From NCBI GenBank assembly GCA_025059235.1, contig JANXCV010000002.1, positions 145,498-209,497 on the forward strand: 64,000 bases of DNA, read 5' to 3'. How positions within the stretch are numbered: the first letter of the stretch is position 1; each line of letters opens with the position of its first letter. Below are positions 1 to 64,000 of the stretch, piece by piece. The notes below the pieces were generated by a model, which saw nothing but the letters and a program-made list of their open reading frames with translations, searched no databases and was not told the origin of the DNA. The translations under genes and the position numbers were made by a program. The stretch is from Candidatus Calescibacterium sp. (lineage in GTDB: Bacteria; DRYD01).

Positions 1-1
1 T

Positions 2-901
2 GATCCCAATGAAGTTGTGGTAGGAGTAGGAGGAAAATCATTGATATTAATCACTATACTTGCCCTTGTAGATAAAGGAGATGAAGTAATATGCCCTAAT
101 CCCGCTTATCCTGCTTATGAATCTATTCTTTCATATGTCGGAGCAAATATCAAGTTTTTACATCTTAGAGAGAGTAAGGGCTTTAGTTTTGATATAGACG
201 AATTAAAGGATTTGGTATCCGATAAGACTAAACTGGTTATAGTAAATAACCCTCAGAATCCTACTGGTGGAATAATTCCCAAAGAGGATCTGTTAGAACT
301 GTCTAACCTATCAGAGAAATACGGATTCTATGTGTTTTGCGATGAAATATATGATAGGATTGTTTATGAATCTAAGTTTGATAGCTACTTGGAAATAAGT
401 AATAAGGAAAGAACAATAATACTGAATGGTTTTTCAAAGACATATGCCATGACAGGTTGGAGATTGGGATGGGCTATTGTACCAAAAGATCTAGTCCCTG
501 TTTATCAAAAATTAGCTATAAACGTGTATTCTTGTCCTCCCACATTTTTGCAATATGGTGCTATTGAAGCTTTAAATGGTCCTCAGGATAGTGTAAACTT
601 AATGGTCAAGGAGTTTAAAAAGAGAAGAGATTATGTATACAACAGAGTTAATCAGATTGATAAGTTATCAATGATAATGCCCAAGGGAGCTTTCTATGCT
701 TTTGTCAATATTAGTCGGACAAATCTAACCTCTAAACAATTTTTTGAGAAACTCCTTTTTGAATATAACGTTGCAGTTCTTTCCGGTACCGCTTTCGGCA
801 AATATGGAGAGGGATATATAAGAATATCCTATGCTACTTCAATAGAAAATCTTGCCGAAGCTTTGGATAGAATTGAAAACATGGTCAAAAGTCTAAACTG
901 A
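2..901 (+). CDS. Class I/II (aspartate-type) PLP aminotransferase; 5' end lies outside the window
   Basis: The frame is open from position 2. Motifs NPxNPTG, KTYAMTGWRLGW and SGTAFG are typical of aspartate/aromatic aminotransferases. Confidence 0.8.
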   Translation, partial: DPNEVVVGVGGKSLILITILALVDKGDEVICPNPAYPAYESILSYVGANIKFLHLRESKGFSFDIDELKDLVSDKTKLVIVNNPQNPTGGIIPKEDLLELSNLSEKYGFYVFCDEIYDRIVYESKFDSYLEISNKERTIILNGFSKTYAMTGWRLGWAIVPKDLVPVYQKLAINVYSCPPTFLQYGAIEALNGPQDSVNLMVKEFKKRRDYVYNRVNQIDKLSMIMPKGAFYAFVNISRTNLTSKQFFEKLLFEYNVAVLSGTAFGKYGEGYIRISYATSIENLAEALDRIENMVKSLN

Positions 902-1245
902 TGGATATTACAAGAAGGCCCAATAAAAAAGTAGAAGGCTTAAAAGATGCAAATATCCATAGAACGTTAAATACCCAGTATCGGGATATAGAAAAGGCAG
1001 TAGCTTTCAGGATTGATGATGATAGCGCGGAGGTAATTTCCATAGGAATAGGTCATTTCGCTGAACAGATAAAAAAACAAGCCGAGGAACATGGTATACC
1101 TATTTACGAGAACAAGGAATTAGCTGAGAAGCTGATAAATTTTGATATAAATGTTCCCTTACCTCCTGAAGCATATGATTTAATTGTAGCCTTTATAAAC
1201 TTTGTCTCTTACGTCGAAAGAGACATTTATAAGAGAAAATCCTAA
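901..1245 (+). CDS. FlhB C-terminal domain-like small protein (EscU/YscU/HrcU family, YlqH-like)
   Basis: 114 aa. The ELAEKL...PLPPEAYDLIVAFINFV region resembles the FlhB C-terminal domain. The start overlaps the upstream stop (TGATG). Confidence 0.5.
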   Translation: MDITRRPNKKVEGLKDANIHRTLNTQYRDIEKAVAFRIDDDSAEVISIGIGHFAEQIKKQAEEHGIPIYENKELAEKLINFDINVPLPPEAYDLIVAFINFVSYVERDIYKRKS

Positions 1246-1256
1246 GGAGTGATTTT

Positions 1257-2393
1257 ATGAAAGGTGTGGAATTCTTTAGTTTAAAAAATGAGATTAATCT
1301 TTTAAAGGATGAAATTTTACAAGAAGTAAACAAAGTTTTGGAATCAGGCAAATTTATAATGAGCTCAAATGTTCAGGAATTTGAGAACCAGATTTGTAAA
1401 TATTTTGGTGTTAAGTATGCTGTTAGTGTAAATTCAGGTACTGATGCTCTGGTCATTTCTTTGAGAGCTGCAGGCATAAAGCCAGGAGATGAAGTAATTA
1501 CTACTCCCTTCACTTTTTTTGCTACTGCCGAAGCAATCAGTATTATCGGTGCCATTCCTGTTTTTGTGGATATAGATGAAGCGACTTTTAACATAGATGC
1601 TAACAGAATAGAAGAAAAGATAACTTCCAAGACTAAGGCAATATTACCAGTTCATCTGTTTGGTTTACCTTGTGACATGGAAAAAATAATGGATATAGCT
1701 AGAAGATATGATTTAGTTGTGATAGAGGATAATGCTCAGGGTTTTGGCTCTGAGGTAAAGATAAACGGTAGATTTGTGAAGACCGGTACGATTGGACATG
1801 CCGGTGCTTTTTCTTTTTTCCCCACTAAGAATCTCGGAGCTTATGGTGACGGAGGTATAATCATTACCAACGATGATAACATATTTGAAAAAGCTTCTAT
1901 GCTGAAAAATCATGGTTCAAGAATAAAGTATTACAACGAGATGTTGGGATATAATTCAAGACTAGACGAAATACAAGCAGCTATCTTGAAGGTTAAGCTA
2001 AAGTATGTGGAGAAATTTAACGAAAGCAGAATAACTATAGCTCACAGGTATACCCAAGCTCTTCAGGGATTAAATGAATATATAGCTGTCCCTTACTACG
2101 ATTCTACCAAATATAAGCATGTTTTTCATCAGTATTCTATAAAAGTAAAAAATGGTCTGAGAGATAATTTTAGAGAATTCTTGAATAAAAACGGTATTAA
2201 TACCTTTGTTTACTATCCTTATCCTATTCATAAGTTACCGGTATACAGGGATATGGGTTATAGTCTACCGGTAAGTGAAAGAATTGCTCAAGAAATAGTT
2301 AGCTTACCGATGTATCATTTAATGGAGATAGAAAAAGTTGACTATATTGTGAGTAAGATAAAAGAATGGGTTCATAGCTTATCTTTCAGATAA
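1257..2393 (+). CDS. DegT/DnrJ/EryC1/StrS family PLP-dependent sugar aminotransferase
   Basis: SGTDAL, FSFFPTKNLGAYGDGG and the overall pattern match the DegT family. Confidence 0.8.
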   Translation: MKGVEFFSLKNEINLLKDEILQEVNKVLESGKFIMSSNVQEFENQICKYFGVKYAVSVNSGTDALVISLRAAGIKPGDEVITTPFTFFATAEAISIIGAIPVFVDIDEATFNIDANRIEEKITSKTKAILPVHLFGLPCDMEKIMDIARRYDLVVIEDNAQGFGSEVKINGRFVKTGTIGHAGAFSFFPTKNLGAYGDGGIIITNDDNIFEKASMLKNHGSRIKYYNEMLGYNSRLDEIQAAILKVKLKYVEKFNESRITIAHRYTQALQGLNEYIAVPYYDSTKYKHVFHQYSIKVKNGLRDNFREFLNKNGINTFVYYPYPIHKLPVYRDMGYSLPVSERIAQEIVSLPMYHLMEIEKVDYIVSKIKEWVHSLSFR

Positions 2394-2394
2394 A

Positions 2395-3312
2395 ATGGAA
2401 GTGATAGTTGCAAAAAATTCAGCTAGGATAGATAAATTTTTATCTGAAAATCTTGGGATATCAAGGTCCTTAGCTCAGGAATACATAATAAAAGGATTAG
2501 TAAGTGTAAATAATTCTCTTGTCAATAAAGTGAGCAAGATTATCAAAGAGGGTGACGTTGTTCATATTAAATCAAAGTACCTAAAAGAGGACAAATTTGA
2601 AAATATTCAGGTTGAGTTAAAAAACATAGAAATATACAAAAATCTAGAGGTTCCGATCTTGTTTGAAAATGATGATATCATTTGTATAAATAAACCTGTT
2701 ATAAATGTTAACAAAGTTGGTTCAAATCCAAGTATATATGAATATTTGATTTACAAAGGTCTGAAACCGTTTATAGTTCATAGATTAGATAAGCAGACTA
2801 CAGGTTGTCTCGTTGTTGCAAAGAATTATGAAACTGCAGAGTGTTTATCTTTACTCTTTAAGAATAGGAAAGTGGAGAAAATATATTTTGCAATTGTTGA
2901 GGGGGTAGTTAAGCAAAATCTAGAGATTCATTCTGCCATACATCATACTTCGACCCCTTTCAGAAAACAGGTGATTTCATATGGAAAAGAATCCACCACG
3001 ATTATAAAAGTAAAGAAATATCTAAAAAAGGAGAGCTTAGCTAGGTATTTTGCAGATGATATCTTTTTTAACAAAAATATAGAGGATTTTAGCTTTTTGG
3101 AAGTACAGATAATAACGGGTAGAACACATCAGATAAGGGTTCATTGTTCGGAGATTGGACATCCAATTGTCGGAGATACAAGATATTCTAGCTCAGTCTC
3201 TATATCAAAAGGAAGAGTTTTTCTATTGCATTCTCATAAGATTTCCTTCGAACTCTGGGGTAAAAAGTATGAATTCTCATGTTTACCAAGTTGGTATATT
3301 TTGATCTCTTAA
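2395..3312 (+). CDS. RluA-family 23S rRNA pseudouridine synthase (RluD-like, with S4 domain)
   Basis: N-terminal S4-like region; HRLDKQTTGCLVVAKN catalytic motif; RTHQIRVH. Confidence 0.8.
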   Translation: MEVIVAKNSARIDKFLSENLGISRSLAQEYIIKGLVSVNNSLVNKVSKIIKEGDVVHIKSKYLKEDKFENIQVELKNIEIYKNLEVPILFENDDIICINKPVINVNKVGSNPSIYEYLIYKGLKPFIVHRLDKQTTGCLVVAKNYETAECLSLLFKNRKVEKIYFAIVEGVVKQNLEIHSAIHHTSTPFRKQVISYGKESTTIIKVKKYLKKESLARYFADDIFFNKNIEDFSFLEVQIITGRTHQIRVHCSEIGHPIVGDTRYSSSVSISKGRVFLLHSHKISFELWGKKYEFSCLPSWYILIS

Positions 3313-3820
3313 TTTCCACTCTTGATAGGAGTCTTTTGGTTGAACAAAATTGCCAGCAATAATGGATATGATAAAGCTTATCCTTTTTTTGCAGATGACA
3401 AAGCAAAAATTTATGTGACTTGATCGAGTTTATTTTTGCAATCGATGAGAAAAAAACATAGGAAACGTATAGATTATTTTGATTGATTACAAATAATTAG
3501 GAAGTAGATAGTGATTAATCCTTGATGTCTGGGGAATAAGAAATATAAGACACATCAAATTGCTGCAATGCTTAAAATCTACATAGACCGATCTTATTCA
3601 ATTCGGATCAGTCGATACTACAAGCTAAAAAATCGAAAAAGAGAGTAGTTAACACTGCTTAAGGGAAGGAGATCTAACTATAAATATAGCATGATTCTAT
3701 TAATGAGTTTTTAAAAAAGTAAAAAATGTAAAAACAAAGTTGTTTTTTCAAAAAAAGTTTTATAAATAATAATCCAGACTAGTGAAAATAAGATATATAC
3801 TGATTTAGGGAGGATCAAAA

Positions 3821-3883
3821 ATGTTGAAACAAAGGGGAAGTGTACTAGTGCAAATATTATTTTCTTTCAGTTTTACTTTTTAG
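3821..3883 (+). CDS. 20-aa small ORF with a strong RBS, immediately upstream of the pilin cluster; may be a leader peptide or remnant
   Basis: AGGGAGGA lies 7 nt before ATG. The peptide is MLKQRGSVLVQILFSFSFTF. Confidence 0.2.
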   Translation: MLKQRGSVLVQILFSFSFTF

Positions 3884-3908
3884 CGTTATTATACTAAATT
3901 TCTTCAGA

Positions 3909-4647
3909 ATGCAACAAACGCAACCAGTGAGACGATTCAGCCCTGCTAATAATGACTCAGAAGATCCAGGATTAGGAATAGTAAAAACAATAAATATTTT
4001 TTCTAGGTCTGATCTGATAAGAGGAAGGTATATAGTTTATCGTGATAATACAACTAATAGATACAAATCACAGGACATATCTGAATTATATGGTAAGCCA
4101 GCTGGTACAATATGGGTAATTTATTCCGAAGGACAAATAATAAGGAGGGATACAAACCAAGTGATAGCAAAGAAAACAATAGGATGCCTAATAAGAAGGG
4201 TAGCAATACAAATTCCATATGATGCAACTATAATATGCAGAAATATAAGCAATATTAGGCTGGTATCAAGAATAAATTTAAGATCTTCAGATATAAATAT
4301 TGTAGGCGTATCAGGAAACCCTGGAATAGAAGATAGAAATACCTGCTCTATTATACCAGCAAATTCGATAAATACCGTAACTGATTATGATGAGAAGGTA
4401 ACTCTTAATTGGATTTTCGGAATGACATTTGATGAATTGAGAAAAGTAGCGGACTATGTAGTATCAGATCAACATAGGTCCTTTTTACGGATCAGGGATA
4501 ATAGTTTCAAATGCTAGTATAAGAATAGTAGGTCATACACCAATGAACTTCAACGGTATAATATATATGATGCCGGGAACAGACCTAGAAATACAGTGCC
4601 CAGGTTCAATTAACGGAGTAATAATATCTGATGGTGAATTAATATAA
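3909..4647 (+). pseudogene. Hypothetical protein, apparently frameshifted: 3909-4517 stops at TAG, and a protein-like reading continues in the +1 frame to 4647
   Basis: The 202-aa ORF is followed in the next frame by SIRIVGHTPMNFNGIIYMMPGTDLEIQCPGSINGVIISDGELI, which is open. Confidence 0.35.
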
Positions 4648-4703
4648 AGGCAGAGACAGAGGAATATAAAGATAGATAGACATAAAAAGGGGGCTATGAA
4701 AAA

Positions 4704-5120
4704 GTGAAAGAAAAAGGATTTTCAATAATTGAAGTATTAGTGAGCGTACTAATAATAATTATCGTGGTTATGACTTCGGTAGCTTTTATCACATACATAT
4801 CAAGAGAAACACAGAATATGAAAGACAAGGCAATAGCAGTAATTAAAGCAAATCAGATCATTTCTGAGATTAGAGAATATGTATCTAGTAAAAAAGAACG
4901 AAGAAATCTTAGATATTTAGACTATTTTAATGACAGATCTCCAAATACAAAGCTAACGATAGAAAATGTTTCGGACCCTTCACTACCTCCATCAGAAAAT
5001 ATAAGGATAGGAAATAACTATAAATATGCAAAGCAAATAGTAGTATATCGCTTGCCAAACTCTAATCCAAATGCAGATAACATAAGAGTAGTGGAAGTTA
5101 GAATGTTCAAATGGAATTAA
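4704..5120 (+). CDS. Type IV pilin/pseudopilin with a prepilin-type N-terminal cleavage/methylation domain
   Basis: MKEK-G|FSIIEVLVSVLIIIIVV: class III signal peptide with Glu at +5. GTG start with GGGGG RBS. Confidence 0.7.
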   Translation: MKEKGFSIIEVLVSVLIIIIVVMTSVAFITYISRETQNMKDKAIAVIKANQIISEIREYVSSKKERRNLRYLDYFNDRSPNTKLTIENVSDPSLPPSENIRIGNNYKYAKQIVVYRLPNSNPNADNIRVVEVRMFKWN

Positions 5121-5171
5121 AGAACCGGAGGATGGACATATCTAACTTCTGTATCAACAGTTGTTAATACT

Positions 5172-6062
5172 ATGATTGAATTTCCTCCACCTAGACATGC
5201 TTATGACATATTTTTCCTTTCAATAGGTACTGTGCCTGGCTGGTGGGTTCATAACCCTGAAATAAGGCAAGTAGTAGATAGTGTAATATCTGATCTGGAG
5301 AGCAGAAATCCTGGACTGGATATAAATCCAAGATGGATAAACGTAATGTGTTACGGAGGAACGGATCCATACTACAGACCATTTATAGGAGTAAGAAATA
5401 ACTTATCTGGATCAAATGCAGGAGAACCTCTAGAATCAGATCTAGTATATTATTATCCTGGAACAAGTTATATAAACAATAATCCTTCATTAGCGTTTAG
5501 ATATTACACTGATTTTCTTATGATGGGTAACATATGGTACCGCGATGAGCAAAATAATAGAGAAAAAAGGTGCGTATACAATTTCTCTTTAGCAGATAAG
5601 TATTTACCACCATTAAGAAACGAATCAGATCCAGCAAAACTACCACTAATCGATAGGCAAGTATATACAAACCTACCTTCATCATTTACACCAGATAGAT
5701 ATCAAAATATAAGAGTTGCTGTTCATCCAGAAAACATAGCCTATGAAGATACAGGTATTCCTAACCGAGAGGATATATCCTTGAGAGTATATGCTTATCA
5801 ACTGGATCCTATGCAAAATATTTTACCTAATGATAGAATAGAATACATAACTTTGCTAATAGGACCATTGGAGAATAACAGTTATTCAGTAACAATGACA
5901 GCTATAGAAGGTGGGGTTCAACCGCGTATCAGTGGGTATTACAAGATAATAGATAACCAACAGGTAGATGTAGAGCTAGGTTCGGGAGAAGTGAAAGTAG
6001 ATAGAGAAACAGATGATACAACAATGGAAGCTTATTTTAGAAATGTTATCAATAGATGGTAG
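5172..6062 (+). CDS. Hypothetical N/Y/P/W-rich protein; possibly the first segment of a disrupted large pilus-associated gene
   Basis: 296-aa ORF. Its 3' end overlaps the next ORF, which is in a different frame. Confidence 0.45.
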   Translation: MIEFPPPRHAYDIFFLSIGTVPGWWVHNPEIRQVVDSVISDLESRNPGLDINPRWINVMCYGGTDPYYRPFIGVRNNLSGSNAGEPLESDLVYYYPGTSYINNNPSLAFRYYTDFLMMGNIWYRDEQNNREKRCVYNFSLADKYLPPLRNESDPAKLPLIDRQVYTNLPSSFTPDRYQNIRVAVHPENIAYEDTGIPNREDISLRVYAYQLDPMQNILPNDRIEYITLLIGPLENNSYSVTMTAIEGGVQPRISGYYKIIDNQQVDVELGSGEVKVDRETDDTTMEAYFRNVINRW

Positions 6063-6420
6063 TAATTATATTGCTATTAAATTAGTAAATACTCCCACAA
6101 AATGTCCTATGATTAATGGTCAGGGGCTAAATCAAAATCAGAGACCATATGGATTAGAGTATATACCTTTCATGTTTCCTTTTGGTAATTACGCAGATCT
6201 CACTACTAGGAATCCAGATGTTCCCAAAAATACAGCAAGGTGGATAATAACAATACATGACGTAGAAAAAACAGACGATATTGCTAAACCATTAAAAGTA
6301 TACTATACGATAGATCCACCAACTTCTACACGTGGAAGATCACATATATTTGATCTCGGGATGTGGGACAAGATGCCAGAATATACTGGCAAAACATATG
6401 TTTGGGTATGCAAAAAATAA
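6013..6420 (+). CDS. Hypothetical protein; overlapping-frame continuation, or translationally coupled from ATG 6043
   Basis: ORF in the next frame, overlapping the upstream ORF by 50 nt. Confidence 0.35.
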   Translation: MIQQWKLILEMLSIDGSNYIAIKLVNTPTKCPMINGQGLNQNQRPYGLEYIPFMFPFGNYADLTTRNPDVPKNTARWIITIHDVEKTDDIAKPLKVYYTIDPPTSTRGRSHIFDLGMWDKMPEYTGKTYVWVCKK

Positions 6421-6745
6421 GAGACATAATGTATTTTTTGCATTTCCCGATAATGTAAATGTAAATACAATACGAAGCCAATATTTTAATAATCAACCAG
6501 AAGTTCTTTCTAATAATCCTAATGGAGGGTGGAATACAAATAGACCAGGTTCAATTGCTTCATCACCGGTAAATGTTCCAGGAGCTTTTTACATAATAAG
6601 GGAAGCATTAGCTAGAAGCCACTCTATTATTACTTCAATTACAGGTTTCTCATTCTATTATATAGGGCTTGGACAAGAAGTAGGGGAGGTCTACAAAATG
6701 GCCTTCCTACAGGAGTACCAGTATCTGGCAAAGTATTTGGAATGA
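6332..6745 (+). CDS. Hypothetical protein; possible start at ATG 6395, otherwise a frameshifted continuation
   Basis: ORF in a third frame overlapping the upstream ORF. Ends in an ATGA overlap with the next ORF. Confidence 0.35.
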   Translation: MEDHIYLISGCGTRCQNILAKHMFGYAKNKRHNVFFAFPDNVNVNTIRSQYFNNQPEVLSNNPNGGWNTNRPGSIASSPVNVPGAFYIIREALARSHSIITSITGFSFYYIGLGQEVGEVYKMAFLQEYQYLAKYLE

Positions 6746-7842
6746 GTGGAGTAATACGTGAGGACTCGGTAACAGCAAGAGAAGATATAGGTCGAGATGT
6801 AGGCTATTTAGGGATTAAAAACATAGTTAGGACAACAGGAAATTGGGGAGGAAGTAAACCAGCAGCCTGGGGAAATTTTGCTCTACCATTTTTAGGAGAA
6901 ATATACCCAGATGATATGTATAATTTCTGGAAGGAAAACGGTAACTTAAAAAATGATACATTTATAAAGAGAAGATGAAGAGATTCACTTCATCCGAATA
7001 ATTTCCCAGATTATAAAACTGCTATGTTAGAACCTATGGGATGTGCCTCATTTTTCAATGTTCAACCAGAGAATAGAAATTTCTGGTTTATTCATGGATG
7101 GGCTAGTGATGCTGATCCAGATGCAAGAAGACAAGCCTTGGCATTACAATTGTAGGAAGCATTTAACGTTTCTCTACCAAGAGAAATGGCTGCTGCACGT
7201 CCCTGGAACATAGGAGAGTTTCAATATCTGCCAATATAGGACAAGGTAGACCACCCGAATGGAACTACGAATTTTACAGAAGAAATCGATTTAGAAGCAG
7301 TGTAGCTGGGATATTTTATGATCATCGAGGAGCGCGGTGGGCGGGAGGGAATAGAATTAAGTTATGCGATTATTACTAGTATATATGCTTTCTTGTTAGC
7401 AGGTTTTGATACACATCCAGGAATAAATCGTCCCCCTCAATTGCCACTCGTAAGAATAATTAATCCAAGAAATGCTGAAGAAATAACATCTACTACCTTG
7501 AGAATAAATTTTGAAGTACAGTTCAGAAGATGGGATAGTCAAGATTATATACCTAATCAGCCTCGAGATATACATCAAAATCTCAGTGACTGGAGATTTT
7601 TAATTAAATATCAACCGGAAGGAGATTCAAATTGGTACTTTATACAAGATTTGGATAGAGGATTCCCAACAAAGTTAGGCCAAAGGCCAGAAAATGAAGA
7701 GTACTATATTCAAACTACTAACTATGTTAGGGATATATCACGTATACCAAACGGTATGTACTGGATAGTGTTAGAAGCCCATCATAGACAAAGAATTAAT
7801 CATTTCTCTTATCACATGATATATGTAAAGATCGAAAAATGA
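6742..7842 (+). pseudogene. Single reading frame interrupted by four in-frame stops (TGA 6976, TAG 7153, TAG 7237, TAG 7303); probably the decayed C-terminal part of the large gene that starts at 5172
   Basis: I translated the frame by hand. 6742-6978, 6979-7152, 7156-7236, 7240-7302 and 7318-7842 are all in the same frame and read as protein, e.g. NRNFWFIHGWASDADPDARRQALALQL. Confidence 0.45.
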
Positions 7843-7862
7843 AAAAGAAGGGATTCTTTTAG

Positions 7863-8648
7863 ATGCGTAGAGGATTATCGCTTGCCGAAGTTTTAATATC
7901 TGTATCACTAATGTCCTTCATTCTGATTTCCTTCTTCATGATCTTTAGTGGGATAAATACAGAATCTAGGATTGCTGAAACATGGTCAGACATAGTTTCT
8001 AATACATCCTCAGCTTTAGACAAGATAAAAGCTTCATATCTGGGAGCGGAGTACATCTTCACAAGGAGACAAGTAAGTGAACTTTTATCCAGATTTAATC
8101 AACTAAATATTTTCAACGATACAAAATTCGCAGAACCAATAGACAACATTGATGAATTTAGAAATCTAACTTTTCCAAATGATAATGTAGGCAATGCTAT
8201 ATGCTTTTTATCTTTTGAAGGATTGGCAGTTTTCAGTGGATCAAATACAAGGGTAATAATTCCAAGATACAGAATAAACATTATACACCTAAGATCTTTT
8301 GATAGAACTTTTTTGTCTTGGTCAAATACTGGAATAATAGACTTAGTTCTATCACAAAGTCAATTCATTTATTCAAACGAAACATTACCGGAACAGGTAA
8401 ACGATCCTCAGTTATTACAGAGTCTAGGAGGACTAATTTTTTTAGACAAAAGGCGGACAGATGATATATCTGAATTTTTCAGAGTTTTATCAGGAGGTAG
8501 TTTTCAGGAATACCAGGGACCGATAAATTTTCCTATCAGAAGTTCTTTATTAAAAAACGAGAGTTACTATGGTATAAGATACTCAATAGCATATAATAAT
8601 AATGTTATGAGAGATATATCGAGCATGAATATAAGGATTCCGGCATAG
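7863..8648 (+). CDS. Prepilin-type N-terminal cleavage/methylation domain protein (minor pilin/pseudopilin-like)
   Basis: MRR-G|LSLAEVLISVSLMSF: class III signal peptide with Glu at +5. Confidence 0.65.
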   Translation: MRRGLSLAEVLISVSLMSFILISFFMIFSGINTESRIAETWSDIVSNTSSALDKIKASYLGAEYIFTRRQVSELLSRFNQLNIFNDTKFAEPIDNIDEFRNLTFPNDNVGNAICFLSFEGLAVFSGSNTRVIIPRYRINIIHLRSFDRTFLSWSNTGIIDLVLSQSQFIYSNETLPEQVNDPQLLQSLGGLIFLDKRRTDDISEFFRVLSGGSFQEYQGPINFPIRSSLLKNESYYGIRYSIAYNNNVMRDISSMNIRIPA

Positions 8649-9775
8649 GCTGGAATAGACATGCGGCTTCAAAACTTTCCAGCAGGTCTAGAAATAATAG
8701 TGATAGGTAATAAAAGCAGTAGGAAAATCTATACAAGAATATGTATAATAGCAGATATGTCTAGGAAAAAGGTAAAGTATAATTCATCAACAGTTACGGT
8801 TTACGTTTCAGAGAAATTTTAGCAAAAATTTTACAAAGAAATGAATATTTGCTTGTAGAGGAAAAGAGTTATTATTCCCTGCCATATCGGGTTTTTTCAT
8901 TCCACTAATTATCCCTCCCTGTTAAATTTAGTAAATTTTGTTATTACTGAAATAAATCTATCGTTAGGCTGAAAGGCATAGTAGAAATATTCTAAAGAAT
9001 AATCGTGAGTATATATACGATGTAGAGAGTATTCCTTATAGTTAAAATCAGCTTTTTTCTATTTCTCCTTGTAATCTAATTCTCTTATGTTGCGTTGCTT
9101 ATTGCAAATCGTAAGGATATAGCATACAAAAAGTCGTCGATATGATTTAATTTTAGAAAAGATGAAGTATTGGAATGAACTAGAAGAAATATTAAGATGT
9201 TTTTTGTGTATGGTTTATACTAAATTTACGTTAAAATTGTTTTTTGCTCTAAATAAGTTATTCGAAGATTGTTGAAGTACATTGTGAATGATTATTTTCC
9301 TTCTGCTATTACTATATAAAACCTGCTTTATCAAGCCTTATAGTCAGGGAAGGCATTATTTTTTATCTTACAGAGGAAGTATCACTTTTTCTATATTATC
9401 AGTGAGATTTTGGCAAATCTCTATAATTGCTTTTTCAAGCCAAGTATTTGAATTTAACAATTTTGTTCTCTATGTGGTAATGTATTTAAGCAAAAATTAG
9501 GCAAAGAGGAACACGTATCGTAAATTCTTTATAAAGTACACTATAAGAAATAATCACAACCTAAGCTAATAGGAAGACAATAATGAAATTTATGTTATTA
9601 CATATCCAGGAGAAATAGAAGTACCACATCGAGCTATTTTCTAGAAAAAGTAGGCTTTTGTAAATAATCCCTAAATTGGCAAAAAAATTCGAACAATAAG
9701 TAATCAGGCAGAAACGGTAGTAATAAGCTTGCATCTATTTGATCTGAAGCTTGCAGATAGGTAGGAGGGAAGGTA

Positions 9776-10349
9776 TTGTCAGGAAAATCTATGAGTATGA
9801 ACAAAAATTTTCAAATTGGAATAAGTTCATTCGAGAAGATAAGGACAGAAAATTCTTGCTACATTGACAAGACTCATTTTATCAAAAAACTTGTTGGTCG
9901 GGGTAGTTACTACTTTCTTTTAAGACTGCAAAGGTTTGGCAAATCTTTGTTTCCATCAGGTGTGCTTTTTAAGGTAAAAAAGAGCTATTTCAGGATTTAT
10001 TTCTTGAGAACAATTGGGATTCGCATATAAAATATCCGGTTATAAGGTTTGTTTTTGACACTACGTTAAAAAATACAGCGGATCCAAAAGAATTTATTGG
10101 ATCCCTACAAGACTACCGGACGGGAATATCGAAATTTGTTAAGGTATCTCTTTTTAGTGGAATTAATTCACTTAATGACATTTCTCTAGATAGGGATTGC
10201 TCTACGATTTGTGGATGCACTCATAGTGAATTGTTATCAACTTGATGTATTACTATACTTTCAAAAAAGGAGTTTAGGAACTATTACTCTGAAACGGGAA
10301 AGCTGTTATTTCTCATAAAAGTGCTTCAAACAAATTTCAAAGCGGTTAT
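9776..10349 (+). pseudogene. Disrupted AAA-ATPase/PD-(D/E)XK nuclease-like gene of the 'AAA-ATPase-like domain' family (DUF1703-type)
   Basis: The N-terminus NKNFQIGISSFEKIRTENSCYIDKTHFIKKL..GSYYFLLRLQRFGKSL matches the family hallmark (..GIQDFE.IRE....YVDKT....L...GKYYFLSRPRRFGKSL). Downstream frames continue with KYPVIR.., ISKFVKVSLFSGINSLNDIS and GKLLFLIKVLQ after stops and frame changes. Confidence 0.55.
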
Positions 10350-10960
10350 TTAACTATTGTTGAATCTATTACAAGAAACGCAGGAGTTTTATTTATCTTC
10401 ATTATGAGGTAAAGATCTCTTTGATTTCAACGTTAGCTTAGTTGTTTGTAAAGTCTTGTCCTGTAGCACAAAATATTACTAAGTTTTTTGGACAACTTGT
10501 TTGCTAAAGTTCTGTTTTAGTGGCATACAAATACTTCGAAATATGAAGCGTTTTACTGTACGATATTTTATGTTTTTTAGTATCTGCTAAGTTCAGTGTT
10601 ATAGCTGAAGATACATCCTCTTCTTAGAGATTTGACAGTAATACATAAAGATCATACATATTTGAGTTCAAAGTAGACAAAGGAGATCCAATGTAACAGA
10701 TTTTGAAAAGAGGATAATACAAAAAGTATTTGAATATGGGGAAGATTGTTGGTATTGGTATAGTTGTAGATTCTTCATATAGGTCTGTTAAACAGTTCTA
10801 GATTGAGAGAATAAAGTAATTGTAATTAACATTATGATTCCAAATTAGACTAGAAGGTGGTTGATCTCTCATCTATAATCCAAAAGCTCTAAAACATATA
10901 GTGGGAGAATCTTTATGGGGAGGTTTGATTTTATATCAACACAGGGATTTCATAATCCTC

Positions 10961-11140
10961 AACTTTCTGAGCATTCCAAATCTGTATGGCTATCTCCTAA
11001 TAAAATAGCTATTCTGTAAGTTTACAGAAAATCTTTCTATTGTTCTCCTAAGAAGTGGATTTTTGAGGTTTTTACAGGGACAGTTTTCTTCTGGTTTGTA
11101 TTATAGCTTTTATCGAAAATTTCTGGATCAAAGATTATGA
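10961..11140 (-). pseudogene. Degraded copy of an internal segment (about aa 72-137) of the gmhB-like HAD phosphatase gene at 16543-17073
   Basis: About 85% nucleotide identity to 16661-16857 in the same orientation, with a 17-nt deletion and in-frame stops. Confidence 0.7.
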
Positions 11141-12162
11141 ATTTCCGAATCCTTTTTCTCCTAATGTTCTGTATATTTTAAATCATTTATTTCTATCGTT
11201 TATTATTGAAGGAAGAAAACTTTAAAAAAATTGATCATTATGAAATAGTGGATCGGCTACTTTATATTTCCCGTTATTAAAATCTAACCAAAAAGCAGAA
11301 GAATTTGTCAGAAGATATGTTGAGATGGTAAAAGCTGGGAAAGATTCTGTATCAGTTTCTTGAAGACATTGAGTGAAATATACCTTGTAGAATATTTTAG
11401 ATTTGGTGATGAAGTAGATTCTCCTGGAAAATATAGTATGTTACAAATTATATTAATAAAACTGAAGTTAGATAGATACAAAATTACTGTAGGTATGGAA
11501 TAGTAAAAAGACTACACAAAGAACTGTTATCGCAAAAAAACAACGACTATAAACAGTCAGGAGAGTTGGGCATTTTGTCACCATCTGTGCTGATATTTCT
11601 TAAACAGTGGGTAAATTGATAATCTGGATCGAAAATATCCTGCTAGAGGAGTATAGAGATACACTAAGAGAAGTAATATTGGAATGAAATAAGGCTTTTA
11701 ACAAGATTTGATATAGTGATCTGATCGAGGCAGGAGCCCAAACCTGATGACGATGACAAAGCATAAGGTATCCAACTATAAGATACCAGCATGTTAAATG
11801 CAACTACTTTTGCTGTAAGTTCTTGAATGTTACCAGTTAAGTGTCAAAGAAGATAATTAGAAATATACAGACAATTTTTGTACGGTATGGAGTACACTAT
11901 TTTCGAATCTCTATGTATTATGCTATCTGATACCAAATACTACGGAAATAAATAAGGAAAAATTTGCAAGAGATTGTATAAAAAAACATATTTTTCTAAC
12001 CATTGCCGGTACTGCAAAGAAGAAGGATATTAACCAATTAATCAAGATAAAAATGAAAACTATAGATGTAAAAACGAAAATTATAGATGAAGAGATTAAT
12101 CTATTGTAAGTTTTATTTATAGAACCTTGAAAAAGTTTATCTGTATTGGAAAACACCAAATG

Positions 12163-12936
12163 CTATTCCAACTTTTCGTTGAATACTATGAAGTTTTTTG
12201 TTTTACCTTTTTCTATCTCAAGTAAAACGGCGTTGAATATGTAGGGTTTTTCTCGTTCAGGTTCAAACTTGCTTGATAATCCTGTTTCAAATTTTTCCAG
12301 TATACTTGAGATTTTGAAACCTATAATCGAATTATATGAGCCACACATACCTACATCACTTATGAAAAATGTTCCTTGTGGTAATATTCTGGCGTCAGAA
12401 GTTTGTACATGTGTATGTGTTCCGATTACTGCTGATACCTGTCCGTCTAGCAGGTATCCTATCATATATTTTTCTGCAGTTGCCTCTGCGTGTAAGTCTA
12501 CAATGATATTTTCGTATTTCTCAAAAAATCCTTCTTCTTTTAGCTTTTTTATTGTTACTAGTGGACTTATAGGTGTATCAAGGAAAGTTTTTCCTAGAAG
12601 ATTGATCACTGCTAAATTTAATTCTTCATTGGTATATATTCTTTTTCCAGGGGCCCATGGGAAAAGATTGTATGGAACTATTATATTATCTACCTGCTTT
12701 AATATTTCTAGAATTTCTTTGTTATCCCAAGCGTGATTCCCTGTGGTTATTAAGTTTGCTCCATATTCTATTAGTTCGGTGTAAGTTTTTTTGCTTACAC
12801 CAAATCCACCAGCACTGTTTTCTCCATTTACTATTACAAAGTCTACTCTATGTTGATTTTTTATTATCTTTAAAAAATGTTCGAAAGCTTTTCTTCCCGA
12901 TGTAGATACCGTGTCCCCTACAAATAGTATATTCAT
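12163..12936 (-). CDS. ymdB: YmdB-like metallophosphoesterase (TIGR00282 family, 2',3'-cyclic-nucleotide phosphodiesterase)
   Basis: MNILFVGDTV..., GENSAGGFG and TTGNHAWD motifs match YmdB. Confidence 0.75.
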   Translation of the reverse strand: MNILFVGDTVSTSGRKAFEHFLKIIKNQHRVDFVIVNGENSAGGFGVSKKTYTELIEYGANLITTGNHAWDNKEILEILKQVDNIIVPYNLFPWAPGKRIYTNEELNLAVINLLGKTFLDTPISPLVTIKKLKEEGFFEKYENIIVDLHAEATAEKYMIGYLLDGQVSAVIGTHTHVQTSDARILPQGTFFISDVGMCGSYNSIIGFKISSILEKFETGLSSKFEPEREKPYIFNAVLLEIEKGKTKNFIVFNEKLE

Positions 12937-12957
12937 TTTTGTATATTTTCCTGAGTT

Positions 12958-13281
12958 CTATATTTCTGATTCTGAAGCTATTACACTTTCCAGACCGTAT
13001 TTGAGGTTTACAACATCTATTGAGGTTGGTTTTCTTATGTTGGTTACTGATATTTCAGGTATACTTTTAAATTGTTCTGCTAGAGTTTGAATCAAATTTT
13101 CTTTGTCTTCTACTGATATTAGCATTCTTATGGTTTTGGGTTTTACTTCTGAAGGCATTATGCCTTCTATTCCTGTTGTAAAGGCTGCTATATTGGCATT
13201 CATTTGGGCTAATATGGAGGTTATTTTTGCTAGCACTCCGGGTTTATCTTCGATTACCTTTGCTTCTATGTAGAGGATCAT
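12958..13281 (-). CDS. ACT domain-containing protein
   Basis: 107 aa; KPGVLAKITSILAQMNANI is an ACT-type regulatory fold signature. Confidence 0.55.
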   Translation of the reverse strand: MILYIEAKVIEDKPGVLAKITSILAQMNANIAAFTTGIEGIMPSEVKPKTIRMLISVEDKENLIQTLAEQFKSIPEISVTNIRKPTSIDVVNLKYGLESVIASESEI

Positions 13282-13344
13282 ACTGTTTTCCTTTGAACTA
13301 CGGGTAAAGCTTTTGTATACCGCTCTTTACCCTAAGCGGTTATT

Positions 13345-14019
13345 TTAATAGTTTTTCACTACATTATCTATTCCCATCTTTTTTAATTTATTACTTTCTT
13401 CAATTGCTTCCTCTTTTGTTCGATATGGTCCAATTATTACTCTATATATGGACTTTTCTTCTATTATGATTTGTTCTACTTTAGGTTCAAGGCCTATGGA
13501 TTCTAGCTGAGTTTTCATAGCTTTAGCGTTATCGATAGATGAAAATGATCCGAGCTGAATGTAGTATAGTCCATCGATGTTGAGGTTTTTTTCATTATTT
13601 TCTTGTTTTGTTTCAGGTATAACTGATTCGGAGTTAGATTCTTTTTTTGTTTCCTGATGGTTTGTATTTGATGTGTTTTCCTCTATTTCTTTCTCATTAT
13701 GTTCCGAGGATATACTTTCCTCTTTTTTGGTGGTAGTTTTTATCGTCGTTATAGTTGTGTTGGGTATTAAACTATTGTTATTATCATTTTCTGAAATACT
13801 TTTTTTATTTTTTTCTTCTCTTTGGAGATGTGGTATGACTATTGAGGGTTGATTGTTTTCTGAAAAGGTATTGTAGGTTTTTTCTTCTATGAGTGGGGAT
13901 ATTAGAGGCTTTTCAGTTTCTTTGGTTGGGCTTATTTTTTCTTTGTAGAAATTTTGACCGGCATAATATCCTATTGCAGAAGCTGCGATAATTAGAAGTA
14001 TGAGCACTATGTACTTCAT
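13345..14019 (-). CDS. SPOR domain protein (septal peptidoglycan-binding) with N-terminal membrane anchor and low-complexity linker
   Basis: N-terminal TM helix, an N/S/T/E-rich linker, and a C-terminal YYIQLGSFSSIDNAKAM...YRVIIGPYRTKEEA SPOR motif. Confidence 0.65.
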   Translation of the reverse strand: MKYIVLILLIIAASAIGYYAGQNFYKEKISPTKETEKPLISPLIEEKTYNTFSENNQPSIVIPHLQREEKNKKSISENDNNNSLIPNTTITTIKTTTKKEESISSEHNEKEIEENTSNTNHQETKKESNSESVIPETKQENNEKNLNIDGLYYIQLGSFSSIDNAKAMKTQLESIGLEPKVEQIIIEEKSIYRVIIGPYRTKEEAIEESNKLKKMGIDNVVKNY

Positions 14020-14038
14020 TATATTTTTTGTTTTCTTA

Positions 14039-15055
14039 TTATATTTTTTGTTTTCTTAGTTCTGCTGCTGATACTTCTGGTGGGATCGGATTTATATATG
14101 TACCTGTTCCCCATTCAAAACCAGCTACCTTTGTTAGCCTTGGGATTATCTCTATATGCCAGTGAAAATATTCTTTGCTGTTTGAGTTAGGGGGTGCAGT
14201 GTGAAGCATCATGTTGAATGGAGGGTTATCTAGCAATAGGTAAATTTTAGATAATACTACTTTTAGGGTTTCTGCTAAGTCTACAACATGATTCTTATCT
14301 ATATCTTCAAAACGGTGAGAATGTTTTTTAGGTATAATCCATGTTTCGAACGGAAAAACTGATGCGAATGGACAAAAAGCTATGAACGAATTATTTTCAA
14401 ACACTATTCTATCTTGATGTCCTCTTTCTTGGGTTATTATATCACAGAATATACATCTATCTTTGAGATCGTAGTATTCTTTCGCGTTATCTATCTCATT
14501 TTTTATCACGGAAGGTATTATGGGTGTTGCTATGATTTGTGAGTGTGGGTGGAAAAGAGAAGCTCCGGCATCCTTACCATGATTTTTAAATATAATAACA
14601 TACTTTATCCTGGGATCTTTTGATAGCTCTATTATTCTATCTCTATAAGCCCAGATTATTTCTTGGTAAAGTTCTTGGGATGTTGTTATTGAAACGGCCA
14701 TATGGTCTTCGCCTTCTATAAGAACTTCATGATATCCTATACCGTTCATAAAATCGTATATTCCAATTCCTTTTTTATCTAGATCTCCATCTGGTTTGAG
14801 AGCTGGAAACTTGTTGTTTACTACTCTTATCCACCAACCTGGTCCGTTTGCCAGCGTACCTGGTTTTCTGTAGGCTAATACTTCTGGAGGGGTCATGTAC
14901 TCATTACCTGGACAGAAAGGACACTTCGATGGGTCCCCAGGGTCATCTTTTATTCTCTGCTTAAAATCATTCGGTCTTGCTGCTCTTTCTGTAGCTATTA
15001 TCACCCATCTCTTTAATACTGGATCTTTTCTTAGTTCCGGCATAGCTTTCCCCAC
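14039..15055 (-). CDS. galT: Galactose-1-phosphate uridylyltransferase (class I GalT)
   Basis: CPFCPGNE zinc motif and FHPHSQIIA active-site HPH motif; duplicated HIT-like halves. Confidence 0.75.
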   Translation of the reverse strand: MGKAMPELRKDPVLKRWVIIATERAARPNDFKQRIKDDPGDPSKCPFCPGNEYMTPPEVLAYRKPGTLANGPGWWIRVVNNKFPALKPDGDLDKKGIGIYDFMNGIGYHEVLIEGEDHMAVSITTSQELYQEIIWAYRDRIIELSKDPRIKYVIIFKNHGKDAGASLFHPHSQIIATPIIPSVIKNEIDNAKEYYDLKDRCIFCDIITQERGHQDRIVFENNSFIAFCPFASVFPFETWIIPKKHSHRFEDIDKNHVVDLAETLKVVLSKIYLLLDNPPFNMMLHTAPPNSNSKEYFHWHIEIIPRLTKVAGFEWGTGTYINPIPPEVSAAELRKQKI

Positions 15056-15106
15056 AAATTACAGATGTCTTTCATAATAATTAGATCAATTTTTTACTTT
15101 TCCTCT

Positions 15107-16603
15107 TTAAGAATTAAATTCTTTTTCTATGAAGTAAACGATTTTGTTATTTGCTATAAACTTTTCTTGTAATCCCGATATGGAACCAAATTTTTTGAAG
15201 TCCTCATCCCTAACGATAGGTAAACCAAACAATAAATCATCTAGTTTTATTCTGTAAAAATTATTTATATAGTGATTCAAAATCTTGAAATTTAATTTTT
15301 TGCCTTCTAACATGATTTTCTGAAGTGTAAGCAAGAATTCTATACATAGTATTATACAACAAAAGTAAACTGCTTTTATTAACTTTCGAGAATTATTTTC
15401 GCTATAACTTACCATGTCTTCCTGATGCAAACTAACTGGAAAATTTTCGATACTCGTAGGATAACATAAGTTTTTTAATTCTGTTAGGATATGAGAAGCA
15501 AGGTATTGACTTATCATAAACCCACTGTTTAGACCTTCTTCTTTGGTAAGGAAGCTGGGATTTAGTATATGATTCATTCTTTGAAAGGAAATATTTGAAA
15601 TTTGAAAAATATGAACTGCTAGATGATCACACATCGTAGATATCGTATTACCGTGAAAATTTCCGGCTGAAATAAAATCATCATCTATAATCAAAGGATT
15701 GTCAGTGTTGCTTTTCAATTCACTATCTGCGAAATGAAAACATAATTCATACATTCCGTAAATGCTTTCAAATATCTGGGGATAGCACCTATATGAATAG
15801 GGAGCTTGTAATGGGTAATTATTACTCTGTCTTATTTCTAGCTTTTCTATTATACTATTTAGATCATCTATGGCTTTGCTGAAATACTTACTACTCTTGG
15901 TATTTTTCAGCTTTTTATGAAAATGTGAAAGGTTTATATTGTTTGCTACTGAACTCAAGACCAATACAAAATTAGAAAATTCTATCAATTTGGAAATAAG
16001 GAACAAACCGACAGAAAAGTTTGCCAATGAATATGAAGTACCATTGATGAAAGATATTGACTCTTTTGTTTTGGGTGAGTAGCTTTCAAGAACTTTTAGG
16101 AAAATATGGGATAAAGGGATTAAATCTCCGCTTGCACCTACCGAAGTCCAACAAGGAATTTCTGGTAGATCTTTATTTTCTAGCATTTTCACAAGATGAA
16201 GTATTAAGTCTAAACTAACACCACTATACCCTATCGACATCTGTCTTAATCTGATCAAAATGGTTAAGAATACGATCAACTTGCTTACAGGTTTGCCATA
16301 ACCAGCGCTATGAGAGTAGATCAAGTTATATTGTAATTTTTCCAGATCGTTAGATGATATAATTCTATCGAATAATTTACCGAAGCCGGTGTTTATCCCG
16401 TATACTGGTCTGTTTATTCTGTCTACTTTTTTTCTTACTTCACTTATCTTATTCTTTAGACTTTCAGATATTTCTATACGTATTTCCGGAATTTCAAGAT
16501 ACTCGAAATATTTGTGAATTATTTTTGTAATCTCTTGGATGTCTAGTTTATCAAGTTCAACTCTGATAGATTCTTTACTATCTTGAATGGTTTTTTCTGC
16601 CAT
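15107..16603 (-). CDS. hutH: Aromatic amino acid ammonia-lyase family protein (histidine ammonia-lyase-like)
   Basis: GFGKL N-terminal motif and VGASGDLIPLSHI, the Ala-Ser-Gly MIO-forming triad context. The start overlaps the upstream gene by 61 nt, so the true start may be later. Confidence 0.6.
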   Translation of the reverse strand: MAEKTIQDSKESIRVELDKLDIQEITKIIHKYFEYLEIPEIRIEISESLKNKISEVRKKVDRINRPVYGINTGFGKLFDRIISSNDLEKLQYNLIYSHSAGYGKPVSKLIVFLTILIRLRQMSIGYSGVSLDLILHLVKMLENKDLPEIPCWTSVGASGDLIPLSHIFLKVLESYSPKTKESISFINGTSYSLANFSVGLFLISKLIEFSNFVLVLSSVANNINLSHFHKKLKNTKSSKYFSKAIDDLNSIIEKLEIRQSNNYPLQAPYSYRCYPQIFESIYGMYELCFHFADSELKSNTDNPLIIDDDFISAGNFHGNTISTMCDHLAVHIFQISNISFQRMNHILNPSFLTKEEGLNSGFMISQYLASHILTELKNLCYPTSIENFPVSLHQEDMVSYSENNSRKLIKAVYFCCIILCIEFLLTLQKIMLEGKKLNFKILNHYINNFYRIKLDDLLFGLPIVRDEDFKKFGSISGLQEKFIANNKIVYFIEKEFNS

Positions 16604-17073
16604 GATTGAGCTTCCTCTAACTTCGTCTTACCGGTGAGGACTAAGATGAATTTTATTCCCAAACTTTCTGAGCATTCCAGATCTGTATAACTATCTCCTA
16701 TAAAATAACTATTCTCTAAATTTACAGAAAATCTTTGTATTGCTTTCCTTAGAAGTAGATTTTTGGGTTTTCTACAGGGACAGTTTTCTTCTGGTCTGTG
16801 TGGACAGAAATAAATGGCTTTTATCGAAAATTTCTGGATCAAAAATTTTGATAGCTGTACAAAAAAAGATAGATCTACTATACCTTTGTTTATCCCTGCT
16901 TGATTGGTTATTACTATAAATTGATAGTGATCCTTGTGTTTTTCCCAAAATTCCCCAAATCCTCTTATTATTCTGAATTCTTCAAAATCTTTTACATAAT
17001 CTTGTTCTAGGTATTCGTTTATAACTCCGTCCCTATCAAGGAATATGGTTTTTACCACCACCAATAATTCCAA
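16543..17073 (-). CDS. gmhB: HAD-IIIA phosphatase, D,D-heptose 1,7-bisphosphate phosphatase (GmhB)-like
   Basis: IFLDRDGVIN, CPHRPEENCPCRKPK and IGDSYTDLE motifs. Confidence 0.7.
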   Translation of the reverse strand: MELLVVVKTIFLDRDGVINEYLEQDYVKDFEEFRIIRGFGEFWEKHKDHYQFIVITNQAGINKGIVDLSFFVQLSKFLIQKFSIKAIYFCPHRPEENCPCRKPKNLLLRKAIQRFSVNLENSYFIGDSYTDLECSESLGIKFILVLTGKTKLEEAQSWQKKPFKIVKNLSELNLIN

Positions 17074-17498
17074 CCGAAGTTATACCAGCAGGGACTATAC
17101 AGATATGAGTAGTACATTGGGTAATACATATAATAGCTATAAGACATTAGAGAACCCAGTGCTAAACCAGTAAACAATCCTAATCCCCCTACTACTAGAT
17201 ATTTCCATAGATTGTTACTTGTATTTTCTGTATAGTTAGCTTGGTTTATGAAAGGATAGTTGTACTGAGTTTGTGGTATTACACTCAATTGCTGAGCCTG
17301 ATAAAAGGGATTTTGCAAGAAAGGATTCTCGTTACCTACTGGAGGAACTATCTTGGAATTATCGAAGGTGTTTACTACAACCGTATCTTTTACGGGTTGA
17401 TTTTGGGATTGATTAAAAGTCTGAACAGAAGACTGATTTTGAGAAGGTTGTAACTTTTGTATTTCTTGACCACTATTAATTTTCTTTATTTCTGTCAT
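17052..17498 (-). CDS. Hypothetical Q/N-rich protein with a hydrophobic aromatic C-terminal tail (...YNFGWNYWWW)
   Basis: ORF 17052-17567. I chose the start at MTEIKK (17498) to avoid overlapping the upstream ORF. Confidence 0.4.
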   Translation of the reverse strand: MTEIKKINSGQEIQKLQPSQNQSSVQTFNQSQNQPVKDTVVVNTFDNSKIVPPVGNENPFLQNPFYQAQQLSVIPQTQYNYPFINQANYTENTSNNLWKYLVVGGLGLFTGLALGSLMSYSYYMYYPMYYSYLYSPCWYNFGWNYWWW

Positions 17499-17500
17499 TT

Positions 17501-17809
17501 TCAACACCTCCATATCCCCAAGAATACCCATGGAACCCATGGAACAAATGGGATAGTATAACACCATAAAGGAAGAAAGGAAAAAGAGAACGGATGGAAA
17601 ATGTAGTTAAAACCGTTGTGGTATGGAACAAATCTGTAGTTATTATATACTGGCTCGTTATATGTATTGTTTATTATGTAGACATTATCTGCGTTTATTT
17701 CTACATTGTTGCCTTTTATTCCAACTTGGTATAGATTAGTTTTTCTTTGATTCTGTTCGGTAGGTATCTTGTTGCTTACTCTTGTAACTGAGCTGCGTTG
17801 TACGTTCAT
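17501..17809 (-). CDS. Hypothetical small protein with an aromatic, hydrophobic C-terminus
   Basis: 102-aa ORF lying between two other small genes on the same strand. Confidence 0.35.
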   Translation of the reverse strand: MNVQRSSVTRVSNKIPTEQNQRKTNLYQVGIKGNNVEINADNVYIINNTYNEPVYNNYRFVPYHNGFNYIFHPFSFSFLPLWCYTIPFVPWVPWVFLGIWRC

Positions 17810-17848
17810 GTTTGTTCACCTATTTTTATTTTATTTGTTCTTCTAATC

Positions 17849-18412
17849 TTATCCTTTGGATTTTTGTTTCTTTACCTTTGTTTGCTTGATTCCGATGACA
17901 TTATCTACTATTTGGTATTCTTCTCCTTTTGCATCCATTGAGTTGGTTTCTATTCCGACAGTATTTTGTTTAATTATGACTTTTTCTCCTTTTGCGTATA
18001 TCTTTTCTCCTTTTAATCCTGTTTCATTAGATTCTACTACTATTGTATTTCCTTTTACGGAGGCTAGGTTTTCTCCTTTTGCTCCTACTTTATTTCCGTT
18101 AATGGCTATGAACCCTTTGCTATGAATCCCTAGATTTTTCGATTTTATTCCAGTGGTGTTGTTAGAAATCTGTGTGGATATTTTGGTCTTAATTCCAACG
18201 TTTGCTGAGTCTATACCGGTTTTATTGGAACTGATTGATAGTTTATCTACGTTTGTTGATAGATTAATACTTTTTATACCTTTATCGTTGGACGATATAT
18301 CTAGACTGCCTCCTTCCACTTTTACTGTTTTTCCCTTTATTCCTATATCGTTGTTCTTTATTACTAGGTTGGTTGCTTGTATTTTTATTTTTCCTCCTTC
18401 TATTCCTGGCAT
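17849..18412 (-). CDS. Repeat protein with about 21-aa N-x-x-G-I-K periodic units; bactofilin-like beta-helical flavour
   Basis: At least six tandem units (NNDIGIKGK..., NDKGIKSIN..., NKTGIDSAN..., NTTGIKSKN...). The G/V/I/K alternation resembles bactofilin (DUF583) repeats. Confidence 0.4.
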   Translation of the reverse strand: MPGIEGGKIKIQATNLVIKNNDIGIKGKTVKVEGGSLDISSNDKGIKSINLSTNVDKLSISSNKTGIDSANVGIKTKISTQISNNTTGIKSKNLGIHSKGFIAINGNKVGAKGENLASVKGNTIVVESNETGLKGEKIYAKGEKVIIKQNTVGIETNSMDAKGEEYQIVDNVIGIKQTKVKKQKSKG

Positions 18413-18654
18413 TTTTTATCCCTCCCTAGCTTGACTGATCAGTTGGATGTTTAATATAATGTTAAACCTCTTTTTTAAAGAATAGTGATGTTTGTTAAAA
18501 AAGTGTAAAAAAGTAATTTTTGAACGTTTCGTTTCAATTCTAGGATGAATATACGAATTCCCACTGATTAAGCCTATTTGATTTTAGAAAGGGAAAAGTA
18601 AAATAAGGTATAATATTTTTTGTGTATTGAGACTAATTAGTAAGGGTTACAAAT

Positions 18655-19944
18655 ATGCATGATATTAACTTAATAACCCAAAATCCGCAAAAATTTAAAT
18701 ATTACCTGGAAATAAGGAATGAAGACCCTTCAATTATTGATCGGCTTCTAGAGATTAATAGCCAAAGAAAGGAACTTATCACCAAAATCAACAACCTTAG
18801 AAACCAGAAAAATAATATATCGGATAAGATAGCAAGGAAGCAGTATTCTAGTGAGGAAGAAAGACAATTATTGGTAAAGGATTCAAACTTACTAGATCGG
18901 GAAATAAAGGACCTAGAACCCATTCTTTCTGAAGTTGAACAAAGTATGAAAAATATTCTACTTAATATTCCCAATATTGTTGCTGAAGATGTTCCCGTTG
19001 GGAAAGATTCGAACGATAACCAAATAATTTATACGGAAGAGGAGGGATTGACCCCTAATTTTGATCCTTTGCCTCACTGGGAAATAGCTGAGAAGTTGAA
19101 TATAATAGATTTCGAAAGAGGCGTTAAATTATCAGGTTCTAGATTCTATATAATGAAAGGTAAATTAGCCAAACTTCAAAGAGCTCTGATAAATTTCTTC
19201 CTAGATTTTCATACGCAAAAGCATAATTACAAGGAACTATATTTGCCTTTCATAGTGAAGGGGTATTGCCTGGAAGGTGCAGGACAATTACCCAAATTTG
19301 AGGATAATCTCTACAAAGATTTAGAAGACGATATGTGGTTAGTTCCAACTGCAGAAGTGCCGCTGACCAATATCTATAGAGATGAAATACTTCCTGCTGA
19401 TGTCTTGCCTCTTTACTATGTCGCTTATACCCCCTGTTTTAGAAAAGAGAAAATTGCAGCGGGAAGGGATGTAAGAGGAATAAAAAGGGGACATCAATTC
19501 GATAAAGTTGAACTATATAAGTTCACTCTTCCTGAAAACAGTGATTACGAACTAGAAAAACTTGTCCAAGATGCTTGTGACATATTAAGAGCTTTGAAAT
19601 TATCGTTCAGAATAGTGAAACTTTGTAGCGGAGACCTGGGATTTTCTTCAGCTAAAACCTACGATATAGAAGTATGGGCTGCAGGATGTAAAGAATGGTT
19701 AGAAGTTAGCTCCTGTAGTAACGTACTTGATTTCCAAGCCAGAAGGGCTAACATAAGGTTTAGAAGAACTCCCCAATCTAAGCCGGAATATGTTCACACC
19801 CTAAATGGATCAGGTTTAGCTCTTCCTAGAGTAGTCATAGCAATACTAGAAAATTACCAACAAAAGGATGGAACTATAAGGATACCAGAAGTACTGCAAC
19901 CTTATACTGGTTTTGATCAAATAGAAATAAACTGGAAGTATTGA
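18655..19944 (+). CDS. serS: Seryl-tRNA synthetase
   Basis: N-terminal coiled coil, TPCFRKE and GSGLALPR class II motifs. Confidence 0.9.
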   Translation: MHDINLITQNPQKFKYYLEIRNEDPSIIDRLLEINSQRKELITKINNLRNQKNNISDKIARKQYSSEEERQLLVKDSNLLDREIKDLEPILSEVEQSMKNILLNIPNIVAEDVPVGKDSNDNQIIYTEEEGLTPNFDPLPHWEIAEKLNIIDFERGVKLSGSRFYIMKGKLAKLQRALINFFLDFHTQKHNYKELYLPFIVKGYCLEGAGQLPKFEDNLYKDLEDDMWLVPTAEVPLTNIYRDEILPADVLPLYYVAYTPCFRKEKIAAGRDVRGIKRGHQFDKVELYKFTLPENSDYELEKLVQDACDILRALKLSFRIVKLCSGDLGFSSAKTYDIEVWAAGCKEWLEVSSCSNVLDFQARRANIRFRRTPQSKPEYVHTLNGSGLALPRVVIAILENYQQKDGTIRIPEVLQPYTGFDQIEINWKY

Positions 19945-20393
19945 GAGGGATGGTTAATATGAAATTTTACGAATCTTCTCTATCTGGGAAAGTAGTAATA
20001 GTGAGAATAGACAGGGACGAAGAAGTGATATCTACTTTGTTTAAAGTTTCATCACAACTGCGACTAGAGTCCGGATTTTTCCAAGGAATAGGAGCTGTGA
20101 AAAAAGCTCTCATTTCATTTTATGACTATCAGACTAAGTCTTACTTAGATAAAGAGATAAATCAAGAAATGGAAGTATTATCTCTATTGGGAAATATATC
20201 TTATCATTATGCTGATGATAAACCTTTTGTTCATGCTCATATTGTTCTGTCAGATAGGAATTTTAATTTAATTGGTGGACATCTAAAGGAAGCGATTGTA
20301 GGAGTAACACTCGAAATAGTGATATTTAACGTGTCTGATAGAATAGAAAGGGTTTATAATCAAGATTTCAATCTCTTTCTCTGGAAACCATGA
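19941..20393 (+). CDS. PPC (DUF296) domain protein
   Basis: Layout and motifs (VVIVRIDRDEEV...FVHAHIVLSD...IGGHL) match the PCC/DUF296 fold. Confidence 0.5.
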   Translation: MRGMVNMKFYESSLSGKVVIVRIDRDEEVISTLFKVSSQLRLESGFFQGIGAVKKALISFYDYQTKSYLDKEINQEMEVLSLLGNISYHYADDKPFVHAHIVLSDRNFNLIGGHLKEAIVGVTLEIVIFNVSDRIERVYNQDFNLFLWKP

Positions 20394-21465
20394 TATTTTT
20401 TATTTGATTTATAAATTTTTCAAAAAAATTCGGGGGAACTAATTTTGAAATAACCTCTGTCCAAGATAAGCTCTTTGTAAGTATATACTGTTTAGAATTA
20501 TTACCCATTTCTATTGCTTTATGTTTGTTTTCAAATATCCAATCCATTGTTTTTGCTATCGACACTGGATCGGGATTAGTTATGATGCCATTATATCCAT
20601 CTTTTATGAATTCCAAGGGACCTCCGCTATCGGTTGTAGCAATTACCATTTTTGAAGAATAGAAAGATTCTATAGTTATGTAACCGTAATCCTCATCAAA
20701 AGGAGTAAATAATACCGCTAGGCATCTAGAATAAAGTTCAATTTTTTTCTCCTCTGGTATATAACCTAATATTTCAACTTTTCTGTTTATTTCAGGATCT
20801 TTTAACAGAGGCTTAATTTTACGATTAAAATATTTTTCATCTATCTGTCCAGCAAGAATTAATTTATAATCTTTCTTTGTATATTTTAAGGCTTCTACTG
20901 CTATATGTTGCCTTTTGTTTATAGCTATTCTGCTTGGAAAAAAGAAATAATCTTCATAACCTTCGTTTTTGAATTTTTCAAAATTTGTTACTGGAGGGTA
21001 TAAGACTTCAGAATCTATGTTATTATACTTTTTTAATCTTTTTTTTACGTTTTCTGATATACTGAAAACTTTTTTGCATTCTCTTAAGAATTTGTTGTCG
21101 TATTCCATAACTTTTTTTCTTAATTCATTTAGTTTATTTTTTTCTTTTTTGTACGGATTGATTTCTGAATCCCATAAGTCGTACAGATATCTTATATGGT
21201 GCATGAACCATACTATTTTGTTGTGATGTTTTATGGCATAACTTAATGGGCGAGAAGTTATTGCTATATCACCGTAGTTGAACTTAAGTTTTCTTATTCC
21301 CTCTATTTGCTCCTCTATTAATTCTGGTGAGGTAGAAAAGGGTATGTATATTTTTTCTGTTTCAAAGTATTTTGATAATTCTTGGGCTAAGGAATCTATT
21401 AAGATACTGTCTCCACCCTTTGTAAAGGGATCTTTGGTCGATACAATCAAAATTTTTTTCTTCAT
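20368..21465 (-). CDS. GT4-family glycosyltransferase (group 1)
   Basis: C-terminal ...ESFYSSKMVIATTDSGGPLEFI..GYNG matches the GT4 EX7E region. Confidence 0.7.
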   Translation of the reverse strand: MKKKILIVSTKDPFTKGGDSILIDSLAQELSKYFETEKIYIPFSTSPELIEEQIEGIRKLKFNYGDIAITSRPLSYAIKHHNKIVWFMHHIRYLYDLWDSEINPYKKEKNKLNELRKKVMEYDNKFLRECKKVFSISENVKKRLKKYNNIDSEVLYPPVTNFEKFKNEGYEDYFFFPSRIAINKRQHIAVEALKYTKKDYKLILAGQIDEKYFNRKIKPLLKDPEINRKVEILGYIPEEKKIELYSRCLAVLFTPFDEDYGYITIESFYSSKMVIATTDSGGPLEFIKDGYNGIITNPDPVSIAKTMDWIFENKHKAIEMGNNSKQYILTKSLSWTEVISKLVPPNFFEKFINQIKNIMVSRERD

Positions 21466-21468
21466 ATA

Positions 21469-22452
21469 CTACTTGAGATTATTTTGTATTATTATGTCGA
21501 GTAATTTATCAAAAGGTATACCTGTTTTTTTTGCTTCTTGTGGTAATAGTGAAACATCTGTAAAACCGGGAATAGTATTTACTTCAAGGAAGAAAACATC
21601 AAGAGAATCTTTGTTTTCTCTTATTCTATAGTCTATCCTAACTGCATCCTTGAATCCTATGAATTCGAATATACGGACGGATATTTCTTTAAGATAGTTA
21701 TTTATTTCTTTGGGCAAGTTTGGAGGTATTATATGATTTATTTTCTTTATATACTTGTTCTCGTAATCAAATAATTTGCTTTCGTTTAATTCTAATTCAC
21801 AAGGTTCAAGTGGTATTATCTCTTCATTTTCCTGTATAACTCCTACTGTAATTTCTCTACCATCGATATATTCTTGGATTATTACGGTTTTATCTTCTTC
21901 AAAAGCTATTTGGATAGCTTTTTCTAGTTCTTTTTCAAATTCATATTCTTTTTGTATTAGAGATAATCCAACACTACTTCCCGAAGAATTCGGTTTTACT
22001 ATTAACGGAATACTGATTGAATTCCTTTTGATTTTTAAAATAGCATGTTCGATACCATATCTTGAGTATTCTTGAAAGTTTATGTACGCAGTTTTAGGTA
22101 TATTAAGATTTACTATGTTATAGTCTTTTATGAATCTTTCTACTAATAGATTTGCTATCATCTTGTTCATTCCTATCATACTTGCTAATGAGCCGGAGAA
22201 TGAAAATGGGATATTAAGGGATTCCAAGAAAGATTGAATGGTACCATCTTCACCGTATTTGCCGTGGAGAGCTAAAAAAATAAAGTCATATTCGCTTTCT
22301 AGAATATGTTTATAAAAATCCCTTAAATCTGTTAGAATATACTTCTGTGTATTTGGATAGATTGTTTTTAATTTGTTGTATATGTTTTCACCTGATTTTA
22401 GGGATATTTCTTTTTCTGAGGATATGCCTCCCATTACTACAAGTATTTTCAT
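21469..22452 (-). CDS. ddl: D-alanine--D-alanine ligase
   Basis: MKILVVMGGISSEKEISLKSG, FLALHGKYGEDGTIQ and the ATP-grasp C-terminus. Confidence 0.85.
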   Translation of the reverse strand: MKILVVMGGISSEKEISLKSGENIYNKLKTIYPNTQKYILTDLRDFYKHILESEYDFIFLALHGKYGEDGTIQSFLESLNIPFSFSGSLASMIGMNKMIANLLVERFIKDYNIVNLNIPKTAYINFQEYSRYGIEHAILKIKRNSISIPLIVKPNSSGSSVGLSLIQKEYEFEKELEKAIQIAFEEDKTVIIQEYIDGREITVGVIQENEEIIPLEPCELELNESKLFDYENKYIKKINHIIPPNLPKEINNYLKEISVRIFEFIGFKDAVRIDYRIRENKDSLDVFFLEVNTIPGFTDVSLLPQEAKKTGIPFDKLLDIIIQNNLK

Positions 22453-23225
22453 TGCTCTTTAATAAAATACACTAAAAACTCTCTATTACCTTTCTCTCCT
22501 TTGATTGGTGATTCAGTGATACCTACGAATCTAAATCCTTGTTTTCTTATTTTTCTTATGGTTCTTAAAAGGATTAAGAATAGCATATTTGGATTTTTCA
22601 GAACTCCTTTTTTTAAATGTTTTCTTTCGTCTTTTCTCAATTCAAAATTAGGCTTTATTAGGACAATGATATTTAATTTTTTGTCTGCTTTAACGATACT
22701 TATTGCTTGTGTTATCATGGTAGCGGAAATAAAGGATACGTCTATTGTTATTATCTCTACGTTGTTTATGATTTCGGAAGAAAGCTTGAAATTCTGTGGT
22801 GATTCAAATATTTTGTTTATTTCTTTTGCGTTAAATTTTTCTATATTGATTACTTTTTGATTTTTTACTAAGGAAGGATGAAGTTGACTTTTTCCATTAT
22901 CTATCGATATAACTATTTTAGCTCCGTTTTTGAGTAAGCAATCTGTGAAGCCTCCTGTTGATGCTCCTATATCGATACATACTTTGTTTTTTACGTCAAT
23001 CTGGAATGTTTTTAGAGCTTTTTGTAACTTATATCCTCCTCTTGAGACAAACTCAAAGTTTTTCTGTACTTCTATATTTATATCTTCACTGAACTTTTTT
23101 GAGGGCTTGTAAAAGGGTTTTCCTTCTATGAATACCTTGCCGTCAAGAATCAGCTTATGGGCTCTTACACGGGATTCAACTAAACCCTTTAGAACCAGTA
23201 ATTCATCTAATCTATACTTCTTCAT
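22449..23225 (-). CDS. tlyA: TlyA-family rRNA 2'-O-methyltransferase (hemolysin A-like)
   Basis: S4-like N-terminus (RLDELLV.KGL..SR) and DIGASTGGFTDCLL SAM motif. Confidence 0.8.
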   Translation of the reverse strand: MKKYRLDELLVLKGLVESRVRAHKLILDGKVFIEGKPFYKPSKKFSEDINIEVQKNFEFVSRGGYKLQKALKTFQIDVKNKVCIDIGASTGGFTDCLLKNGAKIVISIDNGKSQLHPSLVKNQKVINIEKFNAKEINKIFESPQNFKLSSEIINNVEIITIDVSFISATMITQAISIVKADKKLNIIVLIKPNFELRKDERKHLKKGVLKNPNMLFLILLRTIRKIRKQGFRFVGITESPIKGEKGNREFLVYFIKEQ

Positions 23226-23754
23226 TGTTGAATTTATCGAACAATAAGTGCTTAGATTTTATCTCTATGTTGACTAAACTTTCTAACTTTGATATCAGAT
23301 CAATTAGATTTTGACTGTTTTCTGATGAGTAGCCTATTTCTCTAATAAGAAAATTTAAAAACTTAGTCAAATTTTTTGTAATGACATTCATGTCGCTTGT
23401 TTTTTCTAGACTATTTATGAATGAGACGAGGAGCTTGTAGAGCTTTTCTTCAACCTGATTCTCTGGAATTACTTTTTTTATTATCTCAAAAACGAACTGT
23501 ACTACCACTTTTTTGTGATAAGAACTCCTTATGTTCTCATAGTAATTGATCACTATATACTGGGGTATAAACATATAATCCTTATTTTTCTTTACTTGAA
23601 AAGATATTAAGTTTAGGATATCTAGGTTTAGGTTTTTTACTTTGTAAGGATATATGAAATGGCATAACCCTAGGTCTTTTGAAAATATCAATAATCTTTC
23701 CCCTTTAGGTAAAGTGGATCTATCTATTATTATTCCGGAGGTGTATTTTGTCAT
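23212..23754 (-). CDS. recO: RecO-like protein (N-terminal OB-fold plus helical region; no C-terminal zinc-finger domain)
   Basis: GIIIDRSTLPKGERLLIFSKDLG aligns with the RecO N-terminus (GIVLR..DYGE.DKI.TL.T.E.G). The mid-region pattern is also RecO-like. Confidence 0.4.
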   Translation of the reverse strand: MTKYTSGIIIDRSTLPKGERLLIFSKDLGLCHFIYPYKVKNLNLDILNLISFQVKKNKDYMFIPQYIVINYYENIRSSYHKKVVVQFVFEIIKKVIPENQVEEKLYKLLVSFINSLEKTSDMNVITKNLTKFLNFLIREIGYSSENSQNLIDLISKLESLVNIEIKSKHLLFDKFNNEEV

Positions 23755-24889
23755 TTGTCTGGATTAAACTGATTTTTGTATTGTCTTGAAATGGAGTATA
23801 TGTATTTTTAACTATTATGTCGAATATTCTTTGTGATGCTAATCCGTCTCCGTATGGGTTATTTACATTGGATTTGATTATTTTTTGTTTATGATCTATA
23901 TGTTTAATTGTTTTTTGGATTATTTGTTTTTTATCTGTTCCTGCAAGAATTATGAATTTATGTTTTATACCTTCTGGTCGTTCGGTTTTATTTCTTACGA
24001 CAATTACTGGAGTTTTGTAGGTGGGTGCTTCTTCTTGTATTCCTCCTGAATCAGTTATTATTATACGTGCGTTTTTTATTAGACTTAGCATTGTTAAATA
24101 ATCTATGGGATCTATTAACCTTATGTTTTTGTTTTTTGATAGTATTTCGAAGGCTGGTTTTCTGACGTTAGGATTATAATGGACAGGAAATATGACGGGA
24201 ATTTTTGTAATTTTTTGAATTTCATCTATTGACTCTAATATTTCTATCATTGTTTTACCGAAAGATTCTCTTCTATGGACTTCTACTAGGATATAGTTAT
24301 TGGGCTCTATCTGATATAGAGTTTGAATATCCATCTTATTTACTAGCGGATCGATTAATAGAAGTGCATCTACAACTGTATTACCTGTGATAAAGACGTT
24401 TTGTCTTATATTTTCCCTATACAGATTTTTTGCTGATAACGATGTGGGACAAAAATGATAATCTGCTACAACGCTTATCAATCTTCTATTTATTTCTTCT
24501 GGGAAAGGTTGATATTTATCGAACGATCTCAGTCCGGCTTCAATATGACAGATATATATGTCTTGATGATAAAAAGAAGCCAGAGCTACTATGAAAGCTG
24601 TTGATGTATCTCCTTGCACAAAAATATATTTCGGTTTTGTATATTCAAAAAACTCTCTGATCTTTGAAAGAACGTTAATCGATATATCAAATAAATTTTG
24701 ATTGGGTTTCATTATATCTAGGTCATAGTCAAACTTTATATTAAAAACTCTATTTGCAGTTTCAAGGAGCTCCTTATGTTGAGAAGTTGATAAAACCATT
24801 ACATCTTGGTTATTTTTCTTAAATTTATCTATAACTGGTGCTGTTTTTATGAGCTCTGGTCTAGTTCCAACTACAAAGCAATATCTCAT
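23720..24889 (-). CDS. wecB: UDP-N-acetylglucosamine 2-epimerase (non-hydrolysing)
   Basis: GTRPELIKTAPV, HIEAGLRS and DSGGIQEEAP motifs. Confidence 0.85.
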   Translation of the reverse strand: MRYCFVVGTRPELIKTAPVIDKFKKNNQDVMVLSTSQHKELLETANRVFNIKFDYDLDIMKPNQNLFDISINVLSKIREFFEYTKPKYIFVQGDTSTAFIVALASFYHQDIYICHIEAGLRSFDKYQPFPEEINRRLISVVADYHFCPTSLSAKNLYRENIRQNVFITGNTVVDALLLIDPLVNKMDIQTLYQIEPNNYILVEVHRRESFGKTMIEILESIDEIQKITKIPVIFPVHYNPNVRKPAFEILSKNKNIRLIDPIDYLTMLSLIKNARIIITDSGGIQEEAPTYKTPVIVVRNKTERPEGIKHKFIILAGTDKKQIIQKTIKHIDHKQKIIKSNVNNPYGDGLASQRIFDIIVKNTYTPFQDNTKISLIQTNDKIHLRNNNR

Positions 24890-24998
24890 ACAAGATATAT
24901 TTTACACTTGATAAACTGTTTAACCTTTTAAACACTTAAAAAGGGATGTAGTATGGTAAAAGAGAATCTCTATACTAGCGGCAACATTTCTAGCTTTT

Positions 24999-25613
24999 AT
25001 GAATCAAGATCAGAGACTGTTGGTAATCAAATTCATACTTACGCTAAGTTTTTTGCTCTCTTTTTCAAATGCTATAAGAGGATATTGGAATTCCTTTCAA
25101 ATTGTCGAAATACCTGAAAAGGAAATATTCAATACTATTACTACCCAAGGTAGAATCTATGCCAGTTTTTGGGTCAAGGATTCTCATTCCAGGTTATCTT
25201 TAAACCTATATGACGTAGTATTAAAGATTTACGATAAAACAAAGAACATATCTACAGATAGATATGATGTTTATACAAGCAGTTTCGATTATGTGATTTC
25301 TGGTAACAAAGTTATAGATAGAAATGAACCTGACAGCAACCCATGGAATTTTATCAAACCATTGATTATTCTTTACAATTTGAAAAAGAGTTTTACCTTG
25401 ATTACTAAAAAAGGAGAATTTTTATTCACCAAACATTCTGATAGGTTCATCATTTCAGAAGTTTATAACAGTTACGAGATATCTAAGGGATTTATAAAAA
25501 TATTCCCTTCAGGTATTTACTTAGAGTTGAGAATTCATATTCCCAAGAATACAATTGAGGGATTCAAATATACTCTTAAGTCTACTTTAAAAGTAAATGT
25601 CAAACTTGAATAG
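24999..25613 (+). CDS. Hypothetical secreted protein
   Basis: N-terminal signal-peptide-like hydrophobic segment; no recognisable domain. Confidence 0.4.
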   Translation: MNQDQRLLVIKFILTLSFLLSFSNAIRGYWNSFQIVEIPEKEIFNTITTQGRIYASFWVKDSHSRLSLNLYDVVLKIYDKTKNISTDRYDVYTSSFDYVISGNKVIDRNEPDSNPWNFIKPLIILYNLKKSFTLITKKGEFLFTKHSDRFIISEVYNSYEISKGFIKIFPSGIYLELRIHIPKNTIEGFKYTLKSTLKVNVKLE

Positions 25614-26157
25614 AGAACTAAAAGGTAAACATAGTGTGGTAATAGTTGGGGAAGAATTTGTAGAGAAAAGGATAAAAAAAGAATTTTATTCTAACTTTCT
25701 TAGGGAAAAATTGGCTTTGCAAAGATTGAAAAAATATGATTTTGTACCAAAACTTATTAGCTATGACGAAAAAAATCTTTCGATCAAGATGGAGAAGGTT
25801 CAGGGTATAAACTTATTGACGATTATTAAACTTTACAAAAACAATAGGTTAGGCAAGGAATTAATTCTTTCTATCTTTAAAAACCTATTCAAGATCTGTT
25901 TTTTTTTGGATGTAGAGGGAGTATATAAAGATGAATGGAATAGACCATTTAAGCATATAATTATCACTGAGAAAAATATAAAGGTCATAGACTTTGATAG
26001 ATCTTTGTTTAATACTTCTAGAAAAAATGTGTTGCAATTTTTATCTTTTGTTTTTGGATTTTGGAATTTTTTTGGTCAAAAGGGTAATTTTAGACATCTT
26101 TACGATTTCTGTGTTTTCTATGGGAATCAAATTGAGAGATACCAGAAATTTCGTTGA
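25597..26157 (+). CDS. Small atypical kinase-like protein (Bud32/RIO/Kdo-kinase-like fold); possibly catalytically degenerate
   Basis: N-lobe pattern with Lys (VEKRIKK) and a ...NIKVIDFDRS DFG-like region. The HGD catalytic motif is not evident. Confidence 0.35.
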   Translation: MSNLNRELKGKHSVVIVGEEFVEKRIKKEFYSNFLREKLALQRLKKYDFVPKLISYDEKNLSIKMEKVQGINLLTIIKLYKNNRLGKELILSIFKNLFKICFFLDVEGVYKDEWNRPFKHIIITEKNIKVIDFDRSLFNTSRKNVLQFLSFVFGFWNFFGQKGNFRHLYDFCVFYGNQIERYQKFR

Positions 26158-26176
26158 TTTACTGAATTTGATTGAT

Positions 26177-27262
26177 TTACCATATGAATCCTCTGTCTCT
26201 GTTTTCTTCCACATGGTGTAATTCTTCGGGATGGTCGGTAAGGGTTATTGCCATGTTTTTAGTTATATGCCCTTCCTCTATCAGGTTTCTCAGACTTTTT
26301 CCGAATGTTATCATTCCATCATACTCACCGTTCAGAATATATTCGTATATCTGTGACATTTGATTATCTCTTATTAGGCCTTTAATGGTTGGTGTAGATA
26401 CCATTATTTCGACTACTGGCATTAGGTTTCCAGTTTTTATACTATTTACTAACTTTTGACAGATAATAGCGTTTAAAGAATTTATTAGTGCTTCTTTAAC
26501 TATTTCTCTTTGTTCTTGTTTGAACATATCGATTATTCTATATATTGTTTTAACTGTTGAGTCGGCGTGGACGGTGGTTATTACCATATGTCCTGTTTCT
26601 GCTGCATTGGCTGCTATCCATGCGCTTTGGGAGTCTCTTAGCTCACCCAGAAATATTATGTCTGGATCTTGTCTTAAAGCGTCTCTCAATCCTCTCTCAA
26701 ATGATACTGTATCTATACCTACCTCTCTCTGGGTAATAAATGATTTTTTATCTGTAAATACATATTCTATTGGGTCTTCTATTGTTACTATTCTTTTGGG
26801 ATAGTGGGAATTGATGTACTGTATTATTGCTGCTGCTGTTGTTGTTTTTCCACTACCTGCTGTGCCGGATATGATTACTAGTCCTCTTTGCTTTTCTATT
26901 ATTCTTATTATCAGGTCTGCAGGAAGGTTGAGAGCTTCGAAACTTTCAGGAGGAGTTAAAATTTTTCTGGCTGATATTCCTATAGAACCCTGAGTTTTGA
27001 ACACGTTTATTCTGAATCTAACATTACCTATACTAATACTGTAGTCGAATGATCCTACGGTTTCTAGTTCTTTCAGATATTGGGGGTTAAAATTTTCTTT
27101 TAGAATCTGTAAGATATTTTCGTAGGAGATTGGTTCGTTACCGAAGAAGACTAATTGCTTGTTTATTCTGTAAGCTGGCCTGGAACCAGCTTTTATGTGA
27201 AGATCTGTAGCATTTACATCTTTATCGGTCATTACTTCTAACATCTTTATAAAATTATACAC
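26177..27262 (-). CDS. pilT: Twitching-motility ATPase PilT (type IV pilus retraction)
   Basis: Walker A ISGTAGSGKTTT, HMVITTVHA, and Asp/His boxes of the PilT/GspE family. 361 aa, typical of PilT. Confidence 0.85.
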   Translation of the reverse strand: MYNFIKMLEVMTDKDVNATDLHIKAGSRPAYRINKQLVFFGNEPISYENILQILKENFNPQYLKELETVGSFDYSISIGNVRFRINVFKTQGSIGISARKILTPPESFEALNLPADLIIRIIEKQRGLVIISGTAGSGKTTTAAAIIQYINSHYPKRIVTIEDPIEYVFTDKKSFITQREVGIDTVSFERGLRDALRQDPDIIFLGELRDSQSAWIAANAAETGHMVITTVHADSTVKTIYRIIDMFKQEQREIVKEALINSLNAIICQKLVNSIKTGNLMPVVEIMVSTPTIKGLIRDNQMSQIYEYILNGEYDGMITFGKSLRNLIEEGHITKNMAITLTDHPEELHHVEENRDRGFIW

Positions 27263-27275
27263 TTTTCAACCCTCC

Positions 27276-28706
27276 TTATATTATTTCATCTATGAAATCG
27301 GATAGACTACTTATCATATTACTTATTATTTTACCTTGGTAGATTTTAAGCATAGTTTTTACTCTCTTGACACTTTCTATAATTTCTGTTTGGAGAATGG
27401 TTTTTATAAATATATCAGATATTTGCATATCTAATTTATTTTTTTCTGCTTCTTCGCGGATGATAGATATAGCTTTTTGAAAGGAGAATCCTGGTCTATA
27501 TGGTCTGTCTATTATCAGAGCATCGAAAGTATCTGCTATAGCTAAAATCCTGCTTTCTAATGGTATTTCTGAAGATCTATAACCATACGGATAACCTGTT
27601 CCATCCAATCTTTCGTGATGTAGCTCTGCTATATCTACTATCTCTTTTATAAACGTATATATTGGTTGTAGGATATTTTTTAGCTCTTTTACATGAAGTT
27701 TTATTATTTCAAACTCTTCTTTTGTTAATTTTCCTTTTTTCTGTAGTATCTCATCCGGAATTATTATTTTGCCTATGTCATGAATTATAGCGGCTTTATA
27801 TATCCTATCTATATCGTTAATATCCAGGTTTAGCTGTTTGGAAATATTATAACTGATCAAAGCTACCCTATAAGAATGATCGAAAGTATATCTGTCTTTC
27901 TTCTCCAAAAGATCAACTATCAACGATATAAAAGTCAAAACTTGATTAGAGATATAAGTATTATCTTTGAATGACAGAAGGAAGATAGAGAGGATTATTC
28001 CTATTGATAATTTATGAGTAGCAAAAACATAAAAAATGCAAATAAAAAATATAGGGTTTAGTGTAATTTGGATTAGAAATTGTATGTATTTTTCTTCTTT
28101 GTTCATGAAAAATTTTCTTGCATACTGATTCATATTATTCATTTTTATGTTTTCGTAAAATCTCTGTAGGATTTTTTCAATGATAAGCCATAATCCTATA
28201 AATGTTAAGACAAACCAAAATATTCCATTTTGAGCCCAAAAAGGTATATATTCGAACAGAAAATATATCGGGAAAAACGATACAAACATGAAAACATATT
28301 CAAGGAAGTAATTGTTCATTTTCTGTTTTTCTATGTCTTTATTTATGATATTTAAATGAGAGAATTTTTCCTTATCTAATTCTTTTATTATTTCGCTATT
28401 ATTGAATAAGTTTTTCATCAAAAATACAAGGATAGTACTTATGTTGCTTATAATTATGGTGTAAACTAAGCCGCTATGTAAACTATGAAATAGAAACAGT
28501 AACCTAAAAAAGTCTATTTTATAACTAATGTTTTGGTAGAAATATACATCTTTCCTTATTAATAGCGTAATGGTAAGTATGAATATGTCTATAAGATAGA
28601 ACAAAAGATTCCCACTGAGCAAAAATGCTATTAAAAACATTGAAAATGCAAAAAGTAGGGATATGTAGATACTGCTATCTGAGATTATTTTATTAGAAAT
28701 ATTCAT
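27276..28706 (-). CDS. Membrane-anchored HD-GYP domain phosphodiesterase (c-di-GMP)
   Basis: About 8 predicted TM helices, then HD (AIIHDIGK) ... HHERLDGTGYPYG. Confidence 0.8.
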   Translation of the reverse strand: MNISNKIISDSSIYISLLFAFSMFLIAFLLSGNLLFYLIDIFILTITLLIRKDVYFYQNISYKIDFFRLLFLFHSLHSGLVYTIIISNISTILVFLMKNLFNNSEIIKELDKEKFSHLNIINKDIEKQKMNNYFLEYVFMFVSFFPIYFLFEYIPFWAQNGIFWFVLTFIGLWLIIEKILQRFYENIKMNNMNQYARKFFMNKEEKYIQFLIQITLNPIFFICIFYVFATHKLSIGIILSIFLLSFKDNTYISNQVLTFISLIVDLLEKKDRYTFDHSYRVALISYNISKQLNLDINDIDRIYKAAIIHDIGKIIIPDEILQKKGKLTKEEFEIIKLHVKELKNILQPIYTFIKEIVDIAELHHERLDGTGYPYGYRSSEIPLESRILAIADTFDALIIDRPYRPGFSFQKAISIIREEAEKNKLDMQISDIFIKTILQTEIIESVKRVKTMLKIYQGKIISNMISSLSDFIDEII

Positions 28707-29296
28707 GTTAAGAGGTTTTCTATCTGTGAGTATAGAGAGTTTATGTCTTTGTCGTTTATGATTACTTTATCGGCTTTTTTAACTTTTTCTAGGGGATTTA
28801 TTTGACTGTTCATTATTTTTTTTGCTAATTCTTCATCTATTCTATCTCTTTTCATTACTCTTTTTATGGATATGTGTGGAGGTGTAAAGACTACCCATAT
28901 CTCATCGAATAAATATTCTAGTTTTTTTTCATATAGTAAAGGAACTATGTAGAAGGCATATTTTTTTTTATATTTATCTTTCAACTTTTTTTTAGCTTTT
29001 AGGATTTCATTGATTACCAATGGATGAATTAATTCCTCTAGTTTTTCCCTCTTTTCTGCATTTTCAAATATAATTGTCTTTATACACTTTTTTAGAAGCC
29101 TGTTTTTTTTTAAGCATTCAGGAAACAATGCTTTAATTTTCTCTTTTATGTCTTTGTATTTGGTCGAGGAATATATTTTTGATACAAATTCGTCTGAGTC
29201 AAATACGAAAAAATTTTTGCTTTCTAGGTATTTCCCTACTGTAGTTTTACCACTTCCGATATTTCCTGTTATTCCTATATGCCTTGTACTATCCAT
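28703..29296 (-). CDS. coaE: Dephospho-CoA kinase
   Basis: IGITGNIGSGKTTV P-loop at the N-terminus; about 197 aa. Confidence 0.8.
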   Translation of the reverse strand: MDSTRHIGITGNIGSGKTTVGKYLESKNFFVFDSDEFVSKIYSSTKYKDIKEKIKALFPECLKKNRLLKKCIKTIIFENAEKREKLEELIHPLVINEILKAKKKLKDKYKKKYAFYIVPLLYEKKLEYLFDEIWVVFTPPHISIKRVMKRDRIDEELAKKIMNSQINPLEKVKKADKVIINDKDINSLYSQIENLLT

Positions 29297-29564
29297 TTTG
29301 TAACTTTATTGCTTTATCGAGTAGAAATACGGGTATTTCATCTATTATGGGAAATAGCAAACTACACTTTGAGCATTTGTATCCGCTTATTTCCTTTCCT
29401 TTTATCATTCTTAGTAATTCATCTTCTGTTTCTGTATTGAAATAGTATTTTTCCACGAATTCTAGATCAGATTTACATTGTGGACAGCATAATATTTCCA
29501 GTAGCTCTATATATTTCTTATTCATAGAAGTTTCCTCCTGCTTATTATTTGGTTTTGTTGTCAA
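29289..29564 (-). CDS. Trm112-family small zinc-ribbon protein
   Basis: LLEILCCPQCKS and the second CxxC pair are characteristic of Trm112/DUF343. Confidence 0.55.
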   Translation of the reverse strand: MTTKPNNKQEETSMNKKYIELLEILCCPQCKSDLEFVEKYYFNTETEDELLRMIKGKEISGYKCSKCSLLFPIIDEIPVFLLDKAIKLQNG

Positions 29565-29658
29565 GTAGAGAATTCTACAGCTATTCTGTTTTATCCTACA
29601 TAATGAAGGTAATTTTACAACGGTATAGAAAAACTAAAAAACGGAAAGGAGTGCTAGG

Positions 29659-30315
29659 ATGTTAATAGCTGGTTCAATAATAGGGGGGAATGTTCTAAAT
29701 ATAGAAGAGATAATAAAGATTTCAGAGGAAGCTGGAGTTGATTGGTTGCACCTGGATATCATGGATGGAAATTTCGTACCTAACATAACCTTTGGGCTAG
29801 ATTTTGTCAAAAAAATCAGACAAAAAACTTACCTACCTCTAGATATTCATCTCATGGTTATAGATCCCGAAAAGTATATCCAATTTTCTAACTATTGCAA
29901 TATGATAAATTTTCACATAGAGACAACTTACTTTCCTCTAAGGATTATAGAGAATATCAGGAAAAACAATCCTGAGGTGAAGGTGGGAGTTGCAGTCAAC
30001 CCCTCTACATCAATTTCTTTCCTTGAAAATATGGAGGGTTACATAGATAATATTCTTATAATGACGGTCGAACCAGGTTTCGCAGGACAAAAGTTTATAC
30101 CTAACACTCTCAACAAAATAGAAAAAGCTAAAAAAATTATCGAAGGATGGGAAAAAAAACCTTTTATATCTGTCGATGGAGGAATTAATTCACAAAATTA
30201 TAAATTAGTCTTGGAAAGGGGGGCTAACTACATAGTATGTGCTTCCTATCTCTATGAAGATTACTCTTCTATAAAACAAAAGGTATTAATGATGAAAAAA
30301 CAACTATACAAATAA
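29659..30315 (+). CDS. rpe: Ribulose-phosphate 3-epimerase
   Basis: HLDIMDGNFVPNITFG; TIM-barrel pattern. An AAAGGAG RBS precedes the ATG. Confidence 0.85.
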   Translation: MLIAGSIIGGNVLNIEEIIKISEEAGVDWLHLDIMDGNFVPNITFGLDFVKKIRQKTYLPLDIHLMVIDPEKYIQFSNYCNMINFHIETTYFPLRIIENIRKNNPEVKVGVAVNPSTSISFLENMEGYIDNILIMTVEPGFAGQKFIPNTLNKIEKAKKIIEGWEKKPFISVDGGINSQNYKLVLERGANYIVCASYLYEDYSSIKQKVLMMKKQLYK

Positions 30316-30327
30316 AGGGGGAATAAT

Positions 30328-30732
30328 ATGCCACGAAAAAAGCAAAAACAAAGTGGTGAAAACAAGCTAACGGATAGAAATAATTCAAAAAAACAAGAAA
30401 AAGAGAGGAACGAAGAAGATCTACTAGAAAGTATAGAAAATGAAGAACAGGCAATAGAAAAGACTGAAGAAGATGAGTTAAATATTGATAGTCTAACTGA
30501 CTTCGAAGATCTTGATGAATTAGAAGAAGATTACTCTGAATTTGAAGATACAGAATTCTTTATGTCAGAGGATGATTTAATTATGTGCCCTGGTTGCGGA
30601 GAAGTCATAGAAGCAGAAAGATTGAAACTCCTTGAAGAATGTCCTAGCTGTGGTTTAAGTATCTCTGAATTTGATGAATTCGAAAAATATGACTCTATAT
30701 ATAAAGAAAGTGATGAAAATGAAGAATGGTAA
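30328..30732 (+). CDS. Acidic protein with a C-terminal zinc-ribbon (CPGCG...CPSCG)
   Basis: Highly D/E-rich N-terminus and paired CxxC motifs. Confidence 0.5.
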   Translation: MPRKKQKQSGENKLTDRNNSKKQEKERNEEDLLESIENEEQAIEKTEEDELNIDSLTDFEDLDELEEDYSEFEDTEFFMSEDDLIMCPGCGEVIEAERLKLLEECPSCGLSISEFDEFEKYDSIYKESDENEEW

Positions 30733-30779
30733 AAAACAAAAGGTTCAAAGGGAAATACATAGAATTTTATAAGTGAGGT

Positions 30780-31169
30780 ATGAACAACGAAACAACTATG
30801 ATCCTATTAATAGCAGCTGGAATATCGATCTTCGGAATCACCATTTTTTTCATACTAAATAATTTTCTAAATAATCTAAATTCGAAGATAGATAGAATTT
30901 TGACCACCACAGATGAAATTAATCAAACTCTAAGAAAACTACAAGAAATAATTGAAGCAACAAAGCCAATCATCTATAATTTTCAAGAGGTAAGTAATAA
31001 TTTGAAAAGGATTTCTAGTAATATCCAAGAAATTACAGCTGATGTAAATTTTATAACGAAGAAAGGAAGAAACTCGGTAGAAGCAATACAAAGATTAACT
31101 ACTCATGGTTTTGAGAAGTTAATGGATACTTTCCGTAAATTCGTAAAATCCAAAGATAAGGAGGGATAG
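30780..31169 (+). CDS. DUF948-like membrane-anchored coiled-coil protein
   Basis: Single N-terminal TM followed by a helical Q/N/L-rich region. Adjacent to a YtxH-like gene, as in Firmicutes. Confidence 0.4.
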   Translation: MNNETTMILLIAAGISIFGITIFFILNNFLNNLNSKIDRILTTTDEINQTLRKLQEIIEATKPIIYNFQEVSNNLKRISSNIQEITADVNFITKKGRNSVEAIQRLTTHGFEKLMDTFRKFVKSKDKEG

Positions 31170-31171
31170 GA

Positions 31172-31447
31172 ATGAGAAATGCAGGCGATATCATCGGAGC
31201 TTTCCTAATAGGGGTAGCTGTTGGAACAGTGATCGGAATACTATATGCCCCACAAAGTGGAGAAGAAACTAGAAGATTACTTTCTGAAAAAGGTAACAAA
31301 ACCATAGAAGAAATCAACCAAAAAATCAATAACTTAAAAGAAGAATTCGATAAAATCAAGAGAGATGTATCGAAAATTACAGGGGATTTTATAGGTAAGT
31401 TTGCAGAAAAGTTCGAAAAGAAAAGTGAAAAAGAGACATACCAATAA
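31172..31447 (+). CDS. YtxH-like protein
   Basis: GAFLIGVAVGTVIGILYAPQSGEETR matches the YtxH family N-terminal signature. Confidence 0.6.
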   Translation: MRNAGDIIGAFLIGVAVGTVIGILYAPQSGEETRRLLSEKGNKTIEEINQKINNLKEEFDKIKRDVSKITGDFIGKFAEKFEKKSEKETYQ

Positions 31448-31503
31448 TTCCGCTGGGGGAGAAATAGCGGAATAAAAATCACCCCCTACCCCTTAAAGCC
31501 CAT

Positions 31504-31857
31504 ATGAACATAGGATTAAAAATGCAAACAATAGATGACATCTCGATAATCGAAATAGAAGGAGAGGTTGATACATACACCTCGTCTAAGATAAAACAGG
31601 ATATCTTAAAAGTGGTCGATCAAACCCAAAAAATAGTCATCTCTATGGAAAAAGTCAAATTCATAGACAGCACGGGACTAGGAATACTTATAGGAGTACT
31701 AAAGAAAGTAAAAGAAAAAGAAGGAGAAATGATCATAGTTTCACCCAACTCATACATAAACCAAATCTTTGAAATAACCGGACTATTTAAAGTTTTCAAA
31801 ATTGTAGAAACTATTCAGCAAGCAGTAGATCACATGAAAAAAAATCCAGAAATGTAA
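31504..31857 (+). CDS. STAS-domain anti-sigma factor antagonist
   Basis: STAS pattern (...FIDSTGLGIL...); 117 aa. Confidence 0.7.
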   Translation: MNIGLKMQTIDDISIIEIEGEVDTYTSSKIKQDILKVVDQTQKIVISMEKVKFIDSTGLGILIGVLKKVKEKEGEMIIVSPNSYINQIFEITGLFKVFKIVETIQQAVDHMKKNPEM

Positions 31858-31868
31858 TCTGAAAGGCT

Positions 31869-32621
31869 ATGAGAATTAACTTAGAAGGAAAAAATTCTTT
31901 AATAACTGGTGCAAGTAGAGGAATAGGTAAGGCTATAGCCATAAAACTAGCACAAGCAGGATCAAACGTAGTAATAAACTATAAGTCTAGTGAAAAGGAA
32001 GCTCTGGAACTATGCCAAGAATTACGAACAAAGTACAATATAAAAGCGATTGCTGTCAAAGCAGATGTGTCAAATATAGATGAAGTAAAACAAATGAAGG
32101 AAGTATCTAACAAGGAGCTTGGACCAATAACTATTCTAGTTAATAATGCCGGAATAACTAACGATAAATTGCTCAGAAATATGGATATTGAAATATGGGA
32201 TAATGTTATAAGGTCCAACCTGTACTCTGTATATAACACTTGTTATGTTTTTGTAGAGGATATGATAAATAGCAGGTGGGGTAGGATAATCAATATCTCT
32301 TCAATAGTTGGATTAATGGGGTCTACTGGACAGTCGAACTACGCCGCAGCAAAGTCCGGAATAATCGGGTTTACTAAATCCATAGCTAGAGAATTTGCAA
32401 AGAGAAACATAACAGCCAACGTCATCTGTCCAGGATATATAGAAACAGATATGACAGCAAAACTAGCTCCAAAGATAAAAGAGGCCATAATAAATAGTAT
32501 TCCTCTTGGTAGACCAGGTCAGCCGGAAGAAGTAGCCAACCTAGTAACCTTTTTAGCCTCTGACTTTTCTTCTTACATAACTGGTGAAGTTATAAATATA
32601 AGTGGTGGACTTTACATGTAA
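31869..32621 (+). CDS. fabG: 3-oxoacyl-[acyl-carrier-protein] reductase (SDR)
   Basis: TGASRGIGKAIA, NAG and YAAAKSG catalytic YxxxK motifs. Confidence 0.85.
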   Translation: MRINLEGKNSLITGASRGIGKAIAIKLAQAGSNVVINYKSSEKEALELCQELRTKYNIKAIAVKADVSNIDEVKQMKEVSNKELGPITILVNNAGITNDKLLRNMDIEIWDNVIRSNLYSVYNTCYVFVEDMINSRWGRIINISSIVGLMGSTGQSNYAAAKSGIIGFTKSIAREFAKRNITANVICPGYIETDMTAKLAPKIKEAIINSIPLGRPGQPEEVANLVTFLASDFSSYITGEVINISGGLYM

Positions 32622-33692
32622 GTGATCAATCTGATTGTTTTTAACCTATCTGTACTTTTGCTGTTGGCTACGGGAATAACTTTCGTAGGAATTGCCAATA
32701 ACTTTGACTCTAAGTTTTACAAGCACTTAGCCCATACTTTAATAGGTCTAGTAGTATTTCTATCAGTTTCTTTAGGAATGATAAAAATAACCAGATTATA
32801 TAAGTATTCTCCTTGGCTGTGGCTATTAACCGTTTTTATTCTTGTTCTTAACTTATTTATAGGCACTACTGTTAATGGATCAAAAAGTTGGATTTACATA
32901 GGTAATTTTTCTTTTCAACCTGCTGAATTAGCGAAAATATCTCTTTGTTTCCTGTTTGTCTGGATTATCTCGATACTACAGGACAGAAATATTTTTTTTA
33001 TTTTTTCTATCATAATTACGGGCTTTACTATTTTACCTATATTTATACAGCCTGATCTTGGTTTTTCTGTTTTACTATTTTTCACGACTGTAATGATGGG
33101 ATATATGTTGGGAACCAACGGGATTCTAATCTTGATAGTTTTGCTATCTACTTTTCTAGTAGCTATAGTAGTTATAAAACCCTATCAATTGGAGAGATTA
33201 ATTACTTTTTTGGATCCGTATAGAGATCCGCTTGGTAGCGGCTGGCAGACGATTCAAAGTGTAAACTGTATAATAAACGGTGGAATATGGGGGCAAGGAC
33301 TAGGAAATTCGATGATCTCAAAACTCGGCTTCCTTCCTGAAAAAGACACGGATTTTATATTTTCTCTTATTGTCGAACACGTTGGACTAATCGGTGCAAT
33401 AATAATCATCGCCCTCTACATAGCCATAATTCTATCTATTCTCTGGACCTATGTAAATTCTGACAATATACAAAATAAAATCCTTTCTTCTTACATAATG
33501 TCGATAATGTTTATTCAGGTTTTTATCAATATTGGGATGAATACCATGTCTGCTCCTGTTACTGGTTTACCTCTACCTCTGATAAGTTATGGAGGAACAA
33601 ATATAATCACTACACTTTTTCTACTTGGGATAGTAAATCAACTAAACATCCAAATAGCTAGATCCCAGAAAATAAAAAAATGGATTGAGTAA
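32622..33692 (+). CDS. rodA: SEDS-family peptidoglycan glycosyltransferase (RodA/FtsW)
   Basis: Polytopic membrane protein; PDLG and GLPLPLISYGGT conserved motifs. Confidence 0.8.
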   Translation: MINLIVFNLSVLLLLATGITFVGIANNFDSKFYKHLAHTLIGLVVFLSVSLGMIKITRLYKYSPWLWLLTVFILVLNLFIGTTVNGSKSWIYIGNFSFQPAELAKISLCFLFVWIISILQDRNIFFIFSIIITGFTILPIFIQPDLGFSVLLFFTTVMMGYMLGTNGILILIVLLSTFLVAIVVIKPYQLERLITFLDPYRDPLGSGWQTIQSVNCIINGGIWGQGLGNSMISKLGFLPEKDTDFIFSLIVEHVGLIGAIIIIALYIAIILSILWTYVNSDNIQNKILSSYIMSIMFIQVFINIGMNTMSAPVTGLPLPLISYGGTNIITTLFLLGIVNQLNIQIARSQKIKKWIE

Positions 33693-34563
33693 TATGGGAA
33701 CAGTATTTATATTGATTGCTATATTTTTGGTTTCGGTAGAGCCAATTATAGTCAAATCTGCATACAACTCTCAGAATATAAATCCCTTCTCTATAATACT
33801 ATTTAAGAATCTTATCGGAGGATTGATTATTATTCCTTTGATAACCATTTTAGGAAATAAATTAAAAATTCTGAAATTGAGCCAAATATTCGATATTTCA
33901 AGGGCATCAGTTTTATTACTTTTTACCACTTCTATGATGATAATTTCATTGAAATTCATACCAGCTGTTGTTATGCTTACTATATTTACCTCTACTCCTG
34001 CTTTTGTAAGCTTAATAAATTCAATAAAGGGCAAAGAAAAAACCGATTGGATTTTTTGGATAGGTTTTTCAATGGCTTTCATAGGTATAACTCTTCTGCT
34101 AGATATATACTCCAAAAAATTTTCAATAGACTCTAATTTTTTCTTTGGAGTACTGTTTGCTTTTCTTGGGGTATTGTCTTCTAGCTTATACAGGACCAAT
34201 CTTGACGATTTAACAAATAGATATACACCGATTGTAGTTTCTACCTATATATTCTTACTTAATTCGATTATAGTTGGGATTTGCTATATTTTTTTTAGTC
34301 GGTGGATAGAGATAGAATCGATTTCTATGATGATAGGTATTTATGGTGGTGTTGCTGGAGCACTAGCAAACGTATCTTTTTTGTACGCTCTCAGTATATT
34401 GGGATCTACAAAGGTCTCTATTCTCAATATGCTCCAACAACCTACCATAATTATTCTCTCCTCTATAATATTGAAAGAATATCTTAGCATTCAGCAAATT
34501 ATTGGTATAGTACTCGTTTTGCTAGGGATTAATTTGGCAATAAAAAGAATTATCAAAGTCTAG
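33685..34563 (+). CDS. EamA/DMT-family transporter
   Basis: About 10 TM helices in a duplicated EamA pattern. Confidence 0.6.
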   Translation: MSNMGTVFILIAIFLVSVEPIIVKSAYNSQNINPFSIILFKNLIGGLIIIPLITILGNKLKILKLSQIFDISRASVLLLFTTSMMIISLKFIPAVVMLTIFTSTPAFVSLINSIKGKEKTDWIFWIGFSMAFIGITLLLDIYSKKFSIDSNFFFGVLFAFLGVLSSSLYRTNLDDLTNRYTPIVVSTYIFLLNSIIVGICYIFFSRWIEIESISMMIGIYGGVAGALANVSFLYALSILGSTKVSILNMLQQPTIIILSSIILKEYLSIQQIIGIVLVLLGINLAIKRIIKV

Positions 34564-35507
34564 CTATTTATTGGAATTTTTAGCAAGTTTTTTATTTTTT
34601 GATCCATGACTTCCCGCGGAAGTAGTTCTGCATAAAAATCATCTGTTATACATAAATTATTTCTATAGCTTTTCCTAAGATGTTGGATAAAGTCTTGTAC
34701 TTTTTCTATGTCTTCTATTAAGGTAGTATTAGTATTTATAATTCCAGCGAAGAGATATTCAAAGTTGTTAAACATCGAAATATCAGAGATTTTTTTTAGT
34801 GGGTTTAGATAGAAGTTTATTGACATCCCACTTAAGTTAGTATTCTTCAATTTTGAAATGTTCTCTTGAATGTTGTCTATTCTATTCTTAAAAAATACAA
34901 AAAATCTAACTTTCGAATTTTTATCTATTTGGCTTAATCTTAGAGAAAAATTCACGATATACTGAACATCCTGAATTTCGGTATATTCTAAAAATGCAAA
35001 GTTTATGGATTTACTTGAAATTTGATGCCATTTTTCTATAATCTTCGTGGAAATTTCTGTTAACAATTCCATACTACCTTCAATCTCTAGATTTGAGTAT
35101 TTGGTTAGTGTAAGTACTGAAGGTAAAGAAACTAGGTAATTGTAATTCTTCATTTTATCTATTCTAAGATATTCTATTAGAAACTTATCAAAATTTTCTT
35201 CATTTATCTTTACTGGTTTTGTTACTTCTAATTTTCTCCAGAATACGTTTGTCTCTTCAAACCTTACGAGTGTGTTTGCTTGAGAATTTTGAATAAATAC
35301 AGAAAAAGGGCGTACTAGATCTTGATAATTAAATAGGCCTGTTGAATAGAAAGGAGTTCCTATTAATTCCTGAAAACTAAGAAATTCATCAAATTCCCTT
35401 TCCAATTCCTTTTGTAAATCTTTGTATTCTATTCTATTTCTGTCAAAATCTCTCGTTTTTTGAATTAGTCTTTCTGATCTTGGGTAGTTACCTGGTATTA
35501 CTATCAT
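34560..35507 (-). CDS. Hypothetical protein
   Basis: 315-aa ORF with no confident domain. The N-terminal GNYPRSERL region is faintly MetE-like. Confidence 0.4.
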   Translation of the reverse strand: MIVIPGNYPRSERLIQKTRDFDRNRIEYKDLQKELEREFDEFLSFQELIGTPFYSTGLFNYQDLVRPFSVFIQNSQANTLVRFEETNVFWRKLEVTKPVKINEENFDKFLIEYLRIDKMKNYNYLVSLPSVLTLTKYSNLEIEGSMELLTEISTKIIEKWHQISSKSINFAFLEYTEIQDVQYIVNFSLRLSQIDKNSKVRFFVFFKNRIDNIQENISKLKNTNLSGMSINFYLNPLKKISDISMFNNFEYLFAGIINTNTTLIEDIEKVQDFIQHLRKSYRNNLCITDDFYAELLPREVMDQKIKNLLKIPINS

Positions 35508-36195
35508 GGTTTTCCTCCTTCCTAGTAAGATATAGGATAACTGTGTACTCTCCTTTCTCGGGAAGCATATCTTGGTTTATCTGATTTATCCTTGAAAAAA
35601 TGATTTTTTGATTAATTTTTGTCAATTCATGTAGTATAAGGATAAAGTTGGAGGAAAATGCAGATTTTATCGTATTTATACTTTTTCTTATTCTGTGGCA
35701 GGATTCAAAAAAGACTATGCTTTTTACAAAATCCGGGACTTTTTGAATATGATCAATAAATTTATTTTTTTTATCCAAGAATCCCAAGAATATAAAGGGG
35801 GTATATGGTAAGGGACTTAAGGATAAGGCAGCACATAGGGCACTGGGACCAGGCAAAATTTCTACTTCTATGCCATTTGTTATACAATACTTAACTAAAT
35901 TCACCGGCGGATCTTCTATATTTGGACTTCCAGCAGAACTCATAAAACCAACAATTTCATATCTACTTAAATAGGATATTACTTTTTCTCCTGACCTATA
36001 CCATTCTGATTCATGATAAGTTATCATCCTCTTCTTTATATTATAGTAATTCAGTAATTTGATGGTTTTGCTTGGGTTTTCAACTAGTAATAAATCTACT
36101 TCTTTTATTTTCTCCAGAAAATTCAAGGTTATGTCTTTTAAGTTTCCTATCGGAGTATTAAATAAGATTAACTTTCTCAGAGATACCACCACCAA
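35488..36195 (-). CDS. rsmI: 16S rRNA (cytidine1402-2'-O)-methyltransferase RsmI (tetrapyrrole-methylase fold)
   Basis: LILFNTPIGNLKDITLNFLE...LLLVENPSKT matches the RsmI N-terminus. Confidence 0.75.
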   Translation of the reverse strand: MVVVSLRKLILFNTPIGNLKDITLNFLEKIKEVDLLLVENPSKTIKLLNYYNIKKRMITYHESEWYRSGEKVISYLSRYEIVGFMSSAGSPNIEDPPVNLVKYCITNGIEVEILPGPSALCAALSLSPLPYTPFIFLGFLDKKNKFIDHIQKVPDFVKSIVFFESCHRIRKSINTIKSAFSSNFILILHELTKINQKIIFSRINQINQDMLPEKGEYTVILYLTRKEENHDSNTR

Positions 36196-36500
36196 TGATC
36201 CTTTGGGTATTTTGTTCTGTAATGATTCAAATTTATCATCCTTTTTATTTCGGGAAGCAATTGAACAAGCTTGTTATCGTATTCTTGCAAATTTTGAATA
36301 ATCTTCTGGAATTCCTGGTATAAGTTGAAAGAAATATCGTCTTTGTTTTCATCTATAAATGCGATTATTTCTTGTATCTCGCTTCTGTATTGAAGAATTA
36401 GGGGGCAAGTGTATTTATCTATTTTTTGTTGGTTCATCAATCTGTTATATTGTGTTATGTATTCTTGGAGAAGTTCGAAAATTTCGAGGTATTTTTGCAT
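36177..36500 (-). CDS. Hypothetical coiled-coil protein
   Basis: 107-aa ORF immediately downstream of the flotillin terminator; no obvious RBS. Confidence 0.3.
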   Translation of the reverse strand: MQKYLEIFELLQEYITQYNRLMNQQKIDKYTCPLILQYRSEIQEIIAFIDENKDDISFNLYQEFQKIIQNLQEYDNKLVQLLPEIKRMINLNHYRTKYPKDHWWWYL

Positions 36501-36509
36501 AAAAATAAA

Positions 36510-36537
36510 GGGGTGTGGAAAACTAAATCCACACCCC
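36510..36537 (-). terminator. Rho-independent terminator downstream of the flotillin gene
   Basis: 10-bp perfect stem GGGGTGTGGA/TCCACACCCC with an 8-nt loop. A T-rich tract follows on the minus-strand transcript (TTTATTTTTAT). Confidence 0.7.
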
Positions 36538-36563
36538 GGATTTTTAGGTCTAGGGAATTTTCA

Positions 36564-38462
36564 TTATTTTATTTGTGGGGGTTTAGGTTGACCAGCTTGC
36601 TGCGAGCTTGGTTGTTGTAACTGTGTTGAAGTTGTTGTCTGTGGTGTTTGCTGACTAGATAATCCTTTCAATATTTCTATGAGATCTACTCCGGTTATGT
36701 TTTTGAGGACTTCGGGAACGGTTGCAACTGTTCCGGCTATATCTCTAGTTAGGTTTGAAAAACCTGCTCCATTTCCTCCACCTATCATTATCACCTTATC
36801 CACTCTATTTAGAGGATTTGCTACTTTTTCTGCTATTTCTGGTAATTTTTCAATTATTATCTCTGCTATTGCTGCATTGTTGTACATTCGCCAGGCTTCT
36901 GCTTTTTTCATCATTGCTTTAGCTATTGCTACTCCTTGGGCTTCGGTGACTTCTGCTTCTGCTAGACCTTTAGCTTTTGCTGCTTCTGCTTCTGCTTGAC
37001 CACTGAGTTTTATTTTTTCGGCCTCTGCTTGAGCTAAAGCTATTTGTCTCATCCTTTCTGCTTCTGCCAACTGCTCTATTTTATATCTTTCTGCTTCTGC
37101 TGGTTTTTTAACTGTTGCTTCTAATTCTTTTTCTTTTCTTTGTGCTTCTAGGTTTTGTAGTTCTATTTGTTTTTCTTTTTCAGTTATGAAGTAAGCCATA
37201 TCTGCTTCTGCTCTTTTTGCTTCTGCTTTTCTTCTTTCTTCTGAAACTTTCATGTCTGCTTCTATTTGGGCTATTCTTTTTCTTTGATCTGCTTCTGCTT
37301 CTTTTTCTGCTGCTTGTGCTTCTGCTTCAGCTGCTGCTTTTCTTGCTGCTGCCATTTGTTCAGCTTCTTTTGCCTTGGCTTCGGCATCTTGTTGAGCAGT
37401 ATATATTCTCTTTTCTTTTTCTGTTTCCGCTTGTCTTTTTGCTATTTCCAGAGATTGTTCTAATTCATAGTTTTTTGCTATTTTTTCTAGTTCTGCTTGT
37501 TTCATTCTTGCTTGGGTTTCCTGTTCTTTTATTTGAGGAGCAACCCTAAATTCTATAGCTTTCTCAGGATCACCTATATCTTTTATTGCAAACGTATCTA
37601 ATATTAATCCCATTTTTGTAAAGTCATCTTTTATTGCTTCTTCAACTTTTTTAACTATCTCTTCTCTTTTGTGTAGTAATTCTTCTAGATTAACTGCGGC
37701 TATGACTTCTCTGGTTTTACCCTCCAATATTTCCCTTATGCTGGCTATTACTGTATCTGATTTTTGGCTTAGGAATCTTTCTCCAGCTTTTTCTAATTCG
37801 TTTAAGTTGAATTTAACTGCTGCTGTTGCGCTGACACTTACGGGGATTTTATCTGCAGTTAATATCTTTGCAGTAGTCACGTCTATAATCAAGCTGGTCA
37901 GAGCTAATTTTATTGAGCCTATTGGATCTAGAACATCTTTTATCGTAAAGGCATCTATTCTTAATCCTAGAATTCCAAGGTCTTTAGCTGCTGATTTATT
38001 TACCTCCTGGATGAAGGTATCTCTGTCATGAAGTAGTTGTTGTAATCTTGTTTTTGCTATGACTTCTCTTGTGTGACCTTCTAAGATTTCTTTTATATTC
38101 TTATCTATTTCTTGATCTGTTTTTCCGAGGAATCTTTCTGCTGCACTGAGTATATTAGCTTGATTAGATGAGTCTATCTTAACGGTTGCTACTGCTTCTA
38201 CTGATAGGGGTACTTTATCTAAAGTTAGTATTTGTGGGCTTCTTATATCGATTATTCTTGCTTCTAGTGAAAGTTCTTGAGCGCTTTGTACTAGGGGGAA
38301 TACTATTGTTCCTCCTCCTACTACTACTCTTCTCCCTCCAAGACCAGTGATTATTAAAGCTTTATTTGGTGGAACTTTTCTGTATAGAGTAACGGTAAAG
38401 TATGTAAGTACGAATATAACGAATATCCCTGCTATTATTGCTATTAGTACTAAAATATCCAT
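36564..38462 (-). CDS. Flotillin-like SPFH/band-7 protein with two SPFH domains and an EA-rich coiled coil
   Basis: N-terminal TM; two SPFH domain cores; long AEAEA/KEAE repeat region. 632 aa. Confidence 0.8.
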   Translation of the reverse strand: MDILVLIAIIAGIFVIFVLTYFTVTLYRKVPPNKALIITGLGGRRVVVGGGTIVFPLVQSAQELSLEARIIDIRSPQILTLDKVPLSVEAVATVKIDSSNQANILSAAERFLGKTDQEIDKNIKEILEGHTREVIAKTRLQQLLHDRDTFIQEVNKSAAKDLGILGLRIDAFTIKDVLDPIGSIKLALTSLIIDVTTAKILTADKIPVSVSATAAVKFNLNELEKAGERFLSQKSDTVIASIREILEGKTREVIAAVNLEELLHKREEIVKKVEEAIKDDFTKMGLILDTFAIKDIGDPEKAIEFRVAPQIKEQETQARMKQAELEKIAKNYELEQSLEIAKRQAETEKEKRIYTAQQDAEAKAKEAEQMAAARKAAAEAEAQAAEKEAEADQRKRIAQIEADMKVSEERRKAEAKRAEADMAYFITEKEKQIELQNLEAQRKEKELEATVKKPAEAERYKIEQLAEAERMRQIALAQAEAEKIKLSGQAEAEAAKAKGLAEAEVTEAQGVAIAKAMMKKAEAWRMYNNAAIAEIIIEKLPEIAEKVANPLNRVDKVIMIGGGNGAGFSNLTRDIAGTVATVPEVLKNITGVDLIEILKGLSSQQTPQTTTSTQLQQPSSQQAGQPKPPQIK

Positions 38463-38513
38463 TTTTCTTCACCTCTTTCTACTTTTGTAAAAAAATTCTG
38501 ACTTTTTATCTAT

Positions 38514-39047
38514 CTAACTTTTTACCAGTTCTGTTTCCCAGTTTGGAGGGCAGGCTTTACCGGGATTATCATAAACAAATTTGCAAGCTTTAAGAGTTCT
38601 TAGGATTTCCATCGTGTTCCTTCCGATCAAAAAATCATTTACACATATATGCATTACTATACCTTCTGGGTTAACAATAACGGTTCCTCTTCTTGTAAGT
38701 CCAGTGTTTTCATCATATGTTCCCATAGTGCTTGTTAGATTATGTGTGGCATCTGAGATCATAGGAAATTCGACGTTTTTTAGGGAATCTGTAGATTCTT
38801 TCCAAGCTTTCAGTGTATATACGGTGTCTGTACTTAATGACATCAATTCTGCTCCTAACTTTTTAAATTCATCATAGATTTTTGAAAGTTCTGACAATTC
38901 TTCTTGACAGACAGTGGTAAATGCAGCCGGATGTGATACTAGAACTAACCATTTTCCCTTGTATTCTTCTAGGTTAATCTCCTTTATTTCTCCGTTATGG
39001 TATACTTTTACTTTACAGTAAGGGAATTTTTGTCCTACTCTGAGCAT
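38514..39047 (-). CDS. Peroxiredoxin (AhpC/TSA family)
   Basis: Thioredoxin-fold motif HPAAFTTVCQEE with a peroxidatic Cys; 177 aa. Confidence 0.75.
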   Translation of the reverse strand: MLRVGQKFPYCKVKVYHNGEIKEINLEEYKGKWLVLVSHPAAFTTVCQEELSELSKIYDEFKKLGAELMSLSTDTVYTLKAWKESTDSLKNVEFPMISDATHNLTSTMGTYDENTGLTRRGTVIVNPEGIVMHICVNDFLIGRNTMEILRTLKACKFVYDNPGKACPPNWETELVKS

Positions 39048-39140
39048 ATTTTATTTACCTCCTTCGTGATACTAACTCAAGATCGACAATATAATTCTTA
39101 TACTATTTTATCTTATGACCTGCATTCAGTTCATTAATTT

Positions 39141-39160
39141 TTATTGATAAAAATCAATAA
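39141..39160. promoter_or_regulatory. Perfect 8-4-8 palindrome TTATTGAT-AAAA-ATCAATAA about 95 nt upstream of the peroxiredoxin start; candidate operator
   Basis: Read directly from the sequence. A near-identical palindrome lies at 40442-40459. Confidence 0.4.
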
Positions 39161-39297
39161 ATTTTAGCTAAAGATTTGCTTTTCTGAATTTACTTTTCTA
39201 AGTTGGAAAAAGTCGGGCTATATTTTGAATCCGGAAGTCAATCTCCACCAGTTCCAATGGTAATAGTCATGTGACTGAATACTGGTGGAATGATTAA

Positions 39298-39765
39298 AAG
39301 GGGAAATGAAAGTATTTCTGTCTTCAAGGAGTTGTTGTAATCTTGTTTTTGCTATGAGTTATCTTATATGATTTTCTTTTTATATCCTTATCCATTTCTC
39401 TGTCTGTTTTTTCGAGAAATTTCTCTGCTGCACGAAGTATGTTGGCTTGATTAGATGAATCTATCTTAATGGTTGCCACTGCTTCTACTGACAAAGGTAT
39501 TTTATCCAGCGTTAGTTCTTGGGAGATTGTTATATGAATTATTCTTTCTTCTAATGAGAATTCTTGAGCGCTTTGTACTAGAGGGAATACTATCGTTCCT
39601 TTATGTGCTACTGTTTTTCTTCTTCCAGGTCTAGTAATGATCAGTACTTTGTTTGGGGGGACTTTTCTGTAAGAGTATATGAGCACGAGTATAATAATTA
39701 GCCCCACGATTACTAATATAATATCCATTTCTTTCACCTCCTTGCTCCGATTTGGTGTTATAAGA
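39298..39765 (-). pseudogene. Duplicated 5' fragment of the flotillin gene, including its RBS region; truncated and frameshifted
   Basis: ORF 39324-39737 encodes ...YRKVPPNKVLIIT..TIVFPLVQSAQEFSLEERII..LSVEAVATIKIDSSNQANIL, nearly identical to the flotillin N-terminus. Nucleotide similarity extends to about 39300 and into the upstream leader. Confidence 0.75.
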
Positions 39766-39803
39766 ACTTTGTCTTATTATTTTTATTATTTTTTATTAAT
39801 TCT

Positions 39804-40286
39804 ATACGTCGGGTGAGAAATTCAGAGAGTGAAGAAGCCTGCTGTAAAAAGCCTTCCATAGGGTTAGTATGAAACTTCTAACATTGTATGACGAAGTGCT
39901 TAGAAGCCTTCTACAATCTTACACAGCCAAAACCCAAAGCAGGAAGAAAGCTAAAAATCTCAGACCACCTTCAGAAAAGCAAGACAGAAAAGAATTTACT
40001 CAAGCCTCGAGAAACTTATACAGCGCTCACTATGTCAAGAGAGTGCAGTTTGAAGAGCTCTACTACGGTATGCTTTTGATGGTGTTGTGTGATAAGGCGA
40101 AGAGTGGTTGGTTTAGGAATTTGGTAGGGCTTGCTGAGGTGTACGGAGATAGAGGATACAAGGAAGACAAGTCCATAAGGCAGGTGGTAGAGGGTGTGAT
40201 AAGCTGTGTGAAGAGTTTCAATGCTGTAAGTAGGTGGAGAAAGGGTATAGCTAAGATGCTATGGTTAATTTCTCACCCGACGTATT
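39804..40286. mobile_element. Small IS-like or MITE-like element remnant bounded by 19-bp perfect inverted repeats (ATACGTCGGGTGAGAAATT / AATTTCTCACCCGACGTAT); noticeably more G/C-rich than the flanks
   Basis: The inverted repeats and the flanking AT-rich direct repeat TTTTATT(T)AATTCTATAC were read directly. The internal ORF has a transposase-like ..YGDRGYK.. motif. Confidence 0.5.
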
Positions 40287-40330
40287 ATTTTTATTTAATT
40301 TTTTTATTTAATTCTATACCGATTAATTGA
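39869..40330 (+). CDS. Truncated transposase-like ORF inside the IS-like element (possible DDE-family fragment)
   Basis: 153 aa. LVGLAEVYGDRGYKED resembles the DDE transposase 'DRGY' region. The ORF runs through the right inverted repeat, so it is probably not a functional full-length gene. Confidence 0.3.
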   Translation: MKLLTLYDEVLRSLLQSYTAKTQSRKKAKNLRPPSEKQDRKEFTQASRNLYSAHYVKRVQFEELYYGMLLMVLCDKAKSGWFRNLVGLAEVYGDRGYKEDKSIRQVVEGVISCVKSFNAVSRWRKGIAKMLWLISHPTYYFYLIFLFNSIPIN

Positions 40331-40441
40331 CAAACTTTATAGGGTGAATTGTCATAGTCTGGTTATTTTTTGTCTGTCTTGACATAATTGTTATACTTAT
40401 CATTATTCCGATTTGAAAGACTTTTGTTTATATTATAATTA

Positions 40442-40459
40442 TATTGATGAAAATCAATA
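40442..40459. promoter_or_regulatory. 7-4-7 palindrome TATTGAT-GAAA-ATCAATA about 55 nt upstream of the 5S rRNA; a near-copy of the 39141 palindrome
   Basis: Read directly. It lies in the AT-rich region that also holds TTGACA-like hexamers (about 40331 and 40375). Confidence 0.35.
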
Positions 40460-40514
40460 TTTTTTATAATTTTTTATAAAGGTTTTAATGGTTTGGGGGT
40501 AGAAGTGTTATAGA

Positions 40515-40633
40515 GGCTGGTGCCCATAGCGGTGGGGAAACACCCGGTCCCATTCCGAACCCGGAAGTTAAGCCCACCAGCGCCGATGGTACTAATGGGG
40601 AGACCCAGTGGGAGAGTAGGTCGGTGCCAGCCT
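40515..40633 (+). rRNA. rrf: 5S ribosomal RNA
   Basis: GGCUGGUGCCCAUAGCGGUGGGGAAACACCCGGUCCCAUUCCGAACCCGGAAGUUAAGCCCACCAGCGCCGAUGGUACUAAUGGGGAGACC...GGUGCCAGCC has the 5S helix I pairing and the conserved CCGAAC/GAAGUUAAGC loop C/helix III elements. Confidence 0.9.
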
Positions 40634-40735
40634 TTCCCCTCCTGTTGTCCTATCCCCAAAATCCTTCCCACACTCTTTATTTTTCCCTTAGTTTTCTGAA
40701 GGAATAACTTACTTAAGGTTTAATTCTAAATCCAA

Positions 40736-41992
40736 ATGGATAGAAGATTTACGAAGATATTTGCAATAGTTATAGTTGTATTAAAACTATACTTTATTTT
40801 CCACTTGTTTTATCCTTTAGTCAAGAATGAGAGAATCCCTATAAAGCTGGGATTGGATCTTAGATATGGTATCCATATAATGCTAGAAATGTATGATCCT
40901 TCAAAGAAGATACTAACGGATACTGAAATGAGGCAGATAATAGGTATATTGGAGAAAAGGCTAAATCCAACAGGTACATATGAAATAGTTATTCAGCAAG
41001 CTGGAAACAATAGAGTAATCATAGAAATACCTGAAATAACAGATACTGCAGAGGCACTAGAAAGAGTAACAAAGGTAGGAAAACTAGAGTTCAAAGTAGA
41101 TGAATATGACCCCAATACCGGTATATTGAAGAAGAAAACGGTTCTTACAGGAGATAGAATAATAAGGGCAACCGTTGAGTATGACCCCAATACCCATTAT
41201 CCGCATGTGGCTTTCACCTTGGACGCAGAAGGAGCAAAAATATTTGAACAGGTCACCAGAGATTACCTTCAAAAACCAATATACATATATTTTGACAACA
41301 AAGAAATTTCTGCACCTATTGTACAATCTGTTATTGCGGGAGGAAGTGGAATAATAACACTGGGAGCAAAAGATAAAGAAGAAGCTCTAAAAGAAGCAAG
41401 GGAATTAGCAATATATCTTAACGCTGGTAAATTGGATTATCCTCCTAAAGTTCTGGAAGCATATACCATAGGTCCAACTTTGGGAGAGAAACATTTGAAA
41501 AAAAGTTTAGAAGCTGGTTTTATTGCCTTAGTAACTGTAGGAATATTTATGATATTTTTCTATCGGATTCCCGGGCTAGTTGCTGTTTTCGCACTGATAT
41601 TCTATGGGCTCCTTTTTGTCTGGATAATCTCTATAAGTAATACAGTTCTTACTTTGGGTTCTATTGCTGGGATTATTCTTTCTATAGGTATGGCTGTTGA
41701 CGCTAATATATTGATTTTCGAAAGATTTAAAGAAGAGTTAAGATCAGGAAAACCCACAAATACCTCTCTGGATCTAGCTTTTGCTAGATCTTTTGATACC
41801 ATTCTTGATAGTCATCTTACGACTATTCTTGCTGCTTTGGTATTGATAATTTTTGGAACTCCCACTATTCAGGGTTTTGCTTTTGCCTTACTTTGGGGAA
41901 ACGTAGTTAGTTTCTTTACTGCTATTTATGTAACAAAAACCATTATCTATCTCTTGTTTTATATTAACCCAAAGATTGTTGAATTGAAGTAG
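40736..41992 (+). CDS. secD: Protein translocase subunit SecD
   Basis: N-terminal TM, about 225-aa periplasmic domain, then six TM helices with GMAVDANILIFERFKEE. 418 aa. Confidence 0.65.
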   Translation: MDRRFTKIFAIVIVVLKLYFIFHLFYPLVKNERIPIKLGLDLRYGIHIMLEMYDPSKKILTDTEMRQIIGILEKRLNPTGTYEIVIQQAGNNRVIIEIPEITDTAEALERVTKVGKLEFKVDEYDPNTGILKKKTVLTGDRIIRATVEYDPNTHYPHVAFTLDAEGAKIFEQVTRDYLQKPIYIYFDNKEISAPIVQSVIAGGSGIITLGAKDKEEALKEARELAIYLNAGKLDYPPKVLEAYTIGPTLGEKHLKKSLEAGFIALVTVGIFMIFFYRIPGLVAVFALIFYGLLFVWIISISNTVLTLGSIAGIILSIGMAVDANILIFERFKEELRSGKPTNTSLDLAFARSFDTILDSHLTTILAALVLIIFGTPTIQGFAFALLWGNVVSFFTAIYVTKTIIYLLFYINPKIVELK

Positions 41993-41993
41993 G

Positions 41994-43850
41994 ATGAGGG
42001 AATTAACTTTTAGGTCTGTTTTATTAGGGATAATTTTAGGTATTGTTTTAAGTTCTGCTAATGCTTATTTGGGTTTGAAAGCTGGTATGACTGTTGCGGC
42101 AGCTATACCTGCAGCGGTAATATCCATGCTTATACTGACCAAGTTGCTTAGGAATGGAACTATATTAGAAAATAACATGGTTCAAACTATGGCCTCTGTC
42201 GCTCAAGCAGTAGCTGCAGGAGTCATATTTACCATTCCTTCATTCTTCATACTTTACTACACTGGTGTAATATCCTTTATGCCTTCATACTGGTTGATCT
42301 TTATTCTGACTTTTATTGGTAGCTTATGGGGAGTAGTATTTATGATAATATTTAGAAAACCACATATCGTTGATGAACATGATGTGTTACCCTATCCTGA
42401 AGGTACTGCTTGTGCAGAAGTTCTAAAGACTGGGCAAAAAGCTACTGAGAATGCAAAGTTCTTGCTATGGGGGTTCACTATAGCAGCTATTCTAAAAGTG
42501 TTCCAAAGTATAAAAGTAAAAATTGGGGACAAGGTATATAAAATGCTTGAGGAAATTTTTTATTTCTCTGCTAATTTAAAAAATTTGCCTATTGCTCTTC
42601 AGAAGTTTACTTTATCTGTGGAGCTACTACCTGCTCTGTTTGGTGTTGGAATGATTGTGGGAGCTAGAATAGGGATCATGGTAGCCAGTGGGGCTCTCCT
42701 AGCTTGGTGGGTAATTATTCCGATAATTGGGATTTTTCAACCTGAAATGTCTGCTCAGCAAATATACAAGGGATATGTAAGATATATAGGTATCGGAGTT
42801 ATAGTCACTGGTGCTTTATTTTCTTTTTTTCAGTTTTTTCCAGTTATACTGAGGGTAATTAAGGGGCATTTGGTAACTGTTGAGTATAGAAAAGATCCTC
42901 ATCAAGGATTATGGTATGATAATCCAAATTATACTAAAGATATGCCGTACCCGATTGCTTTGACTTTAGTTTTTATTGGATCGATAATATTTTTCTTTAT
43001 TAATCCTGTAGAAAGTTTACTTGGGAAATTGTTATCTTTTTTGGTTCTTTTGATTTTTACTATTTTGTTTACTGCTGTTTCATCGTATATTGTGGGAATG
43101 GTGGGGTCAAGTAATCAACCTGTCAGTGCTATGACAATATCTACTTTGCTAGCTGTTGCTCTTACGCTTAAGTTTATAGGTATGTATGGAGAAAAGGGAA
43201 TAATAGCTGTTTTGGTTATCTCTGTTGTTGCCTGTATTTCTTTAGCGATAGCTGGGGATATGTCACAGGATTTGAAAACTGGTTTCCTAGTAAAAGCCAC
43301 ACCATATAATCAACAGATAGTTGGAATAATCTCGGCTATTACTTCTAGTTTTTTCCTAAGTTATTTGATTTTTGTTCTAAATGACGTTTATGGTTTTGTA
43401 GGAAATAATCCATTACCTGCTCCTCAGGCTAACTTAATAGCTACTCTTGCTCAGAGTATATTCCAAGGTGATGTAAAATGGAATGAGATATTTGTAGGGA
43501 TGTTTCTTGGACTGATTGCAAGATTGCTTGGATTTTCTATTCTTGCATTTGGTGTTGGTGTATATTTACCACTTGGACTATCTATACCCATACTCTTGGG
43601 GGGGTGGTTTTCTAATTTATTGAAAGATAATGAGGAGAAAAAAGTTTTGATTGGTTCTGGATTAATAGCTGGAGACACGATAGTTGGAATAGTCTTTGTT
43701 TTCTTGATAGCTACTAATATCATTCCTGCTGCAAGCGATAAGGATATTCCTATTTTTGGTGGTTTTTCTTCTTTCTTATCACTTATTGTTTTCATTTTGA
43801 TGATATTTGTCGTTTATGGTATTATTAGAAGCAATAAAGGTGCTAGCTAA
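41994..43850 (+). CDS. OPT-family oligopeptide transporter
   Basis: N-terminal ELTFRSVLLGIILGIVLSSANAYLGLKAGMTVAAAIPAAVISM is the OPT hallmark. About 16 TM helices; 618 aa. Confidence 0.75.
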   Translation: MRELTFRSVLLGIILGIVLSSANAYLGLKAGMTVAAAIPAAVISMLILTKLLRNGTILENNMVQTMASVAQAVAAGVIFTIPSFFILYYTGVISFMPSYWLIFILTFIGSLWGVVFMIIFRKPHIVDEHDVLPYPEGTACAEVLKTGQKATENAKFLLWGFTIAAILKVFQSIKVKIGDKVYKMLEEIFYFSANLKNLPIALQKFTLSVELLPALFGVGMIVGARIGIMVASGALLAWWVIIPIIGIFQPEMSAQQIYKGYVRYIGIGVIVTGALFSFFQFFPVILRVIKGHLVTVEYRKDPHQGLWYDNPNYTKDMPYPIALTLVFIGSIIFFFINPVESLLGKLLSFLVLLIFTILFTAVSSYIVGMVGSSNQPVSAMTISTLLAVALTLKFIGMYGEKGIIAVLVISVVACISLAIAGDMSQDLKTGFLVKATPYNQQIVGIISAITSSFFLSYLIFVLNDVYGFVGNNPLPAPQANLIATLAQSIFQGDVKWNEIFVGMFLGLIARLLGFSILAFGVGVYLPLGLSIPILLGGWFSNLLKDNEEKKVLIGSGLIAGDTIVGIVFVFLIATNIIPAASDKDIPIFGGFSSFLSLIVFILMIFVVYGIIRSNKGAS

Positions 43851-45664
43851 TGATCCTAAGGTTAGCCGTTGTTGTTTTGGGAATTTTTTATTTTGTAGTT
43901 AGATTTCTATTCGTGGATAAGTCTACTCCGAGATATTTTGTTGTCGATTATTTTGAAGCAATAGATTTTATATCTTCTTATGTTTACTATCCTGAAGAAT
44001 ATTTTAGAAAGGAGATTTTGCCATATTTCAGCGCTGTATCTATAAGGTTGAAAAGCTTGAATGAGCTTAAAAATGAGGGATTGGTTGATTTAGCTACTTC
44101 AGAATCTGTAAAAGTAGAACCCAAATTTTGGCTTTTGCCTCTAGGAAACATGCTTCTTGAAACAGGATACAGTTTTATCTATTCTTCTTCTCAAGAAAAG
44201 CTAAAGAAAGTAGAAGAAGTTATAAAATATCTAGGATTAGAGTATAAAAGAATTGGTAATGTTCTTGCAGTCAAAGCGAATGGATCTTATTTATTCAATA
44301 TCCAAGTATTTTACCTAGATGATTTTCAGACTGAAAAAAAGATTCTTTGGAAAGTAAGTTCATACGTATATGATCTCGAATACCTTAAGGTTTATTGTAA
44401 GAAGGGAGATTTTGTTGTTTTTACAGGTCCTTTTGTTGCTGGTTACCCAGACAAACTAGACAAGGTGAAAAATTTCTTGAAAGAAAACGGACTAATATTT
44501 GCTACACCTGAATTTTACGATTCCAAAAACATTCAGTTTGGAGCTGTTGAACTTGTTCAACATGGAGGAATAAAAATTTTTAGCACTATTGTCCTAAGAA
44601 ATAAACCGTTAAACCAAATATTAAACTCAGTAGATTTGGCAGTAAATGAAAGAAATTGTAAGGCAGTAATGTTTAGATTTTTTGATAAATACTCTCTACA
44701 GCAGAATATGAATATAATCAAACAGATAGAGAATAAATTCTTCAGGTATATAAACCCTTTGGAATTTGAAACGGAGGTTAATCTAAACATTAGATTTTTA
44801 ATAGATTTTCTATCGGTTATAAACCTTATACTGATTGGGATTTTAGTTATTGTTTCGTATAGTTATTATTATGATCTAGTTTCTAATAATGGTTATCCTG
44901 TTAGTGGTTCTGTATTTGCTATTTTAGGGATTGGTAACAGCTTGGGGATTATATTAGGGAAAGTATTTAAGGTGGATACTATTTTTAGTTTATCGTTAGT
45001 TGTAGGTGTTTCTTTTATTCTTGTAACTATGTTTTTCAAGGTTTTTGAGTATCGGAGGAATATGTATGTTAGGTATATGGAGATCATAATTTATACGCTG
45101 AGTATAGGTTTGGTCATAAACTCCCTATTTTTTGAGAATACCTATATTCTTGGGATAGAAAAGGTTAGATTTGTGAAGTTATTGCTTATTTTACCTGTGG
45201 TTTTATCTTGTTTTGTTGTGTTTAGTTATAACCAGATTATCTTATTTTTCTATAGGAGGATGCGTGTACTAGATTTTTCTTTGATTTTCATAGTTTTAGT
45301 AGGAGTTTTATTTTATTTATTAAGGAGTGGAAATACTGATTTGCTTTTGCCGTTTGAGGATAAAGCGAGAAATATTTTGGATAAGTTTTTGATAGCAAGA
45401 CCGAGATTCAAGGAATTTTTGATAGGAGACCCTGCTATTCTCGCCTCTTCATACTCTAAGTATTTCATTCCTCTTTCTTTTCTGGGGTTATCTAGTATTG
45501 TAAATAGCTTTATGCATATTCACACTCCTATTTTTTATAGTTTTTTGAGAACTTTTTGGGGTGCAGTGTTAGGAATAATGATATTTCTCCTGATAGTAAA
45601 AATCATGAAGGTAAATTTGGAAAGAAGAAGTAAAATAGAAAAAGGGGGTATGGTGAAAGAATAA
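43850..45664 (+). CDS. Hypothetical polytopic membrane protein with an extracytoplasmic domain of about 270 aa
   Basis: N-terminal TM, a soluble domain, then about 9 TM helices; no recognisable motif. Confidence 0.45.
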   Translation: MILRLAVVVLGIFYFVVRFLFVDKSTPRYFVVDYFEAIDFISSYVYYPEEYFRKEILPYFSAVSIRLKSLNELKNEGLVDLATSESVKVEPKFWLLPLGNMLLETGYSFIYSSSQEKLKKVEEVIKYLGLEYKRIGNVLAVKANGSYLFNIQVFYLDDFQTEKKILWKVSSYVYDLEYLKVYCKKGDFVVFTGPFVAGYPDKLDKVKNFLKENGLIFATPEFYDSKNIQFGAVELVQHGGIKIFSTIVLRNKPLNQILNSVDLAVNERNCKAVMFRFFDKYSLQQNMNIIKQIENKFFRYINPLEFETEVNLNIRFLIDFLSVINLILIGILVIVSYSYYYDLVSNNGYPVSGSVFAILGIGNSLGIILGKVFKVDTIFSLSLVVGVSFILVTMFFKVFEYRRNMYVRYMEIIIYTLSIGLVINSLFFENTYILGIEKVRFVKLLLILPVVLSCFVVFSYNQIILFFYRRMRVLDFSLIFIVLVGVLFYLLRSGNTDLLLPFEDKARNILDKFLIARPRFKEFLIGDPAILASSYSKYFIPLSFLGLSSIVNSFMHIHTPIFYSFLRTFWGAVLGIMIFLLIVKIMKVNLERRSKIEKGGMVKE

Positions 45665-45724
45665 AGTGCCTAACAGGGGCCTAAAAAATACCTGTTGCGC
45701 TGTAGAGTGCTAAGGAGGAACTGG

Positions 45725-46048
45725 GTGAAAAAGTTATTCGTAGGTAACCTAAGTTATCAATTAACAGAAGATGAACTTAGACAAACTTTCCAAGGCTATG
45801 GTAATATAAAGGAAGTAAAGCTTGTACAGAACAAGGGCTTTGGTTTTGTTGAATTTGACTCTTCCGAATCTGCTCAAAAAGCTCTCGAAGAACTTAACGG
45901 CAGAGAGTTAAAGGGCAGAAAAATGAGGGTTGAATTTGCGAAGCCCAGAGAAAATGGACAAAATAGAAAAAAGAATTTCAGACAATACTCGGGCTCCAGT
46001 AGTGGTAGATCTGGGAAGATCGGGTTAAACCGAAGAAAGGGAAACTAG
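45725..46048 (+). CDS. RRM-type RNA-binding protein with a Gly/Arg/Ser-rich tail
   Basis: RNP-2 LFVGNL and RNP-1 KGFGFVEF motifs. GTG start 8 nt after the AAGGAGG RBS; the ORF-track ATG at 45695 lacks an RBS. Confidence 0.75.
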   Translation: MKKLFVGNLSYQLTEDELRQTFQGYGNIKEVKLVQNKGFGFVEFDSSESAQKALEELNGRELKGRKMRVEFAKPRENGQNRKKNFRQYSGSSSGRSGKIGLNRRKGN

Positions 46049-46074
46049 ATAATTAAGTAGGACCGTACCCCCTT

Positions 46075-46162
46075 GGGGAAGTGGCGGAATCGGTAGACGC
46101 GTTGGCCTCAGGAGCCAATGGGATAACCTCCCGTGTGGGTTCAAGTCCCACCTTCCCCACCA
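46075..46162 (+). tRNA. tRNA-Leu (anticodon CAG), CCA encoded
   Basis: Acceptor GGGGAAG/CTTCCCC, D-arm GCGGAATCGGTAGACGC, anticodon loop CTCAGGA, long variable arm, T-arm GTGGGTTCAAGTCCCAC, 3' ACCA. Confidence 0.85.
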
Positions 46163-46168
46163 CTAACC

Positions 46169-46951
46169 TTGAAAAAAATAGTATCTTCAACAACCCAAAA
46201 ACTCGTCGACTTCATAGCTGATACCCTAAAAATTTCTAAAAACAAAGCAAAAGAAATAGTAGATCAGAAACGTGTGTTTGTGAATAATAAGCCGGTCTGG
46301 ATAGCTTCACACATTCTAAAACCATCAGACGTCATCGAAATCGCTCCACCAAAAGAAAAATATGGCCAATACCAGATAGTCTATGAAGATGAGAACTTTA
46401 TAGTTATCGACAAGGGTCCAGGTTTGATCGTTACAGACTCAAATAATAGCCTAGAAAATATCTTAAGATCAAAATATGGACCCAATATCAAAGCAGTACA
46501 CCGGATAGATAAGGACACTACAGGTTTGGTGATATTCGCAAAAAGTATGGATATATTTAACCAAATGAAAGAAAAATGGGAAAGTGTTGAAAAAACTTAT
46601 TTTTGCATATCACTAAACGAAGCTGGATTCAAAGTAAAAGAGATAAGCTATCCGATTGGTAACAAACCTGCTCTTTCAACAGTTATTCTGGTTTCCAAAA
46701 ATAATGGATTATCCTTGTTTAAGGTCAGAACTTTTACAGGTAGAAAACATCAGATAAGAATACACTTAAGCAAAATAGGATTTCCTATTTTGGGAGATTA
46801 TGTCTATGGCCCAAAACGAAATAATTTTAGAGTAAGTAGACAAATGTTGCATGCATACAAAATTCATTTTTCTTTTCAAAGTAAAAGCTTAACCCTAGTT
46901 TCTCCTCTTCCAGAAGATATGAAAAGATTAATAAAAGAGTATGGGTTATAA
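46169..46951 (+). CDS. RluA-family pseudouridine synthase (second paralog)
   Basis: HRIDKDTTGLVIFAKS and RKHQIRIH motifs. The ORF-track start at 46133 lies inside the tRNA. The likely start is the in-frame TTG at 46169; the first ATG is far downstream. Confidence 0.65.
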   Translation: MKKIVSSTTQKLVDFIADTLKISKNKAKEIVDQKRVFVNNKPVWIASHILKPSDVIEIAPPKEKYGQYQIVYEDENFIVIDKGPGLIVTDSNNSLENILRSKYGPNIKAVHRIDKDTTGLVIFAKSMDIFNQMKEKWESVEKTYFCISLNEAGFKVKEISYPIGNKPALSTVILVSKNNGLSLFKVRTFTGRKHQIRIHLSKIGFPILGDYVYGPKRNNFRVSRQMLHAYKIHFSFQSKSLTLVSPLPEDMKRLIKEYGL

Positions 46952-47549
46952 ATTTTCATATCCTAGGCATGTAAAAAGAGCAATAGACTTAATATCGTTC
47001 ATTGGTAACAAACTGAATTTGATTGTCTGGGTATGTGATTCCAGAGAACCATACCTTACATCAAGGTATCTATCAGATTTCATAGAAAGGGTAAAATATA
47101 GAGGAAAGCTCACCATTTTTGTCAACAAAATGGACCTAGTTGATGATTTCGATTACAGGGGTTTCAGAAAATACCTAAGGGATACCATAAAAAAAGAATT
47201 TGCTGTGTTGTATGGATCATACAAGAATTGTAAGCAGTTATATAACCACTTGGAAGAATTAGCCGAAAAAGAGTTATTCGTAAATTGCTTATTTGTTGGT
47301 CTACCTAATGTTGGGAAATCAAGCGTTATAAATTGTTTAGTTAACAGAAAGAAGACGGAGGTTTCTTCTTTGCCAGGAACCACGAGAAATATAAAGTGGA
47401 TAGCTCTAAAATATAACATCAAAATTCTAGATTCTCCTGGTGTAGTATTACCTACTGAATTGAATCAAGAAGAATTAAAAAAACTGCTAGAATTGAATAT
47501 AATAAACCACTCTTTTATTAGCCTACCTGGTAATAAGTTTAGAATATAG
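46941..47549 (+). CDS. rbgA: Circularly permuted ribosome-biogenesis GTPase (YlqF/RbgA-like, short form)
   Basis: Motif order G4 (VNKMDL), G1 (GLPNVGKSS), G2 (PGTT), G3 (LDSPG), plus the YPRHVKRA N-terminus. Confidence 0.65.
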   Translation: MGYKFSYPRHVKRAIDLISFIGNKLNLIVWVCDSREPYLTSRYLSDFIERVKYRGKLTIFVNKMDLVDDFDYRGFRKYLRDTIKKEFAVLYGSYKNCKQLYNHLEELAEKELFVNCLFVGLPNVGKSSVINCLVNRKKTEVSSLPGTTRNIKWIALKYNIKILDSPGVVLPTELNQEELKKLLELNIINHSFISLPGNKFRI

Positions 47550-47604
47550 AAGGATAGAGAGTTGATTTTGTAGAATTTGTAGAAGGGGAAAGGAGAGATT
47601 AAAA

Positions 47605-49020
47605 ATGGAACTTTTGCTAGCCCGCATACACTTTGCGATGGCTGCTACTTTCCATTTCATATTCCCTCCAGTAACAATAGGACTATCACTTCTTATCCTC
47701 ATATTTCAAACTCTCTACCTACTCAAGGGAAAGGAGGTATACAACGAAATATCAAAGCTACTTGTTAAGATACTAGCCATCATTTTTGTAGTAGGTGTTA
47801 TAACAGGTTTCACGCTTTCGTTTGCTTTCGGAATGTACTGGGCAAAATTTTCAAAAATAGCCGCTGATCTAATAGGAATCACAATCACAGCAGAGGGAGT
47901 ATTTGCATTCTTCCTGGAAGGAGTCTTTCTCGGATTATTACTTTTTGGACAAAATAGAATTCCAAAAACAATGTATTGGTTCTCTTCTCTGATGGTATTC
48001 CTTGGTACTCATTTATCTGCGTTCTTTATCCTTGCTACTAACAGTTGGATGCAAACACCAGCAGGACATGAGATAATAAGAAACGCAGCAGGGCAAATAG
48101 ATAAGATCATAATAGTTAACTGGTTCGAAGCAATTTTCAATCCTTCTACCATTGCAAGAATGCTTCATACCACTATCGCTTGTTGGATAACCGCTTCCCT
48201 TATTACCTCAGCAATTGGAGCATATTATCTTCTTTCCAGAAAGAATATAGATCTCGGACTGATGATTTTTAGAGTATCATTCATAGTCTTTGCTTTGTCT
48301 GCTTTTTCGCAATTTTTAACGGGACATATGCAAGCTATGGTAGCTTACAAATACCAACCTGCAAAGGTTGCAGCTTTTGAAGCAATCTGGGATACTCAGC
48401 GAGGCCCAAATATACCTATGTCTATCATAGCTATCATCGATGAAAAAAATCAAAGAAACATTATAAATATAGAGGTACCTTTCCTAAATTCTCTTCTGTA
48501 CGGAATCGAATTCTTTCCACCCCACTTTGATCTGAACATAGAAATTAAAGGAATAAAAGAATTTGTAAAGAAACTCGAAGATGGAACAGTAGTGAAAGAA
48601 CATCCTCCGGTTGCAATAACTTACTATACGTTTAGAATAATGATCTTCTTAGGAACATTCTTTGCAATTCTTGCTTTAATAGGTTTATATATGCTATACA
48701 AGAATAAACTTGATAACGTAAAATTCTTGAAACTAGTTTTATACTCCTGGCCATTACCGTTTATTTCTAATACTGCAGGATGGTACACAGCAGAAATAGG
48801 AAGACAACCATACATAATCTACGGAGTATTGAAAACAAAAGACGCAATTACACCATCTCTAAATACTTCTAATGTACTGCTTACCATAATTGTATTACTT
48901 GCTCTCTATCTATTCTTAACTTATATTGCTTACCAACTGATTACAAAGATTATAAAGGAACACGGTAATGAAACTGAAAAAGCTGAAATTCTATCTTCTG
49001 AACCAGTGAAGGAGGTATAA
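47605..49020 (+). CDS. cydA: Cytochrome bd ubiquinol oxidase subunit I
   Basis: N-terminal LLARIHFAMAATFHFIFPPVTIGL, the Q-loop, and 9 TM helices. Confidence 0.85.
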   Translation: MELLLARIHFAMAATFHFIFPPVTIGLSLLILIFQTLYLLKGKEVYNEISKLLVKILAIIFVVGVITGFTLSFAFGMYWAKFSKIAADLIGITITAEGVFAFFLEGVFLGLLLFGQNRIPKTMYWFSSLMVFLGTHLSAFFILATNSWMQTPAGHEIIRNAAGQIDKIIIVNWFEAIFNPSTIARMLHTTIACWITASLITSAIGAYYLLSRKNIDLGLMIFRVSFIVFALSAFSQFLTGHMQAMVAYKYQPAKVAAFEAIWDTQRGPNIPMSIIAIIDEKNQRNIINIEVPFLNSLLYGIEFFPPHFDLNIEIKGIKEFVKKLEDGTVVKEHPPVAITYYTFRIMIFLGTFFAILALIGLYMLYKNKLDNVKFLKLVLYSWPLPFISNTAGWYTAEIGRQPYIIYGVLKTKDAITPSLNTSNVLLTIIVLLALYLFLTYIAYQLITKIIKEHGNETEKAEILSSEPVKEV

Positions 49021-49024
49021 TAAA

Positions 49025-50008
49025 ATGGAAAACTACTTAACACAACATATACTTTATATAGTTATAGGAGTTGCTTTTTTTGCCTATACTTTTTTGTATG
49101 GACCGATATTGGGGAGCGGATCAGTTTTCCCGGTTATAGCTAAAAACGATACTGAAAGAAAAGCAATTTTGCACTCGGTAGCTCCATTTTGGGACGGGGC
49201 AGGAGTTTGGTTGATTGCGGCAGCAGTCGTGATGTGGGGGGCTTTCCCCCAATCTTATGCCACTCTCTTTGGGGGATTTTTCCTGGCCCTGTTTATCGTC
49301 CTGTTTTTCTTACTAATTTCAATCGCATCTATCGAGCTTTATCTAAAGGATGAAAAGAGAAAAGAGATGTGGAAAAATGCTTACTTTATAGGAAATCTAA
49401 TACCTTCTTTACTTTTCGGTGTTGCTCTTGGAAATGTCATCATGGGCATACCTTTGAACGAGGACTTATGGTATACAGGAAATTTCTTCACTCTACTCAG
49501 ACCGTATGCTTTACTTGTTGGCTTGCTTGGTTTAAGCTTGTTAATAACCCATGCAATGTCATACGTTTTACTGAAAGTTTCTGGTGATGTCGTTGAAAGA
49601 GCAAAAAATGTACAAAAAATTTCTAATTCCTCTTTCTTGTTACTTTTTGTAATCTTTGTATTCTGGACTCACCATATGTTTAAGGATCTGTCTATTTGGT
49701 ATTGGGTAGTTGCTGGTATCATTGTTCTACTTTCTGTAGCTATCTTCTTTGTAAAGGAAAATCACTTTTGGATTTCTACTGCTATGCTACTTTTTTCATG
49801 GGCTCTTGTTGGCTTGATTCAATACCCTCATATTATTAGAGGATTAGGTGAATATAGCATAACTTTATTCAATAACTCATCCTCTGCCTTAACTCAATAT
49901 GCAATGATTATCATCCTTGTAATAGGTCTACCGTTTGTTATAGCATACACCTACTACAGCTACTTCGTGTTTCGCGGTAAGTTTTCTGGTAAGGAACAAA
50001 TGTACTAA
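49025..50008 (+). CDS. cydB: Cytochrome bd ubiquinol oxidase subunit II
   Basis: Immediately downstream of cydA; polytopic; FWDGAGVWLIA motif. Confidence 0.8.
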   Translation: MENYLTQHILYIVIGVAFFAYTFLYGPILGSGSVFPVIAKNDTERKAILHSVAPFWDGAGVWLIAAAVVMWGAFPQSYATLFGGFFLALFIVLFFLLISIASIELYLKDEKRKEMWKNAYFIGNLIPSLLFGVALGNVIMGIPLNEDLWYTGNFFTLLRPYALLVGLLGLSLLITHAMSYVLLKVSGDVVERAKNVQKISNSSFLLLFVIFVFWTHHMFKDLSIWYWVVAGIIVLLSVAIFFVKENHFWISTAMLLFSWALVGLIQYPHIIRGLGEYSITLFNNSSSALTQYAMIIILVIGLPFVIAYTYYSYFVFRGKFSGKEQMY

Positions 50009-51444
50009 TGAAAGTTGAAGAAATACAAAAAATAGAGGAAAACATATACAAGGTATATAAAGAAGGAATCTCAAGGATACCAGCATTAGTATTTGCTGAT
50101 GAACAAATAATAGAGTCAGTCATTTCTGATCAATCTTTCACTCAGATAGTCAACGTTACCTCTCTGCAGGGAGTTGAATATGTTTTCATTATGCCAGATG
50201 TGCATTGGGGATATGGTTTCCCGATAGGTGCGGTAGCTTGTACAAACTACCATGAGGGTGGTATAATATCTCCCGGTGGAATAGGATTTGATATAAATTG
50301 TGGTGTAAGATTACTTAGAACTAATCTAACTTCCAAGGATCTAACGGAAAATTTAAAAGAAAAATTACTTGATAAACTTTTTGAATACGTGCCATCAGGA
50401 GTTGCTGCTGAAGGAGATATAAGATTATCTAAGTCAGAATTCAAAAAAATCGTCGAGAAAGGATTAAACTGGGCTGTTGAAAACGATATGGCTTCAGAAC
50501 ATGAAATTGAACTTGTCGAAGATAGGGGAGTAAAAGATAACGTAGATATACAAAATGTAAGTACTGAAGCTATAGACAGAGGTAGAACTCAACTGGGAAC
50601 ATTAGGATCAGGTAATCATTTCCTAGAGATCCAAGTTGTTGATAAAATATATGAAGAGAAAGTAGCCAGTGTTTTGGGATTATATGAAAACCAGATTGTT
50701 GTGATGATCCACTGTGGATCTCGAGGATTTGGACATCAAATAGCATCAGATTATATAAATCTCATGCTTAAAAGTATGGATAAATACGGTATAAAAGTTT
50801 CGGATAAACAGCTAGCCTGTGTTCCGGCTATAAGTTCGGAAGGACAGAGATATATAACTGCCATGAATGCTGCAGCAAATTTCGCTCATCTAAACAGGCA
50901 AATAATAACCCACAAAGTTAGAAAAGCCTTTAAACAAGTTTTAGGAAGTAAAATATCTGTGGAGTTAGTATATGATATAAGTCATAACATGGCCACTATA
51001 GAAGATTATAGTATAAACGGTAAGAAGACAAGATTGGTGATGCATAGAAAGGGTGCCACGAGAGCTTTACCTCCATACCATAAGTCACTACCCGATGTAT
51101 ACAAACCGATTGGTCAACCAGTTTTCATACCAGGTGATATGGGAAGATATTCTTTCGTCCTAGTTGGAACACAGAGGGCATATGAATTAACCTGCGGACA
51201 TACTTGCCACGGAGCTGGAAGAGTAAAAAGTAGGAATCAGATGAAAAAGGAAGTAGATTATAACAAGCTACTAGAATTCCTTAGGAACAAAGGAATTTCC
51301 ATCAGAGCCTCTAGTAAAGCTACTGTGGTTGAAGAAGCGCCAGAGGCATATAAAGACGCTTCTTCTGTAGTTGATATAGTCCACAAGGTTGGTATTTCAC
51401 TTATTGTTGCAAGATTAAAACCAATAGGTGTAGTAAAAGGATAA
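50008..51444 (+). CDS. rtcB: RNA ligase RtcB
   Basis: HWGYGFPIGAV, GSGNHFLE and HRKGAT motifs. TAATG overlap with cydB. Confidence 0.85.
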   Translation: MKVEEIQKIEENIYKVYKEGISRIPALVFADEQIIESVISDQSFTQIVNVTSLQGVEYVFIMPDVHWGYGFPIGAVACTNYHEGGIISPGGIGFDINCGVRLLRTNLTSKDLTENLKEKLLDKLFEYVPSGVAAEGDIRLSKSEFKKIVEKGLNWAVENDMASEHEIELVEDRGVKDNVDIQNVSTEAIDRGRTQLGTLGSGNHFLEIQVVDKIYEEKVASVLGLYENQIVVMIHCGSRGFGHQIASDYINLMLKSMDKYGIKVSDKQLACVPAISSEGQRYITAMNAAANFAHLNRQIITHKVRKAFKQVLGSKISVELVYDISHNMATIEDYSINGKKTRLVMHRKGATRALPPYHKSLPDVYKPIGQPVFIPGDMGRYSFVLVGTQRAYELTCGHTCHGAGRVKSRNQMKKEVDYNKLLEFLRNKGISIRASSKATVVEEAPEAYKDASSVVDIVHKVGISLIVARLKPIGVVKG

Positions 51445-51467
51445 GAAAGGACAAAAGGAGGATAAAG

Positions 51468-53225
51468 ATGGATTATGTATGGAAAATTTCTGGAGAACAA
51501 GGAGAAGGTATAGACTCTACAGGACACATATTCTCTTTTAACGTATTCAAAAACGGTTTTGAATTAGCTACATATAGAAAATACTCTTCAAGAATAAAGG
51601 GAGGGAATACAACCTTTGAAGTAAGATTTTCAAATAAACCAGTTTTTGCGAGAATGAAAAAAGTGGATGTGCTAGTAGCTCTTGATAGCAAAGCCATAGT
51701 TGTTTCAAGGGAACAGATAAAACCTAACACGTTCGTAATAGTTGACCCTGAATCGAATGTTCAAGATCTTGACCAAACCGAGTGTATAAAATTGTATATC
51801 CCTTTATCTAAAATAGCGAAGGAATTAACGGGTACTACTCTTTCTAAGAACATGGTTGCCCTTGGAGCTTCTATAGCCCTCTTCGAAAACATGGAATATT
51901 CTTATGTCATGAAACAGATAGAAAGAAGGTTCTCTAAGAAATCTCAGGAAGTGGTTGAAAAAAATAAGCAATGTTTCTATGAGGGGTATAGGATTGCAAA
52001 GAGTTTCTTGGAATCTAATTCATTATCTGCTTTAAAGTTAGAGAAGAGATCTGGTAGGGACGGAGTAAAAAGAATGTTAATGAGTGGTAACGAGGCTTTA
52101 TCGTTGGGAGCTCTTGCAGCTGGGTGCAAATATTTTGCCGGCTACCCAATAACTCCAGCAAGTAGTATTCTGGAATTTATGATAAGGAACATAGGTAGCT
52201 TTGGAGGTGTTGCAGTTCAGACTGAAGATGAAATTTCTGCGATAAACTCTTGTATCGGTGCTTCATTAGCTGGAGTGAGAGCTATGACCGCTACCTCGGG
52301 ACCAGGTTTTTCTCTTATGACAGAAGCAATAGGATATGCTTATATGACAGAGACACCTATAGTGATAGCAAATATCCAAAGAGGAGGACCTTCTACGGGA
52401 TTACCCACTAAAACTGAAGACGGAGATATATTTATGGCTGTTTTTGCAGGACATGGAGATGTAGAAAAAATAGTCATTTTCCCGACCAATCCCTTTGAAA
52501 TGTTCATGTACACTTTTGAGGCATTTAACTTAGCGGAAAAGTATCAGCTTCCTGTTATAATCCTTTCTGATCTGAATCTCGGCGAGAACATGTATACTAC
52601 CATGTCTATCTCTGATACAATGATTGATTATCTTGAAATCAATAGGGGGAAATACATTGACTCTGAGGTGGATACGAAGATAAATAGATATGAAATTACA
52701 GAGGATGGTATAAGTTATAGAATAGTTCCTTCTGTCAAGGGTCTCCAATTCCAAACTTCAGGAAATGAACACGATGAAAAAGGTTTCATAACAGAAAACG
52801 CTCAGACCAGAAAATCTATGGTAGAGAAAAGGATGAGAAAACTCTCTAATTTTCAGCAATATTTCTTTGGATTTGAAGATATTGGATATAATCCCAGAAC
52901 ATGTATTGTAGCTTACGGAATAAACTACCACTGTGTAAGAGAAGTATGTATGGAACTATTCAATAGAGAAAAGTATAGTTTTAGAATTATAAAACCTATA
53001 GTATTTTATCCTTTTCCAATAGACCAGATTGAAAAGTTGGTATCTAACATGGATAATTTGATATTTGTTGAGCAGAATTATCATGGTCAATTTAGAAGGT
53101 TATACTATATGTTTGGCGGTAAGAAAGATAGTCTGCTTATTAATAAATACGATGGTGAACCTTTCTTTTTTGAAGAGCTATACGATAAAATAAAACAATT
53201 GGTTAACGAGTATTCCGAAGTTTAG
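51468..53225 (+). CDS. korA: 2-oxoacid:ferredoxin oxidoreductase, fused gamma-alpha subunit
   Basis: N-terminal gamma-domain (about 180 aa), then the alpha-subunit GNEALSLGALAAGCKYFAGYPITPAS. No beta (TPP-binding) subunit gene is adjacent. Confidence 0.7.
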   Translation: MDYVWKISGEQGEGIDSTGHIFSFNVFKNGFELATYRKYSSRIKGGNTTFEVRFSNKPVFARMKKVDVLVALDSKAIVVSREQIKPNTFVIVDPESNVQDLDQTECIKLYIPLSKIAKELTGTTLSKNMVALGASIALFENMEYSYVMKQIERRFSKKSQEVVEKNKQCFYEGYRIAKSFLESNSLSALKLEKRSGRDGVKRMLMSGNEALSLGALAAGCKYFAGYPITPASSILEFMIRNIGSFGGVAVQTEDEISAINSCIGASLAGVRAMTATSGPGFSLMTEAIGYAYMTETPIVIANIQRGGPSTGLPTKTEDGDIFMAVFAGHGDVEKIVIFPTNPFEMFMYTFEAFNLAEKYQLPVIILSDLNLGENMYTTMSISDTMIDYLEINRGKYIDSEVDTKINRYEITEDGISYRIVPSVKGLQFQTSGNEHDEKGFITENAQTRKSMVEKRMRKLSNFQQYFFGFEDIGYNPRTCIVAYGINYHCVREVCMELFNREKYSFRIIKPIVFYPFPIDQIEKLVSNMDNLIFVEQNYHGQFRRLYYMFGGKKDSLLINKYDGEPFFFEELYDKIKQLVNEYSEV

Positions 53226-53248
53226 TTTTAAGTATAATTAGTATTTTT

Positions 53249-54031
53249 ATGAAGATCTATTTTTTATCTATCTTTCCCGATGTAGTTTTTTCTATTTCTC
53301 GAGGTATTTCGATGATAAAGAGAGCTTTGAAGAAAGGATTGATTTCATTGGAAGTTGTTAACATAAGAGATTTTGCTAAGGGAAAACAGAAACAGGTAGA
53401 TGATTACGTATTTGGATTAGGTAAAGGGATGATGTTAAGACTGGATGTAGTATTAAGAGCTTTAAATTTCGCTAGAAATAATTTAAACAATCCGTATGTT
53501 ATATTGGCTTCTCCTCGTGGACAGGTTTTAAATAAACATATGATCTGTGATCTAGCAAAGATGGATGAATTTATTTTCATTTGTCCTAATTATGAGGGAA
53601 TAGACGATAGAATTCTTGGATTCATAAATGAGGAAATATCGATTGGTAATTATGTAATTAGTTCTGGAGAGTTAGCTTCTTTTGTAATCCTCGAATCGAT
53701 TATTAGATTCAAATTTTCAAATGGATCTCTGATACAAAGGGAAAATCTTTTTGATGATAGTTTTAATTATATGGGAATGGATTTTTTGTTAGAGCCTTTA
53801 CAATATACTCGTCCACGAGAAGTAGAAATAAATAATAGGTTGATTAAAGTAGATAGTTTGCTTTATTCAGGGGATCATGAGAAAATAAAAAATTTCTTAC
53901 TTAGAGAAGCTATTAGTATGACAATATATAAGAAGCCTGATTTATTTAAGTTTTTTCTTAATAAGTATTCTGAAAAGATAGATAAGAGGGTATTGTATGA
54001 TGCTGTGATGGATTCGATAATACCGTCATGA
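53249..54031 (+). CDS. trmD: tRNA (guanine37-N1)-methyltransferase
   Basis: MKIYFLSIFPDV, ICPNYEGIDDRI and ISIGNYVISSGE motifs of the TrmD SPOUT fold. Confidence 0.8.
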   Translation: MKIYFLSIFPDVVFSISRGISMIKRALKKGLISLEVVNIRDFAKGKQKQVDDYVFGLGKGMMLRLDVVLRALNFARNNLNNPYVILASPRGQVLNKHMICDLAKMDEFIFICPNYEGIDDRILGFINEEISIGNYVISSGELASFVILESIIRFKFSNGSLIQRENLFDDSFNYMGMDFLLEPLQYTRPREVEINNRLIKVDSLLYSGDHEKIKNFLLREAISMTIYKKPDLFKFFLNKYSEKIDKRVLYDAVMDSIIPS

Positions 54032-55626
54032 TATTTTTTTTAGTAGGTGCTAGATTTGCCTTGGAAATTCCCACAGAAAATATTCCAGAATTCAATCCTA
54101 ATAAAATCTATGTTATAAAATTTAAAAATATTTATTTTCTTGGATTTTTTATGAAAACTAAAAAAAACCTGGAAAGAAAGTTAATAAATGTGAGAAAAAT
54201 TAATTTTATTGATTTTTTGATAATACCGAATTGGCAACTTATTCTATCAGATTTTGAGAGCTTGATTAACAGTTTGCCTAATGAAAAAAAAAGTGTTTTT
54301 AGGTATATGTACTTGGGACTAGAAAAGATTGCACTTACTCTTGTAAAATATGAGGACATACTTAAAATATACGTTAACGGCATCATTGAGAATTATTCTT
54401 TTAACAAAAAGATTCAGATAGAATCAGTAGAACATAACTACCTTGATAAACGGACTTGCTTTTCCATAAAAGCTTCAAAAAATATGCTTAAATCTGATAA
54501 CTTAAAGAAAATTATAAGGTATTTCCAGAAAAAATTAGGAAAGAGAATCAAGTATGAAATTGGATATCGTTTTGAGTTTTCGGAAAATGTTTTTACCCAA
54601 GAGGTGTGTAAAAATAGTTATAAGATTTTTGATTTTATTCATAAAAAACAAAAGCTAACTGATAATACAAGTACTTTGGTTTTAGTTCATGATTTGGAAA
54701 AGATTATATCACGGAATGGAAGTTTGCAGTACGATGGAAACGTATGGATAAATAATCTTGTTGCAAATAATCAAAGAAGGAATTATATTTTTCCGCTATG
54801 GGGCATAATTTTATCGGCATTTTTTGAAAATGTGGTTTTAGATTATTTCCCCGGTTTTTCTATGTTCTATAATTTCTTACATGAAACAAAATCTAACGTG
54901 ATTTTCCATTCTTTTCTTCCAGTCTATGGTAATTATAAAAATTATTTACTTGCGAATAAACACGTGTACTTGCAAGATTTTGAAAAAATAAGACAGAAAT
55001 TAGTTTTTGAAAATTTCTCATTGAAGGATTTGAAGAATTATTTGGCTACCATAGTCAATGATGCGGAAGTAGTATTTTATTCTTTTTATGATGCATTTTA
55101 CAAATTTTACTGTGGGTATTGTGGTAATATTCCTTTTTGTGAAATGTGTAAAAGTAAACTAACTGTTTCTAGACAAAATCTAGATGATATAAACAAAATT
55201 AAACTAGTATGTAAGAAGTGTAAGGTGAAATATGATACCTTTAATTGTCAATACTGTGGGAAATACCTTTGGAAACTATGGAAGAGGAAATACAAAGAAG
55301 AGATGAGCAACTATAACACGATATTCATTAATTTTTTGCCTTCTGATTTTTCCTCTTACTTGAAAGGTAAAGATTATATCGTTGTATTAGATTATTTTTC
55401 TTTGTATAAACCATTTGTTTTAAAAGAGCTCAATATATGGTATTTATTGTTCAAGATAATTAACGAATTGAATGTAAAAAATATATTTTTTGTTAACGCT
55501 GAAGAATTTAATGTTTTTGAGTATTTTCATAATTTTGTGTATTCTGATAGAAAGGATGTGATTATTGATAGATTGGTTGATTTGATAGAGATGGAGAGAA
55601 AGATCATGTCTTTATCATGGATGTAG
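54028..55626 (+). CDS. Hypothetical 532-aa protein with C-proximal tandem CxxC zinc-ribbon motifs
   Basis: CGYCGN...CEMCK...CKKCK...CQYCGK cluster; no helicase or NTPase motifs. Confidence 0.45.
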   Translation: MIFFLVGARFALEIPTENIPEFNPNKIYVIKFKNIYFLGFFMKTKKNLERKLINVRKINFIDFLIIPNWQLILSDFESLINSLPNEKKSVFRYMYLGLEKIALTLVKYEDILKIYVNGIIENYSFNKKIQIESVEHNYLDKRTCFSIKASKNMLKSDNLKKIIRYFQKKLGKRIKYEIGYRFEFSENVFTQEVCKNSYKIFDFIHKKQKLTDNTSTLVLVHDLEKIISRNGSLQYDGNVWINNLVANNQRRNYIFPLWGIILSAFFENVVLDYFPGFSMFYNFLHETKSNVIFHSFLPVYGNYKNYLLANKHVYLQDFEKIRQKLVFENFSLKDLKNYLATIVNDAEVVFYSFYDAFYKFYCGYCGNIPFCEMCKSKLTVSRQNLDDINKIKLVCKKCKVKYDTFNCQYCGKYLWKLWKRKYKEEMSNYNTIFINFLPSDFSSYLKGKDYIVVLDYFSLYKPFVLKELNIWYLLFKIINELNVKNIFFVNAEEFNVFEYFHNFVYSDRKDVIIDRLVDLIEMERKIMSLSWM

Positions 55627-57562
55627 TTTGTATGATTTGTTCTATGTTAGGGTTTATAATTTTTTGTTTGAATATTTTGTCATGGATGTTCAGGAAGTAA
55701 TGGAATTCGGTATGATTTTCTTTTTTTTGGCAGCAGGCACCAAGAGGGAAGGAACATCCGAGGTTAAGTAATCCCATGAAGTACCTTTCTAGGTTTGTTT
55801 CTTCTCTGTATGTTGGGTTGTCGAGTTTTCGCATTAGTTCTGTTAAGAAACTTTGTTTACGTGTTTGTATTGCTATTGCTCCTTGGCCTGGTGCGGGAAC
55901 CATTTCATCTATTGGGAAAATGTAAGATATGAGTTTTTCTAGGTTTAATCTTTTGATTGCTGCGAGAGCAAGAATAATTCCGTCATATTGACCTTCAAAA
56001 AGTTTTCTTATGCGTGTATCTACGTTTCCCCTTAGATCTTTTACGATTATATCTTTTCTGAGAATTTCTAGTTGTTTTCTTCTACGTAAACTGGAGGTAC
56101 CGATTACTGAATTGGGTTTCATTTCCCAGAAATTCTTACCATCTCGTGTTATTAGGACGTCATTCGGTTCTGATCTTAAAGGTATAGCTGCTACTTCCAG
56201 ATAGTTATTGATTTGATAGGGAATGTCTTTTAAGCTATGTACGGCTATATCTATTTCTTCTCTTATCAGAGCTTCTTCCAGTTCTTTTACGAATGAGTTA
56301 GAGGTGTATATGTTTTTATCTCCGCTTGTTTTTATTATTTCGGTGGAGAATTCAAATTCTGGGAAGTTAAGTTTAAGTAGACTAAGTATTTCCTCTGTCT
56401 GAGCTAAAGCTAGTCTTGATCCTCTTGTACCTACAATTATTTTGCGTTTCTGACTTTGAATGTATAATTCTTTTATCTTCTTAATTGGTTCTTCTAGGGT
56501 TTGATTTACTATTTTTTGGTTTATATATTTGAAAAATTCTTTTATTTCTTTTTCATCTTCAGTTTTGATGATAGACATTAGTTCCTTGTAGTATTGGTTT
56601 ATTTTTTCTTCAGCTATTTCTAGAGGAATTTTATAGAATTTCTTAATAATTGCTTTTAAATCTAATATTATGATTTTGTCAATAAATTCATTGACTTTTT
56701 GGTTGAGGAAATCGTGTATTATCAATTCATCGGAATATACATTTGTTTGTTTTTCTCTTAAACCATCTAGATCGATATAGTTGCTAGTTATTTGAGAATC
56801 GATACTTCGGGGAACTGATAGATCAAATATGATTGATCCATAGGGTATACGTGATTTCTTATCTATTATAGGTTCTGAAGTATTGGTAGCTGATATTATG
56901 ATACATTTGTCTTGAATTTCACCTAATTTTTGGTGGATCAGTTTTTTAGGATAGGCTTTCTTATTGTTGTCGGAAAAAATAAGAATATTCTTGAAATGAT
57001 TTTTAATTATTTTGTGGATTGACTTATTGAGTATTCCATAACCTATCAGGATTACTGGTATTTCACTGGGTAAGTTTTTTATTCTTTGCCATACTATATT
57101 TGCAAGGTTCTGTTTTTGTCTTTTTATTTTGGGTAATATGCTGGTATGAAATTCTTTATGAACGGTAAATGAGAAGTTAATCATTTGATCAAGTATTTGT
57201 CCGACGAAGCTTTTTTGACTTTTGTAGTATTGCTTTATTTGATGTATAATATCTGTTTCTGCAAATACTTGTGATTCTAGACCGCAGGCTACTTTGAAGA
57301 AGTGTTTTATAGCTTCTATTCCTTTTCTTGATTTGCAATGAACTTTTGGAAACAGAATGTTCTGGATTTCTGTTGGTTCTCCATCTATAAAGTATATTGA
57401 TACCCTATTACATGTAGATAGAATGAAGAAGGATTCAGTTAATTTTTGTATTTTGTTGCCGATTTCAACTATCTTGTCTATAGATATGAAATACTTCTCT
57501 CTTATGTCAAGAGGAAAATCTTTGTCTATTTCTAAGTTGTGTATTTTATGGATTGCTACCAT
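55604..57562 (-). CDS. hemA-hemC: Apparent in-frame fusion of glutamyl-tRNA reductase (HemA, aa 1 to about 365) and hydroxymethylbilane synthase (HemC, aa about 395 to 652)
   Basis: HemA motifs LSTCNRVSIY and GLESQV...IIHQIK, plus the NADP-domain layout. HemC motifs VGTRGSRLALAQT, TSGDK, IDIAVHSLKDIP, GTSSLRRRKQL, APGQGAIAI, and the cofactor Cys in LNLGCSFPLGACC. Single uninterrupted 1959-nt ORF. Confidence 0.65.
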   Translation of the reverse strand: MVAIHKIHNLEIDKDFPLDIREKYFISIDKIVEIGNKIQKLTESFFILSTCNRVSIYFIDGEPTEIQNILFPKVHCKSRKGIEAIKHFFKVACGLESQVFAETDIIHQIKQYYKSQKSFVGQILDQMINFSFTVHKEFHTSILPKIKRQKQNLANIVWQRIKNLPSEIPVILIGYGILNKSIHKIIKNHFKNILIFSDNNKKAYPKKLIHQKLGEIQDKCIIISATNTSEPIIDKKSRIPYGSIIFDLSVPRSIDSQITSNYIDLDGLREKQTNVYSDELIIHDFLNQKVNEFIDKIIILDLKAIIKKFYKIPLEIAEEKINQYYKELMSIIKTEDEKEIKEFFKYINQKIVNQTLEEPIKKIKELYIQSQKRKIIVGTRGSRLALAQTEEILSLLKLNFPEFEFSTEIIKTSGDKNIYTSNSFVKELEEALIREEIDIAVHSLKDIPYQINNYLEVAAIPLRSEPNDVLITRDGKNFWEMKPNSVIGTSSLRRRKQLEILRKDIIVKDLRGNVDTRIRKLFEGQYDGIILALAAIKRLNLEKLISYIFPIDEMVPAPGQGAIAIQTRKQSFLTELMRKLDNPTYREETNLERYFMGLLNLGCSFPLGACCQKKENHTEFHYFLNIHDKIFKQKIINPNIEQIIQTTSMIKT

Positions 57563-57749
57563 TATCTTACTAATAAAATTATTTTTTGTTCTGCTTAAAC
57601 CTTTTATTTCCTGGAATCCCCACTGATCATGAGTTTCATTGTGCGAAGTTTGGATTAGAGTTTGAAAAGTGGATAAATAATGGAATTTAAAAAAACCCCT
57701 CGTTATTAATTGTCATCCTCAGAACCCTGATCAGTATTACCAAGACACT

Positions 57750-58325
57750 ATGCCTTCATATATGTGGATAAGGGAGTTTGATTTAGAGAAAAGTAAAGAG
57801 AAAATAGCTAAATTCTATACAGATAAAATTAAATTTTCTTCATATCCTTTGCGTGACGAAGAGAAGGATGCAATCATGAAAAACATAGTATCAAATTTTC
57901 CCAGGAATGCTTATATAGTATCAACTGATAACACCAGAGTATTAATAACTCAAAATGATAAGGTAAAGAGTGAATTATCCAGTGTTGGAAATGACATCAG
58001 TAAATTAAAACCTGGATCTCTACTATACCAAGCTATATCTACTGCTTACAACATAGAAAAAAACATTTCTAGATGGATGAAAACTATGAATATAAATAGG
58101 GTAGATTTATTAAGAGGAGAAGATATAAAGGTGGATATGTTGGGAAGTATTTATACCAAGGATTTCATGGAAAATGAATTAGATAACTCTTATGGCTCTT
58201 CAATTGTCTTTGGTACCTTTATTTCCCACAAAGACAATAAAGTTTACAACACTGCTCAAGACATTGATATTGTTATTCGTAAAGTAAGCAATCTGATTTT
58301 GAATAATCTAAGGCCTATGTATTAG
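57750..58325 (+). CDS. Hypothetical protein
   Basis: 191-aa ORF; no recognisable motif. Confidence 0.4.
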   Translation: MPSYMWIREFDLEKSKEKIAKFYTDKIKFSSYPLRDEEKDAIMKNIVSNFPRNAYIVSTDNTRVLITQNDKVKSELSSVGNDISKLKPGSLLYQAISTAYNIEKNISRWMKTMNINRVDLLRGEDIKVDMLGSIYTKDFMENELDNSYGSSIVFGTFISHKDNKVYNTAQDIDIVIRKVSNLILNNLRPMY

Positions 58326-58492
58326 TATAACATTTTCGATTTTGAAAGCCGAGCTATTCGCGAAGCTTTCAGTGATATTAATGCTTTTTTACATGCTGCA
58401 ATGGATAGGAATGTAAAGGTTAAGCCAGAACATCTAGATAAACCAAATCCCATCTCTTCAATCGGTGAATACATAGGTTAGCTTCCCCAACT

Positions 58493-58912
58493 ATGCCAAA
58501 ATTCTACAAATCTATAATCATTGCCGATATCATGTATAATAATTCTAAATTGTCAAAATACCTTATCAAAGCTGCAAATGAAAGCAAATTATTAAACACT
58601 TCTATAGAGCAAATTCAAAACGAAATTAGCAATTCCAGATCTCTAGATGTATCAGAAATAAAGCAAGTAATAGAAAAAATTAGAGAAGAAGAAAGAAAAG
58701 AAATAATGGAAAGATTATCCAAATCCAACTCAAAGCTATCTGAAGCAGAGAAAGAAGAATTAATAAGAACGGAATTATTAATGAGATTACGAGCAATCGG
58801 AGCACCCGAACCAACAAAAACGATAACAAGGACATTGCAAGAACTTATAAAAGCCAAATTTCCTGAAGTTTATAATCCTAATGTATGGACGTTAAAATCT
58901 ACCCAGGAATAA
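58493..58912 (+). CDS. Hypothetical K/E-rich coiled-coil protein
   Basis: 139-aa ORF. Confidence 0.35.
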   Translation: MPKFYKSIIIADIMYNNSKLSKYLIKAANESKLLNTSIEQIQNEISNSRSLDVSEIKQVIEKIREEERKEIMERLSKSNSKLSEAEKEELIRTELLMRLRAIGAPEPTKTITRTLQELIKAKFPEVYNPNVWTLKSTQE

Positions 58913-59109
58913 ATAACCACCTGCTGACTATAGAAGCCACATATGTTTATAGAAGAGATCAAGAATATGGAACTATATACGGTGGGGTTTTATTAGTATT
59001 CGACGATAATCTGAATCTAGTTTACTCACGCATAGAAAAACCATCTATTGAAAGGGTGGCCAAGACGAAAGATTACATGGATTTCGTAGAATATAATATA
59101 AATTATTGA
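58885..59109 (+). CDS. Hypothetical small protein
   Basis: 74-aa ORF overlapping the upstream ORF. Confidence 0.2.
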   Translation: MDVKIYPGINNHLLTIEATYVYRRDQEYGTIYGGVLLVFDDNLNLVYSRIEKPSIERVAKTKDYMDFVEYNINY

Positions 59110-59379
59110 GGGATTAATGTTGGATAATGATAATATAAATCAAGGTTAGAAAGAGATGAGGGATGAAGTGGGAGTGAGTTTTTCTCTCCCATCTCATTTT
59201 TTGCTCAATTTTTAGGTCTGTTGTTACGTCCAGTATTAGTTTGGTTTAAACATGTTTTTCGGGGCTTTGTGATGATTTAGATATATAAGTTGCTCTGATG
59301 TCAGAGTTAGTTGAGTATACAGGTTGCTTCTTATTATACAGAAGAGTCTCAGTGGTTCTTGTAGTATTTAAATAATATA

Positions 59380-59949
59380 GTGAAAAGTACATGGTTTTTC
59401 TTTGAAGTAGCTATATTTTTTCTGATCTTATTTGTTTTATTTATATTTTTCAATATGTTTTTCAAGGAGATTCAGATGGAGGAGGGTATATATAAAAGCA
59501 AGACTGTTCTACCTTCCTTTATGGGTAATTCTGTCATGGTAACTTTGGGCAAAGATAGAGATAAGATGAAATTTTTTTTCGGAATATCCGAAGCAAGAAT
59601 GACTGTAAAAAAAGATAATCTCAATATCTATGTAGACATTAACCTAGAAAAATTATGCAACTATGATATTTCTTGGTATAAGTATCTGTTGGTCAAGAAG
59701 AATATTAGTGAAAATAGTATTTTAAGTGTACATGTAAGCAACAGTAATTCGGAAATTTTTTATGATGGTAAAATATATAAATCCTATTGTGATTTGCAGT
59801 TGAAACCTTATGAATTAATGGGTAAGAAATTTGTTCGTATTATTGCTAGCATTTATTTAACTAATAAAGGGTTTTTGGACGATGAAAAGAAAATATATAT
59901 AGAAAATATAAAGCTTAGACTCAATTTACTAAAAGTTAGAAATGAGTAA
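59380..59949 (+). CDS. Hypothetical protein with an N-terminal TM helix
   Basis: 189-aa ORF. Confidence 0.4.
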   Translation: MKSTWFFFEVAIFFLILFVLFIFFNMFFKEIQMEEGIYKSKTVLPSFMGNSVMVTLGKDRDKMKFFFGISEARMTVKKDNLNIYVDINLEKLCNYDISWYKYLLVKKNISENSILSVHVSNSNSEIFYDGKIYKSYCDLQLKPYELMGKKFVRIIASIYLTNKGFLDDEKKIYIENIKLRLNLLKVRNE

Positions 59950-60748
59950 AGTTGAAAAGAACAAAGTGCAGAGAAATAAATATGACAAAAAGACGAAAAA
60001 GCAAGCAGAAAAAAAAGTCGAAAAAAAATCTGGGAAAATAGATGGTAAAACCGTAACCAATGAGCTAATATTCAAGTTTTTCTTATCAAATCCATACTTT
60101 AGGAATTTAGACAAGAAGACATTGGTGTCTGTTAGTGATAAGTCCAAAATCAGAAATATAAGAAAAACTCTTAAAATATCCAAAGATGTCATAGATCAGA
60201 AAAAATATAGATTTCTTATGAATAATTACTGTTTTATAAAAGAGAATTGGGTTTTTACCTTAGTAGAAAACAATTATAAGAAGGTAATAGTTGATGTTTT
60301 ATACCCTGGCCAGGTAATAGATCTTAGTATCCTAGATGATTTGCCTGAATCCAAATTAGTTATTCCACGAGGAACTGTGTTAATACTCGTACCATTTGAT
60401 CCAGAAATATCTCAAAAAATTCAAGAATATAAACAATATGTAGCTAAACAAAAGCTAAGATCATTTTATGTTGACTTGATAAATTACAGATCGCTTGATA
60501 GTATAAATAGATTAATATATTTTCTTGCAAAATATTCTAAATCAAACTCTATAATGAATTCCTCTGATGAACTTTTATTTCACAACAAAAAGTTAATATC
60601 ATACATAACAGGTAATTCTCACGAGGTAATAGTAAAAAACTTTAAAAAGCTTCAAAAAATGAATTATATCCACCTAAACAACGGAAAAATAAAAATAAAC
60701 TTACAGAAGATAGAGCAATGGATCAAAAATTCAAGGATAATAATATGA
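59942..60748 (+). CDS. Crp/Fnr-like transcriptional regulator (cNMP-binding-like barrel plus C-terminal HTH) with a Lys-rich N-terminal extension
   Basis: C-terminal ISYITGNSHEVIVKNFKKLQKMNYIHLNNGKIKI resembles the Crp-family HTH (...LA..lG.sretvsR.L..L...G.I.....I.I). A beta-barrel-like region lies upstream. Confidence 0.45.
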   Translation: MSKVEKNKVQRNKYDKKTKKQAEKKVEKKSGKIDGKTVTNELIFKFFLSNPYFRNLDKKTLVSVSDKSKIRNIRKTLKISKDVIDQKKYRFLMNNYCFIKENWVFTLVENNYKKVIVDVLYPGQVIDLSILDDLPESKLVIPRGTVLILVPFDPEISQKIQEYKQYVAKQKLRSFYVDLINYRSLDSINRLIYFLAKYSKSNSIMNSSDELLFHNKKLISYITGNSHEVIVKNFKKLQKMNYIHLNNGKIKINLQKIEQWIKNSRIII

Positions 60749-62115
60749 AGATTATCGATAAAAGGATAATAAAGATGCTTTGTGTTTTTATTTTTACTAT
60801 ATCCTTTGTTTTTTCAGATGAATTTTTTTATAAAATTGATCAATTAATCCAGAACGGAAAATATAATGAAGCTATCCAAATCTTAGAGAGGAATAGACAA
60901 AAAATTGGGATTGATTATTATACTGTTCTGGCTGTTATATATGCTCATAAGGGTAGAGATTATAACGAAATTCTTCAAAAGGCAAGAAAGATTTTTGTAG
61001 ATTCTGAGACGGATACCGAAAAAAAGGATAGAAATTTTTCAAAAATATTGTATACCTATGGATATATCGAATACTATATTAATTCGGATACTTATAGGGC
61101 TGAAATTTTTCTAAAAGAATCGATAAAGTACAACCCGAATAACGATAGATCTCTGATTACTCTTGCCCAGATAAATTATGATAGAAATCAAACAGATACA
61201 GCGGAGGAACTGCTAGACAGAACCTTTGAGATTTTGAAAACCAATAATTCGATCACTGAAGAATTCTTAAAAATATATAACCAAGTACTTCTGGAAAACA
61301 GAAGATATAACAAGATAGCTAAGATAATGAAACCATACGTGGATAAGTTTGATACTGTTAAACTTTTTTATTCTAAGGCACTGGCTTACAACTCCGAATA
61401 TATTGAAGCAAACAACATTATTAAAAGCTTTCTTTATAAAAACAATGATAATTTAGAAGCTTACTATATTTTGGGACTTACTTACAAAGATTCAAAAATT
61501 AGGGCAAATGAAGGATTGGAATTAATAGAAAAACTCAATAAAGAGAAGAACGACAGATACTATATCAAGCTCGCTCAATTCTATGAAGGACTAGAAGACA
61601 TAGACATGGCAATTAATTACTACGATAAAGCTCTATCTATCAATAAAAATAATGATAAATACTACATTTTAGCAATAACCTATGCAATAGACAAAGGGGT
61701 TACTTCAAGGGCTATAAATTGGGCTATAGAATACTATAACAAAAAACCTAACGACTTTCACGCTAACCTATTCCTTGCAATATGTTATGAATATCAGAAG
61801 CAATTCGATAAATCCAAGGAATATTACTATAGATCAATAGATATAGACCCTACTAGGTATGAGTCCTATGTTAGACTGGCTTGGATAGTTTTGGAACAGG
61901 AAGAGGATTTTAACACTTGTGCAGAAGTACTACTAAAAGGATATAAAAACATAAAGGATAACTACTATAAGAACAGAATAAGAAAAGCACTTAAGGATCT
62001 ATTAGAACTTGAGGAAGAATACAAAAAGAGATACAAACAAAAAACCGGTAAAGATATACCGAAACCTATAAGCCCAACCGTAAAAGAACAAATAAAAGGA
62101 ATAATAACAGAATGA
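60718..62115 (+). CDS. TPR-repeat protein with an N-terminal signal/anchor
   Basis: Repeated A..Y..LG..Y and W..A..YY TPR-like units along 465 aa. Confidence 0.55.
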   Translation: MDQKFKDNNMKIIDKRIIKMLCVFIFTISFVFSDEFFYKIDQLIQNGKYNEAIQILERNRQKIGIDYYTVLAVIYAHKGRDYNEILQKARKIFVDSETDTEKKDRNFSKILYTYGYIEYYINSDTYRAEIFLKESIKYNPNNDRSLITLAQINYDRNQTDTAEELLDRTFEILKTNNSITEEFLKIYNQVLLENRRYNKIAKIMKPYVDKFDTVKLFYSKALAYNSEYIEANNIIKSFLYKNNDNLEAYYILGLTYKDSKIRANEGLELIEKLNKEKNDRYYIKLAQFYEGLEDIDMAINYYDKALSINKNNDKYYILAITYAIDKGVTSRAINWAIEYYNKKPNDFHANLFLAICYEYQKQFDKSKEYYYRSIDIDPTRYESYVRLAWIVLEQEEDFNTCAEVLLKGYKNIKDNYYKNRIRKALKDLLELEEEYKKRYKQKTGKDIPKPISPTVKEQIKGIITE

Positions 62116-62128
62116 AGGGTGAAAAAAC

Positions 62129-63271
62129 ATGAATTTATACGAATACCAAGGTAAAAAGATTTTCCAAAAGTATTCAATTCCTACCACACGAGGAATACTT
62201 ATAGACAGGGATTATGAGAATGATTATGTATTTTTGCAGGAGCTACAACAACAACTGAAATACCCTGTGGTCATTAAAGCTCAGGTAAAAGTCGGTGGAA
62301 GAGGAAAAGCTGGAGGGATAAAAATAGCCAACAATAGCGAAGAATTCATGAAATTTACAAAACAAATATTTAGTATGGACATAAAAGGGATCAGGGTAAA
62401 TAAAATTTTGATAGATGAATATGTCCCAATTGAAAAAGAGTTTTATATGAGTTTTATAATAGATAGATCTCTTTCTATACCTGTATTTATATTCTCTCCT
62501 TCAGGAGGAGTAGACATAGAAGAAGTTGCGGAAAAATATCCGGAAAAAATATCTAAAGAGTATATATCGAATTTAGATTTGTTTGATTTTCAAATCAGAA
62601 ATGCTATTCTGAGAGTCTACAGAGAAGATATAAATCATGTGAAACAGATTGAATCGATTGCTCTTAAGCTGTATAGATTATTTAGGGAGAATAACTGTGT
62701 GCTCGCTGAGATAAATCCGCTTGTTCTATCGGGATCTAATTTCATTGCTTTGGATTCAAAAATAATTTTAGATGAGAATGCAATTGATTCGATAGAGGAT
62801 GAAGAAGATGAGTCTAGATCTCCCTTAGAAGAGGAGGCAAAAAGACTAGGATTGGCATATGTTGAACTAGATGGTAATATAGGTGTAATTGGTAATGGAG
62901 CTGGTCTAGTAATGTACACTATAGACTTGATCAATCTTTATGGAGGAAAAGCTGCTAATTTCCTAGATATTGGTGGGGGAGCGAGAGCCGATAGAGTAAA
63001 GCAGAGCGTAACACTTGTACTCAAAAATCCAAAAGTAAAAGGCCTATTTATAAATATATTTGGAGGTATAACTCGATGTGATGAGGTTGCATACGGAATA
63101 ATCGAAGCTTATAACGAGAAAGAATACAACATTCCTTTAGTAGTCAGATTACAAGGAACGAACTATGAAGAAGGCAAAAGGATTCTTGAAAAACTAAAAG
63201 AGAGAATAAGTTTTGAGTTTACTGAATCTGCAGAAAAAGGTGCAGAATTAATAACATCTTTGGTAAAATAA
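62129..63271 (+). CDS. sucC: Succinate--CoA ligase (ADP-forming) beta subunit
   Basis: MNLYEYQGKKIFQKY..IP ATP-grasp N-terminus. C-terminal GNIGVIGNGAGLVMYTIDLI and NIFGGITRCD ligase-CoA motifs. Confidence 0.8.
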   Translation: MNLYEYQGKKIFQKYSIPTTRGILIDRDYENDYVFLQELQQQLKYPVVIKAQVKVGGRGKAGGIKIANNSEEFMKFTKQIFSMDIKGIRVNKILIDEYVPIEKEFYMSFIIDRSLSIPVFIFSPSGGVDIEEVAEKYPEKISKEYISNLDLFDFQIRNAILRVYREDINHVKQIESIALKLYRLFRENNCVLAEINPLVLSGSNFIALDSKIILDENAIDSIEDEEDESRSPLEEEAKRLGLAYVELDGNIGVIGNGAGLVMYTIDLINLYGGKAANFLDIGGGARADRVKQSVTLVLKNPKVKGLFINIFGGITRCDEVAYGIIEAYNEKEYNIPLVVRLQGTNYEEGKRILEKLKERISFEFTESAEKGAELITSLVK

Positions 63272-63275
63272 GAAT

Positions 63276-63737
63276 ATGAACGAATTCGAAAAATTGATTA
63301 TCCCATACGAAAAAGAGGTCATCAGTATACTGAAATTTTACAACTGTAATTCATACAGTCCTTATTCGAAATTCAAGGTTTCTTCGTGTTTGACGATTAT
63401 GAAGGAGGGTAAGATACACTATATCGGAGCTTGCAATGTTGAAAATTCATCTTACGGTTTGAGTATATGTGCAGAAAGAAATGCTGTTTTTAAGGCAGTA
63501 TCTGAAGGTATGATCCCTGGAAACCAACAAACTAAGTGGCTATTTATCTCCATATTTGTCCCTACTCACAGGTTCATATTTCCTTGTGGTGCATGTAGGC
63601 AGGTAATATCTGAATTCATAGAAGATATAGCTATAGTAGTATACAATAATGAATTCCGAAAAAAGATAGTTTTACTAAATGAAATATTTAAGGAAAAATT
63701 TAGCCCTAAGGATTTAAGAGTAACAGAGGAGGAATAA
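63276..63737 (+). CDS. cdd: Cytidine deaminase
   Basis: CAERNA and PCGACRQ zinc-binding motifs. Confidence 0.8.
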   Translation: MNEFEKLIIPYEKEVISILKFYNCNSYSPYSKFKVSSCLTIMKEGKIHYIGACNVENSSYGLSICAERNAVFKAVSEGMIPGNQQTKWLFISIFVPTHRFIFPCGACRQVISEFIEDIAIVVYNNEFRKKIVLLNEIFKEKFSPKDLRVTEEE

Positions 63738-63739
63738 AT

Positions 63740-64000
63740 TATGATAGTTAGGATACTTATGAAAACTGCTCTAACATTGATCTTTTTACTTTTAATTGTT
63801 TTTCCTAAAGAAAAAATAAAAATATACTCCTATATACCTTATCCGGAAATTAAAGAAATTATAAGCTATCATATTGAAAAAAATAAGAGTTCCAAATTGC
63901 TTTCTCTTTTTGATATATATTACCAAAATGTTGACAATATAGTAAACTTCGATAGGATTCTGAAAACAGAAGAGATAGATATTTTAATTATTCCAATCAT
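63740..64000 (+). CDS. Hypothetical protein with an N-terminal signal/anchor; 3' end lies outside the window
   Basis: Open frame from ATG 63740 to the window end: MIVRILMKTALTLIFLLLIVFPKEK... Confidence 0.35.

Follow-up and report, generated by a model that had tools for sequence, protein, structure and literature searches.

Modular pilins consist of a functional module grafted onto a pilin, as exemplified by PilB of Streptococcus sanguinis and CofB of ETEC (PMC8179133). ComZ of Thermus thermophilus is a large pilin-like protein, which on account of its size is probably located only at the filament tip, and which is paired with a smaller pilin (PMC6561018). PilY1/PilC falls outside the pilins; its defining feature is a β-propeller at the C-terminus, IPR008707 (PMC8179133). 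Loss of function has also been described: genes of the type IV pilus in Francisella have become inactive through nonsense mutations and frameshifts, and close strains differ in this respect (PMC2941502). For Calescibacterium, the titles and abstracts of the literature contain nothing on pili or pseudogenes.

The window analysed here is a stretch of 64,000 nucleotides from the hot-spring bacterium Candidatus Calescibacterium sp. Frameshift-aware alignment and tblastn relate the whole of positions 4704-7842, on the forward strand, to a single gene for a giant modular type IV pilin (pseudopilin). This gene is about 1,140 codons long in relatives in which it is intact. In our view a single gene of that length very probably once occupied 4704-7842, and what is left is its decaying remnant, a unitary pseudogene. 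An intact paralogue may exist elsewhere in the genome, but there is none from Candidatus Calescibacterium sp. among the 247 homologue matches described below. The G+C content of the region is approximately 35%, the same as that of its surroundings, and the remnant is an ordinary case of gene decay.

A sequence-only reading of the region had placed a broken gene at 5172-7842, between two prepilin genes. Coding-like sequence in shifting frames is indeed present there: the ORF listing and a three-frame translation follow it in frame 3 (5172-6062), frame 1 (6013-6420), frame 2 (6332-6745) and frame 1 again (6742-7842), and the matches to homologues bear this out. The extent has to be revised, because the real unit is 4704-7842 and the supposed upstream prepilin gene is the N-terminal module of the pseudogene itself. 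The frame-corrected translation of 889 residues has 247 homologues, the best of which are single proteins of 1,136-1,158 residues with 100% query coverage and E-values from 2e-264 to 6e-216. These are approximately 250 residues longer than the query at the N-terminus, where they start with a prepilin leader, and their first 140 or so residues match the ORF at 4704-5120. This ORF is in the same frame as the segment starting at 5172, with only a TAA at 5118-5120 between them, and the homologues are continuous across the TAA site. The ORF is thus the 5' part of the same gene, and the unit therefore starts at 4704 and not at 5172.

Over the span 4704-7839 the remnant is 66% identical to a reconstructed protein of 1,142 residues from the closest relative (locus L001), and 60% identical to an intact homologue of 1,136 residues (P0001). 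The giant gene is present as an intact single ORF in eight homologues (P0001 to P0008, 1,136-1,158 residues, 100% query coverage), and also at loci L002, L003 and L025. It had been suggested that the region holds a pseudogenised gene for a large protein inside a minor-pilin cluster, and this agrees with the state of the relatives, in which about 1,140 codons run on without a break as one gene. Comparison of orthologous loci points the same way, since the more distant relatives have one long ORF and not the same small intact genes.

The parent protein is a type IV pilin or pseudopilin, as judged from its leader, its N-terminal Pfam and NCBIfam matches and the fold predicted for an intact homologue. 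The N-terminal pilin module of the remnant (4704-5117, forward strand) comprises the leader MKEKG/FSIIE, a hydrophobic helix and the first β-strands; it matches Pfam N_methyl with E=3.5e-4, and is 74% identical to residues 1-137 of P0007. The leader in the window, MKEKG/FSIIEVLVS, is of class III, and scores 20.5 bits against N_methyl (PF07963), slightly below the cut-off of 21.2, while many family members have precomputed PF07963 matches. In NCBI the module is entered as a separate hypothetical protein of 138 residues. This fragment retains its start codon and pilin leader, and may give rise to a truncated product. Searches of Pfam and NCBIfam with the fragments, P0001 and the partner proteins found the N-terminal methylation motif alone, and the family profile matched only the N-termini of pilins when run against PDB sequences.

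A structure was predicted by AlphaFold2 for P0001, that is, for an intact homologue and not for the remnant, from an alignment of 83 sequences. The model has a mean pLDDT of 87.3 and a pTM of 0.86; the pLDDT of individual blocks is mostly 84-93, but falls to 62-75 near residues 61-80, 121-130 and 151-160. It is predicted to have a pilin fold, with a helix at residues 10-64 and strands at 110-173, followed by a body of approximately 950 residues that is mostly β and is modelled with high confidence. Foldseek of the model against PDB gave nothing at E≤0.001; its best match, a weak one, was to PilB of S. sanguinis, which is a modular minor pilin, and the other weak ones were to β-sandwich domains. 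The body of about 950 residues has no match in Pfam, NCBIfam or PDB, and carries no vWA or lectin signature. PilY1 and ComZ had been proposed as the families to search, and neither gave a sequence or fold match; the protein is itself a pilin. The family fits the concept of the modular pilin (PMC8179133), with a grafted module that is probably displayed at the filament tip, and in its function it would be comparable to ComZ (PMC6561018) or PilY1.

The family is spread over Elusimicrobiota, Acidobacteriota (Thermoanaerobaculia), Planctomycetota, candidate division FCPU426 and the relatives of Calescibacterium, and its central pilin is 1,030-1,450 residues long (1,024-1,463 among the matches listed). 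A scan of GTDB representative genomes gave 80 loci, the genome of the window not being among them. Acidobacteria bacterium Mor1 (CP011806), which is in culture, has the module at about 2.018-2.021 Mb. The His, Asp and Arg positions that are invariant in the family include H352, D366, H397, D639, D647, H862 and H1124.

Lesions were located using our own frameshift-aware protein-to-DNA aligner, with the L001 reconstruction (1,142 residues) and P0001 (1,136 residues) as references. L001 is the closest relative, and its otherwise intact gene carries one frameshift in a C-run, which could be either an assembly error or the onset of decay. Both references lead to an identical list of eight point lesions plus large deletions. 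The point lesions are three nonsense codons (TAA 5118, TGA 6976 and TAG 7153) and five frameshifts (at about 6035, 6412, 6683, 7237 and 7353), and the deletions amount to 59, 27 and 34 (22+12) codons. The comparison with other strains rests mainly on L084 (GCA_026416135.1, a different NCBI assembly), which is 99.73% identical over positions 3802-14519 of the window, with 27 substitutions and 2 indels, and on a third strain, L085 (SRR7039829), which is approximately 97% identical.

All of these lesions are described on the forward strand. The in-frame TAA at 5118-5120 stands where L085 has CAA (Gln) and where P0001 has Q140. At 5603-5604 is the junction of the in-frame deletion of 59 codons, with which the conserved block QYNH..RYP..IIINLHGELMP has gone, including the invariant residues R303, H352 and G353. 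One extra T in a T-run at 6033-6036 causes a +1 frameshift that is private to the window strain; L084 is without it, and has an ORF of 415 residues there. A second +1 frameshift lies in an A-run at 6409-6416, joined to the deletion of 27 codons, and the invariant motif PITEQFQxLGDPRxCPY is lost. A -1 frameshift in a G-run follows at 6683-6684, at the position of the invariant G730. The two later nonsense codons are the TGA at 6976-6978, in place of a conserved Trp (KRRW), and the TAG at 7153-7155, in place of Glu/Gln; L084 has CAG (Gln) at the latter, which is therefore private to the window strain. A -1 frameshift at 7216-7238 moves the ancestral frame into frame 3 until about 7353, and a +1 frameshift at 7338-7363 restores it to frame 1; two deletions, which flank the invariant motif NGLSP, have removed 22 and 12 codons here.

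Of the two frame switches that the sequence-only reading had listed, at about 6040 and 6400, both are confirmed (at about 6035 and 6412). A third, at about 6683, was implied by it without being listed, and two more are found at about 7237 and 7353. The same reading gave four in-frame stop codons, TGA 6976, TAG 7153, TAG 7237 and TAG 7303, all of them positioned exactly in frame 1, and regarded all four as substitutions. This holds for the first two, which are true nonsense codons. From about 7237 to 7353 the family-like translation is in frame 3, and reads GQGRPPEWNYEFYRRNRFRSSVAGIFYDHRGA. TAG 7237 and TAG 7303 are off the ancestral frame because frame 3 is ancestral over this stretch, and they are by-products of the two frameshifts that bound it and not substitutions. 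Across 83 members of the family we defined 51 invariant columns. The window has lost the invariant residue at 17 of them, 11 through deletions, and the closest relative, L001, at none of the 51. With at least 11 lesions and 17/51 invariant residues lost, the description of the gene as recently pseudogenised can be kept only as a relative term.

Six of the lesions are common to the window and L084, namely the TAA at 5118, the frameshifts at 6412, 6683, 7237 and 7353, and the TGA at 6976. Two are absent from L084 (the extra T at 6035 and the TAG at 7153), and L084 in turn has a private TAA at 7759. A Logan contig (L088, from SRR15826900) repeats the TAA at 5118 and the frameshift at 6035. L085, which has CAA at 5118, carries lesions of its own: a TGA three codons past 5118, a TAG in place of Trp, and a 69-bp deletion. 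It has also undergone a deletion of 6.55 kb corresponding to 5488-12037 of the window, which joins 5487 to 12038 and takes with it the rest of the island described below. The lesions are thus real and not assembly errors, as supported by the agreement between assemblies. New ones continue to arise in individual strains, and in one of these decay has gone as far as deletion of the region. This pattern of lesions that are shared, private or replaced by a deletion therefore excludes assembly error and indicates that decay is in progress.

The sequence of the remnant is also evolving differently from its surroundings. Between the window strain and the N2657 strain there are 15 differences in the 3,139 bp of 4704-7842 (4.8 per kb), compared with 27 differences in the 22,727 bp of the intact flank at 12163-34889 (1.19 per kb), which makes them fourfold denser in the remnant (Fisher p=7e-5). 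When the substitutions in the remnant are placed in the ancestral frame, 13 of 14 are non-synonymous, two of those being nonsense; non-synonymous and synonymous changes thus stand at 13:1 in the remnant, and at 9:16 in the flank. The remnant is under relaxed selection.

The giant pilin does not stand alone. In relatives (L001, L002, L003 and L025) it is the middle gene of a trio, with a protein of 372-398 residues that has a hydrophobic N-terminus on one side, and a pseudopilin of 316-342 residues on the other. At these four loci the trio has unrelated housekeeping genes on either side, and does not adjoin pilus or secretion machinery. Conservation of the three-gene module extends to distant phyla. 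The upstream partner survives in the window as a remnant at 3821-4703 (forward strand), corresponding to the protein of 372-398 residues and having a hydrophobic N-terminus without Glu5; its frame shifts at about 3860 and again at about 4467, two deletions have cost it 35 and 26 codons, and it stops early at 4645. The downstream pseudopilin, at 7863-8822 (forward strand), keeps its full length but is interrupted once in frame, by a TAG at 8646 that replaces Trp, and L084 shows the same split into 261 and 53 residues. All three genes of the module are disabled in the Candidatus Calescibacterium population.

Beyond the module, the rest of the decayed island (8823-12162) contains no ORF longer than 84 residues. 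Within it are the remnant of an AAA-ATPase_like gene (9776-10030) and, on the reverse strand at 10953-11131, a frameshifted fragment of a paralogue of the gene at 16543-17079. Rfam gave no match in 3000-12500. The dead zone thus runs from about 3.8 to 12.2 kb, and the other 52 kb of the window are densely packed with long ORFs.

The reading of the locus as a pseudogene has to be set against others. The stops and frameshifts might be sequencing errors, or errors in the assembly of a MAG, within a gene that is in reality intact. Three of the frameshifts do coincide with short runs of a single base (T at 6035, A at 6412, G at 6683), the indel at 6035 varies between two assemblies, and the Logan contigs break at 4632 and 6250 of the window, near or within the gene. 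This nevertheless appears very unlikely to us. Six lesions are identical in a separate assembly, from a strain that differs at 29 positions, and the separate assemblies both repeat most of the lesions and add private ones, which upholds the earlier view that sequencing error is not the cause. Three of the lesions are base substitutions, the deletions of 59, 27 and 34 codons take out invariant motifs, and in one strain the region is deleted. Furthermore, errors at a few sites could not produce the excess of divergence or the 13:1 bias towards non-synonymous changes. Slippage at the same homopolymer runs might instead act as an on-off switch for a pilus adhesin. Such phase variation is exemplified by the G-tract of Neisseria pilC; here, strains differ in the length of the T-run at 6035 (T4 against T3), and other frameshifts are also found in short runs. 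However, the runs are only 3-7 bases long, and no single slippage could restore the frame, since at least 10 other lesions would remain, including nonsense codons and motif deletions; phase variation is accordingly an explanation to which we give hardly any credence.

It could also be argued that the fragments are functional, either as separate small genes or as one protein made by programmed frameshifting together with readthrough or recoding. The NCBI annotation does treat them as separate hypothetical proteins, and the translation between the stops is protein-like. However, to make the whole protein, translation would have to change frame five times, in both directions, and to read through three stop codons, each of a different kind. 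All three stops terminate ordinary genes in the window, where long ORFs end in TAA 23 times, TAG 17 times and TGA 16 times, as the sequence-only reading had noted for TAG and TGA. Its opinion that recoding is unlikely is strengthened by this, and by the fact that there is no suppressor tRNA in the window (the only tRNA being tRNA-Leu(CAG)) and no Rfam element in 3000-12500. Frameshifting could not bring back the conserved core motifs that have been deleted. The sequence is evolving without constraint, the number of fragments varies between strains, and relatives have one ORF. Functional fragments are for these reasons extremely improbable, and we retain the interpretation as a decaying pseudogene.

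A possible history can be proposed. In the ancestor, the prepilin leader would have been cleaved by prepilin peptidase, and the N-terminal helix would have anchored the giant pilin in a type IV filament. By analogy with known systems, the three proteins of the module probably formed a tip or priming complex, in which the body of about 950 residues would be displayed as an adhesin or enzyme. Loss of this function would then have lifted selection from all three genes, which may now be drifting neutrally. The findings suggest that the Calescibacterium population has abandoned one pilus-associated function. More tentatively, the uncharacterised three-gene minor-pilin family, which is live elsewhere, might represent an enzyme or adhesin of a new type at the pilus tip, and its recurrent loss from strain to strain in a hot-spring population might mark a recent change of lifestyle; we think this possible but rather doubtful.

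The locus shows gene decay under way in an uncultured thermophile, with lesions that are shared, private, or superseded by deletion. One practical consequence concerns the public records, in which about ten hypothetical proteins (RMJ51_03080-03120 and the N2657 counterparts; MCS7165245-53 and MDW8195209-17) are fragments of three pseudogenes. These entries should be merged and flagged as pseudogenes. The intact parent family is a widespread, uncharacterised giant modular pilin, and its importance is for other genomes and not for the window.

The systems noted at the outset each resemble the family in part. As in the modular type IV pilins, there is a class III leader and pilin module, a large grafted body, and neighbouring genes like those of minor pilins. 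The family differs from the known examples in that its body of about 950 residues has no counterpart in Pfam, NCBIfam or PDB, and that the window holds a dead copy. ComZ is likewise a large pilin-like protein from a thermophile, likely by its size to be at the tip, and with a smaller pilin as partner, but the family described here is about twice as large. Membership of the ComZ group is marked by a β-solenoid in a pilin framework together with similarity to ComZ, and neither the PDB profile search nor the fold search with the model matched ComZ. PilY1/PilC resembles the family in its large size, in having its gene among those of minor pilins, and in its presumed display at the tip; the family has a pilin leader, and N_methyl is the only Pfam match in P0001 and the fragments, which sets it apart from PilY1/PilC. 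There is also a likeness to the GspI/J/K tip complexes of type II secretion, in that a few pseudopilin-like genes are encoded together, the upstream one lacking Glu5 and one being enlarged. Unlike GspI/J/K, the module does not adjoin genes for secretion machinery in any of the loci examined, and neither the giant protein nor the upstream partner (L001, L002, L003 and L025) has a GspK, GspI or GspJ match in Pfam or NCBIfam.

As regards its decay, the locus can be compared with pilus pseudogenes in other bacteria, such as those of Francisella. In both, pilus genes have been inactivated by nonsense mutations and frameshifts, with close strains differing from each other. The present case differs in that it concerns an uncultured thermophile and a giant modular pilin, and in that a whole three-gene module has been lost.

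The decay of the module extends to its upstream partner gene (window 3821–4703), which is a pseudogene too. In relatives this gene encodes a protein of 372–397 residues. The remnant is shifted out of frame at about 3860 and again at about 4467, has lost 35 and 26 codons in two deletions, and runs into a premature stop at 4645. The ORF at 3909–4517 is a mere fragment of it. The downstream pseudopilin gene (window 7863–8822) is full length and has 65% identity to the 318-residue protein of L001, a relative's locus carrying the module. Its sole interruption is a TAG at 8646, which stands in place of an original Trp, and it looks like the latest of the three module genes to have been inactivated.

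L001 (Logan SRR28200752) is also the nearest relative whose giant pilin gene is otherwise intact, and it keeps 51/51 of the residues that are invariant in the family. The gene is split into 805 and 336 residues by a single frameshift in a run of C (L001 positions 4100–4130), which could be either an assembly error or early decay.

The remainder of the decayed island, 3.3 kb at window 8823–12162, contains no ORF longer than 84 residues and has no match in Rfam. It holds a remnant of an AAA-ATPase_like domain (PF09820) at 9776–10030, and a DNA repeat at 10953–11131 (minus strand) that is 82% identical to 16654–16851. The island copy is a frameshifted piece of a paralogue of the 176-residue gene at 16543–17079. 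Three ORFs, of 176, 171 and 102 residues, overlap at 16543–17809 (minus strand), and their called lengths differ by assembly (148 residues in L086 vs 162 in L087); they may represent another frameshifted or mis-called gene.

In the related strain L085 (Logan SRR7039829, about 97% identical to the window), 6.55 kb has been deleted, with the junction at 957/958 corresponding to window 5487/12038. Lost with it are the greater part of the giant pilin remnant (4704–7842), the downstream pseudopilin and the remaining island sequence. The surroundings of the junction are A/T-rich and show a short AAT(C) similarity. The Logan assembly of SRR15826900, made independently, is unbroken across more than 20 kb of flank, and its contigs (L083, L088 and L087) break at window 4632, the edge of the decayed region, and at about 6250, inside it. 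These breaks could reflect strain microdiversity within the island.

An intact T2SSE-family ATPase of 361 residues, of PilT-like size, is encoded 18 kb away (window 26177–27262, minus strand), and some of the type IV filament machinery may therefore still be present in the genome.

In distant phyla, the three-gene module is flanked by unrelated housekeeping genes. In L003 its neighbours are an acyltransferase and UvrB; in L025 it has a DUF11 surface protein on one side and a bacterial PH (bPH_2) domain protein on the other, and unrelated housekeeping genes flank it at other loci also. This suggests that the module is a self-contained unit, possibly horizontally mobile.

Follow-up and report, generated by a model that had tools for sequence, protein, structure and literature searches.

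The 5' end of a flotillin gene occurs a second time on the far side of the adjacent peroxiredoxin gene (prx) in the window analysed here, a stretch of 64,000 nucleotides, and this copy is probably what erosion has so far left of a tandem segmental duplication that comprised a 5S rRNA gene, the intergenic region, prx and flotillin codons 1 to approximately 175. The copy now encodes an ORF of 134 amino acids, which annotation pipelines still call as a CDS and which, as far as its present non-function can be read from the sequence, is most likely a young pseudogene. The duplication, its extent and the collinear arrangement of a second, decayed 5S sequence and a second palindrome are directly visible in the alignments, and an origin of all these parts in one single tandem event would fit the layout.

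Organization of the Locus

The source genome is that of a hot-spring Candidatus Calescibacterium, an uncultured hyperthermophile. The following features make up the locus, with coordinates given in the window:

36564..38462, minus strand: parent flotillin gene, 632 aa (ORF; Pfam Band_7 and Flot)
38514..39047, minus strand: peroxiredoxin (AhpC/TSA) gene, prx (Pfam AhpC-TSA, E = 5.5e-33), 51 nt upstream of the flotillin gene
39139..39166, unstranded: prx-proximal intergenic element with the 20-bp perfect palindrome TTATTGATAAAAATCAATAA at 39141-39160 (direct repeat with 40439-40466, 86%)
39205..39265, plus strand: degenerate 5S rRNA pseudogene fragment (psi-5S), oriented as the real 5S (local alignment to 5S)
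39298..39323, minus strand: untranslated tail of the flotillin copy, parent codons ~142-150 (three-way alignment of the window, L015 and L016)
39324..39728, minus strand: truncated flotillin copy, 134-aa ORF (117 in-frame residues, then 17 out-of-frame)
39729..39803, minus strand: duplicated leader with the Shine-Dalgarno sequence GGAGGTGA, the prx-flotillin spacer and the last ~6 prx codons (collinear alignment)
39804..40285, plus strand: non-autonomous IS derivative (MITE-like), 482 bp, with perfect 19-bp terminal inverted repeats
40286..40319, unstranded: right target-site duplication of the IS derivative (direct repeat with 39775-39803/7, 81-86%)
40439..40466, unstranded: 5S-proximal palindrome-containing intergenic element of unit 1 (aligns with the 5S-prx spacer of L001/L002)
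40516..40632, plus strand: functional 5S rRNA gene of unit 1 (Rfam RF00001, 117 bits), unlinked to 16S/23S

The parent flotillin is composed of an N-terminal anchor, the SPFH domain, a partial second SPFH repeat, an EA-rich coiled coil and a Flot C-terminus, it is matched by Pfam Band_7 in two stretches (E = 4e-37), and its orthologues are 84-89% identical in seven Calescibacterium-like MAGs. The adjacency of prx and flotillin is kept in the related loci L001-L003, L007 and L016, and the palindrome upstream of prx is also kept in L001-L003; this palindrome element likely acts as an operator or promoter region in the spacer between the divergent 5S and prx. Judging from the short gap of 51 nt, in which no terminator was found, transcription of the parent flotillin most likely starts at the prx promoter. 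Besides prx, the neighbours of the locus are a TP_methylase gene and an ORF of 107 aa that is without Pfam match, and a Pfam search of the locus for an operon partner of the NfeD/YuaF type returned no NfeD match.

Extent and Divergence of the Flotillin Copy

On the minus strand, positions 39298-39728 repeat the first approximately 150 codons of the flotillin gene at 36564-38462. Global alignment of the copy with the parent segment 38011-38462 yielded 340 identical positions out of 423 (80.4%), the blastn match lies far above chance (E = 2e-91), and a repeat search returned the two pairs 39378-39671 versus 38091-38384 (294 nt, 80%, ungapped) and 39306-39377 versus 38011-38082 (72 nt, 85%). The nucleotide alignment thereby bears out that the flotillin 5' end is partly duplicated beyond prx, as the original prediction had proposed. 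It had put the repeat at the first 105 or so codons with high identity, and while the repeat as such stands, these two particulars do not: the copy is in frame with the parent over 117 codons (parent codons 1-124), out-of-frame homology continues up to parent codon ~150, and with approximately 80% nucleotide and 68% amino acid identity the two sequences are clearly diverged. The resulting ORF starts with ATG at 39728, ends with the stop codon at 39324-39326, and has a significant Band_7/SPFH match (PF01145; 34.4 bits, E = 2.8e-8, with a cut-off of 23.6 bits) that covers positions 2-85 of the 176 positions of the profile.

The leader next to the ribosome binding site (RBS) was rightly predicted to be repeated as well. 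Homology extends for approximately 75 nt, at 39729-39803 versus 38463-38532 (51/69 identical), and is weaker there than in the ORF; the collinear alignment with 38463-38550 (74% identity) has a z of 5.0 against dinucleotide shuffles, with one shuffle in 1000 attaining the score and control segments scoring lower. The copied leader consists of the RBS, the prx-flotillin spacer and the last prx codons (~6). In the comparison that includes orthologues, the copy shares 74% nucleotide identity with its parent and 64-66% with the orthologues of L001-3 and L007, its synonymous states are common to its own parent and not to the orthologues, and no flotillin copy is present in L001-L003. By these alignments, the copy is a paralogue of the neighbouring gene with a lineage-specific origin.

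An Intact Sister Allele and the Lesions of the Window Allele

In L016 (Logan SRR7039829), which is 97.3% identical over 4.9 kb, the copy is intact as an ORF of 177 aa. This allele is without the 8-bp and 91-bp deletions found in the window, and since its extra bases match the parent, it can be taken as the ancestral state. AlphaFold2 predicts for its product (P0004) an anchor helix followed by a complete SPFH domain (pLDDT 96.1, pTM 0.85); the model aligns in Foldseek to the SPFH domains of flotillin-1/2 (9l3g/9bq2) with a TM of 0.83 and an rmsd of 1.4 Å, and the sequence matches residues 6-155 of flotillin-1 in the PDB with E = 6e-17. The predicted fold requires residues 20-172, so that SPFH1+SPFH2 is complete in the sister allele. 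Both copy alleles miss the EA-rich coiled coil and the Flot domain (PF15975) that the parent has, because they resemble the parent no further than codon ~175. A scan of the JGI metagenome with the 177-aa protein had as its sole return a stranger of 33% identity, and searches for exact matches to the parent, the 137-aa ORF with GTG start and P0003 returned no contigs. The copy, called flotN' in the following, would have been kept as a separate gene with RBS and ATG, encoding 177 aa with a shortened hydrophobic anchor and SPFH1+SPFH2 and no coiled coil, and its product would have been a membrane-anchored SPFH-only protein, perhaps co-assembling with the full-length flotillin or modulating it.

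Through most of its past, the 177-aa ORF was under purifying selection. The copy branch carries 40 synonymous and 46 non-synonymous changes, corresponding to an omega of 0.27 (binomial p = 1e-6 versus neutrality), and 36 amino-acid changes were observed versus 57.6 +/- 3.5 expected from a mutation-spectrum simulation, in which the minimum of 3000 runs was 43. The probability of encountering no stop codon along this branch was 0.08, and both N-terminal indels of the copy are in frame (9 and 12 nt). Relative to the parent, with an omega of 0.03-0.05, selection on the copy is relaxed approximately 6-fold, and part of its history may already have been neutral. As the copy branch is not neutral, the inactivation would be recent and not coincident with the duplication.

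Compared to L016 and to the parent, the window allele has lost 8 bp between 39378 and 39377, which confirms the predicted truncation by a frameshift, and it has lost 91 bp between 39309 and 39308, at a CATT microhomology and downstream of the new stop codon. Furthermore, its ORF carries the exchange G33R at a glycine that is invariant in 60 homologues. Being in frame only to residue 117, the window allele retains the shortened anchor helix and the first two thirds of the SPFH domain, and thus not a complete SPFH1+SPFH2 fold. Frameshift, 91-bp deletion and G33R would all have been gained by the copy after approximately 3% divergence from the strain with the intact gene. The window ORF is identical to two MAG proteins at NCBI (MCS7165291.1 and MDW8195255.1), and the allele recurs in three other assemblies; the Logan contig L015 is 99.9% identical.

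A Second 5S Copy and the Tandem Duplication Model

The segment 39205-39265 aligns locally with positions 40536-40594 of the 5S gene with a z of 9.7 against shuffles and a core of 31/38 identical positions, and its equivalent in L016 has 45/59 identical positions and is collinear with the 5S and palindrome of L001. Rfam gave no match to psi-5S even at E <= 1 and detected only the true 5S within 39100-40750; the fold energy of psi-5S is -25 versus -46 kcal/mol for the real 5S, and terminal helix I is lost. To judge from these alignments, the segment is a 5S pseudogene that has only its sequence similarity to 5S left. Rfam places the 5S genes of the sister species at 8945-9061 of L001, 8897-9013 of L002 and 7674-7790 of L003, in each case upstream of and divergent from prx. 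Since the 5S lies directly upstream of prx-flotillin in these species, and since the window holds psi-5S and a second palindrome in addition, at precisely the place expected from a tandem model, the layout fits one tandem duplication. The original prediction had correctly noted an IS-like element and a 5S gene next to the copy, but its view that the latter signals rearrangement cannot be upheld: the 5S-prx-flotillin order is the normal one in sister species, and it is the decayed second 5S that points to a tandem segmental duplication.

According to this model, the ancestral Calescibacterium layout would have consisted of the 5S rRNA gene (leftward), the palindrome-bearing spacer and then prx and flotillin (rightward). 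A unit of approximately 1.4 kb, from just past the 5S 3' end to flotillin codon ~175, would have been duplicated head to tail, giving 5S-IG'-prx'-flotN' followed by 5S-IG-prx-flotillin. The redundant parts would then have been lost by decay of the downstream 5S to a pseudogene and by deletion of the upstream prx' save its last codons, and the IS derivative would have inserted later at the scar of the prx' deletion. The surviving prx would accordingly be the copy of unit 2 and the functional 5S that of unit 1. A remnant of the 5' half of prx' was detected neither by DNA alignment of 40320-40438 with the spacer and prx 5' end (z = 0.8) nor by tblastn of prx against 39729-40520 (E > 1), and as no prx' 5' half and no spacer past the palindrome can be detected, it is from the 3' tail only that we infer a full prx'.

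Tandem segmental duplication followed by reciprocal loss of the redundant copies is a general duplication-degeneration behaviour of bacterial genomes. The locus resembles it in its two collinear units, of which unit 1 would have kept the 5S and unit 2 prx and the full flotillin, and in its small deletions that show microhomology, while it differs in that the truncated flotN' escaped decay for long (branch dS ~0.5) under purifying selection. For the study of genome evolution, it lets a multi-gene tandem duplication be read with unusual clarity, together with the later fate of each part, including an intact and a broken allele of the flotillin copy that segregate in nature. Annotators of public Calescibacterium MAGs would do best to mark the 134-aa "SPFH domain-containing protein" as a frameshifted remnant, and the 136-nt stretch beside the 134-aa ORF as a 5S pseudogene.

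The IS Derivative

The element at 39804-40285 holds what frameshifts and internal deletion have left of a putative DDE-type transposase ("ORF153", 39869-40330) and displays the features of an IS/MITE, i.e., terminal inverted repeats, site-specific direct repeats and multiple copies. A second copy in L018 is 91% identical and lies in a different genomic context, where another direct repeat of 29 nt flanks it; in Calescibacterium and Aquificaceae MAGs the homologues are multi-copy, and copies occur at three further loci of one MAG. ORF153 has no match in Pfam or NCBIfam, and its probable transposase nature emerged only from aligned database homologues, the full-length relatives being 230-264 aa long with a DDE_Tnp_1 score of 20.7 bits (cut-off 23) and a likewise sub-threshold DDE_Tnp_4 score. 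The left target-site duplication corresponds to the distal 29 nt of the copied leader. The AT-rich repeats that flank the derivative were also considered as a part of the element or as remains of prx', which was rejected as the L018 copy shows site-specific target duplications. Insertion sequences of the IS1634/IS1549 type create long direct repeats (PMC2266710); similarly, the direct repeats on either side of the derivative are unusually long (~29-33 nt) and not the same at its two insertion sites, and relatives of the derivative encode DDE-like transposases. Unlike IS1634, whose elements have 1.5-2 kb, the family found here has transposases of ~230-264 aa with Pfam DDE scores below threshold.

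Alternative Explanations

The original prediction held that an IS-mediated rearrangement had copied the flotillin 5' end together with a promoter, from which a membrane-anchored truncated SPFH fragment would be expressed. The IS derivative does abut the leader of the copy and belongs to a multi-copy family, and the ORF keeps its RBS, ATG and hydrophobic N-terminus; however, the derivative has its own ~30-nt target duplication and is located within the older duplicated unit on the 5' side of the copy, away from the duplication junction between flotN' and psi-5S at ~39266-39297. No second IS copy bounds the segment at its ends or junction or occurs anywhere in the 64-kb window, the duplicate of psi-5S and palindrome is left unexplained, and the frameshift arose secondarily in an ORF that had been longer and intact. 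Nor does the copy appear to have a promoter of its own, as the copied leader comprises no more than the RBS, spacer and prx tail, and a sigma-70-like site upstream was not found; in the scan of 38300-40800 for sigma-70 sites and terminators, which is uninformative for this organism, counts were no higher than in shuffles and none was upstream of the copy. The IS-mediated origin is therefore largely refuted and, in our view, very unlikely. As to the fragment itself, the intact sister ORF of 177 aa reveals the window allele as degraded and more likely a fresh pseudogene than a product truncated by design. That the 134-aa product with its anchor and SPFH1 sheet is still functional, as a further step of neofunctionalisation, would agree with the same or a near-identical allele in at least three other assemblies, with the intact start signals (RBS, ATG) and the retained anchor, and with a 91-bp deletion that lies behind the new stop and leaves the ORF untouched. 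However, the in-frame end at residue 117 takes helices 109-157 out of the predicted fold along with its closing strand (160-172), the invariant glycine is replaced, three lesions within ~3% divergence look like a release from constraint, and the assemblies that share the allele, being 99.9-100% identical, may represent one population, so that a functional product is unlikely, albeit with some arguments in its favour.

The extra unit could also have come from a related Calescibacterium, a homologous 5S-prx-flotN fragment being integrated, e.g., by a single crossover of a circularised fragment. A tandem arrangement would result in this case as well, the copy-parent dS of 0.6-0.85 is large compared to the 3% divergence between the strains that share the copy, and synonymous change is strongly asymmetric with 0.54 on the copy branch and 0.13 on the parent branch, which could reflect a copy obtained from a related lineage by recombination. 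The asymmetry may nevertheless be in part a parsimony artefact, as parsimony is biased to the copy branch when the outgroups are saturated (dS 1.2-2.0); moreover, none of the sampled orthologues is as close to the copy as its own parent, with which the copy shares lineage-specific synonymous states, and no donor lineage is known, which makes a transfer quite unlikely. An artefact of assembly or binning, e.g., a chimeric contig or a repeat that was collapsed or duplicated, has to be considered for a metagenome-assembled genome, but its likelihood is negligible: the copies differ at ~20% of positions and by several indels, and the copy-prx-flotillin order is reproduced in the Logan assemblies of two runs (L015, L016) and in two NCBI MAGs, so that this divergence and the same arrangement in independent assemblies exclude it.

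Relation to Flotillins and Other SPFH Duplicates

FloT is the best NCBIfam model for both parent and copy, with 324 and 95 bits, respectively, which are both below the cut-off of 700. The bacterial flotillins FloT/YuaG and YqiK belong to the SPFH2 subfamily of Hinderhofer et al. 2009 (PMC2636767), and as in these, parent and copy match Band_7/SPFH and have an N-terminal hydrophobic anchor. Flotillin cages are stabilised by an EA-rich helical barrel and the C-terminal Flot domain (PMC11260169); unlike bacterial flotillins, the copy is without both, and a NfeD partner gene is absent. Adjacent pairs of SPFH paralogues that originated by tandem gene duplication are known for HflK/HflC, NfeD1a-SPFH1a.1-SPFH1a.2, the cyanobacterial SPFH2 pairs and SPFH11a/SPFH11b, with SPFH11b being without coiled coil (PMC2636767). 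The copy is comparable to these pairs as a lineage-specific duplicate beside its parent, and as in SPFH11b, the shorter partner has no coiled coil. It is distinguished from the adjacent pairs by having been partial from birth (codons 1-~175) and being probably already inactivated in this strain, and by the intervening prx, which is explained by a duplicated unit that spanned three genes.

Independent short SPFH paralogues adjoin flotillins in L007 (299 aa; omega of the pair ~0.31) and in L022 (181 aa), where the paralogue is 56% identical to its neighbour and ends at the same domain boundary, and the SPFH/PHB domain of B. subtilis YuaG oligomerises in isolation (PMC4312047). SPFH-only proteins of ~180 aa might, on a tentative view that we would not favour, be recurrent and selectively maintained flotillin partners, which are born by 5' partial tandem duplication and insert into or cap the membrane-proximal SPFH ring; if this were true, the window would show one such gene being lost. 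In favour of this view are three independent duplicates beside their parents (in this species, L007 and L022), the omega values of the copy branch and of the L007 pair, the oligomerisation of the YuaG domain, and the further complete ORFs P0045, P0173 and P0141. For membrane biology the locus is of limited value, offering together with the two analogues a hint of selection that keeps coiled-coil-less SPFH modules beside full-length flotillins, and overall it represents ordinary genome evolution with a modestly interesting twist. The relatives of ~180 aa were also considered as fragments at contig ends, and the four that were checked are complete ORFs inside contigs. P0045 and P0173 are complete ORFs of ~180 aa apart from any detected flotillin gene, and P0141 is a complete ORF of 187 aa, followed after 26 nt by an ORF of at least 328 aa.

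The Repeated Flotillin 5' End

The window has a G+C content of 32.6%, and in a protein search flotillin orthologues of 84–89% identity were found only in Candidatus Calescibacterium-like hot-spring MAGs. The following features are considered here:

36564-38462, minus strand: flotillin (parent), 632 aa, two Band_7 stretches and Flot
38514-39047, minus strand: peroxiredoxin (prx), AhpC-TSA
39324-39728, minus strand: 134-aa ORF (copy), Band_7 match
39775-39803 and 40286-40319: target duplications of the IS derivative
39804-40285: IS derivative, perfect 19-bp inverted repeats at the ends, imperfect ~33-nt direct repeat on the flanks
40516-40632: 5S rRNA gene, the "orphan" 5S of the window

The original prediction described a repeat of the flotillin 5' end from 39298 onward, and this repeat is real: a repeat search of the window aligned copy and parent over 294 nt ungapped at 80% and a further 72 nt at 85%, blastn gave E = 2e-91, and a global alignment of 39298-39728 with 38011-38462 is identical at 340/423 positions. 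The reading frame of the copy matches the parent for 117 codons, with two in-frame deletions of 9 and 12 nt in the hydrophobic N-terminus, and is then shifted by an 8-bp deletion that accounts for the predicted truncation; out-of-frame homology continues to parent codon ~150. While the observation is correct, its interpretation as an IS-mediated rearrangement needs replacing: the feature is most probably the relic of a tandem duplication of a 5S-prx-flotillin 5' unit. The parent also contains an internal partial SPFH repeat (residues 64-148 vs. about 186-270, 47% identity, tblastn E = 2e-16), which is found in all Calescibacterium orthologues, more distant homologues being ~200 aa shorter, and which is a third, older duplication of the same module.

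Broken and Intact Alleles

A protein search with the 134-aa ORF returned a cluster of three sequences, namely a Logan-assembly protein with one residue different, the NCBI protein MCS7165291.1/MDW8195255.1, identical to the window ORF, and a 177-aa variant. The variant is encoded on L016, a Logan contig from a sister strain (SRR7039829) that matches the window at 97.3% identity over 4.9 kb, with copy, prx, and flotillin in the same order; a second Logan contig, L015, is 99.9% identical to the window. In a three-way alignment the window and L015 differ from L016 by the 8-bp deletion, by a 91-bp deletion with CATT microhomology at its bounds, located downstream of the new stop codon, and by a small number of substitutions. 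Where L016 has additional bases, these align with the parent gene, and L016 therefore represents the ancestral state. At G33, where all 60 aligned homologues have glycine, the window carries a substitution of its own. An assembly artefact, which had been considered as a source of the second copy, is contradicted by the recurrence of the window order and the copy in Logan contigs and by the identical NCBI proteins; the copy in the window is a broken version of an intact gene. The public annotation lists MCS7165291.1 and MDW8195255.1 as an ordinary "SPFH domain-containing protein," the last 17 residues of which are out-of-frame sequence.

Probable Origin by Tandem Duplication

In sister species a 5S rRNA gene identified with Rfam lies directly upstream of prx in divergent orientation (L001 8945-9061, L002 8897-9013, and L003 7674-7790). 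The window 5S is therefore ancestral at the locus and, contrary to what had been proposed, no hint of an IS-mediated rearrangement. The 5S-prx spacer of the sister species contains a 20-bp perfect palindrome which the window holds twice, beside prx (39139-39166) and beside the 5S gene (40439-40466). The flotillin copy is separated from the palindrome at prx by a degenerate 5S fragment (psi-5S, 39205-39265) that aligns with 40536-40594 of the 5S gene (z = 9.7 over shuffles; 31/38 identical in the core); it has lost helix I and gave no match to the Rfam model, and its L016 equivalent aligns collinearly with the 5S and palindrome of L001. Moreover, the 75 nt 5' of the copy ATG are collinear with the final codons of prx and the spacer between prx and flotillin (74% identity, z = 5.0), a score attained by 1/1000 dinucleotide shuffles. 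With primes marking the copies in the 5S-side half (unit 1), the order in gene direction is thus 5S, palindrome', a gap with the IS derivative, prx tail', spacer', flotN' (the copy), psi-5S, palindrome, prx, spacer, and flotillin.

A head-to-tail duplication from the 5S 3' end to flotillin codon ~175, followed by loss of one copy of each redundant part, would predict exactly this order, and prx would stand between copy and parent because the duplicated unit included it. We infer a former body of prx'; a search of the sequence for a remnant of its 5' half gave nothing significant. The IS derivative lies within unit 1 at the scar of the former prx', away from the duplication junction, and nothing points to a role in the duplication, so that the IS-mediated origin of the copy is not borne out; the element may have had a part in the loss of prx'. 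The copy is 74% identical to its own parent at the nucleotide level vs. 64–66% to orthologues, has lineage-specific synonymous states in common with the parent and is absent from L001-L003; therefore, the duplication arose within this species' lineage. It is old, as dS between copy and parent is 0.6–0.85 vs. 1.1–2.0 between species. Partial tandem duplication, differential loss, and pseudogenisation are known processes, of which the locus is a new instance.

The IS derivative has a second copy in another Calescibacterium MAG (L018 2258-2739), 91% identical, in another context and flanked by its own, different 29-nt direct repeat. Since the direct repeats differ between the two sites, they are long target-site duplications (~29–33 nt). 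One Calescibacterium MAG contains three further loci with homologues of ORF153 of the element, and Aquificaceae MAGs contain many; the full-length relatives (230–264 aa) show D...D...E-like blocks on alignment and only sub-threshold scores for DDE_Tnp_1 and DDE_Tnp_4, below every Pfam threshold. In the window the element is a non-autonomous derivative of this multi-copy family, frameshifted and shortened by internal deletion. The family's occurrence in co-resident MAGs of Calescibacterium and Aquificaceae suggests that it spreads horizontally in hot-spring communities.

Fold and Selective Constraint

AlphaFold2, run on the 177-aa protein with 60 homologues (pLDDT 96.1, pTM 0.85), predicted an N-terminal helix (2-19), a beta-rich half (20-89), four helices (94-157), and a closing strand (160-172). 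Foldseek placed the model onto SPFH1+SPFH2 of the flotillin-1/2 cage (9l3g, 9bq2; TM 0.83, rmsd 1.4 Å), in agreement with phmmer against PDB sequences. The intact form, as modeled, encodes a complete SPFH module, while the in-frame part of the window allele stops at residue 117, so that most of the helical half is missing together with the closing strand.

With four orthologues as outgroups, 40 synonymous and 46 non-synonymous changes were counted on the copy branch (omega = 0.27; binomial p = 1e-6 vs. the neutral proportion). Simulations with the same substitution number and the observed spectrum gave 57.6 ± 3.5 amino-acid changes (minimum 43, 3000 runs) vs. 36 observed, and the ORF remained without stop codons in only 8% of runs. 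Compared with the parent omega of 0.03–0.05, the copy was therefore relaxed yet clearly constrained for most of its history, and only recently became inactive in the window strain. The flotillin part of the duplicate would thus have survived as a constrained 177-aa SPFH-only gene before being inactivated in the window strain.

Expression Signals

The copy keeps a strong Shine-Dalgarno sequence, GGAGGTGA, and its ATG. In the 51-nt gap between prx and flotillin no terminator-like site was found, and the parent is probably co-transcribed with prx, so that the duplicated leader would have brought no promoter of its own. A promoter scan, in general not above background, was empty upstream of the copy, and the idea that the copy carries its own promoter is not upheld. 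The prx' promoter would have driven flotN' when the duplicate was new; judged from the present arrangement, any transcript of the copy must start within the IS derivative or pass through it. The palindrome TTATTGATAAAAATCAATAA (20 bp perfect; window 39141-39160 and 40441-40460, L001 about 9117-9161) is conserved in several species between the divergent 5S and prx genes and is a candidate operator, e.g., for a peroxide- or metal-responsive repressor of prx.

Relation to Other SPFH Proteins

Side-by-side tandem SPFH duplicates are well documented, including HflK/C, SPFH1a.1/1a.2, cyanobacterial flotillin pairs, and SPFH11a/b, of which SPFH11b is without a coiled coil (PMC2636767). The helical barrel and C-terminus are the main elements that hold flotillin cages together, and the SPFH domains form the membrane-bound rim (PMC11260169). 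In B. subtilis YuaG the isolated PHB/SPFH domain oligomerises alone and an N-terminal hairpin is the membrane anchor (PMC4312047); by analogy, a protein of anchor and SPFH only is thus plausible as a membrane-bound oligomer or rim partner.

Short forms also occur elsewhere, as independent analogues of the copy. The Tibetan MAG contig L007 encodes an intact 299-aa paralogue (472-1371) between prx and flotillin (1390-3285), with anchor and both SPFH repeats and without the coiled coil; it resembles its own neighbour most (omega = 0.31) and arose by a separate duplication. The protein P0038 of a different assembly has the look of a chimera, with a parent-like N-terminal and a 299-like C-terminal half, which suggests gene conversion between neighbouring genes. 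The contig L022 (49% GC), from an unrelated organism, carries an anchor+SPFH ORF of 181 aa (324-869) that is complete and 56% identical to the N-terminus of a flotillin-like gene (1054-2214) 185 nt downstream; the ORF shares its end point, a domain boundary, with the 177-aa protein of Calescibacterium. P0141 (187 aa), a complete ORF, lies 26 nt upstream of another ORF of at least 328 aa; for P0045 and P0173 (180 aa each, complete ORFs) no flotillin gene was detected alongside on their short contigs. The remaining short relatives from the exhaustive search may be fragments. Should SPFH-only partners of flotillins prove a functional class, the significance of the copy would grow.

Neighbourhood of the 5S Gene

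In four genomes (window, L001-L003) the 5S gene occupies the same locus by itself, and neither 16S nor 23S lies within 10 kb of it, from which it follows that this genus has a split rRNA operon. A promoter-like site, TTGACA-16-CATTAT, lies at 40379-40406. Comparison of window 40633-40735 with L001 6422-8944 and L003 6421-7673 and 7838-9269 showed that the sister species contain between SecD and 5S 2–4 small paralogous membrane-protein genes with a common ERKLLLFYY motif, one frameshifted in L001, and a ~200-aa gene. All of these are missing from the 64-kb window, where SecD and 5S are 104 nt apart. L003 carries a different 1.4-kb insert between 5S and prx, and rearrangements seem to be concentrated around the 5S gene.

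Follow-up and report, generated by a model that had tools for sequence, protein, structure and literature searches.

A single open reading frame joins hemA and hemC

The window analysed here, a 64,000-nt stretch of DNA from the hot-spring bacterium Candidatus Calescibacterium, contains a complete fused hemA-hemC open reading frame (ORF) on the minus strand at 55604..57562. The ORF opens with ATG, runs unbroken for 652 amino acids plus a stop codon, and comprises a HemA (glutamyl-tRNA reductase, GluTR) half at aa 1-370 and a HemC (hydroxymethylbilane synthase) half at aa 373-652. The ORF list places it exactly where the first-pass annotation of this DNA had done, and every motif quoted in that annotation, namely LSTCNRVSIY, GLESQV..I..QIK, VGTRGSRLALAQT, IDIAVHSLKDIP, GTSSLRRRKQL and GCSFPLGA, is present in the translation. 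The protein (P0001 in our alignments) occurs in identical form under three NCBI accessions, MCS7165305.1, MCX7971663.1 and MDW8195269.1. The codons of Cys51 (57410-57412) and Cys603 (55754-55756) were located by eye in the DNA itself.

The junction between the two halves (aa 365-380, KELYIQSQKRKIIVGT) lies at 56423..56470 on the minus strand. Reading the DNA directly across the junction peptide ...IKKIKELYIQSQKRKIIVGTRGS... gave no stop codon and no in-frame ATG, GTG or TTG, and the region is conserved and aligns gap-free in P0001-P0006. In an AlphaFold model of the fused protein (mean pLDDT 91.9), GluTR helix 337-370 leads straight into the first HemC strand (373-379), with no flexible linker in between. 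The fusion is real and is encoded as one ORF. The initial reading of the locus as a HemA-HemC fusion is thereby supported, with both halves identified and the fusion recurring across independent assemblies and species.

The fused gene stands outside any recognisable hem operon. Also in the window are cydA (47605..49020) and cydB (49025..50008), which the first-pass annotation had reported and which Pfam labels confirm; their presence points to a requirement for haem. A tblastn search of the window with hem-operon probes from other loci returned only matches of E > 0.1 for hemL, hemB, hemD, hemE, hemH and chdC, in agreement with the earlier statement that the first three are not encoded there. 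Nor did HemB, HemD, HemL, HemE, HemH, ChdC and HemX probes taken from loci L005-L007 give a match in the window or within ±10 kb of the fused gene at Calescibacterium-type and sister-clade loci. A promoter and terminator scan across the fused gene gave counts equal to the shuffled expectation.

The HemA half is a divergent GluTR homologue

Three GluTR domains are laid out along the N-terminal half, all on the minus strand and all modelled with high confidence by AlphaFold. The N-terminal catalytic domain (aa 14-141; 57140..57523) scores 86.5 bits against the Pfam model GlutR_N (PF05201; cut-off 27). Next comes the NAD(P)H-binding domain (aa ~153-270; 56753..57106), Rossmann-like but shortened, which has five strands in the model and whose Pfam score over aa 170-260 falls just under the threshold (Shikimate_DH-type NAD(P) domain, PF01488, 23.5 versus 24.3). 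The dimerisation domain (aa 276-370; 56453..56737) just exceeds its own (GlutR_dimer, PF00745, aa 286-367, 23.4 versus 22.9) and is modelled as three long helices, 276-323, 325-334 and 337-370. A profile built from the clade matches GluTR structures only, at near full length (4n7r, 5.5e-19; 1gpj, 2.2e-18), and aligns with Arabidopsis GluTR1 as far as residue 427; Foldseek likewise aligned 394-422 columns of the HemA half with 1gpj, 4n7r and 5yjl. The proposal that this half is HemA is borne out by these matches, which are to GluTRs alone and extend over all three domains.

The catalytic domain retains Cys51, which aligns to the nucleophile at position 48 of 1gpj, is invariant in the clade and is conserved across all fused homologues. 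The domain also carries Arg53, His87, Ser97, Glu102 and Gln108, which are conserved among fused homologues. Most of the substrate-binding residues are retained: we take the glutamate-recognition residues of the E. coli enzyme to be Thr49, Arg52, Glu54, His99, Ser109 and Glu114, and in the alignments Thr50, Arg53, His87, Ser97 and Glu102 are present, whereas Ser55 takes the place of Glu54, the Glu that usually comes right after CNRx. The Calescibacterium clade and its sister clade show no variation at T50, C51, R53, G94-Q98, E102, Q108 and K110, the His87 position being Asn in the sister clade.

The NAD(P)H-binding domain also departs from the canonical form. Its glycine-rich loop reads G174-Y-G176-I-L-N179 (GYGILN) and not GxGxxG/A, strand 2 ends in S197-D198 where an Arg (‘NRT’ or ‘SR’) is usual, and in alignment the domain is short by about 16 residues. 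The GluTR signature DLSVPRSID is retained within it.

Standalone GluTRs (HemA/GtrR; 1gpj from M. kandleri, 4n7r and 5yjl from Arabidopsis) thus share with the window protein the catalytic, NAD(P)H and helical dimerisation layout, the STCNR nucleophile motif and the GLESQ...E..I..Q.K substrate motif. The window protein differs from them in its C-terminal HemC, its GYGILN loop, a deleted Rossmann helix, Ser-Asp in place of Arg, Ser55 in place of Glu, and a score far below the equivalog cut-off. Over aa 14-370 the TIGR01035 model gives 100.6 (E = 9e-29) against a curated cut-off of 209.55, and for this reason we file the HemA half as a divergent GluTR homologue and not as a curated equivalog. With that score far under the cut-off and a loop in the NAD(P)H domain that departs from the consensus, its reductase activity is a prediction.

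The HemC half is a complete hydroxymethylbilane synthase

The C-terminal half passes the curated equivalog threshold of TIGR00212 with 272.9 against 164 (aa 375-630). Domains 1 and 2 (aa 375-570; 55853..56440, minus strand) match Porphobil_deam (PF01379) with 220 bits over the same residues, and in alignment A1 the columns of Arg380, Asp446, Ser491, Arg493, Arg494, Arg517 and Gln560 are invariant; we take the Arg and Asp residues of this half to correspond to E. coli Arg11, Asp84, Arg131, Arg132 and Arg149. Domain 3 (aa 583-652; 55607..55816, minus strand) carries Cys603, the cysteine of the dipyrromethane cofactor, which is invariant in the 61 sequences of A1 and is the counterpart of the cofactor-binding Cys242 of E. 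coli HemC.

Porphobil_deamC (PF03900) scores weakly in domain 3 (aa 590-617, 15 bits versus a cut-off of 26), which hinted at a truncated domain. A truncation was ruled out because the AlphaFold model covers the whole of the solved deaminases. Sequence matches of the HemC half to PDB entries reach 1e-47, and Foldseek superposes its predicted model on bacterial and plant deaminases with target-normalised TM-scores of 0.84-0.88 and rmsd of 1.9-2.4 Å over 274-290 columns (0.86-0.88 and 276-290 columns for 4mlq and 1pda). The invariant Arg, Asp and Cys residues and the three-domain fold (~2 Å) are therefore common to the window protein and standalone HemC (1pda, 4mlq), the differences being an N-terminus that runs on directly from the GluTR helix and a divergent domain 3 sequence. 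The HemC half is a complete, orthodox hydroxymethylbilane synthase, as the first-pass annotation had proposed. Searches with Pfam and TIGRFAM models relate the N-terminal half to GluTR, below the curated equivalog cut-off, and assign the C-terminal half to HemC.

The fusion is conserved in Calescibacterium and its sister clade

Comparison with related genomes showed the same fusion in independent assemblies and species. Four Calescibacterium-type species genomes encode fused ORFs of 658-677 aa, and those of a very AT-rich sister clade are 731 and 759 aa long; in every complete relative found in other species’ genomes the two halves are likewise fused in one ORF, and no gap interrupts the junction. 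Synteny with TrmD, POR, RtcB and CydAB is preserved at 58% protein identity. The HemA half is 51-65% identical within the clade, which indicates sequence constraint, and is 31-33% identical to the sister clade, compared with 57% for the HemC half.

Separate neighbour-joining trees of the two halves (100 bootstraps) both recover the Calescibacterium clade (bootstrap 90 for the HemC half, 100 for the HemA half) and join it to the sister clade (HemC half 100, HemA half 98). The nearest relative in both trees is a WOR-3 group, joined with bootstraps of 21 (HemC half) and 66 (HemA half). Nodes deeper than this grouping lack support in both trees, such that the local groups alone are supported.

Fused HemA-HemC proteins occur in other bacteria

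Fused-length proteins from other bacteria, including candidate division WOR-3 and Elusimicrobia, account for about 19 of the best 150 50%-identity representatives, and more than 60 fused proteins were retrieved from several bacterial lineages. HemC-HemD and HemC-CobA-HemD fusions were likewise among the matches. The junction of one fused protein in the set, P0102, is rich in Arg, Gly and Pro, a pattern that frameshifts in GC-rich genomes typically leave.

Fused proteins from WOR-3, Elusimicrobia and other uncultured lineages (e.g., P0015, P0045, P0029, P0049 and P0071) resemble the window protein in domain order and catalytic motifs. Their architectures differ in detail: the dimerisation domain is absent from the Elusimicrobia type and from P0035 and mostly lost in the WOR-3 type, whereas the window lineage keeps it in full, and some other types have long linkers where the window lineage has none. 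In other fused lineages the HemA half exceeds the TIGR01035 cut-off (214-400 bits), in contrast to that of the Calescibacterium clade and its sister clade (100.6, 88.3 and 120 bits). Genomic position differs too. At four loci from other lineages (L006, L007, L008 and L009) a hem operon begins with the fused gene, which replaces separate hemA and hemC genes, and at the Elusimicrobia locus L005 a HemX-like Cytochrom_C_asm gene lies just upstream.

The first-pass annotation had remarked that no HemA-HemC fusion was described. This holds for the searchable full-text literature, in which we found no description of a natural one, but not as a claim of uniqueness, given the more than 60 fused proteins in several lineages. 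Tetrapyrrole fusions already known include HemC-HemD, HemC-CobA-HemD, CobA-HemD, HemH-HemQ (CpfC-ChdC) and, in one Sulfolobus assembly, HemA-HemB (PMC11237513, PMC13564367). Like HemA-HemC, these join enzymes of the same pathway with adjacent genes; unlike it, they mostly join consecutive steps, the HemA and HemC steps being separated by HemL and HemB. E. coli HemC has been shown to remain functional with engineered N-terminal fusions (PMC11943725).

Proposed function and alternative explanations

Taken together, we consider it likely that the gene is genuine, has been inherited vertically and encodes two haem-pathway enzymes in a single polypeptide. The fusion is probably bifunctional. The GluTR half would convert Glu-tRNA(Glu) to glutamate-1-semialdehyde through a Cys51 thioester and a subsequent hydride transfer from NAD(P)H, and the HemC half would link four porphobilinogens together on the dipyrromethane cofactor carried by Cys603. 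Direct transfer of product between the two active sites is not expected, since HemL and HemB act in between. As the dimerisation helices have been retained and continue without flexibility into HemC, we propose that the protein dimerises in the manner of GluTR, with two HemC units attached at the base of the dimer.

The main alternative to bifunctionality is that the HemC half alone may be enzymatic, with the GluTR-like half left only to dimerise, stabilise or regulate (for example by binding tRNA(Glu), HemL or haem) and the precursor of ALA supplied through another gene. The low TIGR01035 scores of both clades beside those of other fused lineages would fit such a loss, as would the non-canonical NAD(P)H loop, the partial deletion of the Rossmann domain, Ser55 in place of Glu, the sister clade’s Asn at the His87 position and the much faster evolution of the HemA half relative to HemC; the NCBI pipeline, for its part, names the protein HemC only. 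A decaying domain would, however, not be expected to preserve Cys51, Arg53, Ser97, Glu102, Gln108 and DLxxPR without change in both clades, and all three GluTR domains are predicted with high confidence. Moreover, the published Calescamantes reconstruction found no other hemA, though that assembly is only about 63% complete (PMC4791363). On balance we regard loss of the reductase as unlikely. The possibility that two ordinary adjacent genes were merged by assembly or sequencing, through a missed stop or a frameshift, can be set aside with far greater assurance. It draws on the frameshift-like junction of P0102 in the same data set and on a survey of archaeal fusions that warns of misassembly in some cases (PMC11237513), but is rejected in view of the identical sequence in three NCBI records, the same fused ORF in six further species-level genomes, the gap-free junction, its confident modelling as helix into strand, and the lack of an available start codon for a separate HemC.

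A further possibility is that the join serves functional coupling, either because porphobilinogen or cofactor loading of HemC feeds back on the rate-limiting GluTR, or because the fusion nucleates a heat-adapted complex with HemL, HemB and HemD that protects labile intermediates. A GluTR-HemL complex is established. The join is rigid and without linker, and is retained in the sister clade and in Calescibacterium-type species at 56-69% protein identity; the habitat of the host is at about 80 °C (PMC4791363, PMC11696919); and in an engineered strain less hydroxymethylbilane was lost spontaneously once HemC was brought near HemD (PMC11943725). Nevertheless, the fusion is also found in WOR-3, Elusimicrobia and Bacteroidota-like contigs with no sign of a hot habitat there in the present data, and the dimerisation domain has been lost from some of these lineages, so that a quaternary structure common to all does not follow. 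We judge this coupling improbable. If true, HemC would act as a flux sensor or complex core, a control of the haem pathway unlike the known haem, HemX, FLU and GluBP mechanisms.

For the bifunctional enzyme that we favour, the most likely origin would be loss of the stop codon that separated hemA from an adjacent hemC within a hem operon; in other phyla the fused gene is still found at the operon head, and in the Calescibacterium lineage it has become solitary. The probable gain would be co-expression fixed at 1:1 and a stabilising effect on GluTR, which is unstable and rate-limiting; the fusion may perhaps also act as scaffold to a complex that includes HemL. Alternatively, it may be nearly neutral. 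The earlier suggestion of a stoichiometric or regulatory coupling, with direct channelling unlikely, is reasonable.

Implications

Within the scope of the searchable literature, the HemA-HemC fusion is a variant of known enzymes that had not been described, represented by the more than 60 proteins retrieved. It reveals no new enzyme or pathway, and extends the known tetrapyrrole-pathway fusions by one between non-consecutive steps. GluTR is unstable and difficult to study, and this natural fusion, whose host lives at ~80 °C, could prove easier to work with. Given the lineages with HemC in place of the dimerisation domain, it may be asked whether GluTR has to be dimeric.

The relevance of the fusion is mainly to annotation. 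Sources name only one activity for such fused proteins, and in consequence hemA, or in Elusimicrobia hemC, is reported missing in metabolic reconstructions. The 2016 reconstruction of Calescamantes, for example, lists HemL, HemB and HemC as present and HemA (GluTR) as ‘absent’ (PMC4791363, supplementary Table 4). Recognising the fusion closes this apparent gap in the pathway in several uncultured phyla.

A continuous HemA-HemC reading frame

The fused gene lies on the minus strand at 55604..57562, where the ORF list holds one ATG-initiated frame of 652 aa. This is the single HemA-HemC ORF proposed by the first-pass annotation, and every motif it had quoted is present in the translation. Codons read directly in the DNA place Cys51 at 57410-57412 and Cys603 at 55754-55756. 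From the N-terminus, Pfam matches comprise GlutR_N (aa 14-141; 86.5 bits, cut-off 27), a Shikimate_DH-type NAD(P) domain (aa 170-260; 23.5 bits, cut-off 24.3), GlutR_dimer (aa 286-367; 23.4 bits, cut-off 22.9), Porphobil_deam (aa 375-570; 220 bits, cut-off 22.1) and Porphobil_deamC (aa 590-617; 15 bits, cut-off 26).

The two halves meet in the peptide ...KELYIQSQKRKIIVGTRGS..., for which the window DNA contains neither a stop codon nor an in-frame ATG, GTG or TTG for separate translation of HemC. Promoter and terminator scans over the fused gene did not rise above shuffled expectation. Across P0001-P0006, the proteins of the window's clade, the junction aligns without gaps. An AlphaFold2 model of the fused protein, built from 61 sequences, was confident (mean pLDDT 91.9, pTM 0.75) and places HemC strand 1 (373-379) two residues after the last helix (337-370) of the glutamyl-tRNA reductase (GluTR) part.

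The same protein (P0001) appears in NCBI under three accessions, named ‘hydroxymethylbilane synthase [Candidatus Calescibacterium sp.]’, and the fused ORF recurs in a second MAG at a protein identity of only 58%, with TrmD, a POR-family oxidoreductase, RtcB and CydAB as common neighbours. Species-representative genomes were also scanned with a profile built from the HemA half alone. This returned fused ORFs of 658-677 aa in four Calescibacterium-type species, and of 731 and 759 aa in a sister clade with strongly AT-rich DNA (GC 21-23%); one further locus ended at a contig edge, and one distant match was an ordinary standalone HemA. An artefactual origin is thus contradicted by the three NCBI records, the fused ORFs of relatives, the gap-free junction and the confident model. 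The HemA-HemC fusion is real, and its original interpretation correct.

Around the gene, a 532-aa ORF without a Pfam match (54028..55626, plus strand) runs convergently and overlaps the fused gene's 3' end by 23 bp. Several CxxC pairs are concentrated in one cysteine-rich part of it (CGYCGN..CEMCKSK...CKKCKVKY..CQYCGK), and a related locus (L002) has a 503-aa counterpart in the same position. Small plus-strand ORFs of 191, 139, 74, 189 and 268 aa fill 57750..60748, bounded by the fused gene on one side and a gene for a TPR protein on the other; Pfam gave nothing significant for those of 191, 139, 189 and 268 aa. The stretch is variable, since L002 has fewer ORFs there.

A canonical HemC half and a divergent HemA half

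The C-terminal half is HemC, as first read. It clears the cut-off of the curated equivalog model TIGR00212 (272.9 against 164), matches solved porphobilinogen deaminases at ~1e-47 and superposes on bacterial and plant deaminases with target-normalised TM-scores of 0.84-0.88 and ~2 Å rmsd. The active-site residues are kept: the 61-sequence alignment shows no variation at Arg380, Asp446, Ser491, Arg493, Arg494, Arg517, Gln560 or the cofactor Cys603. Domain 3 is divergent in sequence, yet complete in the AlphaFold2 model.

The HemA half is clearly a GluTR homologue. Its TIGR01035 alignment spans aa 14-370 (E = 9e-29), and a profile drawn from HemA halves across the clade matches GluTR structures only, at nearly full length (Arabidopsis GluTR1, residues 32-427, E = 5.5e-19; M. 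kandleri GluTR, residues 4-377, E = 2.2e-18). Foldseek aligned ~400 columns to 1gpj, 4n7r and 5yjl. Cys51 aligns with the nucleophile position of 1gpj. T50, C51, R53, G94-L-E-S-Q98, E102, Q108, K110, D247 and P251 are invariant in the clade and sister clade. The assignment to GluTR held in that the match is significant and covers three domains, but not at equivalog level: TIGR01035 scores 100.6 for the window's half and 88.3 and 120 for relatives, all far under the cut-off of 209.55. In other lineages, the HemA part of fused proteins reaches 214-400.

On sequence comparison, this half stands out as unusually divergent. The dinucleotide loop is G-Y-G-I-L-N, and Ser-Asp closes strand 2 in place of the Arg found in other GluTRs. 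The Rossmann domain is shorter by ~16 residues, and Ser55 replaces the usual Glu after CNRx. Identities inside the clade are 62-73% for the HemC half and 51-65% for the HemA half; to the sister clade they are 57% and 31-33%, from which we infer fast evolution of the HemA half under constraint. Sister-clade GluTR halves (L014, L015 and L016; P0007-P0013) have Asn at the position of the window's His87. Single substitutions of the catalytic STCNR motif occur in P0006 (STCYR) and P0052 (STCNC), and could be sequencing errors or inactive forms.

Distribution, junction types and genomic context

An exhaustive search over 1.84 billion representatives gave 17,470 matches. Some 19 of the best 150 representatives (50%-identity clusters) were of fused length, the window's clade being one cluster within them; more than 60 fused proteins were retrieved in all. 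Junctions differ among types. The window's clade has a full dimerisation domain and no linker, while a ~780-aa type carries long linkers. The dimerisation domain is deleted in the Elusimicrobia type (P0038-P0056) and in P0035, and mostly gone in the WOR-3 type (P0015/P0016/P0018); in all of these, HemC follows the NADPH domain nearly directly, and the GluTR part could conceivably be monomeric. P0102 (748 aa) has a low-complexity, Arg/Gly/Pro-rich junction typical of a GC-rich gene read out of frame, and is for this reason probably a spurious, frameshift-derived fusion; censuses of the architecture need a filter for such junctions.

Neighbour-joining trees were built separately from each half. 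Bootstrap values (HemC half, HemA half) were 90 and 100 for the Calescibacterium clade, 100 and 98 for this clade with the sister clade, and 21 and 66 once the WOR-3 group was included. The two trees are mutually consistent and suggest one fused ancestor for all three groups, with no support at deeper nodes. One sister-clade genome (L014-L016, GC 21-23%) bears the depositor label ‘Deltaproteobacteria bacterium’, which looks doubtful.

In other lineages the fused gene heads a hem operon: hemAC-hemD-hemB-chdC-?-hemL-hemE-hemH in WOR-3 (L007), hemAC-hemD-chdC-hemL in a MAG (L006), hemAC-hemD-hemB-radical SAM-hemL-hemE-amine-oxidase-type (HemY-like) on a metagenome contig (L008) and hemAC-hemD-hemE-hemF-hemB-hemL on a Bacteroidota-like contig (L009). 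Directly upstream of the fused gene in Elusimicrobia (L005) is a HemX-like Cytochrom_C_asm gene. No further hem genes occur within 10 kb of the fused gene in the Calescibacterium lineage or sister clade.

The unassigned WOR-3 gene (L007, 14138-14611, plus strand) encodes a 157-aa membrane protein between chdC and hemL, with weak CopD (E = 5e-4) and DUF2269 (E = 2e-3) matches only. As this operon has no recognisable coproporphyrinogen oxidase, it is a candidate for the missing step. At L009 (14798-15774), two neighbouring ORFs, of 165 and 160 aa, together make up HemB (ALAD), probably through a frameshift or assembly error.

Proposed function and origin

We infer both activities, and the fused protein is probably bifunctional. 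The GluTR half would form a thioester on Cys51, followed by NAD(P)H reduction, and the HemC half would polymerise four porphobilinogen molecules on the Cys603-bound cofactor. Direct channelling from the HemA to the HemC site is ruled out, in line with the first-pass annotation, since the HemL and HemB steps intervene. Because the dimerisation helices are kept and the join is rigid, we propose a dimer of the GluTR type, its base carrying two HemC units; given known GluTR architecture, the face that docks HemL would then stay accessible. The HemA-then-HemC order and the operon contexts lead us to propose that the fusion arose by loss of the stop codon between adjacent hemA and hemC. The fusion is likely to fix the stoichiometry and co-stabilise GluTR, and possibly helps a complex to assemble; it may also be near neutral.

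Tetrapyrrole fusions in the literature include HemA-HemB (one Sulfolobus assembly), HemC-CobA-HemD, CobA-HemD and HemH-HemQ. A natural HemA-HemC fusion is undescribed in the searchable literature. In public sources the fused proteins carry the name of one enzyme only. For Calescamantes-OS, supplementary Table 4 (column T3) of PMC4791363 lists GSA aminotransferase, ALA dehydratase, hydroxymethylbilane synthase and precorrin-2 dehydrogenase as present, glutamyl-tRNA reductase as ‘absent’ and uroporphyrinogen-III synthase also as absent. In an assembly ~63% complete, such a pattern would be expected were the fusion labelled as HemC alone. By the same table, HemL and HemB exist in the Calescamantes lineage, whose late haem route could be siroheme-dependent or other.

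The fusion joins two well-known enzymes in an undescribed architecture and does not amount to a new type of system; it is present in databases, under-annotated, and common to several uncultured phyla. Recognising it corrects pathway reconstructions, and the fused protein may offer a stable GluTR for study.
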